NCBI RefSeq assembly: GCF_964194025.1
Contig: NC_134480.1
Span: forward strand, 15,004,001 to 15,068,000
Length of the DNA: 64,000 nucleotides
Direction of reading: 5' to 3'
DNA from: Convolutriloba macropyga
Taxonomy: Eukaryota
The notes beneath the pieces are model-generated. The model worked only from the letters and a program-made list of their open reading frames with translations. It did not search any database and was not told where the DNA came from. Made by a program: the position numbers and the translations under genes. The first letter of the stretch is position 1; every line of letters starts with the position of its first letter. Below are positions 1 to 64,000 of this stretch, in pieces.

Positions 1-660
1 GTTGAATTGAGTCTTGAGCAAGTGCCAGTATGCTTTTATGTTAGTGTGTTTGTTTAATTTGCCTTCAAATTCTTGAATATTTCTTTTTACAACGTTATAC
101 AGTTGTGTCGTTCGTTGGAAGAAATTTTCATCGGATTTGACTAAGCGCTTAATTTTCAGATCACCTCTACAGTGATGCCTTGTTCTCTCGTCTTCGAGGG
201 CTTTAAAACTTTTTGAGAATGTAATACTCATTACAAGTAATAGCTAGGAAGAGAAAAAGATCATGCAGTTCGACGTAGTGACAGAGTGTGAGTAGTTTTA
301 GGCTAATGAGACGTTCTTCGTAAGTTTGAGGTGAATTTCCTAGAATCCATTTAGCGGCCATAATCTGCACTTCAATTTTGTACATGCTGGTGTGGTTTTG
401 CAACCATGCTTGTGAGCAGTACGTCAGTATTGAAACAATAGAACCAGTACAGTACAGCAGTTCATTTTGTTTGATATTGAACTGATTGCAGAGACATTTC
501 GTTTTATTTGGAAAAAAAGCACTAGTTGTTTTTTTGCACTCTGTGCTTGGAGTTTCCTTGCCATGAGAGGTTTGATGTAATTATTAAACCACATAATTAA
601 CCACATACACAAGTCTTGCATCTAGAAAGGAGGCTTCTTCAGTACAAGACATGCCGATAA
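1..660 (-). mobile_element. Decayed CR1/L2-like LINE 3' fragment (copy 1, runs off window start)
   Basis: The minus-strand peptide IEVQIMAAKWIL...TYEERLISLKLLTL resembles the CR1-type ORF2 C-terminal motif (LE.VQ..A.K.I....YEERL..L.L..L). Multiple stops/frameshifts; boundaries approximate. Confidence 0.65.
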
Positions 661-876
661 TATCATGTCTGTTTAATTTTTAATAGCGAATCTTTATTTT
701 AAAAAATGGCACATGCGTCGGGGGGGGGGGTGCAAAAAATATGCACCCACAAAGCTGGGGGCGCAAACAATAATCCCCAAACAATTTGCTTAAACGTCAA
801 CATTTATAGAATCACTTTATAAAGACTAGAAAAGTTTGGTCTTATACTGCTAGTAAATTTAAGTTAACATAATAAC

Positions 877-1263
877 GTTAAAATATTAGTTCAAATATTA
901 ACGTTAAAATATTAATTCAAATAATAATTTTGACTAGTTGAGGAAACATAGGGCAAAAAAACATTTTGTGCATGACAAAACGAAATTTGCAAAACCTCAA
1001 CAAGAAGGATACTTAAGTTTAGGGCAAATTCGGAATAACCCTAAAAATACAAGAACATGGCCAAAATCGAAAAATCCGGAATAGTAATGTTTTTAAATAA
1101 ATTGATAGCGGATGTAAATATGAGTTGTAAATAGGATAAATATTGTACATATGGAATTTTATCTTATAACAATTTGTAAAACAGTTTTAACCTGACGATG
1201 AACGTAAAGTTCGAAAACGTTTGTTTTAAGTAATTTTATTTTGACAAATCGGTTTCTTTTACA
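877..1263 (+). mobile_element. Solo pseudo-LTR of the Penelope-like element
   Basis: Nearly identical to 3497-3883 and similar to 7354-7789. The left flank matches the left flank of the full element and the right flank (gtaaatgtaaggtc) matches its right flank. Confidence 0.85.
1186..1230 (+). ncRNA. Minimal type I hammerhead ribozyme motif (PLE-associated)
   Basis: CTGACGA(1192)-T-GAAC-gtaaa-GTTC-GAAA-ACGT-T-T: conserved core, 4-bp stem II, palindromic AACGTT stem III, short stem I (aac/gtt). Confidence 0.75.
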
Positions 1264-1490
1264 GTAAATGTAAGGTCTAAAAGCTGCACCATTGTCACAA
1301 GTTTAGAATTTGATCTTTTTGCAATTTACTTTCTCCTTAAATTTTATTTTTCGTCTTTGCCGATTTCAATTGTAAGTTGCTCTACTTGAGAAATTTCTGA
1401 TTACTGACTGGTCACTCCATGTAAATTGGCACTTATTTGGGGGGGGGCTGGCCAGAGGCAACTCTTCTCATGCATGTGCCCAATTTTAAG

Positions 1491-2291
1491 GCTAGAATGG
1501 CACCGCCGTCCATTCAGCACGGCATTCCTGCATCAATAGTTGGCAGCAGCAGCGTTGGCAATGCCCCAGCTGTTGAGCAGTTTCTCTACCGAGTGTTCTC
1601 CCCACCAGCTAGCTACCAGTGTGACTCGGTTGAAAATGTTTCCAAGAAGCGCCTCACTCTTGAAACGCTCGAAGGTTATATAGACAAAAGTATGAAAACC
1701 AATGTGAGTCAGCTTGAAAACGAGCACACTTCTGAGGAAGACAATGAAGGCAGAATATGCGGCAATAGTGATCAGTCGGTGTTGTTAGATCGAAAGCTGA
1801 CTCATGGAAACTTCTTTTTTGAGCATGACCAGCTCGGTGTCACGAGTTTATCCAATTTCTCAACAATTACAGCGAATGCTTGTGTTTTCAAAGGTAAATG
1901 GGTGTATGAAGTTATGCTAGGGTCAAAAGGATTGATGCAGATTGGTTGGAGTACTACCAAGTGTGTGTTCTCACCCCAAGAGGGCGTTGGAGATACTCCC
2001 AATTCTTATGCTTACGATGGCAATCGAACTCGGAAATGGAACATGAATACCCAAAAGTACGGCGAATCATGGAGTTCTGGAGACGTAATTTCCTGTACTA
2101 TCGATTGCGACGAGGGTTTAATTGGGTTCTACCGTAATGGCAAAAATTTGGGAGTCGCTTACGATAATATTACCTTGGGTCCAGGTTTTGCATACCTGCC
2201 AGCGATATCGTTGTCCGTTCATGAATCAGTGAGGTTGAATTTTGGATCGAGTCCGCTGAAGTATCCGATCGAAGGCTTTAGACCAATGCAG
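1491..2291 (+). CDS. RNF123: Duplicated RNF123 SPRY-domain exon (copy 1); ATG at 1497
   Basis: Same translation as 8025-8825. SPRY motifs GKWVYEV, MQIGW, GVGDTPNSYAYDG, GDVISC, YLPAISLS. Putative acceptor ttttaag|g at 1490 and donor cag|gtaagt at 2291. Confidence 0.8.
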
Positions 2292-2517
2292 GTAAGTTTC
2301 CGCTCAGTAAAACCAGATTATCTCATGTATATTAATCTTAAGTCTGAAAATTATTGATTGCTCGCGAACGATGTTTGAGCTAATATCTTAAACGTGTCTT
2401 TTCACGACTTGTCCATTTGGCTCAATTTTTTGCCTTGTTATTCTAATTTTGTCTTTTATAGCTGTAAGCTGAGCGGAGCTATATTGCGGTACTCTTGGTT
2501 TTTTACAATTCAAAGAA

Positions 2518-3270
2518 ATTTTGTCAGTCTAGTTTCAGTTGACAAGTTTTTTTGCCAATTTTTACAATTGTCATTTCTGTAAGTTATACGCCAAGAGCAT
2601 TTGTTTGTTAGGGTTGAATTGAGTCTTGAGCAAGTGCCAGTATGCTTTTATGTTAGTGTGTTTGTTTAATTTGCCTTCAAATTCTTGAATATTTCTTTTT
2701 ACAACGTTATACAGTTGTGTCGTTCGTTGGAAGAAATTTTCATCGGATTTGACTAAGCGCTTAATTTTCAGATCACCTCTACAGTGATGCCTTGTTCTCT
2801 CGTCTTCGAGGGCTTTAAAACTTTTTGAGAGTGTAATACTCATTACAAGTAATAGCTAGGAAGAGAAAAAGATCATGCAGTTCGACGTAGTGACAGAGTG
2901 TGAGTAGTTTTAGGCTAATGAGACGTTCTTCGTAAGTTTGAGGTGAATTTCCTAGAATCCATTTAGCGGCCATAATCTGCACTTCAATTTTGTACATGCT
3001 GGTGTGGTTTTGCAACCATGCTTGTGAGCAGTACGTCAGTATTGAAACAATAGAACCAGTACAGTACAGCAGTTCATTTTGTTTGATATTGAACTGATTG
3101 CAGAGACATTTCGTTTTATTTGGAAAAAAAGCACTAGTTGTTTTTTTGCACTCTGTGCTTGGAGTTTCCTTGCCATGAGAGGTTTGATGTAATTATTAAA
3201 CCACATAATTAACCACATACACAAGTCTTGCATCTAGAAAGGAGGCTTCTTCAGTACAAGACATGCCGAT
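2518..3270 (-). mobile_element. Decayed CR1/L2-like LINE 3' fragment (copy 2)
   Basis: Same sequence as 1-660 at offset 2612. Confidence 0.65.
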
Positions 3271-3805
3271 AATATCATGTCTGTTTATAATTTTTAATAG
3301 CGAATCTTTATTTTAAAAAATGGCACATGCGTCGGGGGGGGGGGGGGGGGTGCAAAAAATATGCACCCACAAAGCTGGGGGCGCAAACAATAATCCCCAA
3401 ACAATTTGCTTAAACGTCAACATTTATAGAATCACTTTATAAAGACTAGAAAAGTTTGGTCTTATACTGCTAGTAAATTTAAGTTAACATAATAACGTTA
3501 AAATATTAGTTCAAATATTAACGTTAAAATATTAATTCAAATAATAATTTTGACTAGTTGAGGAAACATAGGGCAAAAAAACATTTTGTGCATGACAAAA
3601 CGAAATTTGCAAAACCTCAACAAGAAGGATACTTAAGTTTAGGGCAAATTCGGAATAACCCTAAAAATACAAGAACATGGCCAAAATCGAAAAATCCGGA
3701 ATAGTAATGTTTTTAAATAAATTGATAGCGGATGTAAATATGAGTTGTAAATAGGATAAATATTGTACATATGGAATTTTATCTTATAACAATTTGTAAA
3801 ACAGT

Positions 3806-3850
3806 TTTAACCTGACGATGAACTTAGAGTTCGAAAACTTTTGTTTTAAG
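3806..3850 (+). ncRNA. Hammerhead ribozyme motif in 5' pLTR (stem III palindrome mutated)
   Basis: CTGACGA(3812)-T-GAACT-tag-AGTTC-GAAA-ACTT-T-T. Stem II is preserved despite loop changes. Confidence 0.65.
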
Positions 3851-4003
3851 TAATTTTAATTTGACAAATCGGTTTCTTTTACATTATTTACTTTGTCAAA
3901 TATTTTGAAATCAAGGCCTAAAGAAGGGCTAATTGCAAAATACTTTGAGAAGTTTTCAGTGTTTTAGTGTTTTAGCGAGTATGAATTTTATAGATTTACA
4001 GAG

Positions 4004-4654
4004 ATGGTGCAAATTCTGGCTGCATGTTCGCTTCTAAATAGTCTCCCATATTCAAGCAAAAAACAGTTTTTAGGGAAAATTACATCGGTTCCCGGACTCT
4101 CCTTCAACAGAAATTCCAAAGACTGGGTCAAAAACGCAAGGAATCTTCTTCAGAAGGGTCACCTGAGCAAGCGGAAAGACTTGGTAGTGTGGCACGACAT
4201 GATAAATAACACAATCTCACATCACATTTCAAACAACTACCAACCCCGCAGCGTGCTGGAGTTGACACCGTTTCTTAGAACGAACAGAGACCGCTTCAGT
4301 GCGATTGTTTACCGTCAACGTATAGGCACAGAGGATATTTTTGAGGAGCTGCTGAAGTCTGAGGTACTGGCGCTAAGCGTAACCAAGCACCTGATTTCGA
4401 AGAGAAAGTGGAAGACGCAGCCAGGAAAGTATTCCCAGCTGCATCAGGAGGCTGGGTTGGAGATTAGGACCCTGGAGACAGTATTACGCCATCAGTACAA
4501 TTTAAGAGGGCTGCTCAAGAAAGGAAAAGGCAAGAACTGGGGCAAAAGGCAGAGGAAAGCGAGAGCCAAGGCAAAGATGGTGCAACAGACACACACTGAG
4601 GAGGAACTCCTGAACAATCGGGTTTCATTGCCCCCTGTCCTTGAGCTTCTTTGA
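4004..4654 (+). CDS. PLE upstream ORF, 216 aa, degenerate SGNH/GDSL-hydrolase-like fold with basic tail
   Basis: Open ORF inside the PLE. Spaced blocks ILAACSLL / SVPGLSF / DLVVWHDMINN / SQLHQEAG match the order of SGNH blocks I, II, III, V. K/R-rich C-terminus. Confidence 0.5.
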   Translation: MVQILAACSLLNSLPYSSKKQFLGKITSVPGLSFNRNSKDWVKNARNLLQKGHLSKRKDLVVWHDMINNTISHHISNNYQPRSVLELTPFLRTNRDRFSAIVYRQRIGTEDIFEELLKSEVLALSVTKHLISKRKWKTQPGKYSQLHQEAGLEIRTLETVLRHQYNLRGLLKKGKGKNWGKRQRKARAKAKMVQQTHTEEELLNNRVSLPPVLELL

Positions 4655-4657
4655 GGT

Positions 4658-7366
4658 ATGTGGTTAATGCTAGCAAAGACGTGGCTCAGGTATATTTTGA
4701 AAAGATCAAAATGTTACAAATTTTATCTTGATTACTTGAAAACCCTAAATAAGGTCACTAGCTGCAATTACGGACTTGACTTTTTAAAAGAATGCCTTAA
4801 CAATGATATGATTTCGGATTTTTTGAGGTTTCGCGCTCCTAAAAAAGAAATTTTTTCTAAACAAGCGTTGCACAGTTTTCAATTAAAGCTCTTGAAACAG
4901 GAAATAAACCGTGCGGAGAAAAGCCGTAAAGTGTTAAGGGAAAAACTTGAGTCAGATAGCAGTAATATTATGGAGAACGTGAGACCAGAACTGATGAATC
5001 CGTTGTTGGCAGCATTAGGCGTGAAATGAGGAACCACTCCGCAATGGTTAAAAATATTAATTCAAATGATAATTTTGACTAGTTGAGGAAACATAGGGCA
5101 AAAAACATTTTGTGCTTGACAAAACGAAATTTACAGAACCTCCACAAGAGGGATATTTATGTTTAGGGCACTTATTGGAAAACTTGATAAACTGTCAGAT
5201 AGACAGGATAGACCACTGCGGAATGGCTCCCATAGTAATGTTGTGATAATGGATGGCCGTGAACTTCCAAAGTTTGTACTTGACATCTTATCATTTGGAC
5301 CTAAACACCATGTGAGGGACAAGTTTGTTGAGGTGCACTTCCTTGCAGACGTAGACCCACTTGTAAGGGAGTTACGCGAGAATAAAACCGAGGGTGAGAA
5401 GCTTTGTGTAATTGACCGTCCGCAAAATGGTATGCAAAAAATGTACGCAAAAACCCAATGGATAGAGGGGTCAAAAAGATGCATGATTACCTAAAAGCCA
5501 ATGATTTGCTGGCGGAACCATTTGATAAAGGCTGCGGTTTCTGTGTGATGAAGAAGTCAACGTACATGGAAAAACTTGATGAGGTGCTGAACTCAGATCA
5601 GTTCCAAAAAATCAATGATCAAAAGATGATCGTGTGATCAAAAATGAAAAATAGATCAATAACAGCCTGCAACAATTAATGAAGCAAGGGAAAATTAGTG
5701 ACAAAATTTATCAAAGACTCAGGTCAACAGTTTCACAACCAGCGAGGCTTTATGGTCTGGCAAAATTACATAAAAAAGATAATCTCCGACCTGCTCTTTC
5801 GATGCCTGGTAGCATCTACGGAAACTTAAACAGATTTCTGACACCATTTTTCCAGAAACTACCGCGCAAACATTGAAACCAACACGCAAGAGGCTTGAAA
5901 GACCTTAGAGTCTCTCTTTCTTGAAGATGACGAGCAGATAGTATCTCTTGACGTAAAAAGTGTGTAGACCAACGTTCCGGTTGGAGAGGCTATAGAAATT
6001 GCTCTAAGAGAACTCTATTCAAGCAACGTAGCTCCAGATATCCCAAGATCCGTCATAAAAAATTTGCTAAAGCTTGCGGTGACGAATGTTCGTTTCAATG
6101 TGATGGCATTTGGTATGTACAATCAGATGTTCTGGCTATGAGTGCATCACTGGCTGTAATACTAGCAAACGTGTGGATGAAATCGTTTGAGGCATCACTG
6201 CAAAAACCAGAGCTCAATGAAAACATTTCCAGATCCGACCAAAACCGGAAGTGCAAAGACTTTAATCTGAGAGTGACTTTCCCAGGAAGAGGAGTAAAAT
6301 GTGAGTCATGCAAAAACTGGTTTCACGGAAGATGCCAAAGGATATCGAATGAGGAATACGCCAACATGCAGGATGATGTTTGCATTTGTACTTATTGTAA
6401 CAACCAACAGATAGTGGGGCGTTATGAGGAGATGAAATTGTTTAAAAGATATGTGGATGTTATTATATGCACGGCTCGTGGTGACCCGGACGAGTATTTA
6501 AATATTGCAAATTCTTTACACAACAACCTGCAATTTACCTTAGAAAGTTAACATGGAAGGGAATTTGGCTTTTTCTTGACATTAACGTAAATGTGAGCAG
6601 CAAAAGTAATATCACCTATCACAGGTATCAAAAACCAACTGACTATGGAATAATACTGAATTTTCGCAGCTTTGCACCGCTTCAGCATAAGAAAAATGTG
6701 ATTCAAGGGACGGTTCATAGGGTTTTTAATGCAACCTCTAATTGATTGGCATTCGATCAGGCTCTCGAAAAGAACAAAACTTGCTGGACCAAAAATCAAT
6801 ATGCAGAAGATTGGTCTTCAAAAATAGTGAACCAGACTCTAGAAAAGATAATAAGTGGCGGTAAAGACCAATTGAGAACAACACCAAAAGAGCAGCAAAA
6901 AAGCAAGACTAGATCCTATGATAAGCCAACTATTTTTCTACAATACAGAGGCAACCTTACTCAAAACTTTGCAAGCAAATTGAAGAACTTATGCGAATTG
7001 CAAGTGGTTTTTACAACGCGGAAATTAAGATCATGCCCCCCCACCCTGAAATCATCTTTAGATAGAGACCTGAAATCCCACGTGGTATATGAGATTAAAG
7101 CTAATGGATGCGGATCCATCTATGTTGGGCAAACAAGCCAGCATGTTACCACAAGGATAACAGAACATCAAAAGAAGGATTCACAGGTGGGTCAACATCT
7201 GGTTGAATGTCGTGGTGCCACGAATGACATTGAATGGAAAATTCTGGACGCCTGTCGGACGGTAGAAAAACTAATGATTATCGAAGCTATATACATCAGC
7301 AAGCTGAAGCCGGCACTGAACACACGCGATGAATATAGGGGGCGGGAGCTCAGGTTAAAATATTAG
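4658..7366 (+). pseudogene. PLE RT-(PHD)-GIY-YIG polyprotein, disrupted by stops, frameshifts and a pLTR-derived insertion
   Basis: ORF-track fragments 4658-5029, 5159-5494, 5679-5876, 6138-6551 and 6746-7366 give collinear PLE motifs. Catalytic YVDD is mutated to YVDV. Confidence 0.9.
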
Positions 7367-7711
7367 TTCAAATTATAATTTTGACTAGATGAGGAAACAT
7401 AGGGCAAAAAACATGTGCAAGAGAAAACGAAATTTGCAAAACCTCCACAAGAGGGATACTTAAGTTTAGGGCAAATTCGGAATAACCCTAAAAATACAAG
7501 AACATGGGCAAAATCGAAAAATCCGGAATAGGAATGTTTTTAAATAAATTGATAACGGATGTAAATATGAGTTGTAAATAGGCTAAATATTGTACATATG
7601 GAAAAATTTTCGATTGAATTTTTTAGAATTGTTCCCAGAATTGTTTTAAGTGGGGTCTCAGACAAATGTAAATACATATTTATTTTATCTTTTAACAATT
7701 TGTAAAACAGT

Positions 7712-7756
7712 TTTAACCTGACGATGAACGTAAAGTTCGAAAACGTTTGTTTTAAG
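7712..7756 (+). ncRNA. Minimal hammerhead ribozyme motif in 3' pLTR
   Basis: CTGACGA(7718)-T-GAAC-gtaaa-GTTC-GAAA-ACGT-T-T, identical to the 1192 copy. Confidence 0.75.
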
Positions 7757-8030
7757 TAATTTTATTTTGACAAATCGGTTTCTTTTACAGTAAATGTAAG
7801 GTCTAAAAGCTGCACCATTGTCACAAGTTTAGAATTTGATCTTTTTGCAATTTACTTTCTCCTTAAATTTTATTTTTCGTCTTTGCCGATTTCAATTGTA
7901 AGTTGCTCTACTTGAGAAATTTCTGATTACTGACTGGTCACTCCATGTAAATTGGCACTTATTTGGGGGGGGGGGGGGGGGCTGGCCAGAGGCAACTCTT
8001 CTCATGCATGTGCCCAATTTTAAGGCTAGA

Positions 8031-8825
8031 ATGGCACCGCCGTCCATTCAGCACGGCATTCCTGCATCAATAGTTGGCAGCAGCAGCGTTGGCAATGCCC
8101 CAGCTGTTGAGCAGTTTCTCTACCGAGTGTTCTCCCCACCAGCTAGCTACCAGTGTGACTCGGTTGAAAATGTTTCCAAGAAGCGCCTCACTCTTGAAAC
8201 GCTCGAAGGTTATATAGACAAAAGTATGAAAACCAATGTGAGTCAGCTTGAAAACGAGCACACTTCTGAGGAAGACAATGAAGGCAGAATATGCGGCAAT
8301 AGTGATCAGTCGGTGTTGTTAGATCGAAAGCTGACTCATGGAAACTTCTTTTTTGAGCATGACCAGCTCGGTGTCACGAGTTTATCCAATTTCTCAACAA
8401 TTACAGCGAATGCTTGTGTTTTCAAAGGTAAATGGGTGTATGAAGTTATGCTAGGGTCAAAAGGATTGATGCAGATTGGTTGGAGTACTACCAAGTGTGT
8501 GTTCTCACCCCAAGAGGGCGTTGGAGATACTCCCAATTCTTATGCTTACGATGGCAATCGAACTCGGAAATGGAACATGAATACCCAAAAGTACGGCGAA
8601 TCATGGAGTTCTGGAGACGTAATTTCCTGTACTATCGATTGCGACGAGGGTTTAATTGGGTTCTACCGTAATGGCAAAAATTTGGGAGTCGCTTACGATA
8701 ATATTACCTTGGGTCCAGGTTTTGCATACCTGCCAGCGATATCGTTGTCCGTTCATGAATCAGTGAGGTTGAATTTTGGATCGAGTCCGCTGAAGTATCC
8801 GATCGAAGGCTTTAGACCAATGCAG
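8031..8825 (+). CDS. RNF123: RNF123/KPC1 coding exon 1 (SPRY domain)
   Basis: SPRY domain; ends ...YPIEGFRPMQ|gtaagt, phase 0. Joins exon 2 to give RPMQ|DPP, like RNF123 RPLQDPP. Alternative ATG at 8004. Confidence 0.9.
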
Positions 8826-8890
8826 GTAAGTTTCCGCTCAGTAAAACCAGATTATCTCATGTATATTAATCTTAAGTCTGAAAATTATTG

Positions 8891-11800
8891 ATTGCTCGCG
8901 AACGATGTTTGAGCTAATATCTTAAACGTGTCTTTTCACGACTTGTCCATTTGGCTCAATTTTTTGCCTTGTTATTCTAATTTTGTCTTTTATAGCTGTA
9001 AGCTGAGCGGAGCTATATTGCGGTACTCTTGGTTTTTTACAATTCAAAGAATGAATTGTATTGGGGGGCTTTTTTTAAGATCTGTTCACACATTTTCATG
9101 ATTTTTGAAGTCAAATTGGAGTAGTGATTTTGGTCACGCCGAAACAGGAAATGAAGCGAAAAAGCGAGCGGTTTTTGCTCTTATTTTTAAGTCGAGTGAA
9201 AAACGGTGTTTGAACAAAAGTTCGCTTTCTCGCTAATGGTTTTTTGTTCACATGCGGCAATTTCACTTTGGTTTTTACTGTTTTTCGAATTGTTTGGATC
9301 GGATTTTTTCTAAATAGTTTTCCCAAGTCATTCATAGTTCATTCTAGGCCTAGTTTTTTGTTAGAATCAAATTTTCATTTCTCGTTAGTGATTTTTTTTG
9401 TTCTCGCTAGCGTCTTTTTGACATTGATTTTCTGTTTGTATTTTGTTTTTTTTTATCTGATTTTTTTAGAAAAGGTTTTGCCAATTCACTCATAGTCCGT
9501 CCTAGGTCTAGTTTTTTGTTTATTCGATGCAAATTCTTTGAATTGTGCGTTAGGACTTGTCCTGCTATATTTTTTTGTTTCTTCGTCTGACGCTCTTTTT
9601 CGTTTTACATTTGTTAACACAGCAAAGCTGAAAAAGTCAAACTTTTTGTATAACTTCTTCCGCTCACTAACGGTATTTGCGCGCGTGACGTCTTTTCTCA
9701 GTATCTTTAGCAAAAGTTTTTTGCGTGATTAGATTTTGATCGTAAGTGGCTTACCTCACTCAATAAAATGACTTTTGCACTTTAAAACTTAAGTTTAATT
9801 TGAATTTGTTTAAGGTCAAAGGGACTCATGCGCAGTAAAGGCCCCTAATAAAAGGCTTCCGCGGGATGAATTTTAACAAGCTTTATGAATTTATCGCTGA
9901 ATGTTTTTTTACCTAGCTCTGAGCGGCGTCGATTTTTTTTTAATTTAGGTCTGCATCTTTTTCTATCTCTATTGTACGGCCCGCAGGTCTATTCTTTCGC
10001 AGCTATTCCGGCAATGTTCTTTTGTTTTCTAAATAAATTCTTTATTTTTCTAACTTTGAGAAGTTTGTTTTGTAAAAAGTGTAAAGGGCAACGCCACTTG
10101 GATAATTATTGCGTTGAATTCCTGTTATTGACATGAGTTGTTTTTGTTTCTATAAAATCTATACTTAAATTAATCCGATTTTGGCGGTTCATTTTTTAGT
10201 TTTTGTATTTTGGTTTGATTTACTAGAACATGAATTTTTCTGCACCGTCTGGGATCTCTAATTTGTGTTATTGATAATCAGGTATTTCTTGGGTTGAATG
10301 TTTGATGATTGGTGTCAAATAAGAATTGAAATGGCTAACTAAATATTTGTTTGGGCATTTTTGGCAAATATTTCTTTGGCTGATTGAGTTCTGTTTTTAC
10401 TGTTTTATTGTGACAGGAGGAGTTTTATGCCATTGTACTAAGCCTCCAATGCTAACTAATTTAATACAATTGTGTTTAATAGCCTCGAAGCAATAGAGGC
10501 TATTATTGGGGACATCGTGGTTTTTACAATTCAAAGAATTTGAATTGTATTGGTGTGCTGTCTTTTTAATATTTTTTCACTCTTTTTTCGACTTTTCCAC
10601 GTCTGTGAGAAGTCAAATTAATATGTTGATTTTGGTCGCACTGAAACAGTAAAGGGAGTGAAAAATTGAGTAAGTTTTTCAAAATACCTTTAAAGTGGAG
10701 TGAGAAAATGGTGTTTGGACAATTTGCGGTTTTTGAGACGGATTTTTCTTCAGGTGCGTCAATTTGACTTCTGTTTTCAGTGTTTCCTCTCCTTCAGTGC
10801 TTTTAGAACGTTAGATATGTGTTCCAATTGTGCATGTTTGCCTTTGCTCAAATGCTTTTAGGGGCAGCTAAAATTTTTTATGACTTTGCCACTATTTGTT
10901 GTCATAAAATTTTAGTGAAATTTAGATTTTGCCACCTTTTTAAAATTATCTGTTGTCTTTTCATTAGTATCATCAATGACATGTCTGATTTGTTGTTAAT
11001 GAGGCATAAAAGAACCTGAATAATGGCTTCAGTTAATAGCTAGTGGTTTTCCTGACTTTGACACTACTTTTTCTCAAAAATGTTGAGTGAGTTTTTGAGT
11101 TCTGCAAGTATATATTGTACTTTTTGATGTCTTATCATTTAATCTCACTATGGACAGGTCTCTGATGCTGCTAATAGGGTAAAGTATATCGATTTAATTG
11201 TTTTTCTTCAAAGCTAGTGCTTTCTATGACTTTGACCCTAACTGTTTTTGATAATATCGAATTTTTCGAGTTTTGCAAGTTTTTCTTTTTAACTGGTCTT
11301 GTTAACTTAGTCTCATTGTCGACAGTTCTCAATGGTTGCTAGAAAGGTTTCAATTTAAGCAAGTCATTTCAGTTCTTAGCTGTCACTTTTTGTGACATAT
11401 ACGCTTGCTCGTTCTTTAAAAATATTAATGATTTTTTAAGTTTTGCTAGTATTTGTTGTACTTATTGCTGTCTTATCACTTAATCTCATTGATGACAGTT
11501 CTCAACGGTGGTTATTGAGGACTCAATTAATTGATGTAATTGTATACTTCAGTAGCTGTTGCATTCTGTGACTTTTATACTAAGTGTTTTCAAAAAGTTT
11601 CAGCAAGTTTTATTGCGGTTTATGGTTATTTTTGTCTTATTAAACAGTGAAGGGAGCGAAAAATCGAGTAGGGGTGAGGCTTGAATTTTTTCAAAGTACC
11701 TTTAAATTGGCGTGAGAAGTTGGTTATTGATTAATTGGGCGGTTTTTTCAGATGGATTTTTTTTCAGTTTGTCAATTTGACTTCTGTTTTCAGAGTTCCT

Positions 11801-14800
11801 CTCCTTCAGTGCTTTTAAGACGGTACATATGTGTTCTAATTGTGCCTGTTTTCCTTTGCTCGAATGCATTAAGGGGCATCTAAAATTTTTAATGATATCC
11901 CACTATTTGTTGTCATAAAATTTTAGTGAATTTTAGATTTTGCCATCTTTTTAAAATTATCGGTTGTCTTATCACTAGTATTATCAATGACATGTCTTGA
12001 TTTGTTGCTAATGAGGCATAAAAGAACTTGTTTAATGGCTTCAGTTAATAGCTAGTGGTTTTCATGAATTCTGCGAGTATTTATTGTACTTTTTGATGTG
12101 TTATCATTTAATCTCACTGATGACAGTTCGCAACGGGGGTCCTTGAGGACTCAATTACTTGATGTGATTGTATCTTTCAGTAGCTGTTGTGTTCTGTGAC
12201 TTTTATACCAAGCGTGATCAAAAAGTATCGGCAATTTCACTTTGGTTTTTACTGTTTTTTGAATTGTTTGGATCGGATTTTTTTCTAAATAGTTTTCCCA
12301 AGTCATTCATAGTTCATTCTTGGCCTATTTTTTTGTTAGAATAAATTTTCTTTTCTCGCTAGTGATTTTTTTTGTTCTCGCTAGCGTCATTTTGACATTG
12401 ATTTTCTGGTTTTTAAAATTTTTATCTGATTTTTTTTAGAAAAGGTTTTTCCCAATTCACTCAGTCCGTCCTAGGTCTAGTTTTTTGTTTAGTCAATGAA
12501 AATTCTTTGAATTGTACGTTAAGATTTGTCCTGCTATATTTTTTCTTTCTTCGTCTGACGCTCTTTTTTGTTTTACATTTGTTCACACAGCAAAGCTGAA
12601 AAAGTCAAACTTTTTGTATAACTTCTTCCGCTCACTAACGGTATTTGCGCGCGTGACGTCTTTTCTCAGTATGTTTAGCAAAAGTGTTTTGCGTGATTAG
12701 ATTTTTATCGCAAGTGACTTACCTCACTCAATAAAATGACTTTTGCACTTTAAAACTTAAGTTTAATTTTAATTTGTTTGAGGTCAAAGGGACTCATGTG
12801 CAGTAAAGACCCCTAATAAAAGCCTTCTGCGGGATGAATTTTAACAAGCTTTATGAATTTTAACAAGCTTTATGAATTTATCTCTTTTAACAAGCTTTAT
12901 GAATTTAACAAGCTTTATGAATTTGTCTCTATAATTTTAACAAGCTTTTTGAATTTATCTCTAATTTTAACAAGCTTTATGAATTTAAGAACAAGCTTTA
13001 TAAATTTATGAATTTATCTCTTATGTTTTTTACCTAGCTCTTTGAGCGGCGTCGAATTTTTTAAAATTTAGATCTGCCTCTTTTTCTATCTCTATTGTAC
13101 GGCCCGCAGGTCTTTTCTTTCGCAGCTATTCCGGCAATATGCCGGCATTGTTTTTTTGTTTTCTAAATAAATTCTTTATTTTTCTAACTTTGAGCAGTCT
13201 GTTTTATAAAAGTGTATAGGGCAACGCCACTTGGATAATTCTTGCGTTGAATTCCTGTTATTGACATGAGTTGTTTTTGTTTCTATAAAATCTATACTTA
13301 AATTAATCCAATTTTGGCGGTTCATTGTTTAGTTTTTGTTGTATTTTGGTTTGATTTACTCGAACACGAATTTCTCTGCACCGTCTGGGATCTCTAATTT
13401 GTGTTATTGATAATTCAGGTATTTCTTGGGTTGAATGTTTGATGATTGGTGTCAAATAAGAATTGAAATGGCTAACTAAATATTTGTTTGGGCATTTTTG
13501 GCAAATATTTCTTTGGCTGATTGAGTTCTGTTTTTACTGTTTTATTGTGACAGGAGGAGTTTTATGCCATTGTACAAAGCCTCCAATGCTAAATAATTTG
13601 ATACAATTGTGTTTAATAGCCTCGAAGCAATAGAGGCTATTATTGGGGACATGTGGTTTTTACAATGCAAAGAATTTGAATTGTATAGATGTGCTGTCTT
13701 TTCAAGATCATTTCACGCTTTTTTCGATTTTTTCACGTCCATGAGAAGTCAAATTAATGTGTTGATTTTGGTCGAACTGAAACAGTAAAGGGAGAAAAAA
13801 TATTGAGTAGATTTTTCCAAATACCTTTAAAGTGGAGTGAGAAAATGGTGTTTGAACAATTTGCGGTTTTTGAGACGGATTTTTCTTCAAGTGCGTCAAT
13901 TTGACTTCTGTTTTCAGTGTTTCCTTTCCTTCAGTGCTTTTAAGACGTTAGATATGTGTTCTAATTGTGGATGTTTGCCTTTGCTCGAATGCATATAGGG
14001 GCATCTAAAATTTTTTATGACTGCCACTATTTTTTGTCATAAAATATTAGTGAATTTAAGATTTTGCCATCTTTTTAAAAATTATCTGTTGTCTTATCAC
14101 TAGTATCTTCAATGACATGTCTGATTTGTTGCTAATGAGGCATAAAAGAACTTGTTTAATGGCTTCAGTTAATAGCTAGTGGTTTTCATGACTTTGACAC
14201 TACTTTTTCTCAAAAATATTGTGAGTTTTTGAGTTCTGCAAGTATATTTTGTACTTTTTGATGTCTTGTCATTTAATCTCATTATGGACAGGTCTCTGAT
14301 GCTGCTAATTGGGTTAAGTTATCGATTTAATTGTTTTTGTTTAAAGCTTGTGCTTTCTATGACTTTGACCCTAACTGTTTTTGATAATATCGAATTTTTC
14401 GAGTTTTGCAAGTTTTCTTTTCAACTGGTCTTCTTAACTTAGTTTCATTATCAACGCTTCTCAATGGTTGCTAGAAAGGTTTCAATTTAAGCAAGTCATT
14501 TCAGTTCTTAGCTGTCACTTTTTGTGACTTATACGCTTGTTCATTCTTTAAAAATCTCAATGATTTTTTTAGTTTTGCTAGTATTTGTTGTACTTATTGC
14601 TGTCTTATTACTTAATCTCATTGATGACAGTTCTCAGTGGTGGTTATTGAGGTCTCAATTAATTGATGTAATTGTATCCTTCAGTAGCTGTTGCGTTCTG
14701 TGATTTTTTTATGCTAAGTGTTCTCAAAAAGTTTCAGCGAGTTTTATTGCGGTTTATGGTTATTTTTGTCTTATGAAACAGTAAAGGGAGCAAAAAATCG

Positions 14801-17800
14801 AGTAGGTTTGAGGCTTAAATTTTTTTCAAAGTACCAAATTGGTGTGAGAAATTGGTTATTGATTAATTTGGCGGTTTTTTGAGAAAGATTTTTCAGGTTC
14901 GTCAATTTGACTTCTGTTTTCAGAGTTCCTCTCCTTCAGTGCTTTTAAGACGGTAAATATGTGTTCTAATTGTGACTGTTTGCCTTTGCTCGAATGCATA
15001 TAGGGGCATCTAAAATTTGTTATGACTTTGCCCCTATTTTTTGTCATAAAATATTAGTGAATTTAAGATTTTGCCACCGTTTTAAAATTATCTGTTGTCT
15101 TAGATTTTGATTAGATTTCTGATTACATTTTGATCGCAAGTGACTTACCTCACTCAATAAAATGACTTTTGCACTTTAAAACTTAAGTTTAATTTTAATT
15201 TGTTTGAGGTCAAAGGGACTCATGTGCAGTAAAGACCCCTAATAAAAGCCTTCTGCGGGATGAATTTTAACAAGCTTTATGAATTTATCTCTGAATGTTT
15301 TTTACCTAGCTCTTTGAGCGGCGTCGATTTTTTTTTTAAAATTTCGATCTGCCTCTTTTTCTATCTCTATTGTACGGCCCGCAGGTCTATTCTTTCGCAG
15401 CTATTCCGGCAATATGCCGGCATTGTTTTTTTGTTTTCTAAATAAATTCTTTTTTTTTCTAACTTTGAGCAGTCTGTTTTATCAAAAGTGTATAGGGCAA
15501 CGCCACCTGGATAATTCTTGCGTTGAATTCCTGTTATTGACATGAGTTGTTTTTGTTTCTATAAAATCTATACTTAAATTAATCCGATTTTGGCGGTTCA
15601 TTGTTTAGTTTTTGTTGTATTTTGGTTTGATTTACTCGAACACGAATTTCTCTGCACCGTCTGGGATCTCTAATTTGTGTTATTGATAATTCAGGTATTT
15701 CTTGGGTTGAATGTTTGATGATTGGTGTCAAATAAGAATTGAAATGGCTAACTAAATATTTGTTTGGGCATTTTTAGCAAATATTTCTTTGGCTGATTGA
15801 GTTCTGCAAGTATATATTGTACTTTTTGATGTCTTATCATTTAATCTCATTATGGACAGGTCTCTGATGCTGCTAATAGGGTTAAGTTTATCGATTTAAT
15901 TGTTTTTGTTCAAAGCTAGTGCTTTCTATGACTTTGACCCTTACTGTTTTTGATAATATCGAATTTTTCGAGTTTTGCAAGTTTTCTTTTCAACTGGTCT
16001 TCTTAACTTAGTTTCATTATCGACGGTTCTCAATGGTTGCTAGAAAGGTTTCAATTTAAGCAAGTCATTTCAGTTCTTAGCTGTCACTTTTTGTGACTTA
16101 TACGCTTGTTCGTTCTTTAAAAATCTCAATGTTTTTTTTTAGTTTTGCTAGTATTTGTTGTACTTATTGCTGTCTTATCGCTTAATCTCATTGATGACAG
16201 TTCTCAGCGGTGGTTATTGAGGTCTCAATTAATTGATGTAATTGTATCCTTCAGTAGCTGTTGCGTTCAGTGACTTTTATACTAAGTGTTCTCAAAAAGT
16301 TTCAGCGAGTTTTGTTGCGGTTTATGGTTATTTTTGTCTCATGAAACAGTAAAGGGAGCAAAAAATCGAGTAGGTTTCAGGCCTGAATTTTTTCAAAGTA
16401 CCTTTAAATTGGTGTGAGAAATTGGTTATTGATTAATTTGGCGGTTTTTTGTGATGAATTTTTTTTCAGGTTCGTCAATTTGACTTCTGTTTTCAGAGTT
16501 CCTCTCCTTCAGTGCTTTTAAGACGGTAAATATGTGTTCTAATTGTGACTGTTTGCCTTTGCTCGAATGCATATAGGGGCATCTAAATTTTGTTATGACT
16601 TTGCCACTATTTTTTGTCATAAATTATTAGTGAATTTAAGATTTTGCCACCCTTTTATAATTATCTGTTGTCTTAGATTTTGATTAGATTTCTGATTAGA
16701 TTTTGATCGCAAGTGAGTTACCTCACTCAATAAAATGACTTTTGCACTTTAAAACTTAAGTTTAATTTTAATTTGTTTGAGGTCAAAGGGACTCATGTGC
16801 AGTAAAGACCCGTAATAAAAGGCTTCTGCGGGATGAATTTTAACAAGCATTATGAATTTATCGCTGAATGTTTTTTACCTAGCTCTTTGAGCGGCGTCGA
16901 TTTTTTTTAAATTTAGATCTGCCTCTTTTTCTATCTCTATTGTACGGCCCGCAGGTCTATTCTTTCGCAGCTATTCCGGCAATATGCCGGCATTGTTTTT
17001 TTGTTTTCTAAAATTCTTTATTTTTCTAACTTTGAGCAGTCTGTTTTATAAAAAGTGTATAGAGCAACGCCACTTGGATAATTCTTGCGTTGAATTCCTG
17101 TTATTGATATGAGTTGTTTTTGTTTCTATAGAATCTATACTTAAATTAATCCGATTTTGGCGGTTCCTTGTTTAGTTTTTGTTGTGTTTTGGTTTGATTT
17201 TCTCGAACACGAATTTCTCTGCACCGTCTGGGATCTCTAATTTGTGTTATTGATAATTCAGGTATTTCTTGGGTTGAATGTTTGATGATTGGTGTCAAAT
17301 AAGAATTGAAATGGCTAACTAAATATTTGTTTGGGCGTTTTTGGCAAATATTTTTTTGGCTGATTGAGTTCTACAAATATATATTAAACTTTTTGATGTC
17401 TTATCAAGACATCAAAAAGTTTACTTATCAAGTTTACTTTTCAACTGGTCTTCTTAACTCAGTTTCATTATCGACGGTTCTCAATGGTTGCTAGAAAGGT
17501 TTCAATTTAAGCAAGTCATTTCAGTTCTTAGCTGTCACTTTTTGTGACTTATACGCTTGTTCGTTCTTTAAAAATCTCAATGATTTTTTTAGTTTTGCTA
17601 GTATTTGTTGTACTTATTGCTGTCTTGTCACTTAATCTCATTGATGACAGTTCTCAGCGGTTGTTATTGAGGTCTCAATTAATTGATGTAATTGTATCCT
17701 TCAGTAGCTGTTGCGTTCTGTGATTTTTTTTGTGCTAAGTGTTCTCAAAATTTCAGCGAGTTTTATTGCGGTTTATGGTTATTTTTTTCTTATGAAACAG

Positions 17801-20045
17801 TAAAGGGAGCAAAAAATCGAGTAGGTTTGAGGCTTGAATTTTTTCAAAAAACCTTTAAATTGGTGTGAGAAATCGGTTATTGATTAATTTGGCGGTTTTT
17901 TGAAATGGATTTTTTTTCAGGTTCGTCAATTTGACTTCTGTTTTCAGAGTTCCTCTCCTTCAGTGCTTTTGAGACGGTAAATATGTGTTCTAATTGTGAC
18001 TGTTTGCCTTTGCTCGAATGCATATAGGGGCATCTAAATTTTGTTATGACTTTGCCACTATTTTTTGTCATAAAATATTAGTGAATTTAAGATTTTGCCA
18101 CCTTTTTAAAATTATCTGTTGTCTTATCACTGGTATCATCAATGACATGTCTGATTTGTTGCTAATGAGGCATAAAAGAACTTGTTTAATGGCTTCAGTT
18201 AATAGCTAGTGGTTTTCATGACTTTGACTCTGATTTCTCAAAAATGTTGAGTGATTTTTTGAATTCTGCGAGTTTTTATTGTACTTTTTGATGTCTTATC
18301 CTTTGATGACAGTTCTCATTGATGACAGTTCGCAACGGTGGCCCTTGAGGACTCAATTACTTGATGTGATTGTATCTTTCAGCAGCTGTTGCGTTCTGTG
18401 ACTTTTATACCAAGCGTGATCAAAAAGTATCAGCGAGTTTTATTGCGATTTATGGTTATTTTTGACTTATGATTTATTATTATTAGTGAGAAGACTCATC
18501 GAAATTTAATGACAGGTTGCTAATGAAAAATAAGGGAATATAGTGGTCATTTTGAGTTCATAGCAGCTTTTCTCATGTTGTTCCTGTCTTTTCAAAAAAT
18601 AAAAGTTGAATATTTAATCTTGCTTGTTTTTGTTCTTGTGTTCTTTTATTGCTGTCTCATTACTAACAGCTCTCGTTTGCCTTTTTGGCGCGGATTGAAT
18701 GATTGTCAAGTTAGAAATAATATAATTCCTTGAATTGTATTTCAGGACTTTTCCTGCTGCGTTTTTTAATTCGTCGTCTTCATCGATGATTCTTACGACC
18801 TGACTTCTTGGAATTGACTTTTTCAATGACTTCTGCTTTGTAGTTGAAATTTGTGCACGTGACGTCATTTGTAATGCTTGACTTACTTCTCAAAAAATTG
18901 GGTTCTGAAATTACTTAATCAACTTTAAATTTTACGAACATTTACTAGTTAAAGATCAGCACTGCGTCCAAGTAGCACCAAGTAGATGCCCTAATTCTTG
19001 AGTATATGGGTCTGTTCAATCTCTCTATCTTATTTCTTTAGTTGTTTCAATTCATGGAAAGCCACAAGCATCTATCGCGGTATTTTCCGGCAATCTGCCT
19101 ACTATGTTTCTACTTTATTTTTATTTGAATTTTAACATTCAAATTTATGAAGATGGTTTTTTTTGTACAAAATCCTCAACCTCCTCATTTTAGGATTTGG
19201 CCTTTCCTCGCAAATATCTATGCTGAGCTTATGCCTGTCTTTGTTCCTGCAGTAAGTTGCTAAAACAATTAAAGATTTAACCTTTTTTCTAAAATTTTTT
19301 CTAAATTTTCTTCTATATTCACTTGATTTGGTTTAAAATTTTAAAAAGTTTTTTTTTAAGCTTAACAGTTCATGTCCATCTTGAAAGTTCTGGCATATTT
19401 TAAAAGTTCTTTGTTACCAGATATGTTTCTAAAAATATTATTTTGGCAGTTTCAAGATTTTTAAGTGAGTTTTCTTTTCTTTTTGTTTTATGTTTAAATA
19501 TTTTGTATGCTTTATGAATGACGTTTAATTTTTTGGTTGCTTCAATGATTTCAATGCTGAAATTTTGGGTTGACCATTTCCTTAAATTTTTCTGCAAAAT
19601 ATTTTCTTTGACTCTGATGAGGCAAAGAATTATAGTTTTCAGACAAAAAATTATGGTTTCTGCGACAATTAGGGTTGCTCTTCGAGTTGCCCACGGAATT
19701 CTTCCCGCTGTTTTTTCTGCAAAATTTTTACTCTACCGTCTTGTTCTAGAACATTCTTTTTTTCGCGCTTGATTTCTTGATATTTGCGTGACCCAAATTG
19801 CTCCTATTTAGAAATGATGTGTATCAACAGCAAAACAAAATCGATTGTAAGATAAGCTCACACTATAGGTTGTTAGTCTAGTATAGAGTTTTCAATTCTT
19901 CTGTCAAGACAGCGTCGTGGGTTCGAGCCCATCTTTATCGTCTTTTTTTTTGCACCCATAAAAATTACCTATACTACAGCGCCCTCTGAATATATTTGCC
20001 CTGCTTGTCGTTCGCGTGCAATTTTTCCGACGATAGTTGGTTTGT
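8891..20045 (+). mobile_element. Outer Helentron-like non-autonomous element (family B) with nested/amplified family A elements, filling RNF123 intron 1
   Basis: 5' subTIR gctcgcgaacga (8894-8905) pairs with 3' tcgttcgcgtgc (20008-20019), followed by hairpin ccgacgatagttgg (20027-20040) and T-rich end. Confidence 0.6.
8991..19100 (+). repeat. Patchwork tandem array of family A HINE-like segments (periods ~1.6, 2.3 and 3.1 kb)
   Basis: The 3' motif tcgcagctattccggcaat(atgccgg) recurs at ~9997, 13120, 15395 and 16965. The 5' motif aatagcctcg...gaggctatt recurs at ~10478 and ~13615. Recurring spurious ORFs in the track (9538/12512; 14856/16426/17877) mark repeat copies. Confidence 0.85.
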
Positions 20046-20066
20046 TTCATCTTGTTGCCTTTTTAG

Positions 20067-21127
20067 GACCCTCCAACCTTGCAATTGCAGCAGGCTTCAC
20101 AGCTAGTGAAATACCTCGAAAGACTTCTAACAGCAAACACATGCACAACACCACAGCCTCAAAACTCAGGCGACTTTGACCCGTCAAAAATGGGCGTTAG
20201 CCCAAGTGTAAGGATTATCGTTGCCAGTCAAATTTTGGACAAACTAGCACCTTTTTTCTACAGTGTGTATCTTACGGAAGCTGTATTGCTGAAACTTTTG
20301 CTCAAATTTTGCAATACAAGTAGACACACTGGCGCGCAACCGTTTGTGGATAAGATATTGCAGCTCATGTGGACTTGCCTGGAAGAGGATGACATGCGTG
20401 CTTGTATGAGGAATCTTTTCTCTGTGGTTCTGACGTCATACCGATTCTCACAAATAACAGTAGATTTGAAGAACCAGCATACCTATCTGGTATTGCTGCT
20501 GTCACTACTGCGCCATGTGCCGACCAGGCACCTTGCTTTAGACTGTGTGCTCTGGGACATTGTCCAGTTCCCGTTATTCATGCACATCAAACCCCCAGAT
20601 GACCCTGTTCTGGAGCAACTGATTCCGGATGTCTGGTGGGACAAAAATGACAAAGCTTGCAAGGAACAGAGGTACAGTCAGGACTTTGCCTCTGTTGGGC
20701 CGGAATTTGCCCCTTCAGATGACTCGATGTCGGGTGACGGAGAAGATAAACGTGATAAACAGACTTACCTAAAACATTGCGCAGCTTTGAAGGTAAAAGT
20801 TGGAGAGATCGAAGAAATACAGATTGAGATCTTGAAGCTTCTAATGGACAATACGGATTCGATTGGATCAAGATCCGGGAAATCTTCCAGAGCAGTGTTT
20901 GTACAAAAACTACGAGATTTTCTCTACTCGTGCCAGAAAGGACAGAAATTTGCCCCATCGCCTTGCCCGCTTCCTGTGTCACTGTGTTTCATGCATAGAT
21001 TGGTGAAAGCATTGCGATATTACTGGGACTTAAATGCGAAGAATAACTCTGCGTATATTAGATCAAACGATGCTTATGTGCCAATATGGGTCTTTACTGC
21101 AAAGAAAAACGGCAAAGATAGTCCAAG
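20067..21127 (+). CDS. RNF123: RNF123 coding exon 2
   Basis: Acceptor ttttag|GAC CCT CCA; open frame (LFMHIKPPDD..L...IPDVWW); donor ag|gtattt, phase 2. Confidence 0.88.
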
Positions 21128-21417
21128 GTATTTTTTTCAAAATATTCATGCAACGTTTCTTATATTGCATTTTTTAAAAATGTCAAATGTTGAGCGATCG
21201 CAAGCTCAGTGATCTCAAAAATTACATATACATGCATGAGTACGTTGAGTTGTTGCCATCCTGCGACAGATCTTAGGTTTGATTTTGGCAAAGATTTTTT
21301 GGAATTACATGGTACCTGGAAAGTAACTGTTAAAGTTTGTGAACATTTGAGCTTGTTATAAATTAGTTTGGTTTGTAGTTCTGAGGCATTGAAGTATGAT
21401 ACGCTTTGTATGTTCAG

Positions 21418-21989
21418 CGATTCGTCTGAGTCATCAAAAAGCCCTGGCCAACAAAACATAACCGAGAGATTGGGCGGAGTTTATGCGCACGTGAAGAAAA
21501 CTGTACAAGTTGACGAGTCTCTCCTCCTCAGTGAAAGCCAACCTTCAGAACAGTATCTGCTTGAAATCCTTGACTGTGCAATAATGCTATACCAATTAGC
21601 TTCGCATAAGCAGTTGCTGAAGATGTCAGAGTTAAGAGAGAACTTCAGAGAAATGTCGTGCGCTTTGAACGAGACCTGCTACAAGTTGACCCTCTGTGAA
21701 TCGGAGAAAAGTGAGCCTGAAGTTAAAGAGGAGTTGTTGAACTCTAAGCAGGTTTTAAAGAAGAAAGTAGTGGAGAATTCACGGCAGCTTTCCTGGCTGA
21801 TTGCGGTAGTGTTTTCGAAGGAGAAACAAGAGGATGTTCATTGGCTGCTGAGGTGTTCGCTGGCAACAATGAGAAAGGCTATTGCCCATGGCAACGCTTA
21901 TTCCTTCATACCTGAGTATTACATTGATGTGGTGTTGGATGCTTACAAAGCCCTCACGCGGTTCTTCGCTTTCGTCACACCCTTCGAAG
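21418..21989 (+). CDS. RNF123: RNF123 coding exon 3
   Basis: Acceptor ttcag|c, phase 2; ERLGGV, FIPEYY motifs; donor g|gtatac, phase 1. Confidence 0.85.
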
Positions 21990-22347
21990 GTATACTGTGT
22001 CTATTAATGGCTTTCAAATCAAACAAAGTTTGCTGCAATTATTTTGATCCTATTGCGCATCATAATTGAAATCTTTGACTTGGTCAATTTTTCATGTGAC
22101 GCATTTGAGTTTTCGAGTGAATTTGTACGCTTGACATCGTGATTTCTGTGATTTAAATTACTCTCATTTGCAATTTCAAGTAGCGTCAATGAGTCAAATG
22201 AAAAGTGGCTCGAAAAAGGGCTTGCTCTAATAAGACCATCTTTTGGCCTAACAATGAAGCTATTGCTTCCAAACCCCACGCCCGAGCTCTGACACGCTAC
22301 AATTGGCCCCTCCCCCACTTCGTCCTACCATAGCCGGTTATGTTTAG

Positions 22348-22573
22348 GGTCGCAGGGTTACATTTCGACTCTGAACGAGATGGCCTTCTTCCTCGCACAC
22401 AATTTCTCAGAGGCAGGAGGTTCTTTCATCGTCAACAGTGACGTCAGAGATAACATCATTCAGTCACTTGCATGTTTTGTATGCTACCCTGAGTCGCTTA
22501 AAAGTCTCGAACAGATGTCACTTCAAATGCGCAAGTCTATGATAAGGACCCTGTTGTCACCGTACGAATCCAG
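22348..22573 (+). CDS. RNF123: RNF123 coding exon 4
   Basis: Acceptor tttag|gg, phase 1; IVNSDVRDNIIQSLACFVCYP...LLSPYESR; donor ag|gtctgt, phase 2. Confidence 0.85.
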
Positions 22574-23060
22574 GTCTGTATAATTTGAGAGGAAAGTCTG
22601 TTACATGGAATACAACCCTGTTTATGCTCATAAATTTTTAATTTGTGTTAATAATATTTGCCAAAAATATTCGTTTTTGGTGTAAAAATGTTTTTGAGAG
22701 ATCTTTGTTAAGATTATCAGAAATTTGTGGTGCAAAACAGGCAATCGCGTGCTAATGACGCTATCAGAGCATTATGTGATGGTCATTGATGCTTCAACTT
22801 CCTTGCTCTGGTCTGCTCACAGTTCGCGACAAAAACTTTTATACTGCCAAAGGAGCTCACTTTATTAATTTGTAAAATAGCACCCAGGCCCTACTTACGT
22901 GACTGGTTGGAGCAGCAAATTGCGTTGAATAAGGCCTTAAAATTCTTAATGCTGTCGTAGATTGTTCAAAACTTTAATATGTCCTGATTTTACAGCTTTT
23001 TGAAGTGAACTCCAACTTGCACAATTTAAGTTAATCTTTTGTTAGGTTTTTGCAGTCGAA

Positions 23061-23700
23061 TTCGTCCTCAACGCAAAAATGAACAGCGGAGGTGATCTGT
23101 ATCTTTTTAGTGATGTGAACATTATCTTAATTTTTAGAGGGAGATTTCAGACGTATTTTTTGCACCACATGTGCTAAATTGATTGCAAGTTGGTGTTTCC
23201 GGCGAGAAGCATTTTCTTCCGCCAGCTATTTAACAGAGGTGGCCGACTTCACTTGACTTTAGATTGCACATCAACTATTTTTTCAGCGTTTTATTCAAGG
23301 CACGTGAAGTTTCCACTTTGCCGATGGCGCTTTTTTAATTGCTAACATGTGTATTAACGATTATTGTTAACATGTGTATCTTTCTATGCAATTTTTTGCT
23401 TGGTCATTTTGTTCTCTAAAATTTTGTTCTCTGGTCATTTAGGTCACTAAAATTTAGTTTAGGTTTTCTGAAATTTAGTCTGTTGCTGAAACAAAAACGA
23501 TTGTATCATAAGAAAGACAAGACCTTGATTGCGGAGTGGTAAATGCTTACGTTGCTTACTCTAGAGGTCGCGGGTTCGAACCCGTCCTCTGTAGGAGTTT
23601 TTTGCACCCATAGAACAATTGCTGGGCTGATGCCCCCTCTGAATTAATTTGCCCCGCCTGTTGTTGGAGAAAAATTTGCCGACGTTAGTCGGCTTGTTTT
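23061..23700 (+). mobile_element. Family B HINE-like element with tRNA-like module
   Basis: 5' ttcgtcctcaac; A-box-like TTGCGGAGTGG (~23529) and B-box GGTTCGAACCC (23573); shared tail tttgcacccata; terminal hairpin gccgacgttagtcggc (23678-23693). Confidence 0.6.
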
Positions 23701-24317
23701 TTCTATCAAAATGTTGGCTCAGTTTTCTTTATTCATTTTGATGCAAACATTGAGCGTTTCTAATTTTATACATGCGAGCAAAGATTAATGATTGCAAACT
23801 TGAGTTTGGTTGCTTTTCTGCAGCTCATATTTTGTTACTCTTTTTATTATCTAATGACTGCTAGTGGAGAGCAGAGCTATTTTCCCGAGTTTTTGAAGAT
23901 TGGGCTCAACTGCTAGTGTTGCAGTACAAAAAGTTAGGTGCAATTGGAAATTTTTTCAAGCATCAAAAAATTAATTAAATTGTGTTCCGAGCCATTTCTC
24001 CAAAAATTAGTTGTCCAGGAATGCTTCGTTACGCTTTTAGCTCCTTAAAGGTTATAGAAGGTCTGTAGCTATTGTTTATTGTTACGTCACCTGGGCCAAT
24101 TTTTTCCCTAATGTTCAACACTTCTAATCCCGTTAAGACTTTTTGTTTGTGTCACCTTTCCTTCAAAGTCCCCGATAAATTGTCAATCGCATTTGAATTT
24201 GATTACTTGCTGGCCATTTCAATACCTCTCACTCCGTACTTTTGGCCTGAAGATATTCGTTTTTTCTGCAGAAGTTTTATCTTCTAATAGCTCTAAAAAC
24301 AAAGTTGGAAGCAATCA

Positions 24318-25560
24318 TTTTTTCGTTCTCAAAAACGGGATAAACAGGTTAAGCCCGGTGGGCGTTACATTCTTAGAACCGTAGGGCTCGCTAGTCTTAA
24401 GATACATAAATTCATAGTGAGAAGGACGGTTTTTGGAGGGCGGATAGACCCTCTCCGACTTACTCCCCACCCCCATCGCTCGACCCCCCGCCCTCTTCAC
24501 TACCATCCTCCAACGCCACCACTTCGCTCGAACCCCATCCATCTGCACTCCGCTCACCAATGCACCCAATCCACTCAACCACCCTCTCCAATTGTGGTTC
24601 AGCTAGACTCCCTACTACTCAGATAGTTACTGACAAAGACGACGTTAGTCAGTCATACTTTTTTAAGGTCTTCGAATTATTTTTTACAATCCGAGAATTG
24701 TATTGGGGCTTTATTTTTTTAAAGATTTTTTCACACATTTTTCGATGACTTTGATCTTTCAAAACGGGATAAACGGGTAATAAATTTTGATTAGAGACAC
24801 AAAGCTGGCGTTGGTAGTCCATCAAGTGCTTAGAGTGGTGCAGCTGCTGGGGAGGCCATAATTCAAGGTTAAAAGTTCATCTTTAGGAGTTTATAGGCCC
24901 AAAAGGGTGCCATTTTTAAGTTTTCGTCAATTTTCGATTTTTTTGTTTGATTAATTTTGGATTAACGGTTTTCAAAGCTATTGAATGTCTTTTCCAAGAT
25001 ATAATGACTTTTTATGACCATTTTACAAGCTATATGTTTTGGTACTGCAAACATAACCACGAAAAATTATACTATTTTTTGCAATTTTAAGTTTTTCGAA
25101 AATTTTCGTCATAATTTGAGTTTATCCAGCTTAGAGACCATAAAACCTCCTCCGGGGTTTGATAATAGTTTACTGCATAGCTGTTTTTGGCAAAGCAACG
25201 GTTTTCAACACGGCCATCTCGAATATCGGCAATTTTGATAAAACGTGCAATTTTTTTCAATTTTAAGTTTTTTTGCCTTTTTTGAGATGTCCACGCTTCA
25301 AGAGCACAAAAAAGTCCTGCGGATTCTGATTATAGGATACTGCGTAGTTTTTAGTGGCAATGTAATTGTTTTTTGATCATTTTCAATTAAAAGTTTTGTC
25401 TTTTGTTGTTTTTTTTGTGCGTCAGTAGCCAGGTAAACTCCTTGTATTTCAAAGTCTCTTACTGTGTAATTTCTAGGGACAATGGAATGGGGTTCAACAT
25501 TTAAATATCAGGAGCTCTTGCAATTTTCGCAAATCTTTTTAAAATTTTCTAAAAATTAGT
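24318..25560 (+). mobile_element. Family B-related repeat 5' portion with C-rich tract
   Basis: Starts ttttcgttctcaaaaacgggataaacagg, as at 37652, followed by a C-rich tract and internal repeats similar to 38030-38640. 3' end not resolved. Confidence 0.5.
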
Positions 25561-26437
25561 GTCATATTCTTAGTTTATCAATCTTTGAACTAATGAAACT
25601 TATATTTGTTTAATTTGTTAGTTTCTCAAATTTTGATTCTGTTTTTTTTTCATTGTTCAATTGATGCACTGGTCAGGTACAGTAGTTCTAAGCTTTTCTT
25701 TTCGATACTTTGTATTGTGTTTCAGGTCTTGTCCTGCTACTTTTTCTATTATTTTTTTCGTGATTTCTCAAAATTAACTTAGCTTGATTAGTCATCGAAC
25801 ACTGAGTTTTGTTCCAACTTACCGTATTGCTCTGATCGTTCTTCTAAATATTGTATTGTAGCAGGATAAAGAGTTATAAAATACTATGTGTTCCTGTGCT
25901 TTTTGTTTGGATCTTTAAAAATATCGTTTACTAACTTCCGATCATTTTTTAGGGTTTTCAGCTTGATATTTAGTTGTTCAAGTAACGTTTGTTAGAACGC
26001 TGTGCACTGTATGGTGATCTTAAGATGAGTTGGTTTTATTTTTGTCCAAGAAATTCTGAACTTTCGTTACATTTCAGCAAATAGTTAAAGAAATTCGTTA
26101 AATTATCTTTTCTGTGTAAGCCGAGAAAACGTAAATGAAATATGGCCTATCATGGATGTCCTAATTTGAGGATGTGAAATAACTACTCAAAGCCAAAGAA
26201 GTATGTGAAATGTGCGATTTTAAATGCATAAAAGTTAAGCTAATTTGCTGGTTAACTTGAATTTTTGATCTGAATTATATTTTAGAGGGCGCAGAAGGTA
26301 CACTTGAATTAATAAATCTGGTGTCATTTCTATCAAGGACTGACGGACATTAGAGTTCTAGATATTTCACAATTGTTAACTGATTTATAACCTTATCCCT
26401 ATTACTTTTCATGTCCGGACCAAGTGAACATTTTCAG

Positions 26438-26724
26438 GTCCTGGCCCCAAATCAATTGGATCCTTGTACGTCTATGGAAGGGCTGTGGGTTTGGATACAG
26501 ATACGCATTTCCACCCCACATGAGTCCGGTTAGATTGCGTCATTATACGCAAGATTACGACAGTGCCTCGTTCCAAAGGCCCTGTCCCTCGCCCGTGTTC
26601 CAGCAGCACGTTGCGGAGCAGTTGACCCAGGATGATGAATCGATGCAGCAGTTTATAAACAGTGTCTTGAATCAGCTCAATTGGGCCTTTTCTGAGTTTT
26701 TGACTCAGCTATCGGAAATACAGG
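26438..26724 (+). CDS. RNF123: RNF123 coding exon 5
   Basis: R|SWPQINWILVRLWKGCGFGYRY...PCPS...LNQLNWAFSEF, the hallmark RNF123 segment. Acceptor ttttcag; donor g|gttagc, phase 1. Confidence 0.93.
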
Positions 26725-27118
26725 GTTAGCTTCTAAATTCCTAAATTAAGTTGTGCGTCAATTTCTTGGTGATCAATGTTTTCTTTAATCGTGAAGCGAT
26801 AGCGAGGCTATTAGTGGACTTATCGTATGGATTTGTTACGATTAGGAAAAATGGCGGAGCTTCCTTTCTGATCGATAGTTTTACTAAGTGTAGTTTGAGT
26901 CAAATTTGCTGCGAGTCGATTATGGAGTCTCCGGCTGTTTTGAGATCAGTTTACTCATTTTGAAAAATAAATCATTTTGGAGTGATTTGATCAAGCCAAA
27001 GCAGGAAGGTGCGAAAAAGCAATTTTTTAAACTAATTTTTTCACTCGTGTGAGAAAATGTTGCTGTGAGAAAAATTAGCTTTCTGGATCATTTTTTTCGT
27101 ATGCTGAAATTTGATTAA

Positions 27119-28190
27119 TTACTCGCGAATGAGAAGCAATTACTGTAAACGTGTGTTTTTATGCATTTTTTTTTGCTTGACCGTTTTGCGCTTTCTGGAA
27201 TAATCTTTGACTTCACGAACTTTTGATTTTTTAGTGATTTCATTGTTCTCACTCCGTAATAAAGTTTGTCGTTCTAATAAAACCGATTGTTAGTGAGTCA
27301 ATGAAAACAAGGACCTGATGGCCGAGTGGAAATAGTTTGTTGCTCTAATAAAATCGATTGTTAGTGAGTCAATGAAAACAAGGACCTGATGGCAGAGTGA
27401 AAATAGTTTGTTCTAATAAAACCGATTGTTAGTGAGTCAACGAAAACAAGGACCTGATGGCCGAGTGGAAATAGTTTGTTGCTCTAATAAAACCGATTGT
27501 TAGTGAGTCAATGAAAACAAGGACCTGATGGCAGAGTGGAAATAGTTTGTTGTTCTAGTAAAACCGATTGTTAGTGAGTCAATGAAAACAAGGACCTGAT
27601 GGCCGAGTGAAAATAGTTTGTTGCTCTAATAAAACGGATTGTTAGTGAGTCAATGAAAACAAGGACCTGATGGCCGAGTGGAAATAGTTTGTTGCTCTAA
27701 TCAAACCGATTGTTAGTGAGTCAATGAAAACAAGGACCTGATGGCCGAGTGGAAATAGTTTGTTGCTCTAATAAAACCGATTGTTAGTGAGTCAATGAGA
27801 ACAAGGATCTGATGGCCGAGTGGAAATAGTTTGTTCTGATAAAACCGATTGTTAGCGAGTCAATGAAATCAAGGACCTGATGCCAGAGTGAAAATAGTTT
27901 GTTGCTCTAATAAAACCGATTGTTAGTGAGTCAATGAAAACAAGGACCTGATGGCCGAGTGGAAATAGTTTGTTGTTCTAATAAAACCGATTTTTAGTCA
28001 GTCAATGAAAACAAGGACCTGGTGGGCGAAGCGTATAACGACGGAATCGGACTCATGGGGTTGGGGTTCGAATCCTACCTTCGGCTGATGTTTTGGCACC
28101 CATAAAAAATTTATCTGGGATACAGCCCCTGACTTAAATTGCGCCGCCTGTCATTCGAGAGCAGTTTTTCCGACGCTAGTCGGTTTATTT
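27119..28190 (+). mobile_element. Family B HINE-like element containing the 71-bp array and tRNA-like module
   Basis: 5' ctcgcgaatga (27122) pairs with 3' tcattcgagag (28151); hairpin ccgacgctagtcgg (28170-28183); B-box GGTTCGAATCC at 28065. Confidence 0.65.
27263..28022 (+). repeat. Minisatellite, ~10.7 copies of a 71-bp unit (two 68-bp variants)
   Basis: The ggacctga core (variants ggatctga at 27805, ggacctgg at 28015) recurs at 27311, 27382, 27450, 27521, 27592, 27663, 27734, 27805, 27873, 27944 and 28015. Confidence 0.95.
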
Positions 28191-28214
28191 TTTGGTTTAT
28201 TTTTTTTAGTTTTC

Positions 28215-29722
28215 CTTGATTGCGAGACGGTACATATGTGTTCTAGTTGTGCCTATTTGCCTCCGCTGGAATTCATTCAGGGGAGCTGAAACTTTTTATG
28301 ACTTTGCCACTATTTGTCTTCATAAAATAGTGATTTTTAGATTTTGCCCCCTTCTTTCAAAATTTTCTGTTGTCTTATCACTTAGTATCATCAATGACAG
28401 CTCTGATTGATTGATAATGAGGCATAAAAGAGACTATTTAATAGTTTGAGTTAATACCGAATGCTTTTAATGACTTTGACACTACTTTTTCTCAAAAATT
28501 TTGAGTTAATTTTTGAGTTGTGCGAGTATTTATTGGACTTCTTGATATCTATCATTTAATCTCTTTTGGGATAGATCTCTGATGCTGCTAATAGGAGTTA
28601 TTTTGTCGATTTTGATCGTTTTTGTTCAAAGCTAGTGCTTTCTTTGAATTTGACACTGATTGTTTTCAATAATAATTATCGAATTTTTTAGTTGCGAGTT
28701 TTTCTTTTATACTTTGTCATTTTAACTCTTAGTCTCATTATTGACGGGTCTCAGCGCTTGCTAAAAAGGCATCAATTAAAGCATGTCATTTCAGTTCATA
28801 GCTATTGCTTTTTGTGATTTATGCGCTGTTTCGTTATTTAAAAATATCTTTGATTTTTAGTTCTGCTAGTATTTGTTGTACTTTTTGCTGTCTAATCGCC
28901 TAATCTCATTGATGACAGATTTCAAAGGCTGTCATTGATGAATCAATTAATTGATGTAATTCTATCCGTCAGTAGCTGATGCGTTCTGTGACTTTTATAC
29001 TAAGTGTTTTCAAAAAGTTGAGTTTTATTGCGATTGTTGGTTATTTTTGTCTTATCATTTAATATTGTTAGTGAGAGGACTCATCGACATTTAATGACAG
29101 GTTGCTAATGGGAAATAGAGGAATAGAGTTGTCAGTTTGATTTCATAGCAGTTGTATTCTGGTGTTGATCCTGTCTTTTCAAAAATAAAAGTTGAATATT
29201 TAATCTGGCTTGTTTTTGTTCTGGTGTTGTTTTATTGCTCAGTCTCTTTACTAAAAGCTCTCGTTTGCCTTTTACTTGTAAAGCGGATATGATTATTGTC
29301 AGGTTATAAATAATACAATTCTTTGAATTGTTTTTCAGGACTTGTCCTGCTACGTTTTTTTTAATTCGTCTCCATCGATGATTCTTGCGACCTGACTTCT
29401 TGGAATTGACTTTTTCAATGACTTCATTGACATCTACTGCTTTGCAGTTAAACTTTGAGCACGTGGCGTCATTTGTCCTTCTTTTATGTCAATTGCGTGA
29501 CTTACCTCTCTCAAAAAATTGACTTCTGAAATCACTTTATGAACATTTACTAGATTTAAATATCAATACTGTGCCTCCAGGTAGTGCCAAACGTATACGC
29601 CCTAATTTTTGAGTATTAGAGTCTGTTCAATCTGTCTATCTTATTTCCTTGGTTGTTTCGATTCATGGAAGGCCACAAGCATCTATCGTGGCTATTTTCC
29701 GGCAATCTGCCGGCTTTGTTTT
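28215..29722 (+). mobile_element. 5'-truncated family A HINE-like element
   Basis: Homologous to ~10810-11640 and ~18400-19100; ends cgtggctattttccggcaatctgccggctttgtttt. Confidence 0.7.
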
Positions 29723-30263
29723 AAACGCCGAGAATTTGACTCCTCTGTGTTTTGAGCAACTATTGTTTTTCTTAATGGACGTATCGTCTAACAAAACTGC
29801 AGTCGTTTAATAAAACTGCTATTATGCAGGATTTGGCATAACTGAGATAGTCCTCTCTGAATGTAGTGAGTGATTATTGCCCTTCTCTTGTTGTTCTATT
29901 ATTTTGCCAAGATTTTTCTTCGTACGCCATTAGACCATTAGATTGTTCGAACAGAGTTTTGCTCATTGATTCATGAAGGTTTCCGAAAGTTTTTTGTGGG
30001 TTATTCCATTTTCAACACTCGCTTCAATATTTGTCAAAAGCGCTGAAATTACCTTTTTTAAATACTGAAGAAAGGACTCGTCTGTCCTGTAAAATTCTGC
30101 AATTTTAAAAAAAACTTGTTTGACAAATTGTTCATTATTTCAAAAGTTTTCTTATGGGTAATATTGCGACTTAAGTTAATCCTTCTTCAATTAAGATAAA
30201 ATGAGCGATTTACCCAACGTTGGATTGATTAGACGATAGCCTTAACAGGATTACATTTAACAG

Positions 30264-30472
30264 GATCGCCGCTGACATCTTCATCCGACTCTTCGAATGG
30301 AATGAATGAGAACAGAAGGAAGCACAAGCTGGTAGCTACCTGTTTCGATTTGTCAGTTGGGTTGCTGAGGGTGATTGAGCTGATCGTGGCAGTGGCGCCT
30401 CAATTGTTCACTGACCCAAATAGACCCAATTCTGAACTCCTGTTGAAGAGACTAATGCAACTTCTCAGTCAG
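30264..30472 (+). CDS. RNF123: RNF123 coding exon 6
   Basis: KLVATCFDLSVGLLRVIE...SELLLKRLMQLLSQ; acceptor aacag, phase 1; donor cag|gtattc, phase 0. Confidence 0.9.
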
Positions 30473-30784
30473 GTATTCTTTGAACGTACGATTGGAGCTC
30501 CACTCGTTTTTTTAATAGCGTAAGGTACGAAATTTAATTCCCTTATGTGAAGTTGGTTAATAAATTGCTTGCTAAAATTCTATTCAAACATATTCAGACT
30601 TTTGAAAATGGGTGGGCGAGGGGAGGGGGCTTTTACATTGATCCGGTTGATGAAAACAAAATTGAATTGGTGCGTGTTGACAGTGGATATTGGGTGGCTG
30701 TTGATTTTTTTTAAGTATTTTTTATTTCGAAGTTCAGAATTTTGTACTTCAAAATGTAATAACTGACTGTATGTCCGACTTCAG

Positions 30785-30943
30785 GTGTTCTCACGAGTGA
30801 CGTCGCAAACTGGCGCCTTTCAGCAAGTGATAAGGAGGAAGAAGTTTGGTTCATTAGACTCAGTTGACAACTACCCTATTTTGACTGCAACTGCTGGCAT
30901 TCTCACACGCTTGGCCTTCCAGTCGCCGGCAAAAGGCAGAGAA
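30785..30943 (+). CDS. RNF123: RNF123 coding exon 7
   Basis: VFSRVT...LDSVDNYPILTATAGIL; ttcag| acceptor, gaa|gtatgt donor. Confidence 0.88.
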
Positions 30944-31366
30944 GTATGTAATAACTTGAATAAATCTTTGCGCTGCTTGTCAAAACTCACGAGTAACCCA
31001 AGGAACACGTGTAACTTTTCCCTGATAGTCTTCTGATGACATGATAGAAATGCCTGGAGAGTATACCAAAAACGAGAAAAATCAGGACATTTAATCAAAA
31101 ATTAATGTGAGCACCTAGTTTATTGGGCATAGGATCACCACCCCCTCGCCCCACTTGCGGTATATCCGTCTCCTATAGCAAGTGCTTCCTTAACATTTAC
31201 ATGGTAATGCTATGTATAGCAACGCGGGTTAAATGGCACTGAGGGAGGGGGGGATGCTTCAGTTTGTAATTAGTCTTTCCAAAATTATAAAATGTATCGA
31301 ACATTCGAACGTTTATGATCTGAGAGCAAATAATATTTTCCTGATTATTAACTTGCTACATTAAAG

Positions 31367-31525
31367 GTTGCGGTGAATGCGTTGTTCAATGAAGCGTCAT
31401 TCACTTTGGAGTCTTTGGAATTCATGGTTCCCTCAGTTGGTACAGTCGAGTCGCTAATTGGAACCTCCAGCAGCAATTCAGTGTCCCAACAGCACCAAAA
31501 GTTCTCCTTTTGCAATTATGAAGAG
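31367..31525 (+). CDS. RNF123: RNF123 coding exon 8 (not in ORF track)
   Basis: taaag|VAVNALFNEASFTLESLEFM...KFSFCNYEE|gtcagt; phase 0-0, fits between exons 7 and 9. Confidence 0.78.
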
Positions 31526-31865
31526 GTCAGTTAAATATTATATTTTCTATCTTAACCAATTGAAGATATTTGGCGAATTTCACGATACTTGGCTCCCAAC
31601 CATATTTTTGTTGAAAACTGTAAACCTTCAAGCATTTCACAGCTGTGACTTAAGAGCAACCTTAAAATTTAACTGATGGGAAGCAAAGTTTGTTATTGTG
31701 TATATAAAGATTTAGAAAATAATATTCTGTCTGGGTATAAAAAATTTTACTCGAATTATCTCAATTTTAAAACAAAAATTACTGAGTATAACTCAAGTAA
31801 AATTACTCAATTATAACAGCTCACTAATCCGTCAAAAATATAATGAGATAATTTCCGTTTTTCAG

Positions 31866-32174
31866 ATTTCTACCGACGAAATCGAACAAGTGCAGAAACT
31901 GATTCAGATATTCAGAACAGAAAAGGAATCTAGTGGGTCTTCGACTTCAATTCTGGGCAGAAAAACCATCTCGGACGAGGATCTTTGCCCGATTTGCTGT
32001 GCCTCAGAAATTAGTGTTATGTTTGAACCATGTGGACACACGTCTTGCAAGTCGTGCATTCAACATCAGTTGATGAATCGTAATGAATGTTTCTTCTGCA
32101 AGCGAGCGGTTGAAAAGTTCTCAAAGATACAGCCCCAAAGTGGAGCGAAATCAAACGCCTCGAAGATTGCGTAA
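31866..32174 (+). CDS. RNF123: RNF123 coding exon 9 (C3HC4 RING)
   Basis: ttcag|ISTDEIEQV...EDLCPICCA...FEPCGHTSCKSCIQHQLMNRNECFFCK; stop TAA. Spliced CDS is ~1258 aa from ATG 8031. Confidence 0.93.
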   Translation: MSTDEIEQVQKLIQIFRTEKESSGSSTSILGRKTISDEDLCPICCASEISVMFEPCGHTSCKSCIQHQLMNRNECFFCKRAVEKFSKIQPQSGAKSNASKIA

Positions 32175-33449
32175 ACAGGGTGAAGGTCAACACTACTCGA
32201 ATCATTTCTATACAATTTAAAACAGAAGTTTTCAACTCATAACCATCATCACATCGCTTCTGATTAGACTTAAGTTAGTTAATCTCTATTTTAGCTGTCA
32301 AAATTGAAATAATTTCAGATAATATTTTTTGAGCATAGATTCTTCGAAGAGAAACTATACTGAGCATCATTTACAGGGCGTTGCCGTGATTTTCTGAATG
32401 ACTGCTTATTTAAGTTTCTCAGCTACAGCTGCACAAGTCGAAACAGCTGTTAATGAAGGTTAATGCCATTTTTAAGGTTAATGCCATTTGCTTCTGAATG
32501 TTAATGCCATTTTTAAAACCGTAATTTCTCAGAATTTTTTAAAATCAAATCCCATAGTTGGTTTCCCGAGTGCGTAAAGTGACTCACTAAGAGTCTGTTA
32601 GAGCTCTACTAGTCTCTGACTATAAAACTACTGAGGAATAATGATTTGAATGTAAATTATTGGAAGTTTCGACCCACCTCTTTTCTTGAACTGTTGAAGT
32701 TTCTAACAAGTTCTTTTTCCAAAAGTTTTGGCCATAGAAGACTGAATAAGATCAAGTAGCTTCCATATGCTGGTTGCTCTAATTGTACAAGTAATGAGTC
32801 TCTTCGTTGAATTCAATAAATTTTACCTGAACATTTTTAAGGATATGTATTTAAAACTTTTAATTTTTTCTCTGAAGGAAAATAAGTGAACATTTTAAAG
32901 TTTAAATGAGCTTAGAAATTTTTAAGAATATAAAACAGAACGAGATAGATAAGAAGGACTGACTGGCACTATAGAAACTGCAACATGAAGAGTACAAATA
33001 ACAAGACCAGGATTGCTGAATAACAAAACCTGACATTAGAGTTAATTAAAAGAAAATTTAAATTGTAGTCGTACAAACGTTAACGTAAAGATTGCATAAA
33101 TGAAATGAGACTGTAGAAAACTCTGCTTTCTGTCGTCGATCATGGGTTGCTACATGTTATCAGAAAACATTCTGGAGTCTTGGGTAAATTAATTTTGTCT
33201 CGTTTTCTAATTTGAAAATTTTTATTAATACTACGCCTGCGAGATTTTACGATTGAGCCCCTACTTACTCCATTAGCGAACTTGCCTCTACTGACGGTGA
33301 AATGAGCCTTTGGATTCAACTAGTGAAGCCAACCGATCATGGACAATCTGATTGATCACAAGCAGCAAGGCCAGGAGTAAGTAGAAGTCACAAAAAATTA
33401 CCCGAACCCCACACTAAATACATACCGAACTAACTCAAAGTTATTAACA

Positions 33450-36400
33450 AGGAAAGTAGTTTTGAATGTATGATAAAAAATTCATTCACTTCCTTATATG
33501 AGCAACCGATCAGGTCAGGCATCATATCAACCTCTATTTATACAAAATAGTGGATCGATATTGAATAGATGAACGTTAATTTTTAGTTTTGAAAGCCGGC
33601 ACTCTTTTGCAAATTTGAACAAGAAGAGCGTGTTGAAGCTAAATTTATTTTGAAAAGTAAACAAACTGTTTAAAATTTATCTGAATGGAAATTATTGATA
33701 GATTTTAAGACAAATTTTAAAATTTCATAAATGTAGTTCATAGACAGAGGATTTTATTATCAGCAAATATATCTTCACTAATGTCTGTTCTTTTTCTGAA
33801 GTAGTTGAACTTGAGACTTTTCTTTTGAAACAGGATGAAAGGTGTAAGTGAGCTATAGCTGCAGCACCCGTAAATTAGTGCTCCATACTGTAAAGCAGGA
33901 TTAATATTGCTAAGATAATATCTTAGAAGTAGTTTTCTTGGGGTATAATGTCTCAGCTTCGATATAATTCCACAATGCTTGGATAACTTTGGAATAAGTT
34001 TTGTTTTAACAGTCTGAAAGCAGAGCCGTGTATCAATAAAAATACCGAGATATTTAAACGATGAAGTTTCTTGACAATAATATTATTAAACGCAAACATT
34101 GAACTGGGATTGGAAGCACTTTTACCAAAAGTCATTCGAACGGTTTTGTCTAAGTTTAGCGCTTACTTATTAGCATTTAGCCATTGACTTATTTTACTTA
34201 AGTTCTTTTCGATTTCTTTTCGGAGGCAGGCAAATGATATTACATGTATCATGTGCAAACAAGTAGATTGCAGAGCTGTTACAAAGATAGCGAAGGTCAT
34301 ATATTTCAGGAACAATAGGGGACCTAACATTGAGCCATGTTTTACACCACACTTAATCGGAAGCCATGTGGATGACATGTCACAAACTTCCACCCGTTGT
34401 TTTCTATCACTAAGATATGACATGAAAAATTTGTAACATGGTCCTCTTACTCCATAACATTCTAAATTACGTAACGAATTTCATGGTCTACCGTATCAAA
34501 GGCTTTTTTTCAAATCAAGAAAGAAAGTTACTTCTAGTTTATAGTTTGATCTAAATTTTTTGGTAATGCAAGCTAACGCGTTAATTGTACTTTGCTTTGC
34601 ACTAAATCCATACTGTTGGCAATAAAATAATGCACATTTTTCAATATAATTGTAAACTGTTATACATTGCCTTCTCGAAATTTTTACTGAATACTTTCAA
34701 AAACGATATAGTTGCTAATGTTTCATATCTGATTTAAAGCCGTTTTTAAACAATGGAAAAACTTTTGCTTGTGATGTGATGGAAATTTACCTTGTTTGAA
34801 AGATTGATTAACAAAAGCAGCAAGGAGAGGTGATAGTTTCCCTTAAACGTCTTTGCTATCACATTGCATATAAAATCATCGGCTGAGCTATTTTTTTTAT
34901 CAATCCAATTAATGAGATCAGAAACTTCTGTTTCTTTGACTTCAAATAAAAACATGGACGGACTTTCAGGCGCAATTGTTTTTAATTCACTATTTTTAAC
35001 ACTTTGAATATCATACCCGATATTCGTAAAGTGCATGTTGAGTTTTTCAACATTTTATTGGCTGGTAGGTCAGTACAGTTTGAGTCTTTCAGCTTGGGAA
35101 CAATTTCAGAGTTGTTATTGATATCTCTTTTACCGTTACACTTGTCTTGAGTGTCCAATGCTTTGATTAAATTTATCTCTGTAATAATTTGGCTTGGTCT
35201 TAGTTTTCAGGGCATTTAATTTTGCCCTTAGATGTTTAAAATTATTTAAGGCTGCTTCTATTTGGGATGACTTCCATTGCCGATGTGCTTTGTTTCTTCT
35301 TATTTTTAAGTTCTTCATACTGTTTGATAACCAAGGGGTTTTCTCTAAGTTGATAACCATTTAAAATGAATCGGATAGTCGCCTGTAAAGTTAGTGTGAC
35401 CCAAAACGAAAAATTCGGGTTGTTCAATATTTGGGAAAATGAAATGATCAAAACAAGTTGAAGGTTTGTCATCAACTCTAGTAGGTATTGGTTCATTTAT
35501 TACAAACCGATCACTTGCAATACAGCCTTTGTAATTCTGTGAGTTTGTTTTCTTCAAGGATGTCAATTTTTATATCACCGCACATTACAAAGGGATCATT
35601 AGACTTAGTAAATGATTCCAGAAAAACGTACAACGTGTCAACAAACTCGAGTTAGTTAACTCTGGGAGCAACATAAATAGTAAGTAATTTGAACTTATAA
35701 CTGTTGATTTCAACTTCTAATAACAATGCCTATTTTAATTTGGTTGGGATTTCTTTTAATTTTGTCAAATTTTCCCACAACTATTTTATAACACCGCCAC
35801 CAGTGTATGCGCGGTTTTTACGCTGTGTTCTTTATACCCACAAATAAGATAGTTCTTCAGAGTTGGAGAGCCATGTCTGTTAGACATAAAATTTCAGGTG
35901 GAGACTCAAGATTTGTTACAAATGCTTCCAATTCCCGATAGTTTTTCTTTAAGGAGCACATCTACATCCAGGAAAGACACATGCTTAACAGTAGTGTCAA
36001 AATTGCTTCCAATTACTCTTGGGTTCATTTAGTTTTAATTTATTTGGGCTAAAAAAGAAGCTCCCTCAGCTCCCTCGCCGAAGCAGCTTTTAACATTTTT
36101 CATAGAGTACTGTAAATCAATAGCACCTTGATATAACCCATTTATCTTATATCTTATGGTTTTTCCCTGTGCCTTCTGTGGTCCTGCAAAAATCGATACG
36201 TTGATCTTGTAGCATCATTTGAAGGAAATTGAGTATTGCTTTTGTTGTCTTCAGGTATCTCAATATGGCTCAACTCGGGAAAAGATTTTAATTCTTTTTT
36301 CCTTCTCAGCAGCTGTATTTTTGCAGCACACCTCGAAAAACCTACAATTATTGGTTTCGCTGAGCTACTAAATCTGGATGGTAGGGAGCTATTGAGATGT

Positions 36401-36990
36401 CATTCAGCTGTAATCCTGCTTCTAAACATGTCGATGTGGCAAGAACTTATCTCATTGATGTTCCGGTTCGCTCTGGAATGTGTTTGCGATCAGTTTGCCT
36501 ATGTTGTTTTTTCAGCTACTCCAGTAATCCTGAAATTTTCACGTCGATTGGAAGATTCTATCAGTTCTGTTTCAGATGGTGTCTTTACATTGAACTTCTC
36601 AACTTCAGCGCTAATTTCTCGTCGAACTGTTTGCAAAACTTCATCTATCTTAGACACTGCGTGCTTGACAATTTCAATGGTGGCTTTCAGTTCGACCGAT
36701 ACGGCTTCCACCACCTCAGTTCTGTTTTTCGGTGCGTCCGCGATGCTTGATTGCACTTTTTTGAGAAGATTTTTGCCTGCATTGATTTCGGGGCTTACTT
36801 ACGTGCACGGTCTTTCTTATCTGGGCGGTTGATGGGTGTGTCTTTTTCATCTCCCTAAGCCAAATCAACACTAGTTATCATGTTCTACTCTGGAACTAAG
36901 CTTTTCTCAACAATTAGGCTTTCTCAGAATCTTATTGAAATATAAAAGGTTCAGCTAACAGCGTACTGTAAAAGCCAGAGAATTCACTTG
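33450..36990 (-). mobile_element. Near full-length decayed CR1/L2-clade LINE (ORF1 + APE + RT)
   Basis: Minus strand: ORF1 RRENFRITGVAE...KPIIVGF; endonuclease ICGD, PTRV...STCFDH; tether PWLSN; RT QYGF, FLDLKKAFDTVDH, GPCY, SYLSDRKQRV, GVKHGSMLGPLLF. Many frameshifts; ends approximate. Confidence 0.88.
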
Positions 36991-37651
36991 TGAGCTGAGT
37001 TGCTTCGCAAACCAACAGGGTGATTTTTGTGGGATTTTACACTCTCTTGAGAAAACTGAGTTCGCCGTAGTTATCACAAAAATAATTCAGTTATCAAAAT
37101 TGCCGAAACTGGTTTCATTTTTAACTTAAAGTCTCAGTAGTTGTCTAAAATAAGTTCCAATGGCTTTTACCAAGCTGCTACGCTCCTTGCTGAAGAGGGC
37201 TGAAATTGAGTGCTCCTGTACGTCATTTGAGAGCAATTTTTCCAACTTGAGTGCATTCTATGTTGTTAAATATGTATTTTGTAGACCAGTCAACAAATTA
37301 GTAGACTTTCCGAACCTCATTTGCTCCCCATTATCGTTGACAGAAGCTGCTTTTTGTTGAAACAATAATTTCAATAGAAATTGAAAAATCCATCAACATT
37401 GCTGATCGAAATCACATAGTTGGTCAATTATGGCCTTTTATGTGAAACAATATTTTAATTCACCCATGAAAAGAGTGTCCATTATTTTTTAATAACTCTA
37501 GAGAACTAACTAAGGAGAAAAATAAATTGAAATTAAATTCAATTTAAATTTTTAATTGATCTCAAACGAAGTTTGTAGCAATTATATTAGTCCTGTCGGT
37601 CTTTTTTTATTGATTTTTCGCTTGACCGATTTTTCGTCTGACGCTTTTGAC

Positions 37652-39357
37652 TTTTCGTCCTCAAAAACGGGATAAACAGGTAGCGCCCAGTGGGCATTAA
37701 GCCTTTCAACCCTGTTTCAGCTCAAACTGTGGAGACTTATACTTATGGTGTGAAGGGCAGTTCTTAATGGTTGAAGAGCACCCCCACTTGACCCCCCACC
37801 CCCCTCCCCCACTTGCCGCACCCCCCCCCCCCCAACGAGCCGTTGCCCCCCCCTACCCCACTGTTGCCCCCTCCCTCCCCAATAGCCCCTCCCACCTGTT
37901 GCACCCTCCCTCCCCTTCCCCCTTCACCGTGGCTACTGACGAACAACCGATCGCTACAAACACGCAACTTCATACTAATTTTACAATTTTTTTCAAGCTT
38001 TTGGAAAGTTTTTGTCATGTTTTGAGTTCTTTTGGCCCTAGGTGTCAAGGAACCTCCTCTAGGCTTTTATAATAAGTTATTGAATAGTTTTTAGTGGTAG
38101 TGGAATGGTTTCAACATTTTAACATCACGAATTTTTTGTATTTTTTTTGAAAAAAACGTTCAAATTTTTTCATTTTTTGAAATTTATTTTTCATTATCCA
38201 CCTTTTTCCAGACGCAGGGGCCAGAAAACGTCCTTATGGGTTTGATAATAAGTTACTGAAAAAATGTTATTTGCCAAGGAATAGCTTTCAATTTTTTAAT
38301 ATAAAAAATTTTAGCGATTTTTTGATAAAACTTGCAATTTTGCAAATTTTTTGAAAATTTTTGTCGTTTTTTGGGTTTTTCCAGCCTCAAGTGCTGGGGA
38401 ACCTTCTCTAGGGTTTGATTATAGGTTACTGCATAGCCCCTAGATGTAATGGAATGTTTTTCAAGATTTTAATATCAACCATTTTTTAAAAAAAAAGTTT
38501 TTTGAATCTTTATAAATTTTTCCTGCACCAGAGACCTAGGGACTTCCTCCAAGGTCTGATATTAAGCTGTCGCATATTTTTTAGAGTTAATGGAATGGTT
38601 ACAAATTTTTAAATGACTCCATCTTTAGCAATTTTTGGATAAAATTTAATTTTTTTTTTTCAAATTTTCGGAAACTTATCATGTTCCAGGTTTATATGTC
38701 TTTTTGAGCCATTGAAACTATTTAAAGCTTGAACTAGTGATACTGGATAATATTCTCTGACAATTTATGTTGTCATTTTTTGTCACGAGTTTCGGCAATT
38801 TTTTCATAAAATTTAATTTCTGAAAATTTGAAAAAAAAAATTCTGAAAATTTTTATCTTGTTCCAAGTTTGTGGATGATTATGAGCCAGTGAAACTATTG
38901 AAGGCTTGAAATAATGATACCGAATAGTCTCTTGAGACAATGGAAATTTTATAAGATGAAAATGTTCTGAAGATATTAATATAACATATTTCAGCAAGAT
39001 TTTGTTAATTTATTTGTTGAATATTTTTTTTCGTTTTCTGAGATTAACGATCATTACTGGCCAACGAAGCTTTTTCAAGTCTTGCAGATGGGTTACCTAA
39101 AACAAATCCAGAAAGAAAAAATGATTTTGAATATTTGAACTGCGAAATCTGGAACCTTTTTTAAATTTTGCAGTATTTTGCAAATTTTTAAAACATCAGA
39201 TTTTTATTTGATTCATTTACTAAAAAGGCTATAAAACTAAGTTGCAGAGTCGAATCAAGATAAAAATAGCCTCAATAAACCGTGGCTAGCTAATGACTAA
39301 GCCAAACGTTCACCGGTCGTTTGAGAGCAGTTCGCCCGACGTTAGTCGGTTATGTTT
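37652..39357 (+). mobile_element. Family B-related HINE-like element with poly-C tract and internal degenerate repeats
   Basis: 5' ttttcgtcctcaaaaacgg; 3' cgtttgagagc followed by hairpin ccgacgttagtcgg (39336-39349) and T-rich end. Confidence 0.6.
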
Positions 39358-39798
39358 GTGTTTTTTTGGAAACTTTTCCTAATTTTGCTCTTCTTTGAAC
39401 TGAGCGGGACCTTTTCAGCTGTGTAAGTCCTTTAAAATGTTCCCAGCTGTTCTTAATTTCCAGCAGAAATGGTCACAATTTTTTTTTGCCAAATAGAACC
39501 GTTATCAGCAAAAGGTAGCCGCAATTTTCGTAGCAGACACGGAGTAACACTAGGCCCAGAATCCTTTAATGTTTCAATTGTTTAAAAGGGGGAGCTGACC
39601 GAACACAGTAGCCACTTATCAGAATTAAAAGTCAGCTTGAAAGCCATAGTCATGCTCAGTTTAAATGATCAAATTTTTATGGACCAAACGATAGTTAATG
39701 AGATAGAAACTTATTTTGGATTCCACAAGCCAAATATTGTGACCAGTTTTTTATTGCCGCGAAGCTGTGTTCCTAAGGTAACTCCTTGGCAGTACTCG

Positions 39799-42480
39799 TG
39801 TTTTTGGTTCAAGCTCTAACGTTTAAATCTTTTTCAAAGCGGAAAGACGCTTTTTTTATTTCTCATTCCGCTCTTTCCCTGCTTTTGAAAATCATTTTGT
39901 GTATGATGTTATTTAAAACATCCTTTTGAATTGACTTCAAAGTTGAATTGCGCGATAAGTTTTCTAAATTCCAAATGGCCTACCTCTATCTCTAAATGAC
40001 TTAACACTAATATTATTGTTATTTGATGTGACTATTTTGATCAAAGTTACTCTCTGGATTTTTATTTTGAGAAGAACGTTGAACTAAAAAGAGCGACTCG
40101 ACGGAACAAAAAAATATTTATTGGAAAACAGCTACGGTAGGTTTCTCGAGTGTTAATTTTTTACTAATGTTATTTGAAGAGTTATTTTTTCGTTGGCGAT
40201 TTATCCAACTCAAGTTTGTGTTTAGCATCTAAACTTGGCATTAATGAAGTCGACTGCGATTGCTGGAATTTGCAGGTAATTTTACTTCCCTAGACTAAAA
40301 AAAATGTGGTTTAACCTATTGCCATAGAAAATACTGGCAAAAGACTCAGACTTTTGTCAAATTTTACTATCCATTGGCTAATATATTTCTCAGATAAACT
40401 GGTTGAAGCTATCGCAGCTTTCCATTGCAATGTAATAAAGATAAATTTTTAAGCATAAAATTCTCTTCAATTAAGGTTTGAAAATTTACTTATTTTTTTA
40501 CTAGTGCGAAATGAAATTCATTTATTTTGATTGTGAACGGTGCCAAAGAATCTGATATGCTCACTGTTGAATAATAGTACAGTTTCCGATTAGAGAAAAA
40601 GCATAGATTAGTTTTTGGGATTCTTGAAAAGTCTGTTATGTTGTTTTGTGTACAGCAATTTAGAATATCTTTAATTTAGACATCTTTAATTATGAAAGTG
40701 GTTAATATGTTCACTGCAAGAAAAACTAATGAGCATCGTTTTTTGACGTTGAAAATCGACGTTTTGTGAAAACTTTTGTTTTTGCTTCATTTTCGGGACA
40801 TTTTAGATGCCATAGCACTTCTAAAAACTTAATATGGAACTGTAGGCAAAGAATTGAAAAGTATTGATTCTGCTAAATTTGACTCCTCAATGATACCTCA
40901 GAAGACTGGTAAAGTTATTGTAGAAAAAATGAAGGTTAGAAATAGAAGATTCTTGAAAAAAAACAAACATTCTCATCAGGGCCTTTGAAATCTAGTTCTT
41001 CGGAATCTGGAGGACGAACGAGTGAATTAAAGCTGCAGTAAGCGTGAGTAAAAAGGGAGGCGTAATCATTGCCTGATAGCCTGGCTTAACTTTTGGTCTT
41101 TAAGTTAGTCAAGATCAGACATTTCTTCGGCACATTACTTGGTTATCAGAATCATAATTAATAGTAATATAAATAAATCAGTCAGTGGATTCGCCCAACA
41201 TCAGTTCGTCGCAAGACGGGTTTCTTTTAAATAGGACATCGAAACCCGGTCCTCAGCTCATGTTTTTGGTTCACGCTCTATTTTCTTTTAGATTTTTTTC
41301 AAAACGGAAAGATGCTTTTTCCCTAGCCGCTCTTTTCTCGCTTTTTTAAATCATTTTATGTATTGTGTTATTTATGACATCCTTTTGAATTGACTTCAAA
41401 TTTGAATTGCGTGATATGTTTTTTTAAAAAATTCAAAATGGCCGGCCGCTCTCTTGAAATGACTTAAGACTAATATTATTGTTATTTGAGGTCACTATTT
41501 TGATAAAGTTGCTCTCTGGGTTTTTAACTTAAGAAAACGTTAAACTGAAAAGAGCGACTCAACCGAACAAAAAAACATTTTCTGGAAAACTTTTTACTAA
41601 TGTTATTTGAAGAGTACTTTTATCTTTTTTTGTTGGCGATTTATCCAACTCAAGTTAGTGTTGATTGACATCTAAATTCGATATTTATGGTCTTTTTTGC
41701 AGCGATTGCGAGAATTTGCGGGTATTCTGATAATACTAGACTAAAAAAAATCGTCGTTTACCGTATTGCTATAGAATATACGAGCAAAGGACTAAGACTT
41801 CAAATCTTATTAGCCATTGGCTAATATATCTCTCAGATAATACAAATTTAACTGTTCGAGGCTATCGCAGCTTTCCAATGCAATGTAATACAGATAGATT
41901 TTAAAGCATAAAATTCTCTTCAATTAAGGTTTTTAAAATTCACTTTTTTTACTAGTGCGAAATGAAATCAATTTATTTTGATTCTGAACGTTGCTATAGA
42001 ATCTGATATGCTCACTGTTCAAAAAATAATAGTTCTGTTTCCGATGAGAGAAAAGCATAGAATAGTTTTTGGAATTCTTGAAAAGTCTGTTACGGTGTTT
42101 TGTGTAGTGTAATTTAGGTACCTCAGAAGACTGGTTAAGTTATCGTAGAAAAAAATGAAGGTTATTAATAGAGGATATTTGAAAAAACAAGCATTCTCAT
42201 CGGCGCCTTTGAAATCTAGTTCTTCGGAATCTGGAAGACCAGCGAGTGAATTAAAGCTGCAGTAACCGTGAGCGCAAAGGTAGGCGTGCTCATTGCCTGA
42301 TAGCCTGGCTTAAGTTTTTGTCTGTAAGTTAGTCAGGACCAGACATTTCTTCGGCACATTACTTGGTTATCAGAATCATAGTTAATAGCAATATAATTAA
42401 ATCAGATTATGGAGTCGCCCAACATCAGTGCATCGCAAGACGTGGTTCTTTTAAATATGACATTGAAATGCTGTCCTCAT
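39799..42480 (+). repeat. Diverged direct tandem duplication (~39799-41260 and ~41261-42480)
   Basis: Collinear similarity from tgtttttggttca.gctcta to cgcaagacg...ttttaaata. The second copy lacks ~220 bp (~40670-40890). Confidence 0.85.
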
Positions 42481-42861
42481 ATAGTCAATGTACGCACAAT
42501 CGATTCAGAGCAGTGGCAGATCGTTACAGTTCATTGGTGAAGGTGGTGCCTATGAAAGCTCCCACAGCCATTATATGAATTAAATGCACGTTGAAGTTAA
42601 AATTTGTGACCGCCATTTTTTCAACTGTTCTTGATAAAATGAGGATGGTCTAAGAGCGTTTTACTAATACTTGTACATTTGCTTGCTTTTTAAAAATGAC
42701 CGTTCAGTCCTGGAGACGACGTATAGTTACTCGTTTCTATGGATACAAAACAATTATAAGTTGGCGATCACTAAAACTTTTATTACTGAAGTTAAAATTG
42801 GTGTTGGTCGTTTATTTTCCAGATTACGATGCATATGATTTAATACTTTTTGAATGATTCA

Positions 42862-43005
42862 ATGATGGCAGTGCCGATCTTCCCAGCTGTGAGACCGCAC
42901 TTTGGTGCCCCTCCAATTAGCTCAACTATTACAACTACATTCCACAACCCAAGTATTACAGCTACGGGGGGAATTGGGCAAACGAAGGCACTCTCATTGA
43001 AACAG
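42862..43005 (+). CDS. KHDC4: KHDC4/BLOM7-like coding exon 1
   Basis: Upstream acceptor ttccag at 42822; ATG 42862; donor cag|gtatcc, phase 0. Start inferred. Confidence 0.6.
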
Positions 43006-43257
43006 GTATCCGTAGTAATGGGAGAATCAAAATTTGGAAGATTTGCTAAACGATTCAAAAGTCGCAAGATTCTGGCAAGATATGAATCATTAGAAAGAAA
43101 GGAAAATTTTTTATGCTGCTCTAACAATTTAGAGGATAAGCCTATTTAAGGATAATAGGACCCTTTTCAAACCTCAAAATGATAGAAATGCAGTATTTGG
43201 CTTCGTTTAGGATATTTTTTTTGCAGAAAATTGATTTTGAGTTTTTTTTATTTGTAG

Positions 43258-43408
43258 ATTACAGTGAGTTGTGAGAACATACAAGTGAGTCTGGTGAAAC
43301 GAGACGCCGTCATCTACGGAGCAGAACTAGAAATCAACTCCCTGCCAACGTCTGTTTGCGAAAAACTGATCAGAAGTCCGTTTCATGCTCAGCTTGGTTC
43401 TCTTACCG
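43258..43408 (+). CDS. KHDC4: KHDC4-like exon 2 (KH1 N-half)
   Basis: tttgtag|ITVS...GAELEINSLPTSVCEKL...LGSLTG, compare KHDC4 AEVEINDVP; donor g|gtaatt. Confidence 0.8.
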
Positions 43409-43451
43409 GTAATTCTATTGCTCGTAAAACTATGATTTAACGTTTGGTTTT

Positions 43452-44364
43452 TTTATAGCTGCGAGGCTGTAAGCTGAGCACAGCTATACTGCGGTGCTCT
43501 TTTTTACGATTCAAAGAATTTGAATTGTATTGGGGTGCTGTCTTTTTTAAGATCTTCACACTTTTTCATGATTTTTGAAGTGAAATTGGAGTGATGATTT
43601 TGGTCATGCCCACAAAAGAAGTGGAGCAAAAAAGCTAATGTTTTTGCGGCGTGAAGTTTTTTCGCTCTAATTTTAAAGTAGAGTGAGAAAACAGTGTTTG
43701 AACAAACATTCTATAGTGCTTTTTTTGTTCACATGCTACTTTTTGAGTTAATTTTTTACAGTTTTTTTTTCAATTTCTCGATCGAATTTTTTCTAAATAG
43801 TTTTTCCAATCCATTCGTAGTCCATTCTAAGTCTAGTTTTTTGTTTAGACAATGAAAATTCTTTGAATTGTATATCAGGACTTATCTACTATTTTTTGTT
43901 GTTTCGTCGTCTGACGTTCTTTTTCGTTTTCATTTATTCACACAGCACAGCTAGTCAAATTTTCTGAATGACTTCTTCCTCTGATTAACGGCATTTGCGC
44001 GTGACGTCATTTCTCTCTCTCTCTCTCTCGGCAATTTTTAGGTTGTTTGCGTGATTCAATTTTGATCATACGTCATTTACCTCACTGAATAAAATGATTT
44101 AGAACTTCAGAACTTAAGTTGAATTTGAATTAGTTTAAGATGAAAGGAATGCATATGTGTAATAAAGGCCCTTAATGAAAAGGTTTCTGCTGCGCAATGA
44201 AGTTTGACAAGTTTTAGTATTTTATCGCTGAATGATTTACATAGCTGTTTTGAGCGGCGCCGATAGCTTTTTCAACTTATATCTGTATCTGTTTCTATCT
44301 CTATTATACGGCATGCAATGCTATTCTTTCGCAGCTATTCCGGCAATATGCCGGCTATGTTTTT
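43452..44364 (+). mobile_element. Complete family A Helentron-like non-autonomous element (HINE) in KHDC4 intron
   Basis: 5' subTIR atagctgcga (43455) plus internal IR cagctat; 3' subTIR tcgcagctat (44329); hairpin ccggcaatatgccgg (44340-44354); T-runs at both ends. Confidence 0.8.
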
Positions 44365-45353
44365 AATAACTTGTTCTTAGAGAGGATGTTTGGTCGTGCG
44401 GTTTTTGGTCGTGAAATTGCAGGACCAATGTTTTGGATTTTTTAATAAGAAGTTCTTTGATTTATAATTCAGGACTTGTTCTGCTGTTTTCTCCTCTATC
44501 GATTTTTACTGCTAACATTGGACTCCATTTTCCATCGAATTCTACTGCTCAACACTTGGGTTTGTGAGAGATGTCATTTGTTACGTACGGTTTTTGAGGT
44601 CAGCTTTCAGGTCATTTGTGTGAGCGTTTTTGATACTTTCTCAAAAAAGATTTTAACGCACTTGATGTGTTCATTCTGATTTTAAATACAATTGTTAAAT
44701 GAAGTTTTATAGAATGAACCTAAATCTAACCACAAACTTTACTAATTGAAGATTTGAGGTTTTTAATTGCTTTTGAACGAAGTCCATAGCAATTATTGTA
44801 AACGTGTTGGTCTTTTTTTAAATGCTCATGTTCATTTAGAACAGTTATAAATTATCCCGTGTTGTTTATTCCGAGTTTTTCGGACTTTATTCCGAGTTTA
44901 TTCGGAGTTGATTCCGAAAGTTTCCGAGCGAGTTTTTTCATGTGTCATAAAATACACTCCGAATGCCCGTCTCTTAGAAACGTAGAAAACAAGCTGTCAA
45001 TCTATCTTTTTATTTATCTTTGCTTGGTTCATCCCCAACAAAGGTCAAAGGCTTTTCTCTGAAGCATCTGCCGGGTTACTTTTCGTTTAGAATATCAAGT
45101 TTTCACCATGTTTTGTTAATTAGGAGTTGACTTGCCGCCCACGAGCTGACCAACTGCTTTTTTAGGGCAGGGACTTTTTTAAATCGATATTTTATTTCCC
45201 AGTTTTGGCTTTTTAATTGATACCACATTTATTGTGCTGAAGTATTGCCACTCAAAATCTTTTGCTTTTTCTACAAGTGTATGTGTTTGAATTGTTAACA
45301 CAAAGACGTATCCACGCCGCCCATCTGTTAGAGTGGTACTTTTATCTATTCAG

Positions 45354-45485
45354 GTGCTCACATAACAGTGAAGGGAAAGTATTTCTCACATGATCAGAAG
45401 TCCAAATTGCTGTCTGCTGGGCGGGCACTGCCATTCAGGGCTCTTTATCTGGATATCACAGCCCAGAATCTTAACTCAGTAGAAT
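45354..45485 (+). CDS. KHDC4: KHDC4-like exon 3 (KH1 C-half)
   Basis: ttcag|GAHITVKGKYF...RALYLDITAQ, compare GAAVSTRGRF...RPLYLHVQG; donor t|gtaagt. Confidence 0.82.
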
Positions 45486-45942
45486 GTAAGTAGATGCCAT
45501 GAGTTTCGATTTTTTCACTGATATGAAATGAGAAATATGTGGTAGGTAGACTCACCGTAGACTCAGGTTTCTGACATCGCTTTGTATAACACTTCACATG
45601 ACATTACAAGCGTGTAGCGGTACCGAAATAAACAGACTTTCAAAGAAAATGGCAGCGACTTACTGGCCATTTAAAAGTATTTCATATAAATAAAAGCTAT
45701 CCACATTTGCAATGTAAGATGCAAAAATGTAAACCAGCTATTAAACAGTGAATTTGATCAAGAATTCGGTACCGACAGACATTTGTAGTACCTTTGAACT
45801 TAGTTAATGAATTATTATCCAAATTATTCCGCACAATAACACCGCACAAATATCCAACATGCGATTGCTCAATTTACATGCCAGTATTTGAGATGTAATT
45901 TTATGGAAAACTGATGTTATTGTTGTCCTTTGACTGTTTCAG

Positions 45943-46763
45943 CTGCATTAAACCACCTGTCAACTGCAATTACCACTGCAATGCAAAGTCAATCAACCCC
46001 GAATACCACATCATCAAGTGTCGATACATTCACACCTTTACCTCAAATTGCACCTGCTCCTAGTCTGCCACCCCCAGCATCGCTTTCACAATTACCTCCT
46101 GTACCAATCACGGTTCCGCTGATGCCTCCCCTACCCCCATTTCTTGGACAGATGCCAAAGCCGATTTCGTCCATGTCACAGAGTTCCGACCAGCCTTTGG
46201 TCAACGCAACGACAACAGGCCAAATTAGCCAATCATATTCAATGCTGCCATCATCAAACAACGTTGTGGATCCGTTTCCTGTGACGTCACAGAATGACGT
46301 AGCGCGTGGTTATCAAATGACGCCTGCAAGCGTTTCAGTACCACAACCTGCAATTACGTCAGGACTAGCAAACTCCCAAGACGTTTCTCGAGGTTCCAGT
46401 TCCGGCTTCAAACCGATTGATGAACGGTTGCCAATTGGTATTGCTACGGCTCCACCGAGTTTTAATCTTATCACTAGGCTCAGAGGTCAAGATAACGTTA
46501 ATGTGAATTACATAGAAAGTCAATCTGGGTGTGAAATCTCTGTTCGGGGTTTTGATTCCGGTTTCCGAGAGCCGATTACTCTCAGAGAGTCTTTAGAACC
46601 GATGTATTTTTACGTATCTGCGAAGGAACAGTCGGGATTGGAGATTGCCAAGGGGTTGCTGAAAAGTTTAATTGAAACTACGAAACAAGACTTGAGAGAT
46701 CATTTAGACCAGTTGGCTTCAGTGCAGAGAGCACCACCAGTGCCTTGGAACTCATATAATTGA
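45943..46763 (+). CDS. KHDC4: KHDC4-like exon 4 (Pro/Ser-rich linker + KH2)
   Basis: tttcag acceptor, phase 1. FNLITRLRG...YIESQSGCEISVRGFDSGFREPITLRESLEPMYFYVS...GLEIAKGL matches the second KH of KHDC4. Total ~415 aa. Confidence 0.85.
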
Positions 46764-48276
46764 TTTCTTCACAATTTAGTTCTGTAACTTTACCTGTTGA
46801 TTTTCCTGTTAATTAGTTGAAAAATAATATTAATTATAAATATTTAACGAGGCCTTTTGTGTGAATGTGATAAAAATTGTGGCAATAAAATAATGGTAAT
46901 GCAAAAAGATGCGGTCAAAAAGTGATTGAAAAGAGAACTCAGTTTGCCCGTGCGAGCAAGTGATTAAAGCTGTGAAGCTGTAAACAGTGTACATACACTG
47001 CGGTGTTCTTTTTTTTTACAACTGGACGAGGAGTATTGGTTTTTTACCCGAAGAAAAGATTTTTAGATTTTTTTATCGTCAGCGCATTTATCGGGAACTC
47101 TCGAATTGATAATGCAGTGTCTTTGACAGCTTAGTGTTCTTCTTCAAGACAAAATCGACTCATTTTTTTATTTTTAAAAGTTTTTTGGATTTTTTTAGAG
47201 CATTATTTAATCAGTATATTTGGCATCATAATTTCGACAGTTCACGCATTGAATGCCTTCATTTGTGACATGAGAAAATTTTGTTTGGAGTGATTGGATT
47301 TTGGCTACCTTTCTCTATTTTTTCTGTTTCCCTTAGTTTTTTTACAATGTGTTAATAGGCCCCCCATTCTGGCATTCTAGCATTTGTAACTTTTGTTTCT
47401 TGTAAATATCTGTGCTGAATTATTTTCTGGTAGAATTGTTTCATTTTTACTCGCATCTATTCTATTCATCTTATTCTTTCTTTGCAGTTTCCTTTTTTAA
47501 TTGGTTATCTACCCATGTAATGGTTTTTCTTTCCTCTTACGGTATGCTTTGGAAAATATCCCGAAATTTTATTTTGTCGAGACTCGCTTCTAAGCAGCAC
47601 AGTGTTGCCATGTGAAGTGGTAATACAAACGTATTAACCCATGATTTACACGAAGTGATGTGATACGGGTAAAAATTGTGAAAAAAATTGATATCATACA
47701 AAAAAGACAAGAGAATTGTGAAACTTCTGTTTAAATAGAATTACGTTTTGAAAACCACATTTGCTGAAATCAGCGAAAGTGGACAGCAGACAAAATGTGA
47801 ATAAATCGAAGCTAAATTCGATACACTCTTGATGATAATTTTATGACACTTGCATTGCGTAAATTGGCAACTAATCCACTCAAAGGAATAGATGAGAGTC
47901 GGCGAGGAGATCAAAGAATTAGAGTCAATAGACTTGTTGCGAGTTTACGCACACTCGAGTTCGAAAACTACCGACGTATATACCAGCGTTTGAGCGTGTC
48001 AGACTTCATCGCACTCTTCTTGCTCTTAATACGTGTGCGGAAAAAAAGCAATCGTGCTGAGTATTTAGTGTAATGAGTCAAATAAATAGTTGGAACACCC
48101 AATTGTTTTTGAATATAAACTATTACTCTTTGGAAAGAATTATTCAAACACTCAGAGAGACAGGTACCTTTGTGGACTGATTTTTCTACCTCTTAGTATT
48201 TTACAAGGTCACTTTTTGGAAAAACTCTAACTCTAAGTTATTAAGACAAAATTTCTATAAATATTGTGAGTTTTAT

Positions 48277-48818
48277 TTTTAATAGCCGCCCTCATCTTCT
48301 CAGCCGGCTATTATAGCGCTCCTTTTTTTTTTACTTCGTCGAATAAAAAAATGTTTCGCTTTACCTCATTTTGCCGCCTTTTCAACATTTTGCGTGAAAT
48401 CTTTTTGACTTCTCTAGGCTAGTTTCTCTCTTCTCTCATTCTGCTAAAAGTGATTTTGAACATCAGTTGCTCAGCAAAGCAATTCAAAATGAACAGTCAG
48501 TATAAAAAATTGAAGTCAGAAATAGAAACGGGATAAACCCATAAAGCCCAATTTTAGATGCCCGCTATTTGAACGTCGGTCCTATAAGTATTAGTTACCT
48601 CTCTCTAATGCTGATTGTTATTGATAGTAGCCCCTGTAGCCTCTCTCTAAGAAACAGAAGTATGTTCAACTACGAAATGCCATCAAAATAAATCGGACTG
48701 AAAAAAAAATGTTTTTGTACGAAAATCTTTTTTTTCAATATCTTCTGTTATTTCAATCCCAGTCATGCTTATTGGAATCAACGGCGGCTATTTTCCGGCA
48801 ATCTGCCGGGTATGTTTT
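48277..48818 (+). mobile_element. Short family A HINE-like element
   Basis: Perfect 10-bp subTIRs aatagccgcc (48281) / ggcggctatt (48783), internal IR ggctatt, hairpin ccggcaatctgccgg (48795-48809). Confidence 0.8.
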
Positions 48819-49795
48819 CAATCTTCAACCTATAATTGAATTTTAACGTACTATTTTCAGTATTTTTATAACTATAAATTTGATTGTTTTGGTACGTTAG
48901 AATGTACGATAATTATTCGAATTCTCTGCCGGCTATAGCTAGGCAAAGAAATCATGTCTGAGGAAGGACTAAATAATTCATGTGAAAACAAATCTTGAGA
49001 AGCAAAAAAGGAAGCTCGCCTAACTATATTTTATTGCTCAATGTTGACCAGATAATACTGTCACAAACCGCTTACATTCACTGAATACATATCTTTTCGA
49101 AGTCAGAGAATTTAGTATACGTTTTTGCGCATTTCACCTACTGTAATAATTACATAAGATACATAAATATATCCGGGGCATATTTATTTTATACATATTA
49201 CATACATTTTAATTGTATCTTTGACTGAACGATTTGTTTCCAGAATTAAAATTTTTTTTTGAATTGCCAGGAATCCCGTATTTTTACAGTTATCAGATTA
49301 TTAATTCATCGTGATTGGCGGAGTTGAAAACAGCTAGCTAGTTATGAAAAAATGGCTGGAAATTAGCTGGTCGCAAATTAATTCTCAAATAGCTATTATT
49401 ATGGGAGAATTAATTTTGAACCCGTTATGTAAATTGTGGCAAAAGCAGCTGTCGTCAGTTCTACCAGTAACTTGAACGCTTTTGTCTTAACTACAATTTT
49501 TACAATTGAACTGCTGCGTTCTCGATTTGTATATTCCCTTCATAGCCATGCAAATACTGTACCGGAAAACTGTAACTTTGACATCAAATACTGAAAAATT
49601 CTTCCTGAAATTCTACGAGCCATTATTGGTAAAAAATATTTTGAGCCTAGTTTGTGCCATTATTGCTGAACAATATTGAAACGTATTATCGCACTGAAAT
49701 TTTTCCAAATGCTCTGTAATGGTAACAATTGTTCTAAACATTCTTGGTCTGCAGACCGAATATTAAAAGTTTATCAAAAAAACTCCAGTTTCAAA

Positions 49796-50011
49796 ATGTC
49801 AGCCAAATTAGCATATTTGAACATTATCGCCATTGCTTCAATGTTATGTGACTTCACTCACAGCTTGGACATTGATTTCTCTGAATTCTATACTGAATGT
49901 GTGTGTCTGAAAAGTATTGGAGACCCATTGAGGGAAGTTTCATCGACGAGTGAAAAGAGCTGTCTTGTTGCGTGCATGGGAACTCAACATTGCAACGCAT
50001 TCTCGTATTGT
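49796..50011 (+). CDS. Exon 1 of secreted PAN/apple-domain protein (signal peptide + N-half of PAN)
   Basis: MSAKLAYLNIIAIASMLCDFTHS hydrophobic leader; SCLVACMGTQHCNAFSYC; donor tgt|gtaaat, phase 0. Confidence 0.7.
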
Positions 50012-53000
50012 GTAAATAAATCTTCGGTTTTAATGCAAGGCGATCTAATTAGAAAAAGAGAATTGTTGGTTATAATCTCGGGCTGACAATCGTGAAAGAT
50101 AATAAGAGTCTCGGTAATGTGCATTTGCACATAATGTTCCGAACCCGCTCAACCACGCTTTTTTTACCTAATTGTCTTCCAAATGAGGAAGAGATAGAAA
50201 ACTTTCGAAAATCCAGATGTTAGAAAATAATTGTAACCATTTAAAACGCTTTAAACTCAAACCACTAAGCAAATAAAACAGTGCCTCATTGGACGACCTA
50301 TGATACCTACCATTAGTGACACAAAGACACGACCAGCAACAAAATCAACGAAAAACATTAAGTATAAATTACGACCGAAACTTGGTGTCTGTCTATTTTT
50401 TGAACAAAAACAGACCAATAATTTAAAGAAAATTGAAGTCAATACCTAGATTGAAGTCGAACAAAAAATATTTAAAAATTTTATTTATAAATCCGTAAGA
50501 AGCCAGTAGGACTTTTCATTATCCACAATATCATGCGTCAACAGTAAGAACATTTACAAGCAGAAATCAGAAAGTCAATCAAAATGTGCAATAAAATGGT
50601 GTCGAAGCAGTTAAAATCAAAATCTATTCATCAAAAATATTTCAACTGCACTTTCTCTCAATGACAATGTTGTGGTAAGCGACTAGTTGTTAATATGATA
50701 ATGTTAAATCGCAGCAAAAAAACTAACAATGGGAAAGTAACTAGAAGTCAAAATTAAGTTAGGAAAACTATTTGTATCAAAGCCAGAAAACTATTATTTC
50801 AAAGATAAACCCGCAATGAAGACCACAAATAAATTCACTTGAAGATGCAAATAGGTTTTTGCTGAGAATGCGCTGTCACAATCAAGACAAAAAAAGGCAA
50901 AGCTAAAAAGCTGTGTTTTTCTTCAAAATTTTTTTCAAAAGACAACAAATGAAAATTTTCGAAAGACAAAAGCTAAACAGATTAATTTTTATTTTTTGGG
51001 AAAGCAAACTGCACCTGTCATTAGTCAGAATAAGTCGCAAGACTACAAAATAACAACGAAGACAGGCAGAACTCAAAATTTGAGATCAATTTCTTAGGAA
51101 CTCAGTGTCGAACTAAAGGACTTATAGTTTATTACTGAAATGATAGTATATGTTCATTTGCCCCTCTCTTCACGTAAATTTGACTTGCGATTTTCGATTT
51201 CAGAGTGGGTTTGAACTCATTTGCGTGTGTTATTGACATAAAAAAAATGCATAACTTTTGAAAAAATGGTCAGCGCCTTGCAAAAATCCGTAAATAAACA
51301 AAAAATGGCCCTGCTATGTCTGCCTGTCCTTTCAATAACATAATTTTCCAATTCTTAGAGAAATAATTAATTTGACAAAAATGCAATATGTCAAAATCAA
51401 TTGTAAAATGTATAATGATTTTTTTTCAAAGAACAGTTATTTTCTAGCAATTGAAAGCATTAAATAGTTTCACTAATTTACAAATCTTTTCCTTATTAGA
51501 AAATTAATTAGACTTATTCATTATTTAGAATCAGTGGCAGCTCTACGAAATTAACAAAAACGCTAGCAAAACTCAAAGAACTGTCTAAAAATTTAAGAAA
51601 ACATTTAATCGGAGCTTTTCTCGCAAAACACAATATTTATTCATTTGGCCTCATTGGAACAAAAATGGGATCTCCATTTAATTTAATGTTCAAAGTAATA
51701 CAAACCTGACTGAGGAAAATTGCAGAAAGGTTTTAGAAATGACTGCGCCAAAACAGATCCTTTTTCATTGCAAAAATCAGCGATGAGACCAAAACTGCCC
51801 TTGCTATTGCTGCCCGGCTGATAAAAAAAATGTAACTATTTCAAACCGATATGTAATAGTTTGGCAAACAAAAATGTTGATATATCAAATAAAAGTTTTG
51901 CTTATTTTATTAATATCGGTTTAACGTAGCCGAAGGCCGCCAATTTATTTGTTTGAGAAGACATTCTTCAGAATCGGAGGCACAAATTGCTCTTTTCATA
52001 GTAAAAAAGATTGTGTCTTTAGTTTTTACGTCTTCACTACCAGTCAATTTCGAGAAAGTGGGCTGAAGAATCACATCAGATGCCATTTTGAAAGAAAAAT
52101 AAAAAAAACGAAATAAACAATTTTTAAAATTTTAACAGCCTTTAGCCGAAAAGTGTCGGCTCAAACAATTCATCAACTGTGTTCTGTCTGTAAGCGTAAA
52201 ACCAAAGATAGTATTGTTAACAACTTTATTCCATTTTTAGAAAAAAAAATTATCAAAAATTGATCAAAAGTACGAAAAATGGGGACACAACAGGAAGACA
52301 AACCAACGTTTGCAAATTTTTAAACATCTGTAACCTCGAGAAAGACGGAACCCAAAAAATCTTATTTATTTGAAGTTCTACACATTTAAGCATACAGTTT
52401 TTCCCCCACTAAATTGGGTCGGAACAACAAAGATGACAAGATGACCAGTGAAAATAACTTTACTGATACTAAAATTGTTGACCATCAGAAAAAAATGTTT
52501 ATAGGTCTGATTGCGGTTCAATTAACGTTGCATCTTTTGTGAATTACAATTCAACCGGGTATTGAAAAACTTATGAAATTTTTTTCAAAGGTTTCAGGTC
52601 TGACATATCTTAGGCTAAAACTTTTTTTATATACAACTCATGTTTACATGAAACTCTACACTTTGTACTCAATTTTTGAACAGTTCCGCAGTATCAACGT
52701 CGCAGAAATCGAGTTAATTTAATTTTTTGAAATGTTAGTAAAAATGCATATCAAATTCTTAATTCGAAGAGGTCGTAAAGATTGTTTATTTCTCTAATGT
52801 ATTTTCGGTCAGATTTTGTAAAAAAGTTTGTTCTTTGGAAAGAATGTTTTTACCCAAAACTATCTGTTTTTATATTATACAGATTTCCGAATTCTATAAT
52901 TCTGACAGTCTCAAAGAATCAGATGCGCCTGCTGAAAAAACTGAATTTTCTAGATGATGTCTGAAAACCGACAGTAAAAACATTCGTTAAGAAAAAGCAA

Positions 53001-54644
53001 AGAAAATTCTAGCTTTTTGCTGAAGTTTTCCGGAGTGTTTGTTGTCGGTCAGGATTTTTTTATTAGACTCTTATTCGACTGGAAAGGAGAAAGTAAATGA
53101 TGGTTTGTTTTTGTTTTGGCCTTCCGTGAAATGGGGGGTTTGAACTTGATGCTTATCTATATTTTTTGTGTAGTCATCTTTGGCCGATTGATTTTATAGA
53201 GAGATGTAGATGTAGTACCATCTGAAGGTTCTTGAAGAAAAAATGAATCAATTGACGAAGGGTTTTCAAAAAAATTATTAACATTTTTTTCATTTTAGGT
53301 TAGAAAAATCTATTATCTCAAAGTACATTAGCTTGTATAACAATAAAAATGTGATATTTTATAATCTCCTCAATGCTTCTCAAACAGAGGATTGACCCAA
53401 TTTATCCCATATTATCCGCACAGAAACCTATTCAAATGTATTTTTTAATAACTTTAAAACTATGTATAACTGTTTCTGACAGAAAAATGTTGTAAAACAT
53501 TAACTACTAATGGAAAATCGAAGGTTTTTGCTAATCTCGTTTTTCTGAAACCAAAAAAGACCAACAAATGCACATTTTTTGGAGAAATTTCACACTTATT
53601 TTGTTTTCACAAAGTTTAGTTTCCCATACGTTAAATTGACCATAAAACTATAGCTGTCATTCATAGAAGTGAGTTTGATCGGTTCCATCGTCAATTGCCG
53701 CGCATCTATCTCAAGGGGTTATTACTCTTTCTTCTTTCGTTTTATTATACTTCGTCCAACCAGAATTATTTTTGCCTTAGCTACTCATCGATTGGGGCCC
53801 TAAGAATCAATCACTTCCATCTGTTTTGTTGATTTTAGGATTGAAGCAGTTATTTGTCGATCTGGTCTCGGCCATTTTGGAAGTCGTTGTAATCTCTACT
53901 CATCTCACAATTTGAACAAAGTAGCTGCTTTCTAATCTTACAAAAAGAAATTTTGTTCTGTGTGTTTTGAAACTTTTAATAAAGAGTTTTATTGTTTCAA
54001 TTTGATTCGTTAATTCTGTTTATAACACATAAAACTCAAAGTTATTAAACTGTGCATTATCGATATTGCTATTATTGATGTTCTGTTGGATGAGAAAACC
54101 TAGAACGAAACATTTTTAATAGTCTTTTTTGAGCCTGAGACGTATAACCTATTTTTGAACTAGCAAAATTTTGCTGCATCACTTTGGTGTGGTTATGTTT
54201 TTTTCATGAGTAACGAAATTTATGTTGATTTAAACTCACACTTTGGGAATATAGAATTGATAAACTAAAAAATGGATTTATTAATATATTTTGTTGATCG
54301 TATTTTCAAAACAGAGCTCTAAATTGAGACTGTTCAGTGCGGGTCTTTGGTCTTATGAAAAAGATAGTTCAGTTTGCACATTTTAAAAATTTTTTATAGA
54401 GAAAGAATTATCTTTTCTGTTTTTTATATATTTTTATACCATTCAGAATTCAGACTTCCAGCCAGGTCGAGGAATTTTGCCAAAATTATGTAAGATATGC
54501 ATTAACTAGCGTCGACAAGTCAGACAATTCTCCTACATAATTTTGCGCTGAATGCGTTAAATTGTGCGTTTCTAAGCGCAAATCTTACATAATGTTGCGT
54601 TGATGTTACCGTAGATTTTACAAAAATGTGACGCAGAAAGCTAA

Positions 54645-54716
54645 GTTTGTGAGACTCGAACCACTGACCTCCTTCCTGTTATTGCCTCTTCCTTCTACCA
54701 CTGTGCCACCGTACGC
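54645..54716 (-). other. tRNA-like Pol III module (SINE head/pseudo-tRNA)
   Basis: Minus strand: A-box TGGCACAGTGG and B-box GGTTCGAGTCT with normal spacing; no full cloverleaf. Confidence 0.6.
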
Positions 54717-54760
54717 TAAAACAATCACTGACCACATTCTCTATAAGTTATGTTGAAACA

Positions 54761-55062
54761 ACGCTAAATTTAACGCAAATTTATGTATGACCAACGCTAT
54801 ATTCAACGCAAAATTATGTAAAATCTACGCTAAATTCAACGCAAACTTATTTAAGATCTACGCTAAATTCAACGCAAACTTATTTAAGATCTACGCTAAA
54901 TTCAACGCAAACTTATTTAAGATCTACGCTAAATTCAACGCAAACTTATTTAAGATCTACGCTAAATTCAACGCAAACTTATTTAAGATCTACGCTAAAT
55001 TTAACGCAAACTTATTTAAGATCTACGCTAAATTTAACGCGAAATTATGCAAGATCCACGCT
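54761..55062 (+). repeat. 33-bp minisatellite, 9 copies
   Basis: Unit acgctaaattcaacgcaaacttatttaagatct at an exact 33-bp period; explains the spurious ORF 54787-55107. Confidence 0.95.
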
Positions 55063-55079
55063 TTCACCGCATTCATCGC

Positions 55080-55494
55080 TGTCGTACATCATAATTTAGT
55101 GCAGTAAACTTATCATACGATGTACTTAATTTAATCAGTGTACCCATTCCTGAGGGGCATGTGTATAAATCATTATTACTTCACATGCATGTCTGTTACT
55201 ACCATTTTCCCACAACGGGAAAATATTGTTCATATTTTATTTGACTTCTGGAATAACAGTTGAGTTATTCTTTCATTCTCTTTATTTTGCTTCTCGCGTA
55301 CAGTTGCCCAATTTAATTTATTCTTCACTAACTGTCTTGTAATTCCGAGTAAAGTAAACATTAGTTCTTACGCGATTCGCCAAGCGAATTCATTTGGAAA
55401 TTGTGTAAAGCGCACTCGCCGCGCAAGTAGGAGATAGAACGTAAACACAACTCGCGACTCAAGATCAAGTACGCAATATCACTCGCGTACGACA
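55080..55494 (+). repeat. 5' LTR (415 bp)
   Basis: 55095-55494 appears identical to 61999-62398. Confidence 0.95.
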
Positions 55495-58400
55495 TGGCGC
55501 AGTCAGCAGCTCAAAAACAAACTCCACTTGGCATTGAGCCATTTTGGGATAAACCTAGTGTAGACCCGCCACTGAAATGGGAAAAGTGGCAGATGCAGGC
55601 CAAGTTAGCGCTTCTTGCAAAGGAAAATATCATAATAGACACTTTGTTGGAACCCAAACCCGAAACAGTACAACTACCACTTGAACCGATCTATGAGGTT
55701 ACGATAACAGAATCATCGGCACAATCGGAGCGAGAAAGATTGGCGAGAAACGCCCAATCAAAAATGAATTGGGAAAACCGATGTCAGAGACAACTGGAGA
55801 TAGGAATAATGTGCGGAGACAAGCCATGGGCGCAAGCCGATCGAAAAACTGTGTCAATGCTATACCTCAGTTTGGGCACTGAAGGACGACGAATTGTCTG
55901 TAGTCAAAACCCACACCTCAAGATGGACAGTCTCTCAACAGCAGAACTTTGGACAATCATGGAAACAGCATTTATTCGTCAACGCAACATTACATTCGAC
56001 AGATATGTTCTTCTCACCACGAAACAGACAAGAGGAGAGTCTATCGAACATTTCTTCGGGAAATTGAAAGAACTTTCTGAAAATTGCGAGCTCGGAAGCC
56101 AGGAAGACACTCTCATTAGAGACTTATTTATTGCAAATATGTTAGATCCCGAAATTCAACGGGAATTGCTGCGAGAAACATTAGAACCAGCCCAAGCATT
56201 ACGTTTGGCCATAAATATGGAATTAGGCCAAAGAAACCAGCTACAAATTACAAACTCGCAATCTGCTCCGCAAGTTAATGCAATAATCCCTCAACGAACA
56301 TTTCGACCACCAAATCAGAGACCAAATACCTCAAGCTTTACTCGATCACCAAACCAACTATGCAGGAACTGTGGCCTAACCTGGTCAACTAACCATAGAG
56401 TTAAATGCATTGCGAGAGGCAAGACTTGCAATAATTGTGGCCTTCAAAACCATTTTTCTCGAGTATGCAGAAAACCAAAATCATTACCAAACAAACCCAA
56501 TCGCTCTAATGTTAACTCTGTTGAAGAAACTACAACTGACCAAACAGTAAACGCCATACAAAATATAAACTATAACCCGCAATGCGAATCAGATTACGAC
56601 AGCTCAGATGACAATATGGTCGCCAGCATTGCAAGTACCGCAATTCAGATTGAACCAAAGAACACTACCCTACAAATTGGTAACAACCATGTTGGACTTC
56701 TCATCGACTCCGAGAGTGTATGCAGTATTTTGCCTGAGTCCCTTGCTTCGGAAATCGTGGAAAATTCTCCCCTTGCTCGATGGTTGATTATAGCGCCTCC
56801 CCAGGAACTCAAAACATTTTCCAATGAACCTATAAACGTGATAGGTATGATACAGGCACCAATTGCGAGCAATGGATGGCGACTTGAAGAAGCTGAATTT
56901 GTTTTAGTTCGTGATGGACTAAAACCACTAGTGGGAAGAGATCTATTTGGCGCTCTTGGAATTTCAGTAAATCAAACTCCAAAACCGGAAGGTAGTATGG
57001 TCAACACTATCACATCACAATGTCCATTCAAAACACGCATCGCACAACAATTCCCTCAACTTATAACACGTACTGGTCGCTCAAAAATACATATTGTAAA
57101 ATCCAAATTCCACCGTCATTTCCAGCCAAAACATCAAAAGGGTAGAAAAGTACCCATCAACTTGCAAGAACGAGTAAATACTGAAATTAAAAAACTTCTT
57201 GCAGAAGGACATATAGAAAAATTGAATAACTGTTCTGATCAATATTTTATTTCACCAATTGTAATCACAGTCAAACGAGATCAAACCATAAAACTAGCAC
57301 TCGATTCTAAAACTCTTAACAAAGCAATACATAAGAACAAATATCAAATGCCAAATATTGAAACACTCATAGATTCGATATCACAAATAATTACAAACTA
57401 CAAAACAGAACCCGCGGAGCAAATACATTTCTCTACTATTGATCTTAAATATGCTTACAGCCAACTAAATTTACACCCTGAAACTGCTAATCATTGTAAT
57501 TTCAATATTATCAGTGGTGACATGACAGGCACATACCGATTCAAAACAGGATTCTACGGTCTTACTGACATGCCTGCCGAGTTTCAGAAGGCAATGGACT
57601 ACACCCTGATTGGACTTAAAAACACATTTTGTTTCTTAGATGATATTTTAATTGTTAGTAAAGGTTCAGAAGATGATCACTTCCAACTCGTACTGGATTG
57701 TCTTCGAAAGTTAGATGCAGACAACCTCCGTATCAATCTTCCGAAATGCCATTTTGCAAAACAACAAATTTCATGGTTAGGATATAATATAACTCAATCT
57801 AGAATCTCGCCACTCGAATCCAAAACATCATCCATTATATCATTACAACCTCCTAATACACTCAAAAAATTACGCTCATTTCTCGGCTCAGTCCACTATA
57901 TTAGCAAATTTATTCCCAATTTAGCTCAACTCTGCCATCCTTTCAGACCTCTACTTCGTAAATCCACTAAATTTGTCTGGACTGACACTCACACATTACA
58001 TTTTAATGCAATTAAAACTCGCATAGCAAATGATACCGAAAACATGCATTATAACCCCCCAATTTGAAACGCGAATCAAATGTGATGCTTCACGTTCTGG
58101 TTTGGGAGCAGCACTAGAACAACTAACAGTTGATGGTTGGAAACCGATTTCTTTTGCATCCCGATGTTTAAACAGCAGTGAAGAACGTTATAGTATTAAC
58201 GAATTAGAACTCCTTGGGGTAGTGTGGTCGATAGAATATTTTAAAAACTATTTATATGGAAAAGAATTTACTGTTATAACTGACCACCGCGCATTACTTT
58301 CCATTTTAAAAGAGCATCGATCAAATAAAAGTTATAATAGTAGGTTAGCACGGTGGGTTGACCGTCTATTACCTTATCAATTTTCAATAGAGCATTTGCC

Positions 58401-61400
58401 CGGCGCAAAAATGGGCCTAAATGATTACATATCCCGTAACCCATATCAACCAGCAAAAAGTGTTTCCAAATATGACGAAGAATTTCTAGTTGCAACATTA
58501 TCGAGTATACATGCTGATGCCCAATTACTTCAACAAAAACACAATCTCACAGCTAATTCACTTCATAAATTTTATATTGATAATGATAGAGAACATAAAA
58601 ATTCCACCAACATTACAGAACAAGTTTTAAACATAGATTATGAATCTCAAAATCCCCAATCTGACATTTCTAATTCACTCGCTTTGCGAAACACTAGTTC
58701 AAAATACTATTCAAAACAATCTTCTACTCCAGATATAAAACCCGCTCAGCGGGTACGCTTAACAAATGCTAAATCAAATTTCGATCCGCGAATTAATAGT
58801 CTAAAATCCTCATCCAAACAAACTGTCAATTTAGACATGAATCCCGCTCAGCATGTTCGCTTAACAAATAATAATTCAAATCTCGCGTCGCAAAAACACA
58901 ACTATAATATTATCCCTTTCAAATCTCAACATATGTATAGCACACACGCTCCAGTAGTACATTTAGCTCATAAAAATAATTCATTCGCGGATCAAATGCC
59001 ACATATATTTATCCCTTCCACAAATGGTATTAATTGTATTAGTGTACATGATCAGCGAGTACATTTGCGTCAACACAATTTCGTACTCGCTAACACATAT
59101 TCCCCTCCAATAGTTAACACTTCTAATTTAAAAGATATCACCCCTAATCTCGCATCGCGAGTACGCAAGTCTTTTAACACATTAACACCCGCCTGGCATA
59201 ATCCTTTACCAATTACTCAAAAGACTAAAATGCATTCCTTAGATGACTCTTTTGCAACGCGAGTTACTAAATACCCAAATCATTCCAAATATGCGTCACA
59301 TAGTCTACCATTTACAACTACTCCAGTACAAATTGAGTCTCAAAGACTAGTAAATACAAGAAAAGCGTCACTCGCTCACCAAAATACATCCAAATTCAAT
59401 CCTTTAAGTCATTCTCACTTGTCAATCAAAAATCAGCCTCAAATTCCTACCTTTTTTAGTAAGCCACACTCAAATACTTTAAATAACTCACGTGCCCAAT
59501 TGGTAAACAAAAATCAAGTGCTTTTTGCCCAAACTCAATCTGAAACTCAGTTGCCTTCCTTTTCGTCAATCAATTTAATTGAAAAATCAACAACCTCAAT
59601 AACAATGAGCCAACAAGCATCTTCTCTCAAGGGAAAATCCCTCTCAACTCGACCTACTAGAGCTTCGCCCCGCGTGTCATTCACTGACAATGCGACAACG
59701 AGCACGCCTCGCAGATCTTCATCGCACTCCAAACTAAGTACCCCGCTAACGGATAGCCCACAAGTAATGTCATTCGAACGAGTGGTGGGGAAAGTTTTTA
59801 GCAAAGGCCTCATCGCGTCACTGACCAGTAAGGATGCAGTCTTAAAAGAAGTGCGAGACTGCATAATTCGGGGGGACGAAGAAAGACTGAAGGCCCTCAA
59901 CCCATATCTTCACAGTTATTGGCGGGACCTTCACGTGACAGGCGGGTGCGTCTGCATGGACGAGAAGGTGGCAATCCCCAATGCACTCAAAGAGGCCCTC
60001 ATTGACGACCTCCATGCTAGTCACCCGGGTAGCTGGGGGATGATATGTATGGCCCAGCACTGCTGGTGGCCATACATGAATCGCGATTTGCTAGTCAAAG
60101 CAATAGAGTGCAAATCTTGCACTGCTATCGGTAAAAATTTAAAATCTGTTATTCCCGCAAAACAATTTAAACCACATACACCATGTATAGTACCCAACCA
60201 AGAAATACAAATAGACTTTGCAGGGCCCATTAATAACGAAAAAGAACATGAAATATATATTTTAACATGCATCGATAGATTTTCAAAATATCCTTCTGCA
60301 GAATTAGTTGAGAATGCAAATGCCTCGAATGTCATAAAATTTTTGGATAATTATATACAAATTCATGGAGTTCCTTGTTCATTAAGAATAGATCAAGCCC
60401 GTTGTCTTATAGGTAACCAAGTAAAAAATTTTTGTACAAAAAACAATATAAAATTAATACCAGCTCCGGCAAATGATCATCGTGCAATAGGTTTAGTAGA
60501 ACGATTAATTGGTACAATTAGACAACGCTTGGCATGTATTAAAGACGCACACAAAGAACTAAATACGTTCACCATTAAAGCAGCATTAAAATCAATTATA
60601 TACCAGCTTCGCATATGCAAACATAAAACAACTAAGCTTTCGCCATTCGAATCTCACTTCGGGCGTATGGCCAATACACCACTTAGTAATATAAGTACTC
60701 AACCTAAATCATCTGACCTCAGTTATGAAAAAATTTTGAATCATTATTTAGATGAAGAAACTGTAACCCCAACGAATTGCTGCCGGAAGAACATTTAGGA
60801 AACATCCGGAGTGATGATGAAGTTGAGCGCAATATGTGCAAGGCGACTAAGGATGCTACTAATCGCGAACGGCAAGCCACAGATAACGAATCACGCTTCC
60901 TTCGCACCACGCATGCACACCGCCCACTCCCACTGAAAGAACACGCGGTTCAACTCAATATTGCCAGAAAGAAGCACCTCCACAAGCGATCCAAGAAGAA
61001 CCTGGACGGATTGTATGAGGTGTTGGCACCAGGATCGGTCGTCCAAAAGACCGACCAATACACTTCGGTCATTCGCGAGCCGGGTAAGGTAGAAGTCACT
61101 GTCCGCAATAGTGATATTGCGAAATTTGGCACTCGTGAGGAAAGAAAGACAAAATTGACGGAGTACATCAACCGCAGAGGACCCCGCACGCATGAAAAGA
61201 CAACGGAAGCCAAGATACTCAGCCATACTAAAGAGTGTACCCGCATCCAGAAAGGAGACCGGAAGATGAAACATCGAAAACGGGAGACTGGTAGCGGCAT
61301 ATCCTCGAACAAATCGAACATTGCTCGCGCAATGCGAGTACGTATGCCAAAAGTTCCGGATAATTTCGCCCCGCAAGTACTACCCGGAATTCCAGAGGCT

Positions 61401-61832
61401 GCTCCCGATCAGCCAATTATAACGGAAGAAGTGATTATTGCACTTCCGCCTACAAACACGCAGCAAGAAACAATTGAACCACCTCATCCTGCTCCAACAA
61501 CATCTTTCGCCGATACTCTACCACGATCCACTAAACGAACCCGAAAAAGCCCCAAATATTATGGTTACGATAAAGACGACTCTTCGGGTGATTCCACAAA
61601 TTCGTGTCCCCCGAACTTTGCTCCACCCCGTAGGAAGCGTCGAGTGGGTGATATAGAATCGATTCAACCCTCAGTGATACAAACCATTGTGGACACTGCT
61701 ACGCAAGTTGAACCGATTCGCAACGACTTTCCTTCGCCTATCATAGGACAGGTGTCTCCGACGGACCCCCGTATTCGGCCTGCTGATCATAGCACTTCTA
61801 ACGAACTGATTATTGATGAAGCGGATATGTAA
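55494..61832 (+). CDS. Gag-Pol polyprotein (two apparent frameshifts at ~58058 and ~60770)
   Basis: Gag with CRNC..H..C and CNNC..H..C; protease LIDSE (DSG mutated); RT IDLKYAY, FLDD; RNase H CDAS, ELE, ITDH; integrase H-H-C-C, IDFAGP, RIDQA, GLVER; basic C-tail RSTKRTRKSPKYY. Confidence 0.92.
55495..55509 (+). promoter_or_regulatory. Primer-binding site, probably tRNA-Ser
   Basis: TGGCGCAGTCAGCAG directly after the LTR; complementary to a tRNA 3' end ...GACUGCGCCA typical of invertebrate tRNA-Ser. Confidence 0.7.
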
Positions 61833-61998
61833 AAACTGATATTTTATTAATTATGACTAGCTATGATAACCAGTAAATATATTGTTGATACTATTTAACC
61901 GGTGAATAAGTATTATTATTATTCATATTGTTATTAAAAATTTTATTTCATGCAATTTTAATTTTGAAAGCGGGAATTTTAATTTTGAATTTTTAATT

Positions 61999-62398
61999 TT
62001 TAGTGCAGTAAACTTATCATACGATGTACTTAATTTAATCAGTGTACCCATTCCTGAGGGGCATGTGTATAAATCATTATTACTTCACATGCATGTCTGT
62101 TACTACCATTTTCCCACAACGGGAAAATATTGTTCATATTTTATTTGACTTCTGGAATAACAGTTGAGTTATTCTTTCATTCTCTTTATTTTGCTTCTCG
62201 CGTACAGTTGCCCAATTTAATTTATTCTTCACTAACTGTCTTGTAATTCCGAGTAAAGTAAACATTAGTTCTTACGCGATTCGCCAAGCGAATTCATTTG
62301 GAAATTGTGTAAAGCGCACTCGCCGCGCAAGTAGGAGATAGAACGTAAACACAACTCGCGACTCAAGATCAAGTACGCAATATCACTCGCGTACGACA
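61999..62398 (+). repeat. 3' LTR lacking its first ~15 bp
   Basis: Matches the 5' LTR from tttagtgcag onward; tgtcgtacatcataa is absent. Confidence 0.92.
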
Positions 62399-62490
62399 AT
62401 CGCCAATCTTGCATAATTTTGCACTTTTTTAGCGTTGATACTTCGACTCTTCCCCTTGTTTTATATATGATTAATTCATAGCTTTTACAG

Positions 62491-62680
62491 AGCCACAGCC
62501 GTGAATGTCTTATGTACGATGACGCTAACATTGCATATGCTGAGAATGCTACAAATGAGAACGATTGCGCTGGACATCCGAGTGAGCCAGCGGGTGCATC
62601 CAGACGATGGTTTTTCAGACAGAATGCGCCAAATGCCCCAACAGTCACGTGCCAAGATCTGAAGACTCTGGACAGCACAT
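62491..62680 (+). CDS. Exon 2 of PAN/apple-domain protein (not in ORF track); gene continues beyond recognisable exons
   Basis: ttttacag|SHSRECLMYDD...DC...RRWFFRQ...VTCQDLKTLDST; donor t|gttagt. Completes CNAFSYC|SHSRECL in phase 0. Confidence 0.7.
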
Positions 62681-62789
62681 GTTAGTTAAGTTGATACTTT
62701 TATGAGACAATTTGAATTATTGAATTCAATGATATTTAATGACATTTGCAATTAAAAATGCGTATGACGTTACAACCCCCAGGTCTAGA

Positions 62790-62975
62790 CCTCGACTTAT
62801 GAAAAGACAATGCTCGGTCAAAATGCGCTATGAAAAGACCATACTCGACTCATTAGAGCTATGAAAAGACTTTAGCTCGACTTTAAGACATGCTGGACTT
62901 TAGCTCAACTCAAATTTTTCATAAAAGACTTTTGCTGGACCCAAAATTTTCCCAAAAGACTTTAGCTCGAGCTGG
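62790..62975 (+). repeat. Degenerate ~31-bp minisatellite
   Basis: The aaaagac...gctcgac motif is repeated 5-6 times. Confidence 0.6.
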
Positions 62976-64000
62976 GCCAACACAAAGGTAATTTTACAGA
63001 TGAAAGGATTCAATAAACTTAAGTGATCTGAATTAATAACTATATCATTGAAGTTATGAAGAAATTCATCGGTAGTTTTTTCGACCCGTAAATTTTCGAT
63101 GCGTATATCGTTCTAGTTTCGAATTTTTTTGATAACTCTATGCATCGAAAAGTAGCATCTGACATACGCTATAAATAGACATTTTCTATAATATGAATTG
63201 CTGTAGAGAGCCATCCTTTTTTTTAACTTGAAGAGAAAAAAATCAATTTGAGAAATTAAGGTGCTGGACTGTAAACGAACATTGAATTTGCATAACTCAA
63301 TATAGAGATCGATGTGAAAATCAAAAGTAGAATCACTATTATCACTAGTAACGTGGAATCAGTAGCATCATTGCTAAAAAATTACGAAAGTGATTGAGAC
63401 AATAGTTAAGTTTTCCAGAAGTTAGTCTACTATTTGACACACCTATAGAAAGAAATTCTTACTAAAAGATACCTTGAAAAAAACAAGAAAACTTTGTAGG
63501 CGGTTTATTCAGCAAATATTGATCGTGAGAAGTAATGGCAGTTCTGACTTTCTCCCTACTGAAAAGATTTCGAACTTTTAATGAAACTTTCAATTCTCAC
63601 CTAAGATTAGAGGTTAATTTCCAAATGTGGGATGAACTTAGGGATGAATTTAAGAGGCTAACATACAATCTTCGTTATTCTCAGAGGTATGAATTGAGAC
63701 ATTTTTTTCATATTCAATTCATTTCTCAGTTTGAGAAGGTTATTATAGCGGTATCTTTAACACCATTCAACTGAATTCAATAAAGTAAAAGTCGATGCAA
63801 ACTGAAAAAGAAGAAAAGCAAAATCAGCTGGTATTTTTGGGGCATTTCGATGAAATATTTTCAAAAAAATATACAATAACTTAAAAAATTAGTTATTGAG
63901 ATAATTTTTAAAAGGTGGCAATTATTTTTAAAATGAGTCTTGGAGAAAAGAATTTCAGACATATCATACAAGCCTTTGTGAGATCAGTATCATTATATTG

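Follow-up and report, generated by a model that had tools for sequence, protein, structure and literature searches.

The reverse transcriptase (RT) of a Penelope-like retrotransposon (PLE) in Convolutriloba macropyga carries, in frame between its catalytic motifs B and C, an insert that the evidence supports as a real PHD finger. The finger is a family trait, not a one-off: a deep PLE clade acquired it in a single gain at its base. Sequence comparison and fold modelling show it as a predicted autonomous, zinc-binding PHD of ~50 aa, carried on two fast-evolving linkers in a loop that normally measures 16 aa, and both support placing it in the neighbourhood, by sequence and by fold, of PHDs that read H3K4 methylation.

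The window, meaning the whole stretch of 64,000 nucleotides that was analysed, holds at 3523-7792 a dead copy, flanked by pseudo-LTRs, of a canonical PLE, the class with a C-terminal endonuclease (EN), to which the copy is assigned by its features (Table 1). The element body spans 3887-7353. In a self-BLAST, 3523-3776 pairs with 7354-7603 (94%) and 3766-3886 with 7673-7792; the downstream pseudo-LTR (pLTR) holds an extra piece of 70 bp (7604-7672). The 3' end of the element was set at ~7792 by the end of similarity to L002, where the match stops at window 7790, and to other pLTR copies. In the 5' part of the body, an ORF at 4004-4654 (216 aa), which had no Pfam match, shares its frame with the PLE ORF, from which one TGA separates it; because similarity to L002 starts only at window 4823, this part of the body is only putatively PLE-family sequence.

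Table 1. Features of the PLE copy in the window.
Feature	Position	Strand	Basis or remark
Upstream pseudo-LTR (R2)	3523..3886	+	direct repeat of element 3' end; self-BLAST
5' part of element body (putative)	3887..4657	+	between R2 and PLE ORF start
N-terminal coding part of PLE ORF, coiled-coil-like	4658..5029	+	tblastn, alignment with relatives
Copy of pLTR start (~120 bp), inside coding region	5051..5170	+	repeat comparison
Conserved N-terminal motifs including DKG (PFDKGCGFCVM)	5159..5637	+	alignment with relatives
RT fingers and motif A (SLDVKSV*TNVP, 5944-5979)	5640..6096	+	
RT motif B (QSDVLAMSASLAVILANVWMKSFE)	6120..6191	+	AMS here, AMG in intact relatives
Fast-evolving linker, N-side of PHD	6192..6251	+	PHD-bearing relatives: mean pairwise identity 0.19
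PHD finger, decayed C4HC3	6252..6398	+	Pfam PHD, relatives, fold model
Linker, C-side of PHD, into motif C strand	6399..6449	+	mean pairwise identity 0.18
RT motif C	6450..6461	+	YVDV here, YVDD in L002/P0183
RT motifs D-E, thumb, linker	6552..7078	+	tblastn to P0183 residues 416-708, 84% identity
C-terminal GIY-YIG endonuclease	7079..7366	+	ends at ORF stop codon; Pfam
Downstream pseudo-LTR / 3' UTR (R3), element 3' end	7354..7792	+	repeat and L002 comparison

At least five frame changes, together with several stops, break the copy. Residues 7-211 of the relative P0181 align by tblastn with window 4715-5452, and within this region the internal pLTR piece, 89-93% identical to 906-1026, 3526-3646 and 7353-7473, interrupts the PLE ORF; L002 lacks it. 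One frame change falls near 5400-5450, shortly before PFDKGCGFCVM at about 5518-5550, whose DKG (5524-5532) is nearly invariant across the aligned relatives. Further frame changes lie near 5640, 5877 and 6550, and in-frame stops at 5896, 5965 and 6743-6745. RT motifs A, B and C are nevertheless recognisable, though broken, and the GIY-YIG domain still scores 26.1 bits in Pfam over window 6746-7363 (cut-off 22.6). What the copy has lost can be read from L002/P0183, which comes from a public assembly, is 91% identical to the window copy, reads YVDD and AMG, and has a PHD with the complete C4HC3 set; its GIY-YIG (25.8 bits) is also above the Pfam cut-off, as is RVT_1 in both P0183 and P0181. In the DNA alignment to L002, the window reads GTT for GAT in motif C (YVDV), AGT for GGT in motif B (AMS), TTT for TGT at the second zinc ligand (Phe, 6261-6263) and TGC for TGG where Cys replaces a conserved Trp before ligand 7. 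The first-pass annotation, made from the window sequence, had taken both the Phe codon and YVDV to be one base away from the intact residue, and L002 has exactly those bases.

In its general design the element resembles canonical PLEs of the Penelope/Poseidon type: it has the DKG motif, a TERT-like RT, a GIY-YIG EN at the C-terminus whose core is surrounded by Cys/His residues, pseudo-LTRs and inverted copy pairs, such as the head-to-head pair in L003. The full-length P0181 model (pLDDT 90, pTM 0.82) has TERT structures (3du5, 6usr) as its top fold matches in the PDB. No CX2-5CxxC linker finger was seen in this PLE. Unlike canonical PLEs, no hammerhead ribozyme was found in the pLTR with the Rfam models, which were run on the decayed copy (nothing in 1-12000 with E as high as 0.1, nor in 7300-7850 with E as high as 10). 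The other departure from the canonical design is the PHD insert of ~60-90 aa between RT4(B) and RT5(C).

A single frame, ORF 6138-6551, runs from motif B (AMSASLAVILANVWMKSFE) through a PHD-like Cys/His insert with the pattern CKDF-x12-CESC-KNWF-H-GRC-x15-CICTYC to FKRYVDV, as the first-pass annotation had described. It had also put the B-to-C gap at ~83 aa against a normal ~15-20 aa. Counted by a fixed regex definition, the spacing from motif B to YxDD is 16 aa in 80/80 PHD-less relatives, which confirms that this spacer is normally short, and 78-104 aa in the 48 relatives that carry the insert, 39 of which show a complete C4HC3 pattern. In another PLE, P0282, the same loop is occupied by an unrelated insert of 91 aa.

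Lacking one zinc ligand and one core Trp, the PHD of the window copy itself stays below the Pfam threshold (19.8 bits against a cut-off of 24, E 8e-4). Its relatives exceed the same cut-off: P0187 (32.7 bits), P0183 (27.2), P0167 (26.6), P0181 (26.4), P0162 (26.2) and P0173 (24.4). In a large subclade the finger ends in C-x-C, not C-x2-C, and two members of that subclade, P0188 and P0189, had no Pfam PHD match at E 0.01. Precomputed matches to PF27108 (PHD_Pygo) were also found among the relatives. The AF2 model of the P0183 finger is confident (pLDDT 91) and matches the Pygo1 PHD with a TM score of 0.90 and an rmsd of 1.0 Å; in the full-length P0181 model the finger reaches pLDDT 85-92, the N-side linker 63-79. 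The profile search and structure modelling thus both return a PHD, the identity first proposed from the Cys/His spacing.

The insert profile, searched against PDB sequences, hits Pygopus best (E 3e-11), then Alfin-like, MLL PHD3, KAT6A, BPTF, TAF3, PHF2/8 and DIDO. The likeness to a BPTF-type PHD that had been suggested at the outset is real in that the two share a C4HC3 finger with a Trp two residues before the His and match significantly (E ~2e-6, TM ~0.73); Pygopus is nevertheless nearer, and the Pygo, Alfin-like and MLL PHD3 fingers all outscore BPTF. In addition, BPTF has a full aromatic cage (PMC2726290), whereas the wall aromatics are not conserved in the finger studied here. In common with the Pygopus PHD (PYGO1/2, fly Pygo; 2vpe, 2dx8, 4up0, 3zpv) the finger has the divider Trp within W-F/Y-H, the Val belonging to the EVND loop, a long, helix-containing loop2 and a Trp that precedes the last pair of ligands; this last Trp is present in 25/26 fingers. 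The differences are also clear: identity is ~28%, EVND is absent, the third and fourth ligands form C-x2-C where Pygopus has C-x3-C, loop2 is shorter by three residues, the ending is C-x-C in many fingers, and the finger sits inside an enzyme while the Pygopus PHD forms the C-terminus of a Wnt co-activator. With EVND lacking and the BCL9-HD1 contact residues kept only in part, the finger resembles a Pygo PHD but is not a member of that group by those marks; a host Pygopus gene may be its source.

The insert is not peculiar to this copy. There are 233 database matches, many of which span B-PHD-C at 28-66% identity, and the alignments show the insert in relatives across that range and its absence from PHD-less PLEs; in the ESM Atlas only generic PLE clusters were found, without the PHD. 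When the insert columns are left out of the RT tree, a branch with 100% SH-aLRT support has all 40 PHD-bearing sequences on the same side. ORFs of 826-891 aa are intact, and clusters at 90% identity contain 242 and 104 members. That other copies would share the insert had been set as a check on the original idea, and the insert-bearing relatives, the single deep clade of the PHD-bearing sequences and the intact ORFs answer it. Constraint was gauged by domain-wise identity, as synonymous sites are saturated between families and the copies within a family decay neutrally: the PHD core has a mean pairwise identity of 0.39, its linkers 0.18-0.19, and RT and EN 0.49-0.57. Intact, highly repeated ORFs keep the eight zinc ligands as well as the two core Trp, which marks the finger as a working part of the enzyme. 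For the residue counts, 26 fingers were picked by their full ligand pattern, so that ligand invariance among them is by construction; the Trp counts are unaffected by this.

When these 26 fingers are mapped onto Pygo1, with residue roles taken from PMC2726290, the divider Trp (the W366 equivalent, two residues before the His) is found in 26/26, although the selection pattern does not impose it; the cage Trp noted in the first-pass annotation is thus present and invariant. Val stands at the V350 equivalent in 22/26, a small residue at that of A356 in 24/26, Val or Ile at that of I357 in 22/26, Ser or Thr at that of T375 in 22/26, and Met, Ile or Leu at that of L382 in 17/26. The E360 equivalent is acidic in half of the fingers (13/26). 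At the cage wall the picture is different: the Y341 equivalent is aromatic in only 5/26 and the D352 equivalent in 10/26 (acidic in 2/26), and the family of the window copy has Gly and Tyr at these positions. The EVND motif itself was absent from the 26 fingers, with its Val in 22/26 and its Asp only in 2/26. Judged by sequence, the residues that would form the groove for H3 A1, R2 and T3 and the floor of the K4 pocket appear conserved, whereas those that would set the methyl state do not. Because the residues behind methyl preference vary, we do not single out H3K4me3 as the mark that the finger would read, and with such a variable cage wall the evidence here does not support the earlier proposal that the element is tethered to H3K4-marked chromatin.

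PLE target choice is poorly understood. We believe the best explanation of the finger, at slightly better than even probability, to be that it sits on the outside of the palm, binds the H3 tail and biases integration. PHD fingers usually grip histone tails, so the finger may steer where the element lands: projecting from the palm exterior, as the anatomy of the RT suggests, it would bind the N-terminal tail of histone H3 and would thereby hold the particle of RT, EN and RNA on a nucleosome during the GIY-YIG nick and target-primed reverse transcription, and this hold would bias the sites of integration. It counts against chromatin steering that PLEs have otherwise been reported to favour microsatellite targets such as (TA)n (PMC8557442). 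A more far-reaching version, in which a deep clade of animal PLEs acquired a Pygopus-like H3 tail reader in the palm, possibly from a host Pygopus gene, and in which this reader would couple target-primed reverse transcription to a given H3K4 methylation state and steer integration to active promoters or enhancers, seems doubtful to us.

Other readings of the insert have to be weighed against H3 tail binding. The finger could be a protein-protein adaptor for a non-histone partner, either a host factor or a subunit of the element, and not a chromatin reader, using its loop2 surface as in Pygopus-BCL9 HD1 or gripping a free protein N-terminus. The variable cage-wall residues would suit this, as would the PHF2 PHD bound to the N-terminal peptide of VRK1, which is among the fold matches. 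In most members the equivalents of M374 and T375 are a hydrophobic residue followed by Ser or Thr, and 25/26 keep W390; such a hydrophobic-then-Ser/Thr pattern is, however, common to many PHDs, which weakens the adaptor reading. Moreover, while the rear surface of the Pygopus PHD, the nearest relative, binds BCL9 HD1 (PMC2726290), the HD1 contact A378, invariant in Pygo, is Glu in 19/26 fingers, the loop is shorter than in Pygo, and the residues lining the H3 groove are better conserved. An adaptor role is in our view unlikely. The finger might also be a structural or nucleic-acid-contacting zinc module that braces the palm, grips template RNA or target DNA, or gates catalysis. Its location between two catalytic motifs fits such a role, and so do its Lys/Arg-rich surroundings in the family and, in the P0181 model, a predicted C-side helix (533-542, pLDDT ~85) that runs into the motif C strand. 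The unrelated insert of P0282 can be cited for it as well, since it implies that the B-C loop accepts accessory modules of various kinds. The palm has no need of a finger, however, because a 16-aa loop suffices in all 80 PHD-less relatives; the fast-evolving linkers, and the low model confidence on the N-side, are as expected of a tethered and not a packed module; and the nearest solved domains are readers of histone tails, not nucleic-acid binders. We therefore regard a structural role as quite unlikely.

A one-off capture, or Cys and His residues that fall into this pattern by chance in a decayed pseudogene, would be functionless and would agree with a dead window copy whose PHD falls short of the Pfam cut-off. 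The many matches that span B-PHD-C, the single deep clade, the intact high-copy ORFs, the Pfam scores of the relatives and the confident fold model together refute it, and its probability is close to nil.

The surroundings of the window copy had been read as a hint of promoter targeting. An ATG at 8004, 212 bp past the element end, opens an ORF with a SPRY domain (Pfam E 6.5e-27), and this distance agrees well with the ~235 bp to a first coding exon given originally. That gene had been called RNF123; against the PDB, which holds no RNF123 sequence, the best matches of the ORF are the SPRY domains of RyR and DDX1. As the positional evidence amounts to one insertion event in a genome where such copies abound, nearness by chance is to be expected, and the argument from proximity to RNF123 does not carry the promoter claim.

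The first-pass annotation knew of no chromatin reader embedded in an RT palm, but the Chlamys PLEs of Chlamydomonas have precedence: their PHD is inserted either between RT2a and RT3(A) or within the EN (Craig et al. 2021, PMC8557442), there between the H and E residues, with PHDs in five families of one genus (PMC8557442). Common to both cases is an in-frame PHD in a PLE polyprotein, in some families in the RT core, that is read as a chromatin-related accessory domain. Chlamys elements, however, have an N-terminal EN and belong to the green lineage, whereas the present clade has a C-terminal EN, uses the B-C loop and is defined, at depth, by its finger. In the literature searched we found no description of a PHD at the B-C position or in an animal PLE clade; an earlier one is possible, and on this basis these two features appear to be what is new here.

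Histone-tail readers in retroelement proteins are otherwise familiar, as in the chromodomain of chromoviral integrases. PHD fingers occur in ORF1 of CR1-like non-LTR retrotransposons (2003 work by Kapitonov and Jurka, as cited in PMC8557442). Both kinds of reader are likewise thought to guide integration, but they are terminal or lie in a separate ORF, while here the reader interrupts the polymerase between catalytic motifs. The gap between RT4 and RT5 is a known variable spot, and some non-LTR and group II intron RTs have a '4a' insertion there. The IFD of TERT and Naiad lies between motifs A and B (PMC8557442). Like the finger, IFD and '4a' are insertions that particular lineages carry in surface loops of the right-hand RT fold; unlike it, the two are elaborations specific to polymerases, and neither is an autonomous zinc-finger reader.

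Taken by sequence, the RT4-RT5 loop seems to tolerate a whole folded domain, or the unrelated insert in P0282, apparently without loss of activity, a tolerance of practical interest to the engineering of insertion tools that are based on an RT and carry extra targeting modules. To our knowledge there is no solved structure of a PLE RT. The algal Chlamys elements already provide examples of PHD inserts in PLE RTs, and the function proposed here is inferred; if it is true and targeting is demonstrated, this would be the first RT with its own reader of a chromatin mark in the catalytic core. A conserved, apparently autonomous finger of the reader type, tethered in the B-C loop, would offer a direct experimental handle on how PLEs are targeted.

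On its + strand the window carries a degraded copy of a Penelope-like element (PLE), which we read in three frames over 4800-7600 (see table). The frame of its ORF shifts five times or more (near 5400-5450, 5640, 5877, 6093 and 6550), and its in-frame stop codons include those at 5896, 5965 and 6743. A ~120-bp duplicate of part of the 3' repeat, taken from the start of the pseudo-LTR (pLTR), also lies inside the N-terminal coding region at 5051-5170; it is absent from L002, a copy that comes from a public assembly and is 91% identical to that of the window. A single open frame, 6138-6551, takes in reverse transcriptase (RT) motif B, the Cys/His module and motif C, so the first-pass annotation was correct in placing the module in frame in this copy. 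A 216-aa ORF within the pLTR-bounded unit shares the frame of the PLE ORF, with one TGA between them; it has no Pfam match, and similarity to L002 starts only at 4823, 3' of it.

Features of the element and of the locus around it
Feature	Position	Strand	Basis
U, first copy of locus	1-902
Solo pLTR, first copy	903-1266
Flank, first copy	1267-2517
U', second copy of locus	2613-3522
Upstream pLTR, second copy	3523-3886		self-comparison
216-aa ORF	4004-4654
N-terminal helical region	4658-5029	+	three-frame reading
Conserved block with DKG motif (PFDKGCGFCVM)	DKG at 5524-5532	+	three-frame reading
RT motif A, SLDVKSV*TNVP	5944-5979	+	three-frame reading
RT motif B	6120-6191	+	three-frame reading
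Cys/His module	6252-6398	+	three-frame reading
RT motif C, YVDV in window copy	6450-6461	+	three-frame reading
Motifs D-E and thumb	3' of motif C, 5' of EN	+	three-frame reading
C-terminal GIY-YIG endonuclease (EN)	3'-most domain of ORF	+	Pfam 26.1 bits, cut-off 22.6
Downstream pLTR, second copy	7354-7792		self-comparison
Flank, second copy	7793-9051

An exhaustive phmmer search with the 137-aa ORF against 1.84 billion representatives returned 233 proteins at E ≤1e-3 and 55 at E ≤1e-10. Many cover the entire query at 28-66% identity, and the aligned matches all have motif B, then C-x2-C ... C-x2-C-x2-W-[FY]-H-x2-C ... W-x-C-x(1,2)-C, then YxDD. A second search, with a longer relative as query, gave intact ORFs of 826-891 aa (P0181, P0187, P0188, P0189 and P0193) and, besides these, P0183. 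The profile check proposed for the finger succeeds in relatives, four of which exceed the Pfam PHD cut-off of 24 bits (P0187, 32.7; P0183, 27.2; P0167, 26.6; P0181, 26.4), and in the window copy gives a match short of that cut-off, at 19.8 bits (E 8e-4). P0183, from the window's own family, is 708 aa long and belongs to a 104-member cluster; the C-terminal half of the window copy matches it at 84% identity. In relatives the RVT_1 match stops past motif B, immediately before the finger. Aligned at the DNA level with L002, the window has Phe (TTT) for Cys (TGT) at ligand 2, Cys (TGC) for Trp (TGG) just before ligand 7, Val (GTT) for the YVDD Asp (GAT), and Ser for the Gly of AMG.

One regex definition, applied to all fetched proteins, gave the number of residues that separate the end of motif B from YxDD. 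PHD-less PLE RTs have exactly 16 aa there, in 80 of 80 cases, which bears out the earlier statement that this spacer is normally short, and 48 other PLE RTs have 78-104 aa; the insert is thus not, as the first-pass annotation had allowed, missing from other copies. A complete C4HC3 set is present in 39 of the 48; most of the other nine are clearly translated pseudogenes in which one ligand has been lost. Among these nine is P0282, a member of the PHD-less clade with an unrelated 91-aa insert, without Pfam domain, in the same B-C loop, which suggests that the loop is a permissive site used more than once.

In a maximum-likelihood tree built from 84 RT sequences after removal of the insert columns, a branch with 100% SH-aLRT support separates all 40 PHD-bearing rows from all PHD-less rows, P0282 included; the tree is read without a known root, and its PHD-less sample is only the query's nearest database neighbours. 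The PHD-bearing clade is old, with terminal branches as long as 0.7-0.9 changes per site. Judged from the sequences, the PHD was gained once and then long retained across a deep, successful clade. Among PHD-bearing sequences, mean pairwise identity is 0.39 in the PHD core, 0.18-0.19 in the two flanking linkers and 0.49-0.57 in RT and EN, the signature of a constrained module held on loose tethers. A chance pattern or one-off capture is refuted by the 233 matches, the intact ORFs, the relatives over the Pfam cut-off and the single clade.

When a profile of 26 non-identical fingers was searched against PDB sequences, the Pygopus PHD ranked first (E 3e-11 to 2e-10), followed by Alfin-like, MLL1 PHD3, KAT6A, MLL3/4, BPTF (~2e-6), DIDO, PHF2/8 and TAF3; precomputed Pfam annotation of PHD-bearing PLE proteins also lists PF27108 PHD_Pygo. 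In structure, too, the Pygo1 PHD is closest: an AF2 model made for the P0183 finger (pLDDT 91) fits it with TM 0.90 and rmsd 1.0 Å, where MLL3 PHD6 and Alfin-like 1 reach TM ~0.76 and BPTF ~0.73. The resemblance to BPTF first remarked upon therefore pointed in the right direction, with Pygopus closer on both measures. Confidence is high in the full-length P0181 model overall (pLDDT 90, pTM 0.82), with 85-92 in the finger and 63-79 in the N-side linker; over the whole chain its best fold matches are TERT structures, which is what a PLE should give.

We mapped the 26 fingers to the residues that form the Pygo1 pockets (Fiedler et al. 2008, PMC2726290); the fingers were chosen for having all eight ligands, so that ligand invariance is by construction, which does not apply to the Trp and floor-residue counts. 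The pocket divider W366 is Trp in all 26. At the K4 pocket floor, V350 is Val in 22 and A356 a small residue in 24, and I357, of the T3 pocket, is Val or Ile in 22. The K4 cage wall positions are aromatic in 5 (Y341) and in 10 (D352, acidic in 2 more), with Gly and Tyr, respectively, in the window's own family; the A1/R2 contact E360 is acidic in 13. The H3-tail groove is plausibly kept in the PLE fingers, while methylation-state preference, which sequence does not allow us to call, may differ between subclades.

The element's direct repeats bracket a 3.47-kb body, an arrangement typical of PLEs (PMC8557442). The L002 match covers 5170-7790 and stops there, placing the element's 3' end at ~7792. 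A SPRY-domain ORF (E 6.5e-27) has its ATG at 8004, 212 bp further on, close to the ~235 bp originally estimated for the downstream coding exon. A 70-bp piece of the downstream pLTR (7604-7672) is missing from both upstream pLTR copies. Canonical PLEs usually have a hammerhead ribozyme in the pLTR; none was detected with Rfam models in the pLTRs at 903-1266, 3523-3886 and 7354-7792.

The locus is doubled across 1-9051: 1-1266 matches 2613-3886 at 98.9%, 1146-2517 matches 7673-9051 at 99.1%, and 903-2517 also matches 7354-9051 in the self-comparison. The SPRY exon is thereby duplicated (about 1477-2364 and 8004-8891), with a poly-G just 5' of the ORF of ~17 G at 7966-7982 and of 8 G at 1441-1448. 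Either a tandem duplication with later recombination between pLTRs, or an assembler that set two haplotypes in tandem, could account for this. Self-comparison finds the pLTR-flank junction beside the SPRY exon twice, and since both copies share the same junction they represent one insertion event; a single copy near a 5' exon is unremarkable, and the promoter-targeting hint drawn from this proximity has essentially no weight. A ~33-bp-period tandem repeat at 54782-55061 resembles L002:2929-3077 at 71-74% identity; this shared repeat and the 91% identity of the element suggest that L002 comes from this species or a close relative of it. L003, another locus with related copies, has two PHD-bearing PLEs in head-to-head orientation (2747-4936, -; 5001-7580, +) with 64 bp between them, which is the inverted layout that has been described in PLEs.

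A PLE RT that contains a chromatin-type finger has a precedent in kind: Craig et al. 2021 (PMC8557442) reported PHD insertions in five Chlamys PLE families of Chlamydomonas, and cite CR1 and Rehavkus as further elements with PHDs. The Chlamys insertions lie between RT2a and RT3(A) or within EN, whereas that of the window family lies between RT4(B) and RT5(C). The initial view that no reader was known within the RT palm thus has to yield to Chlamys, but in the literature searched we found no description of a PHD at the B-C position, or of any PHD in PLEs of the canonical animal type. The PHD-bearing PLE proteins looked up all come from ENA assemblies, with none from NCBI or UniRef.

A folded PHD module thus occupies the B-C loop in a PLE RT that is canonical in other respects; it is dispensable for the RT fold because 80 of 80 relatives do without it. 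The finger might be an adaptor for a non-histone protein, which we consider rather unlikely, or a structural or nucleic-acid-contacting module, which seems to us unlikelier still. We lean, with some reserve, towards a finger that would be exposed on the outer face of the palm and would bind the histone H3 tail, holding the RNP on the nucleosome through GIY-YIG nicking and target-primed reverse transcription.
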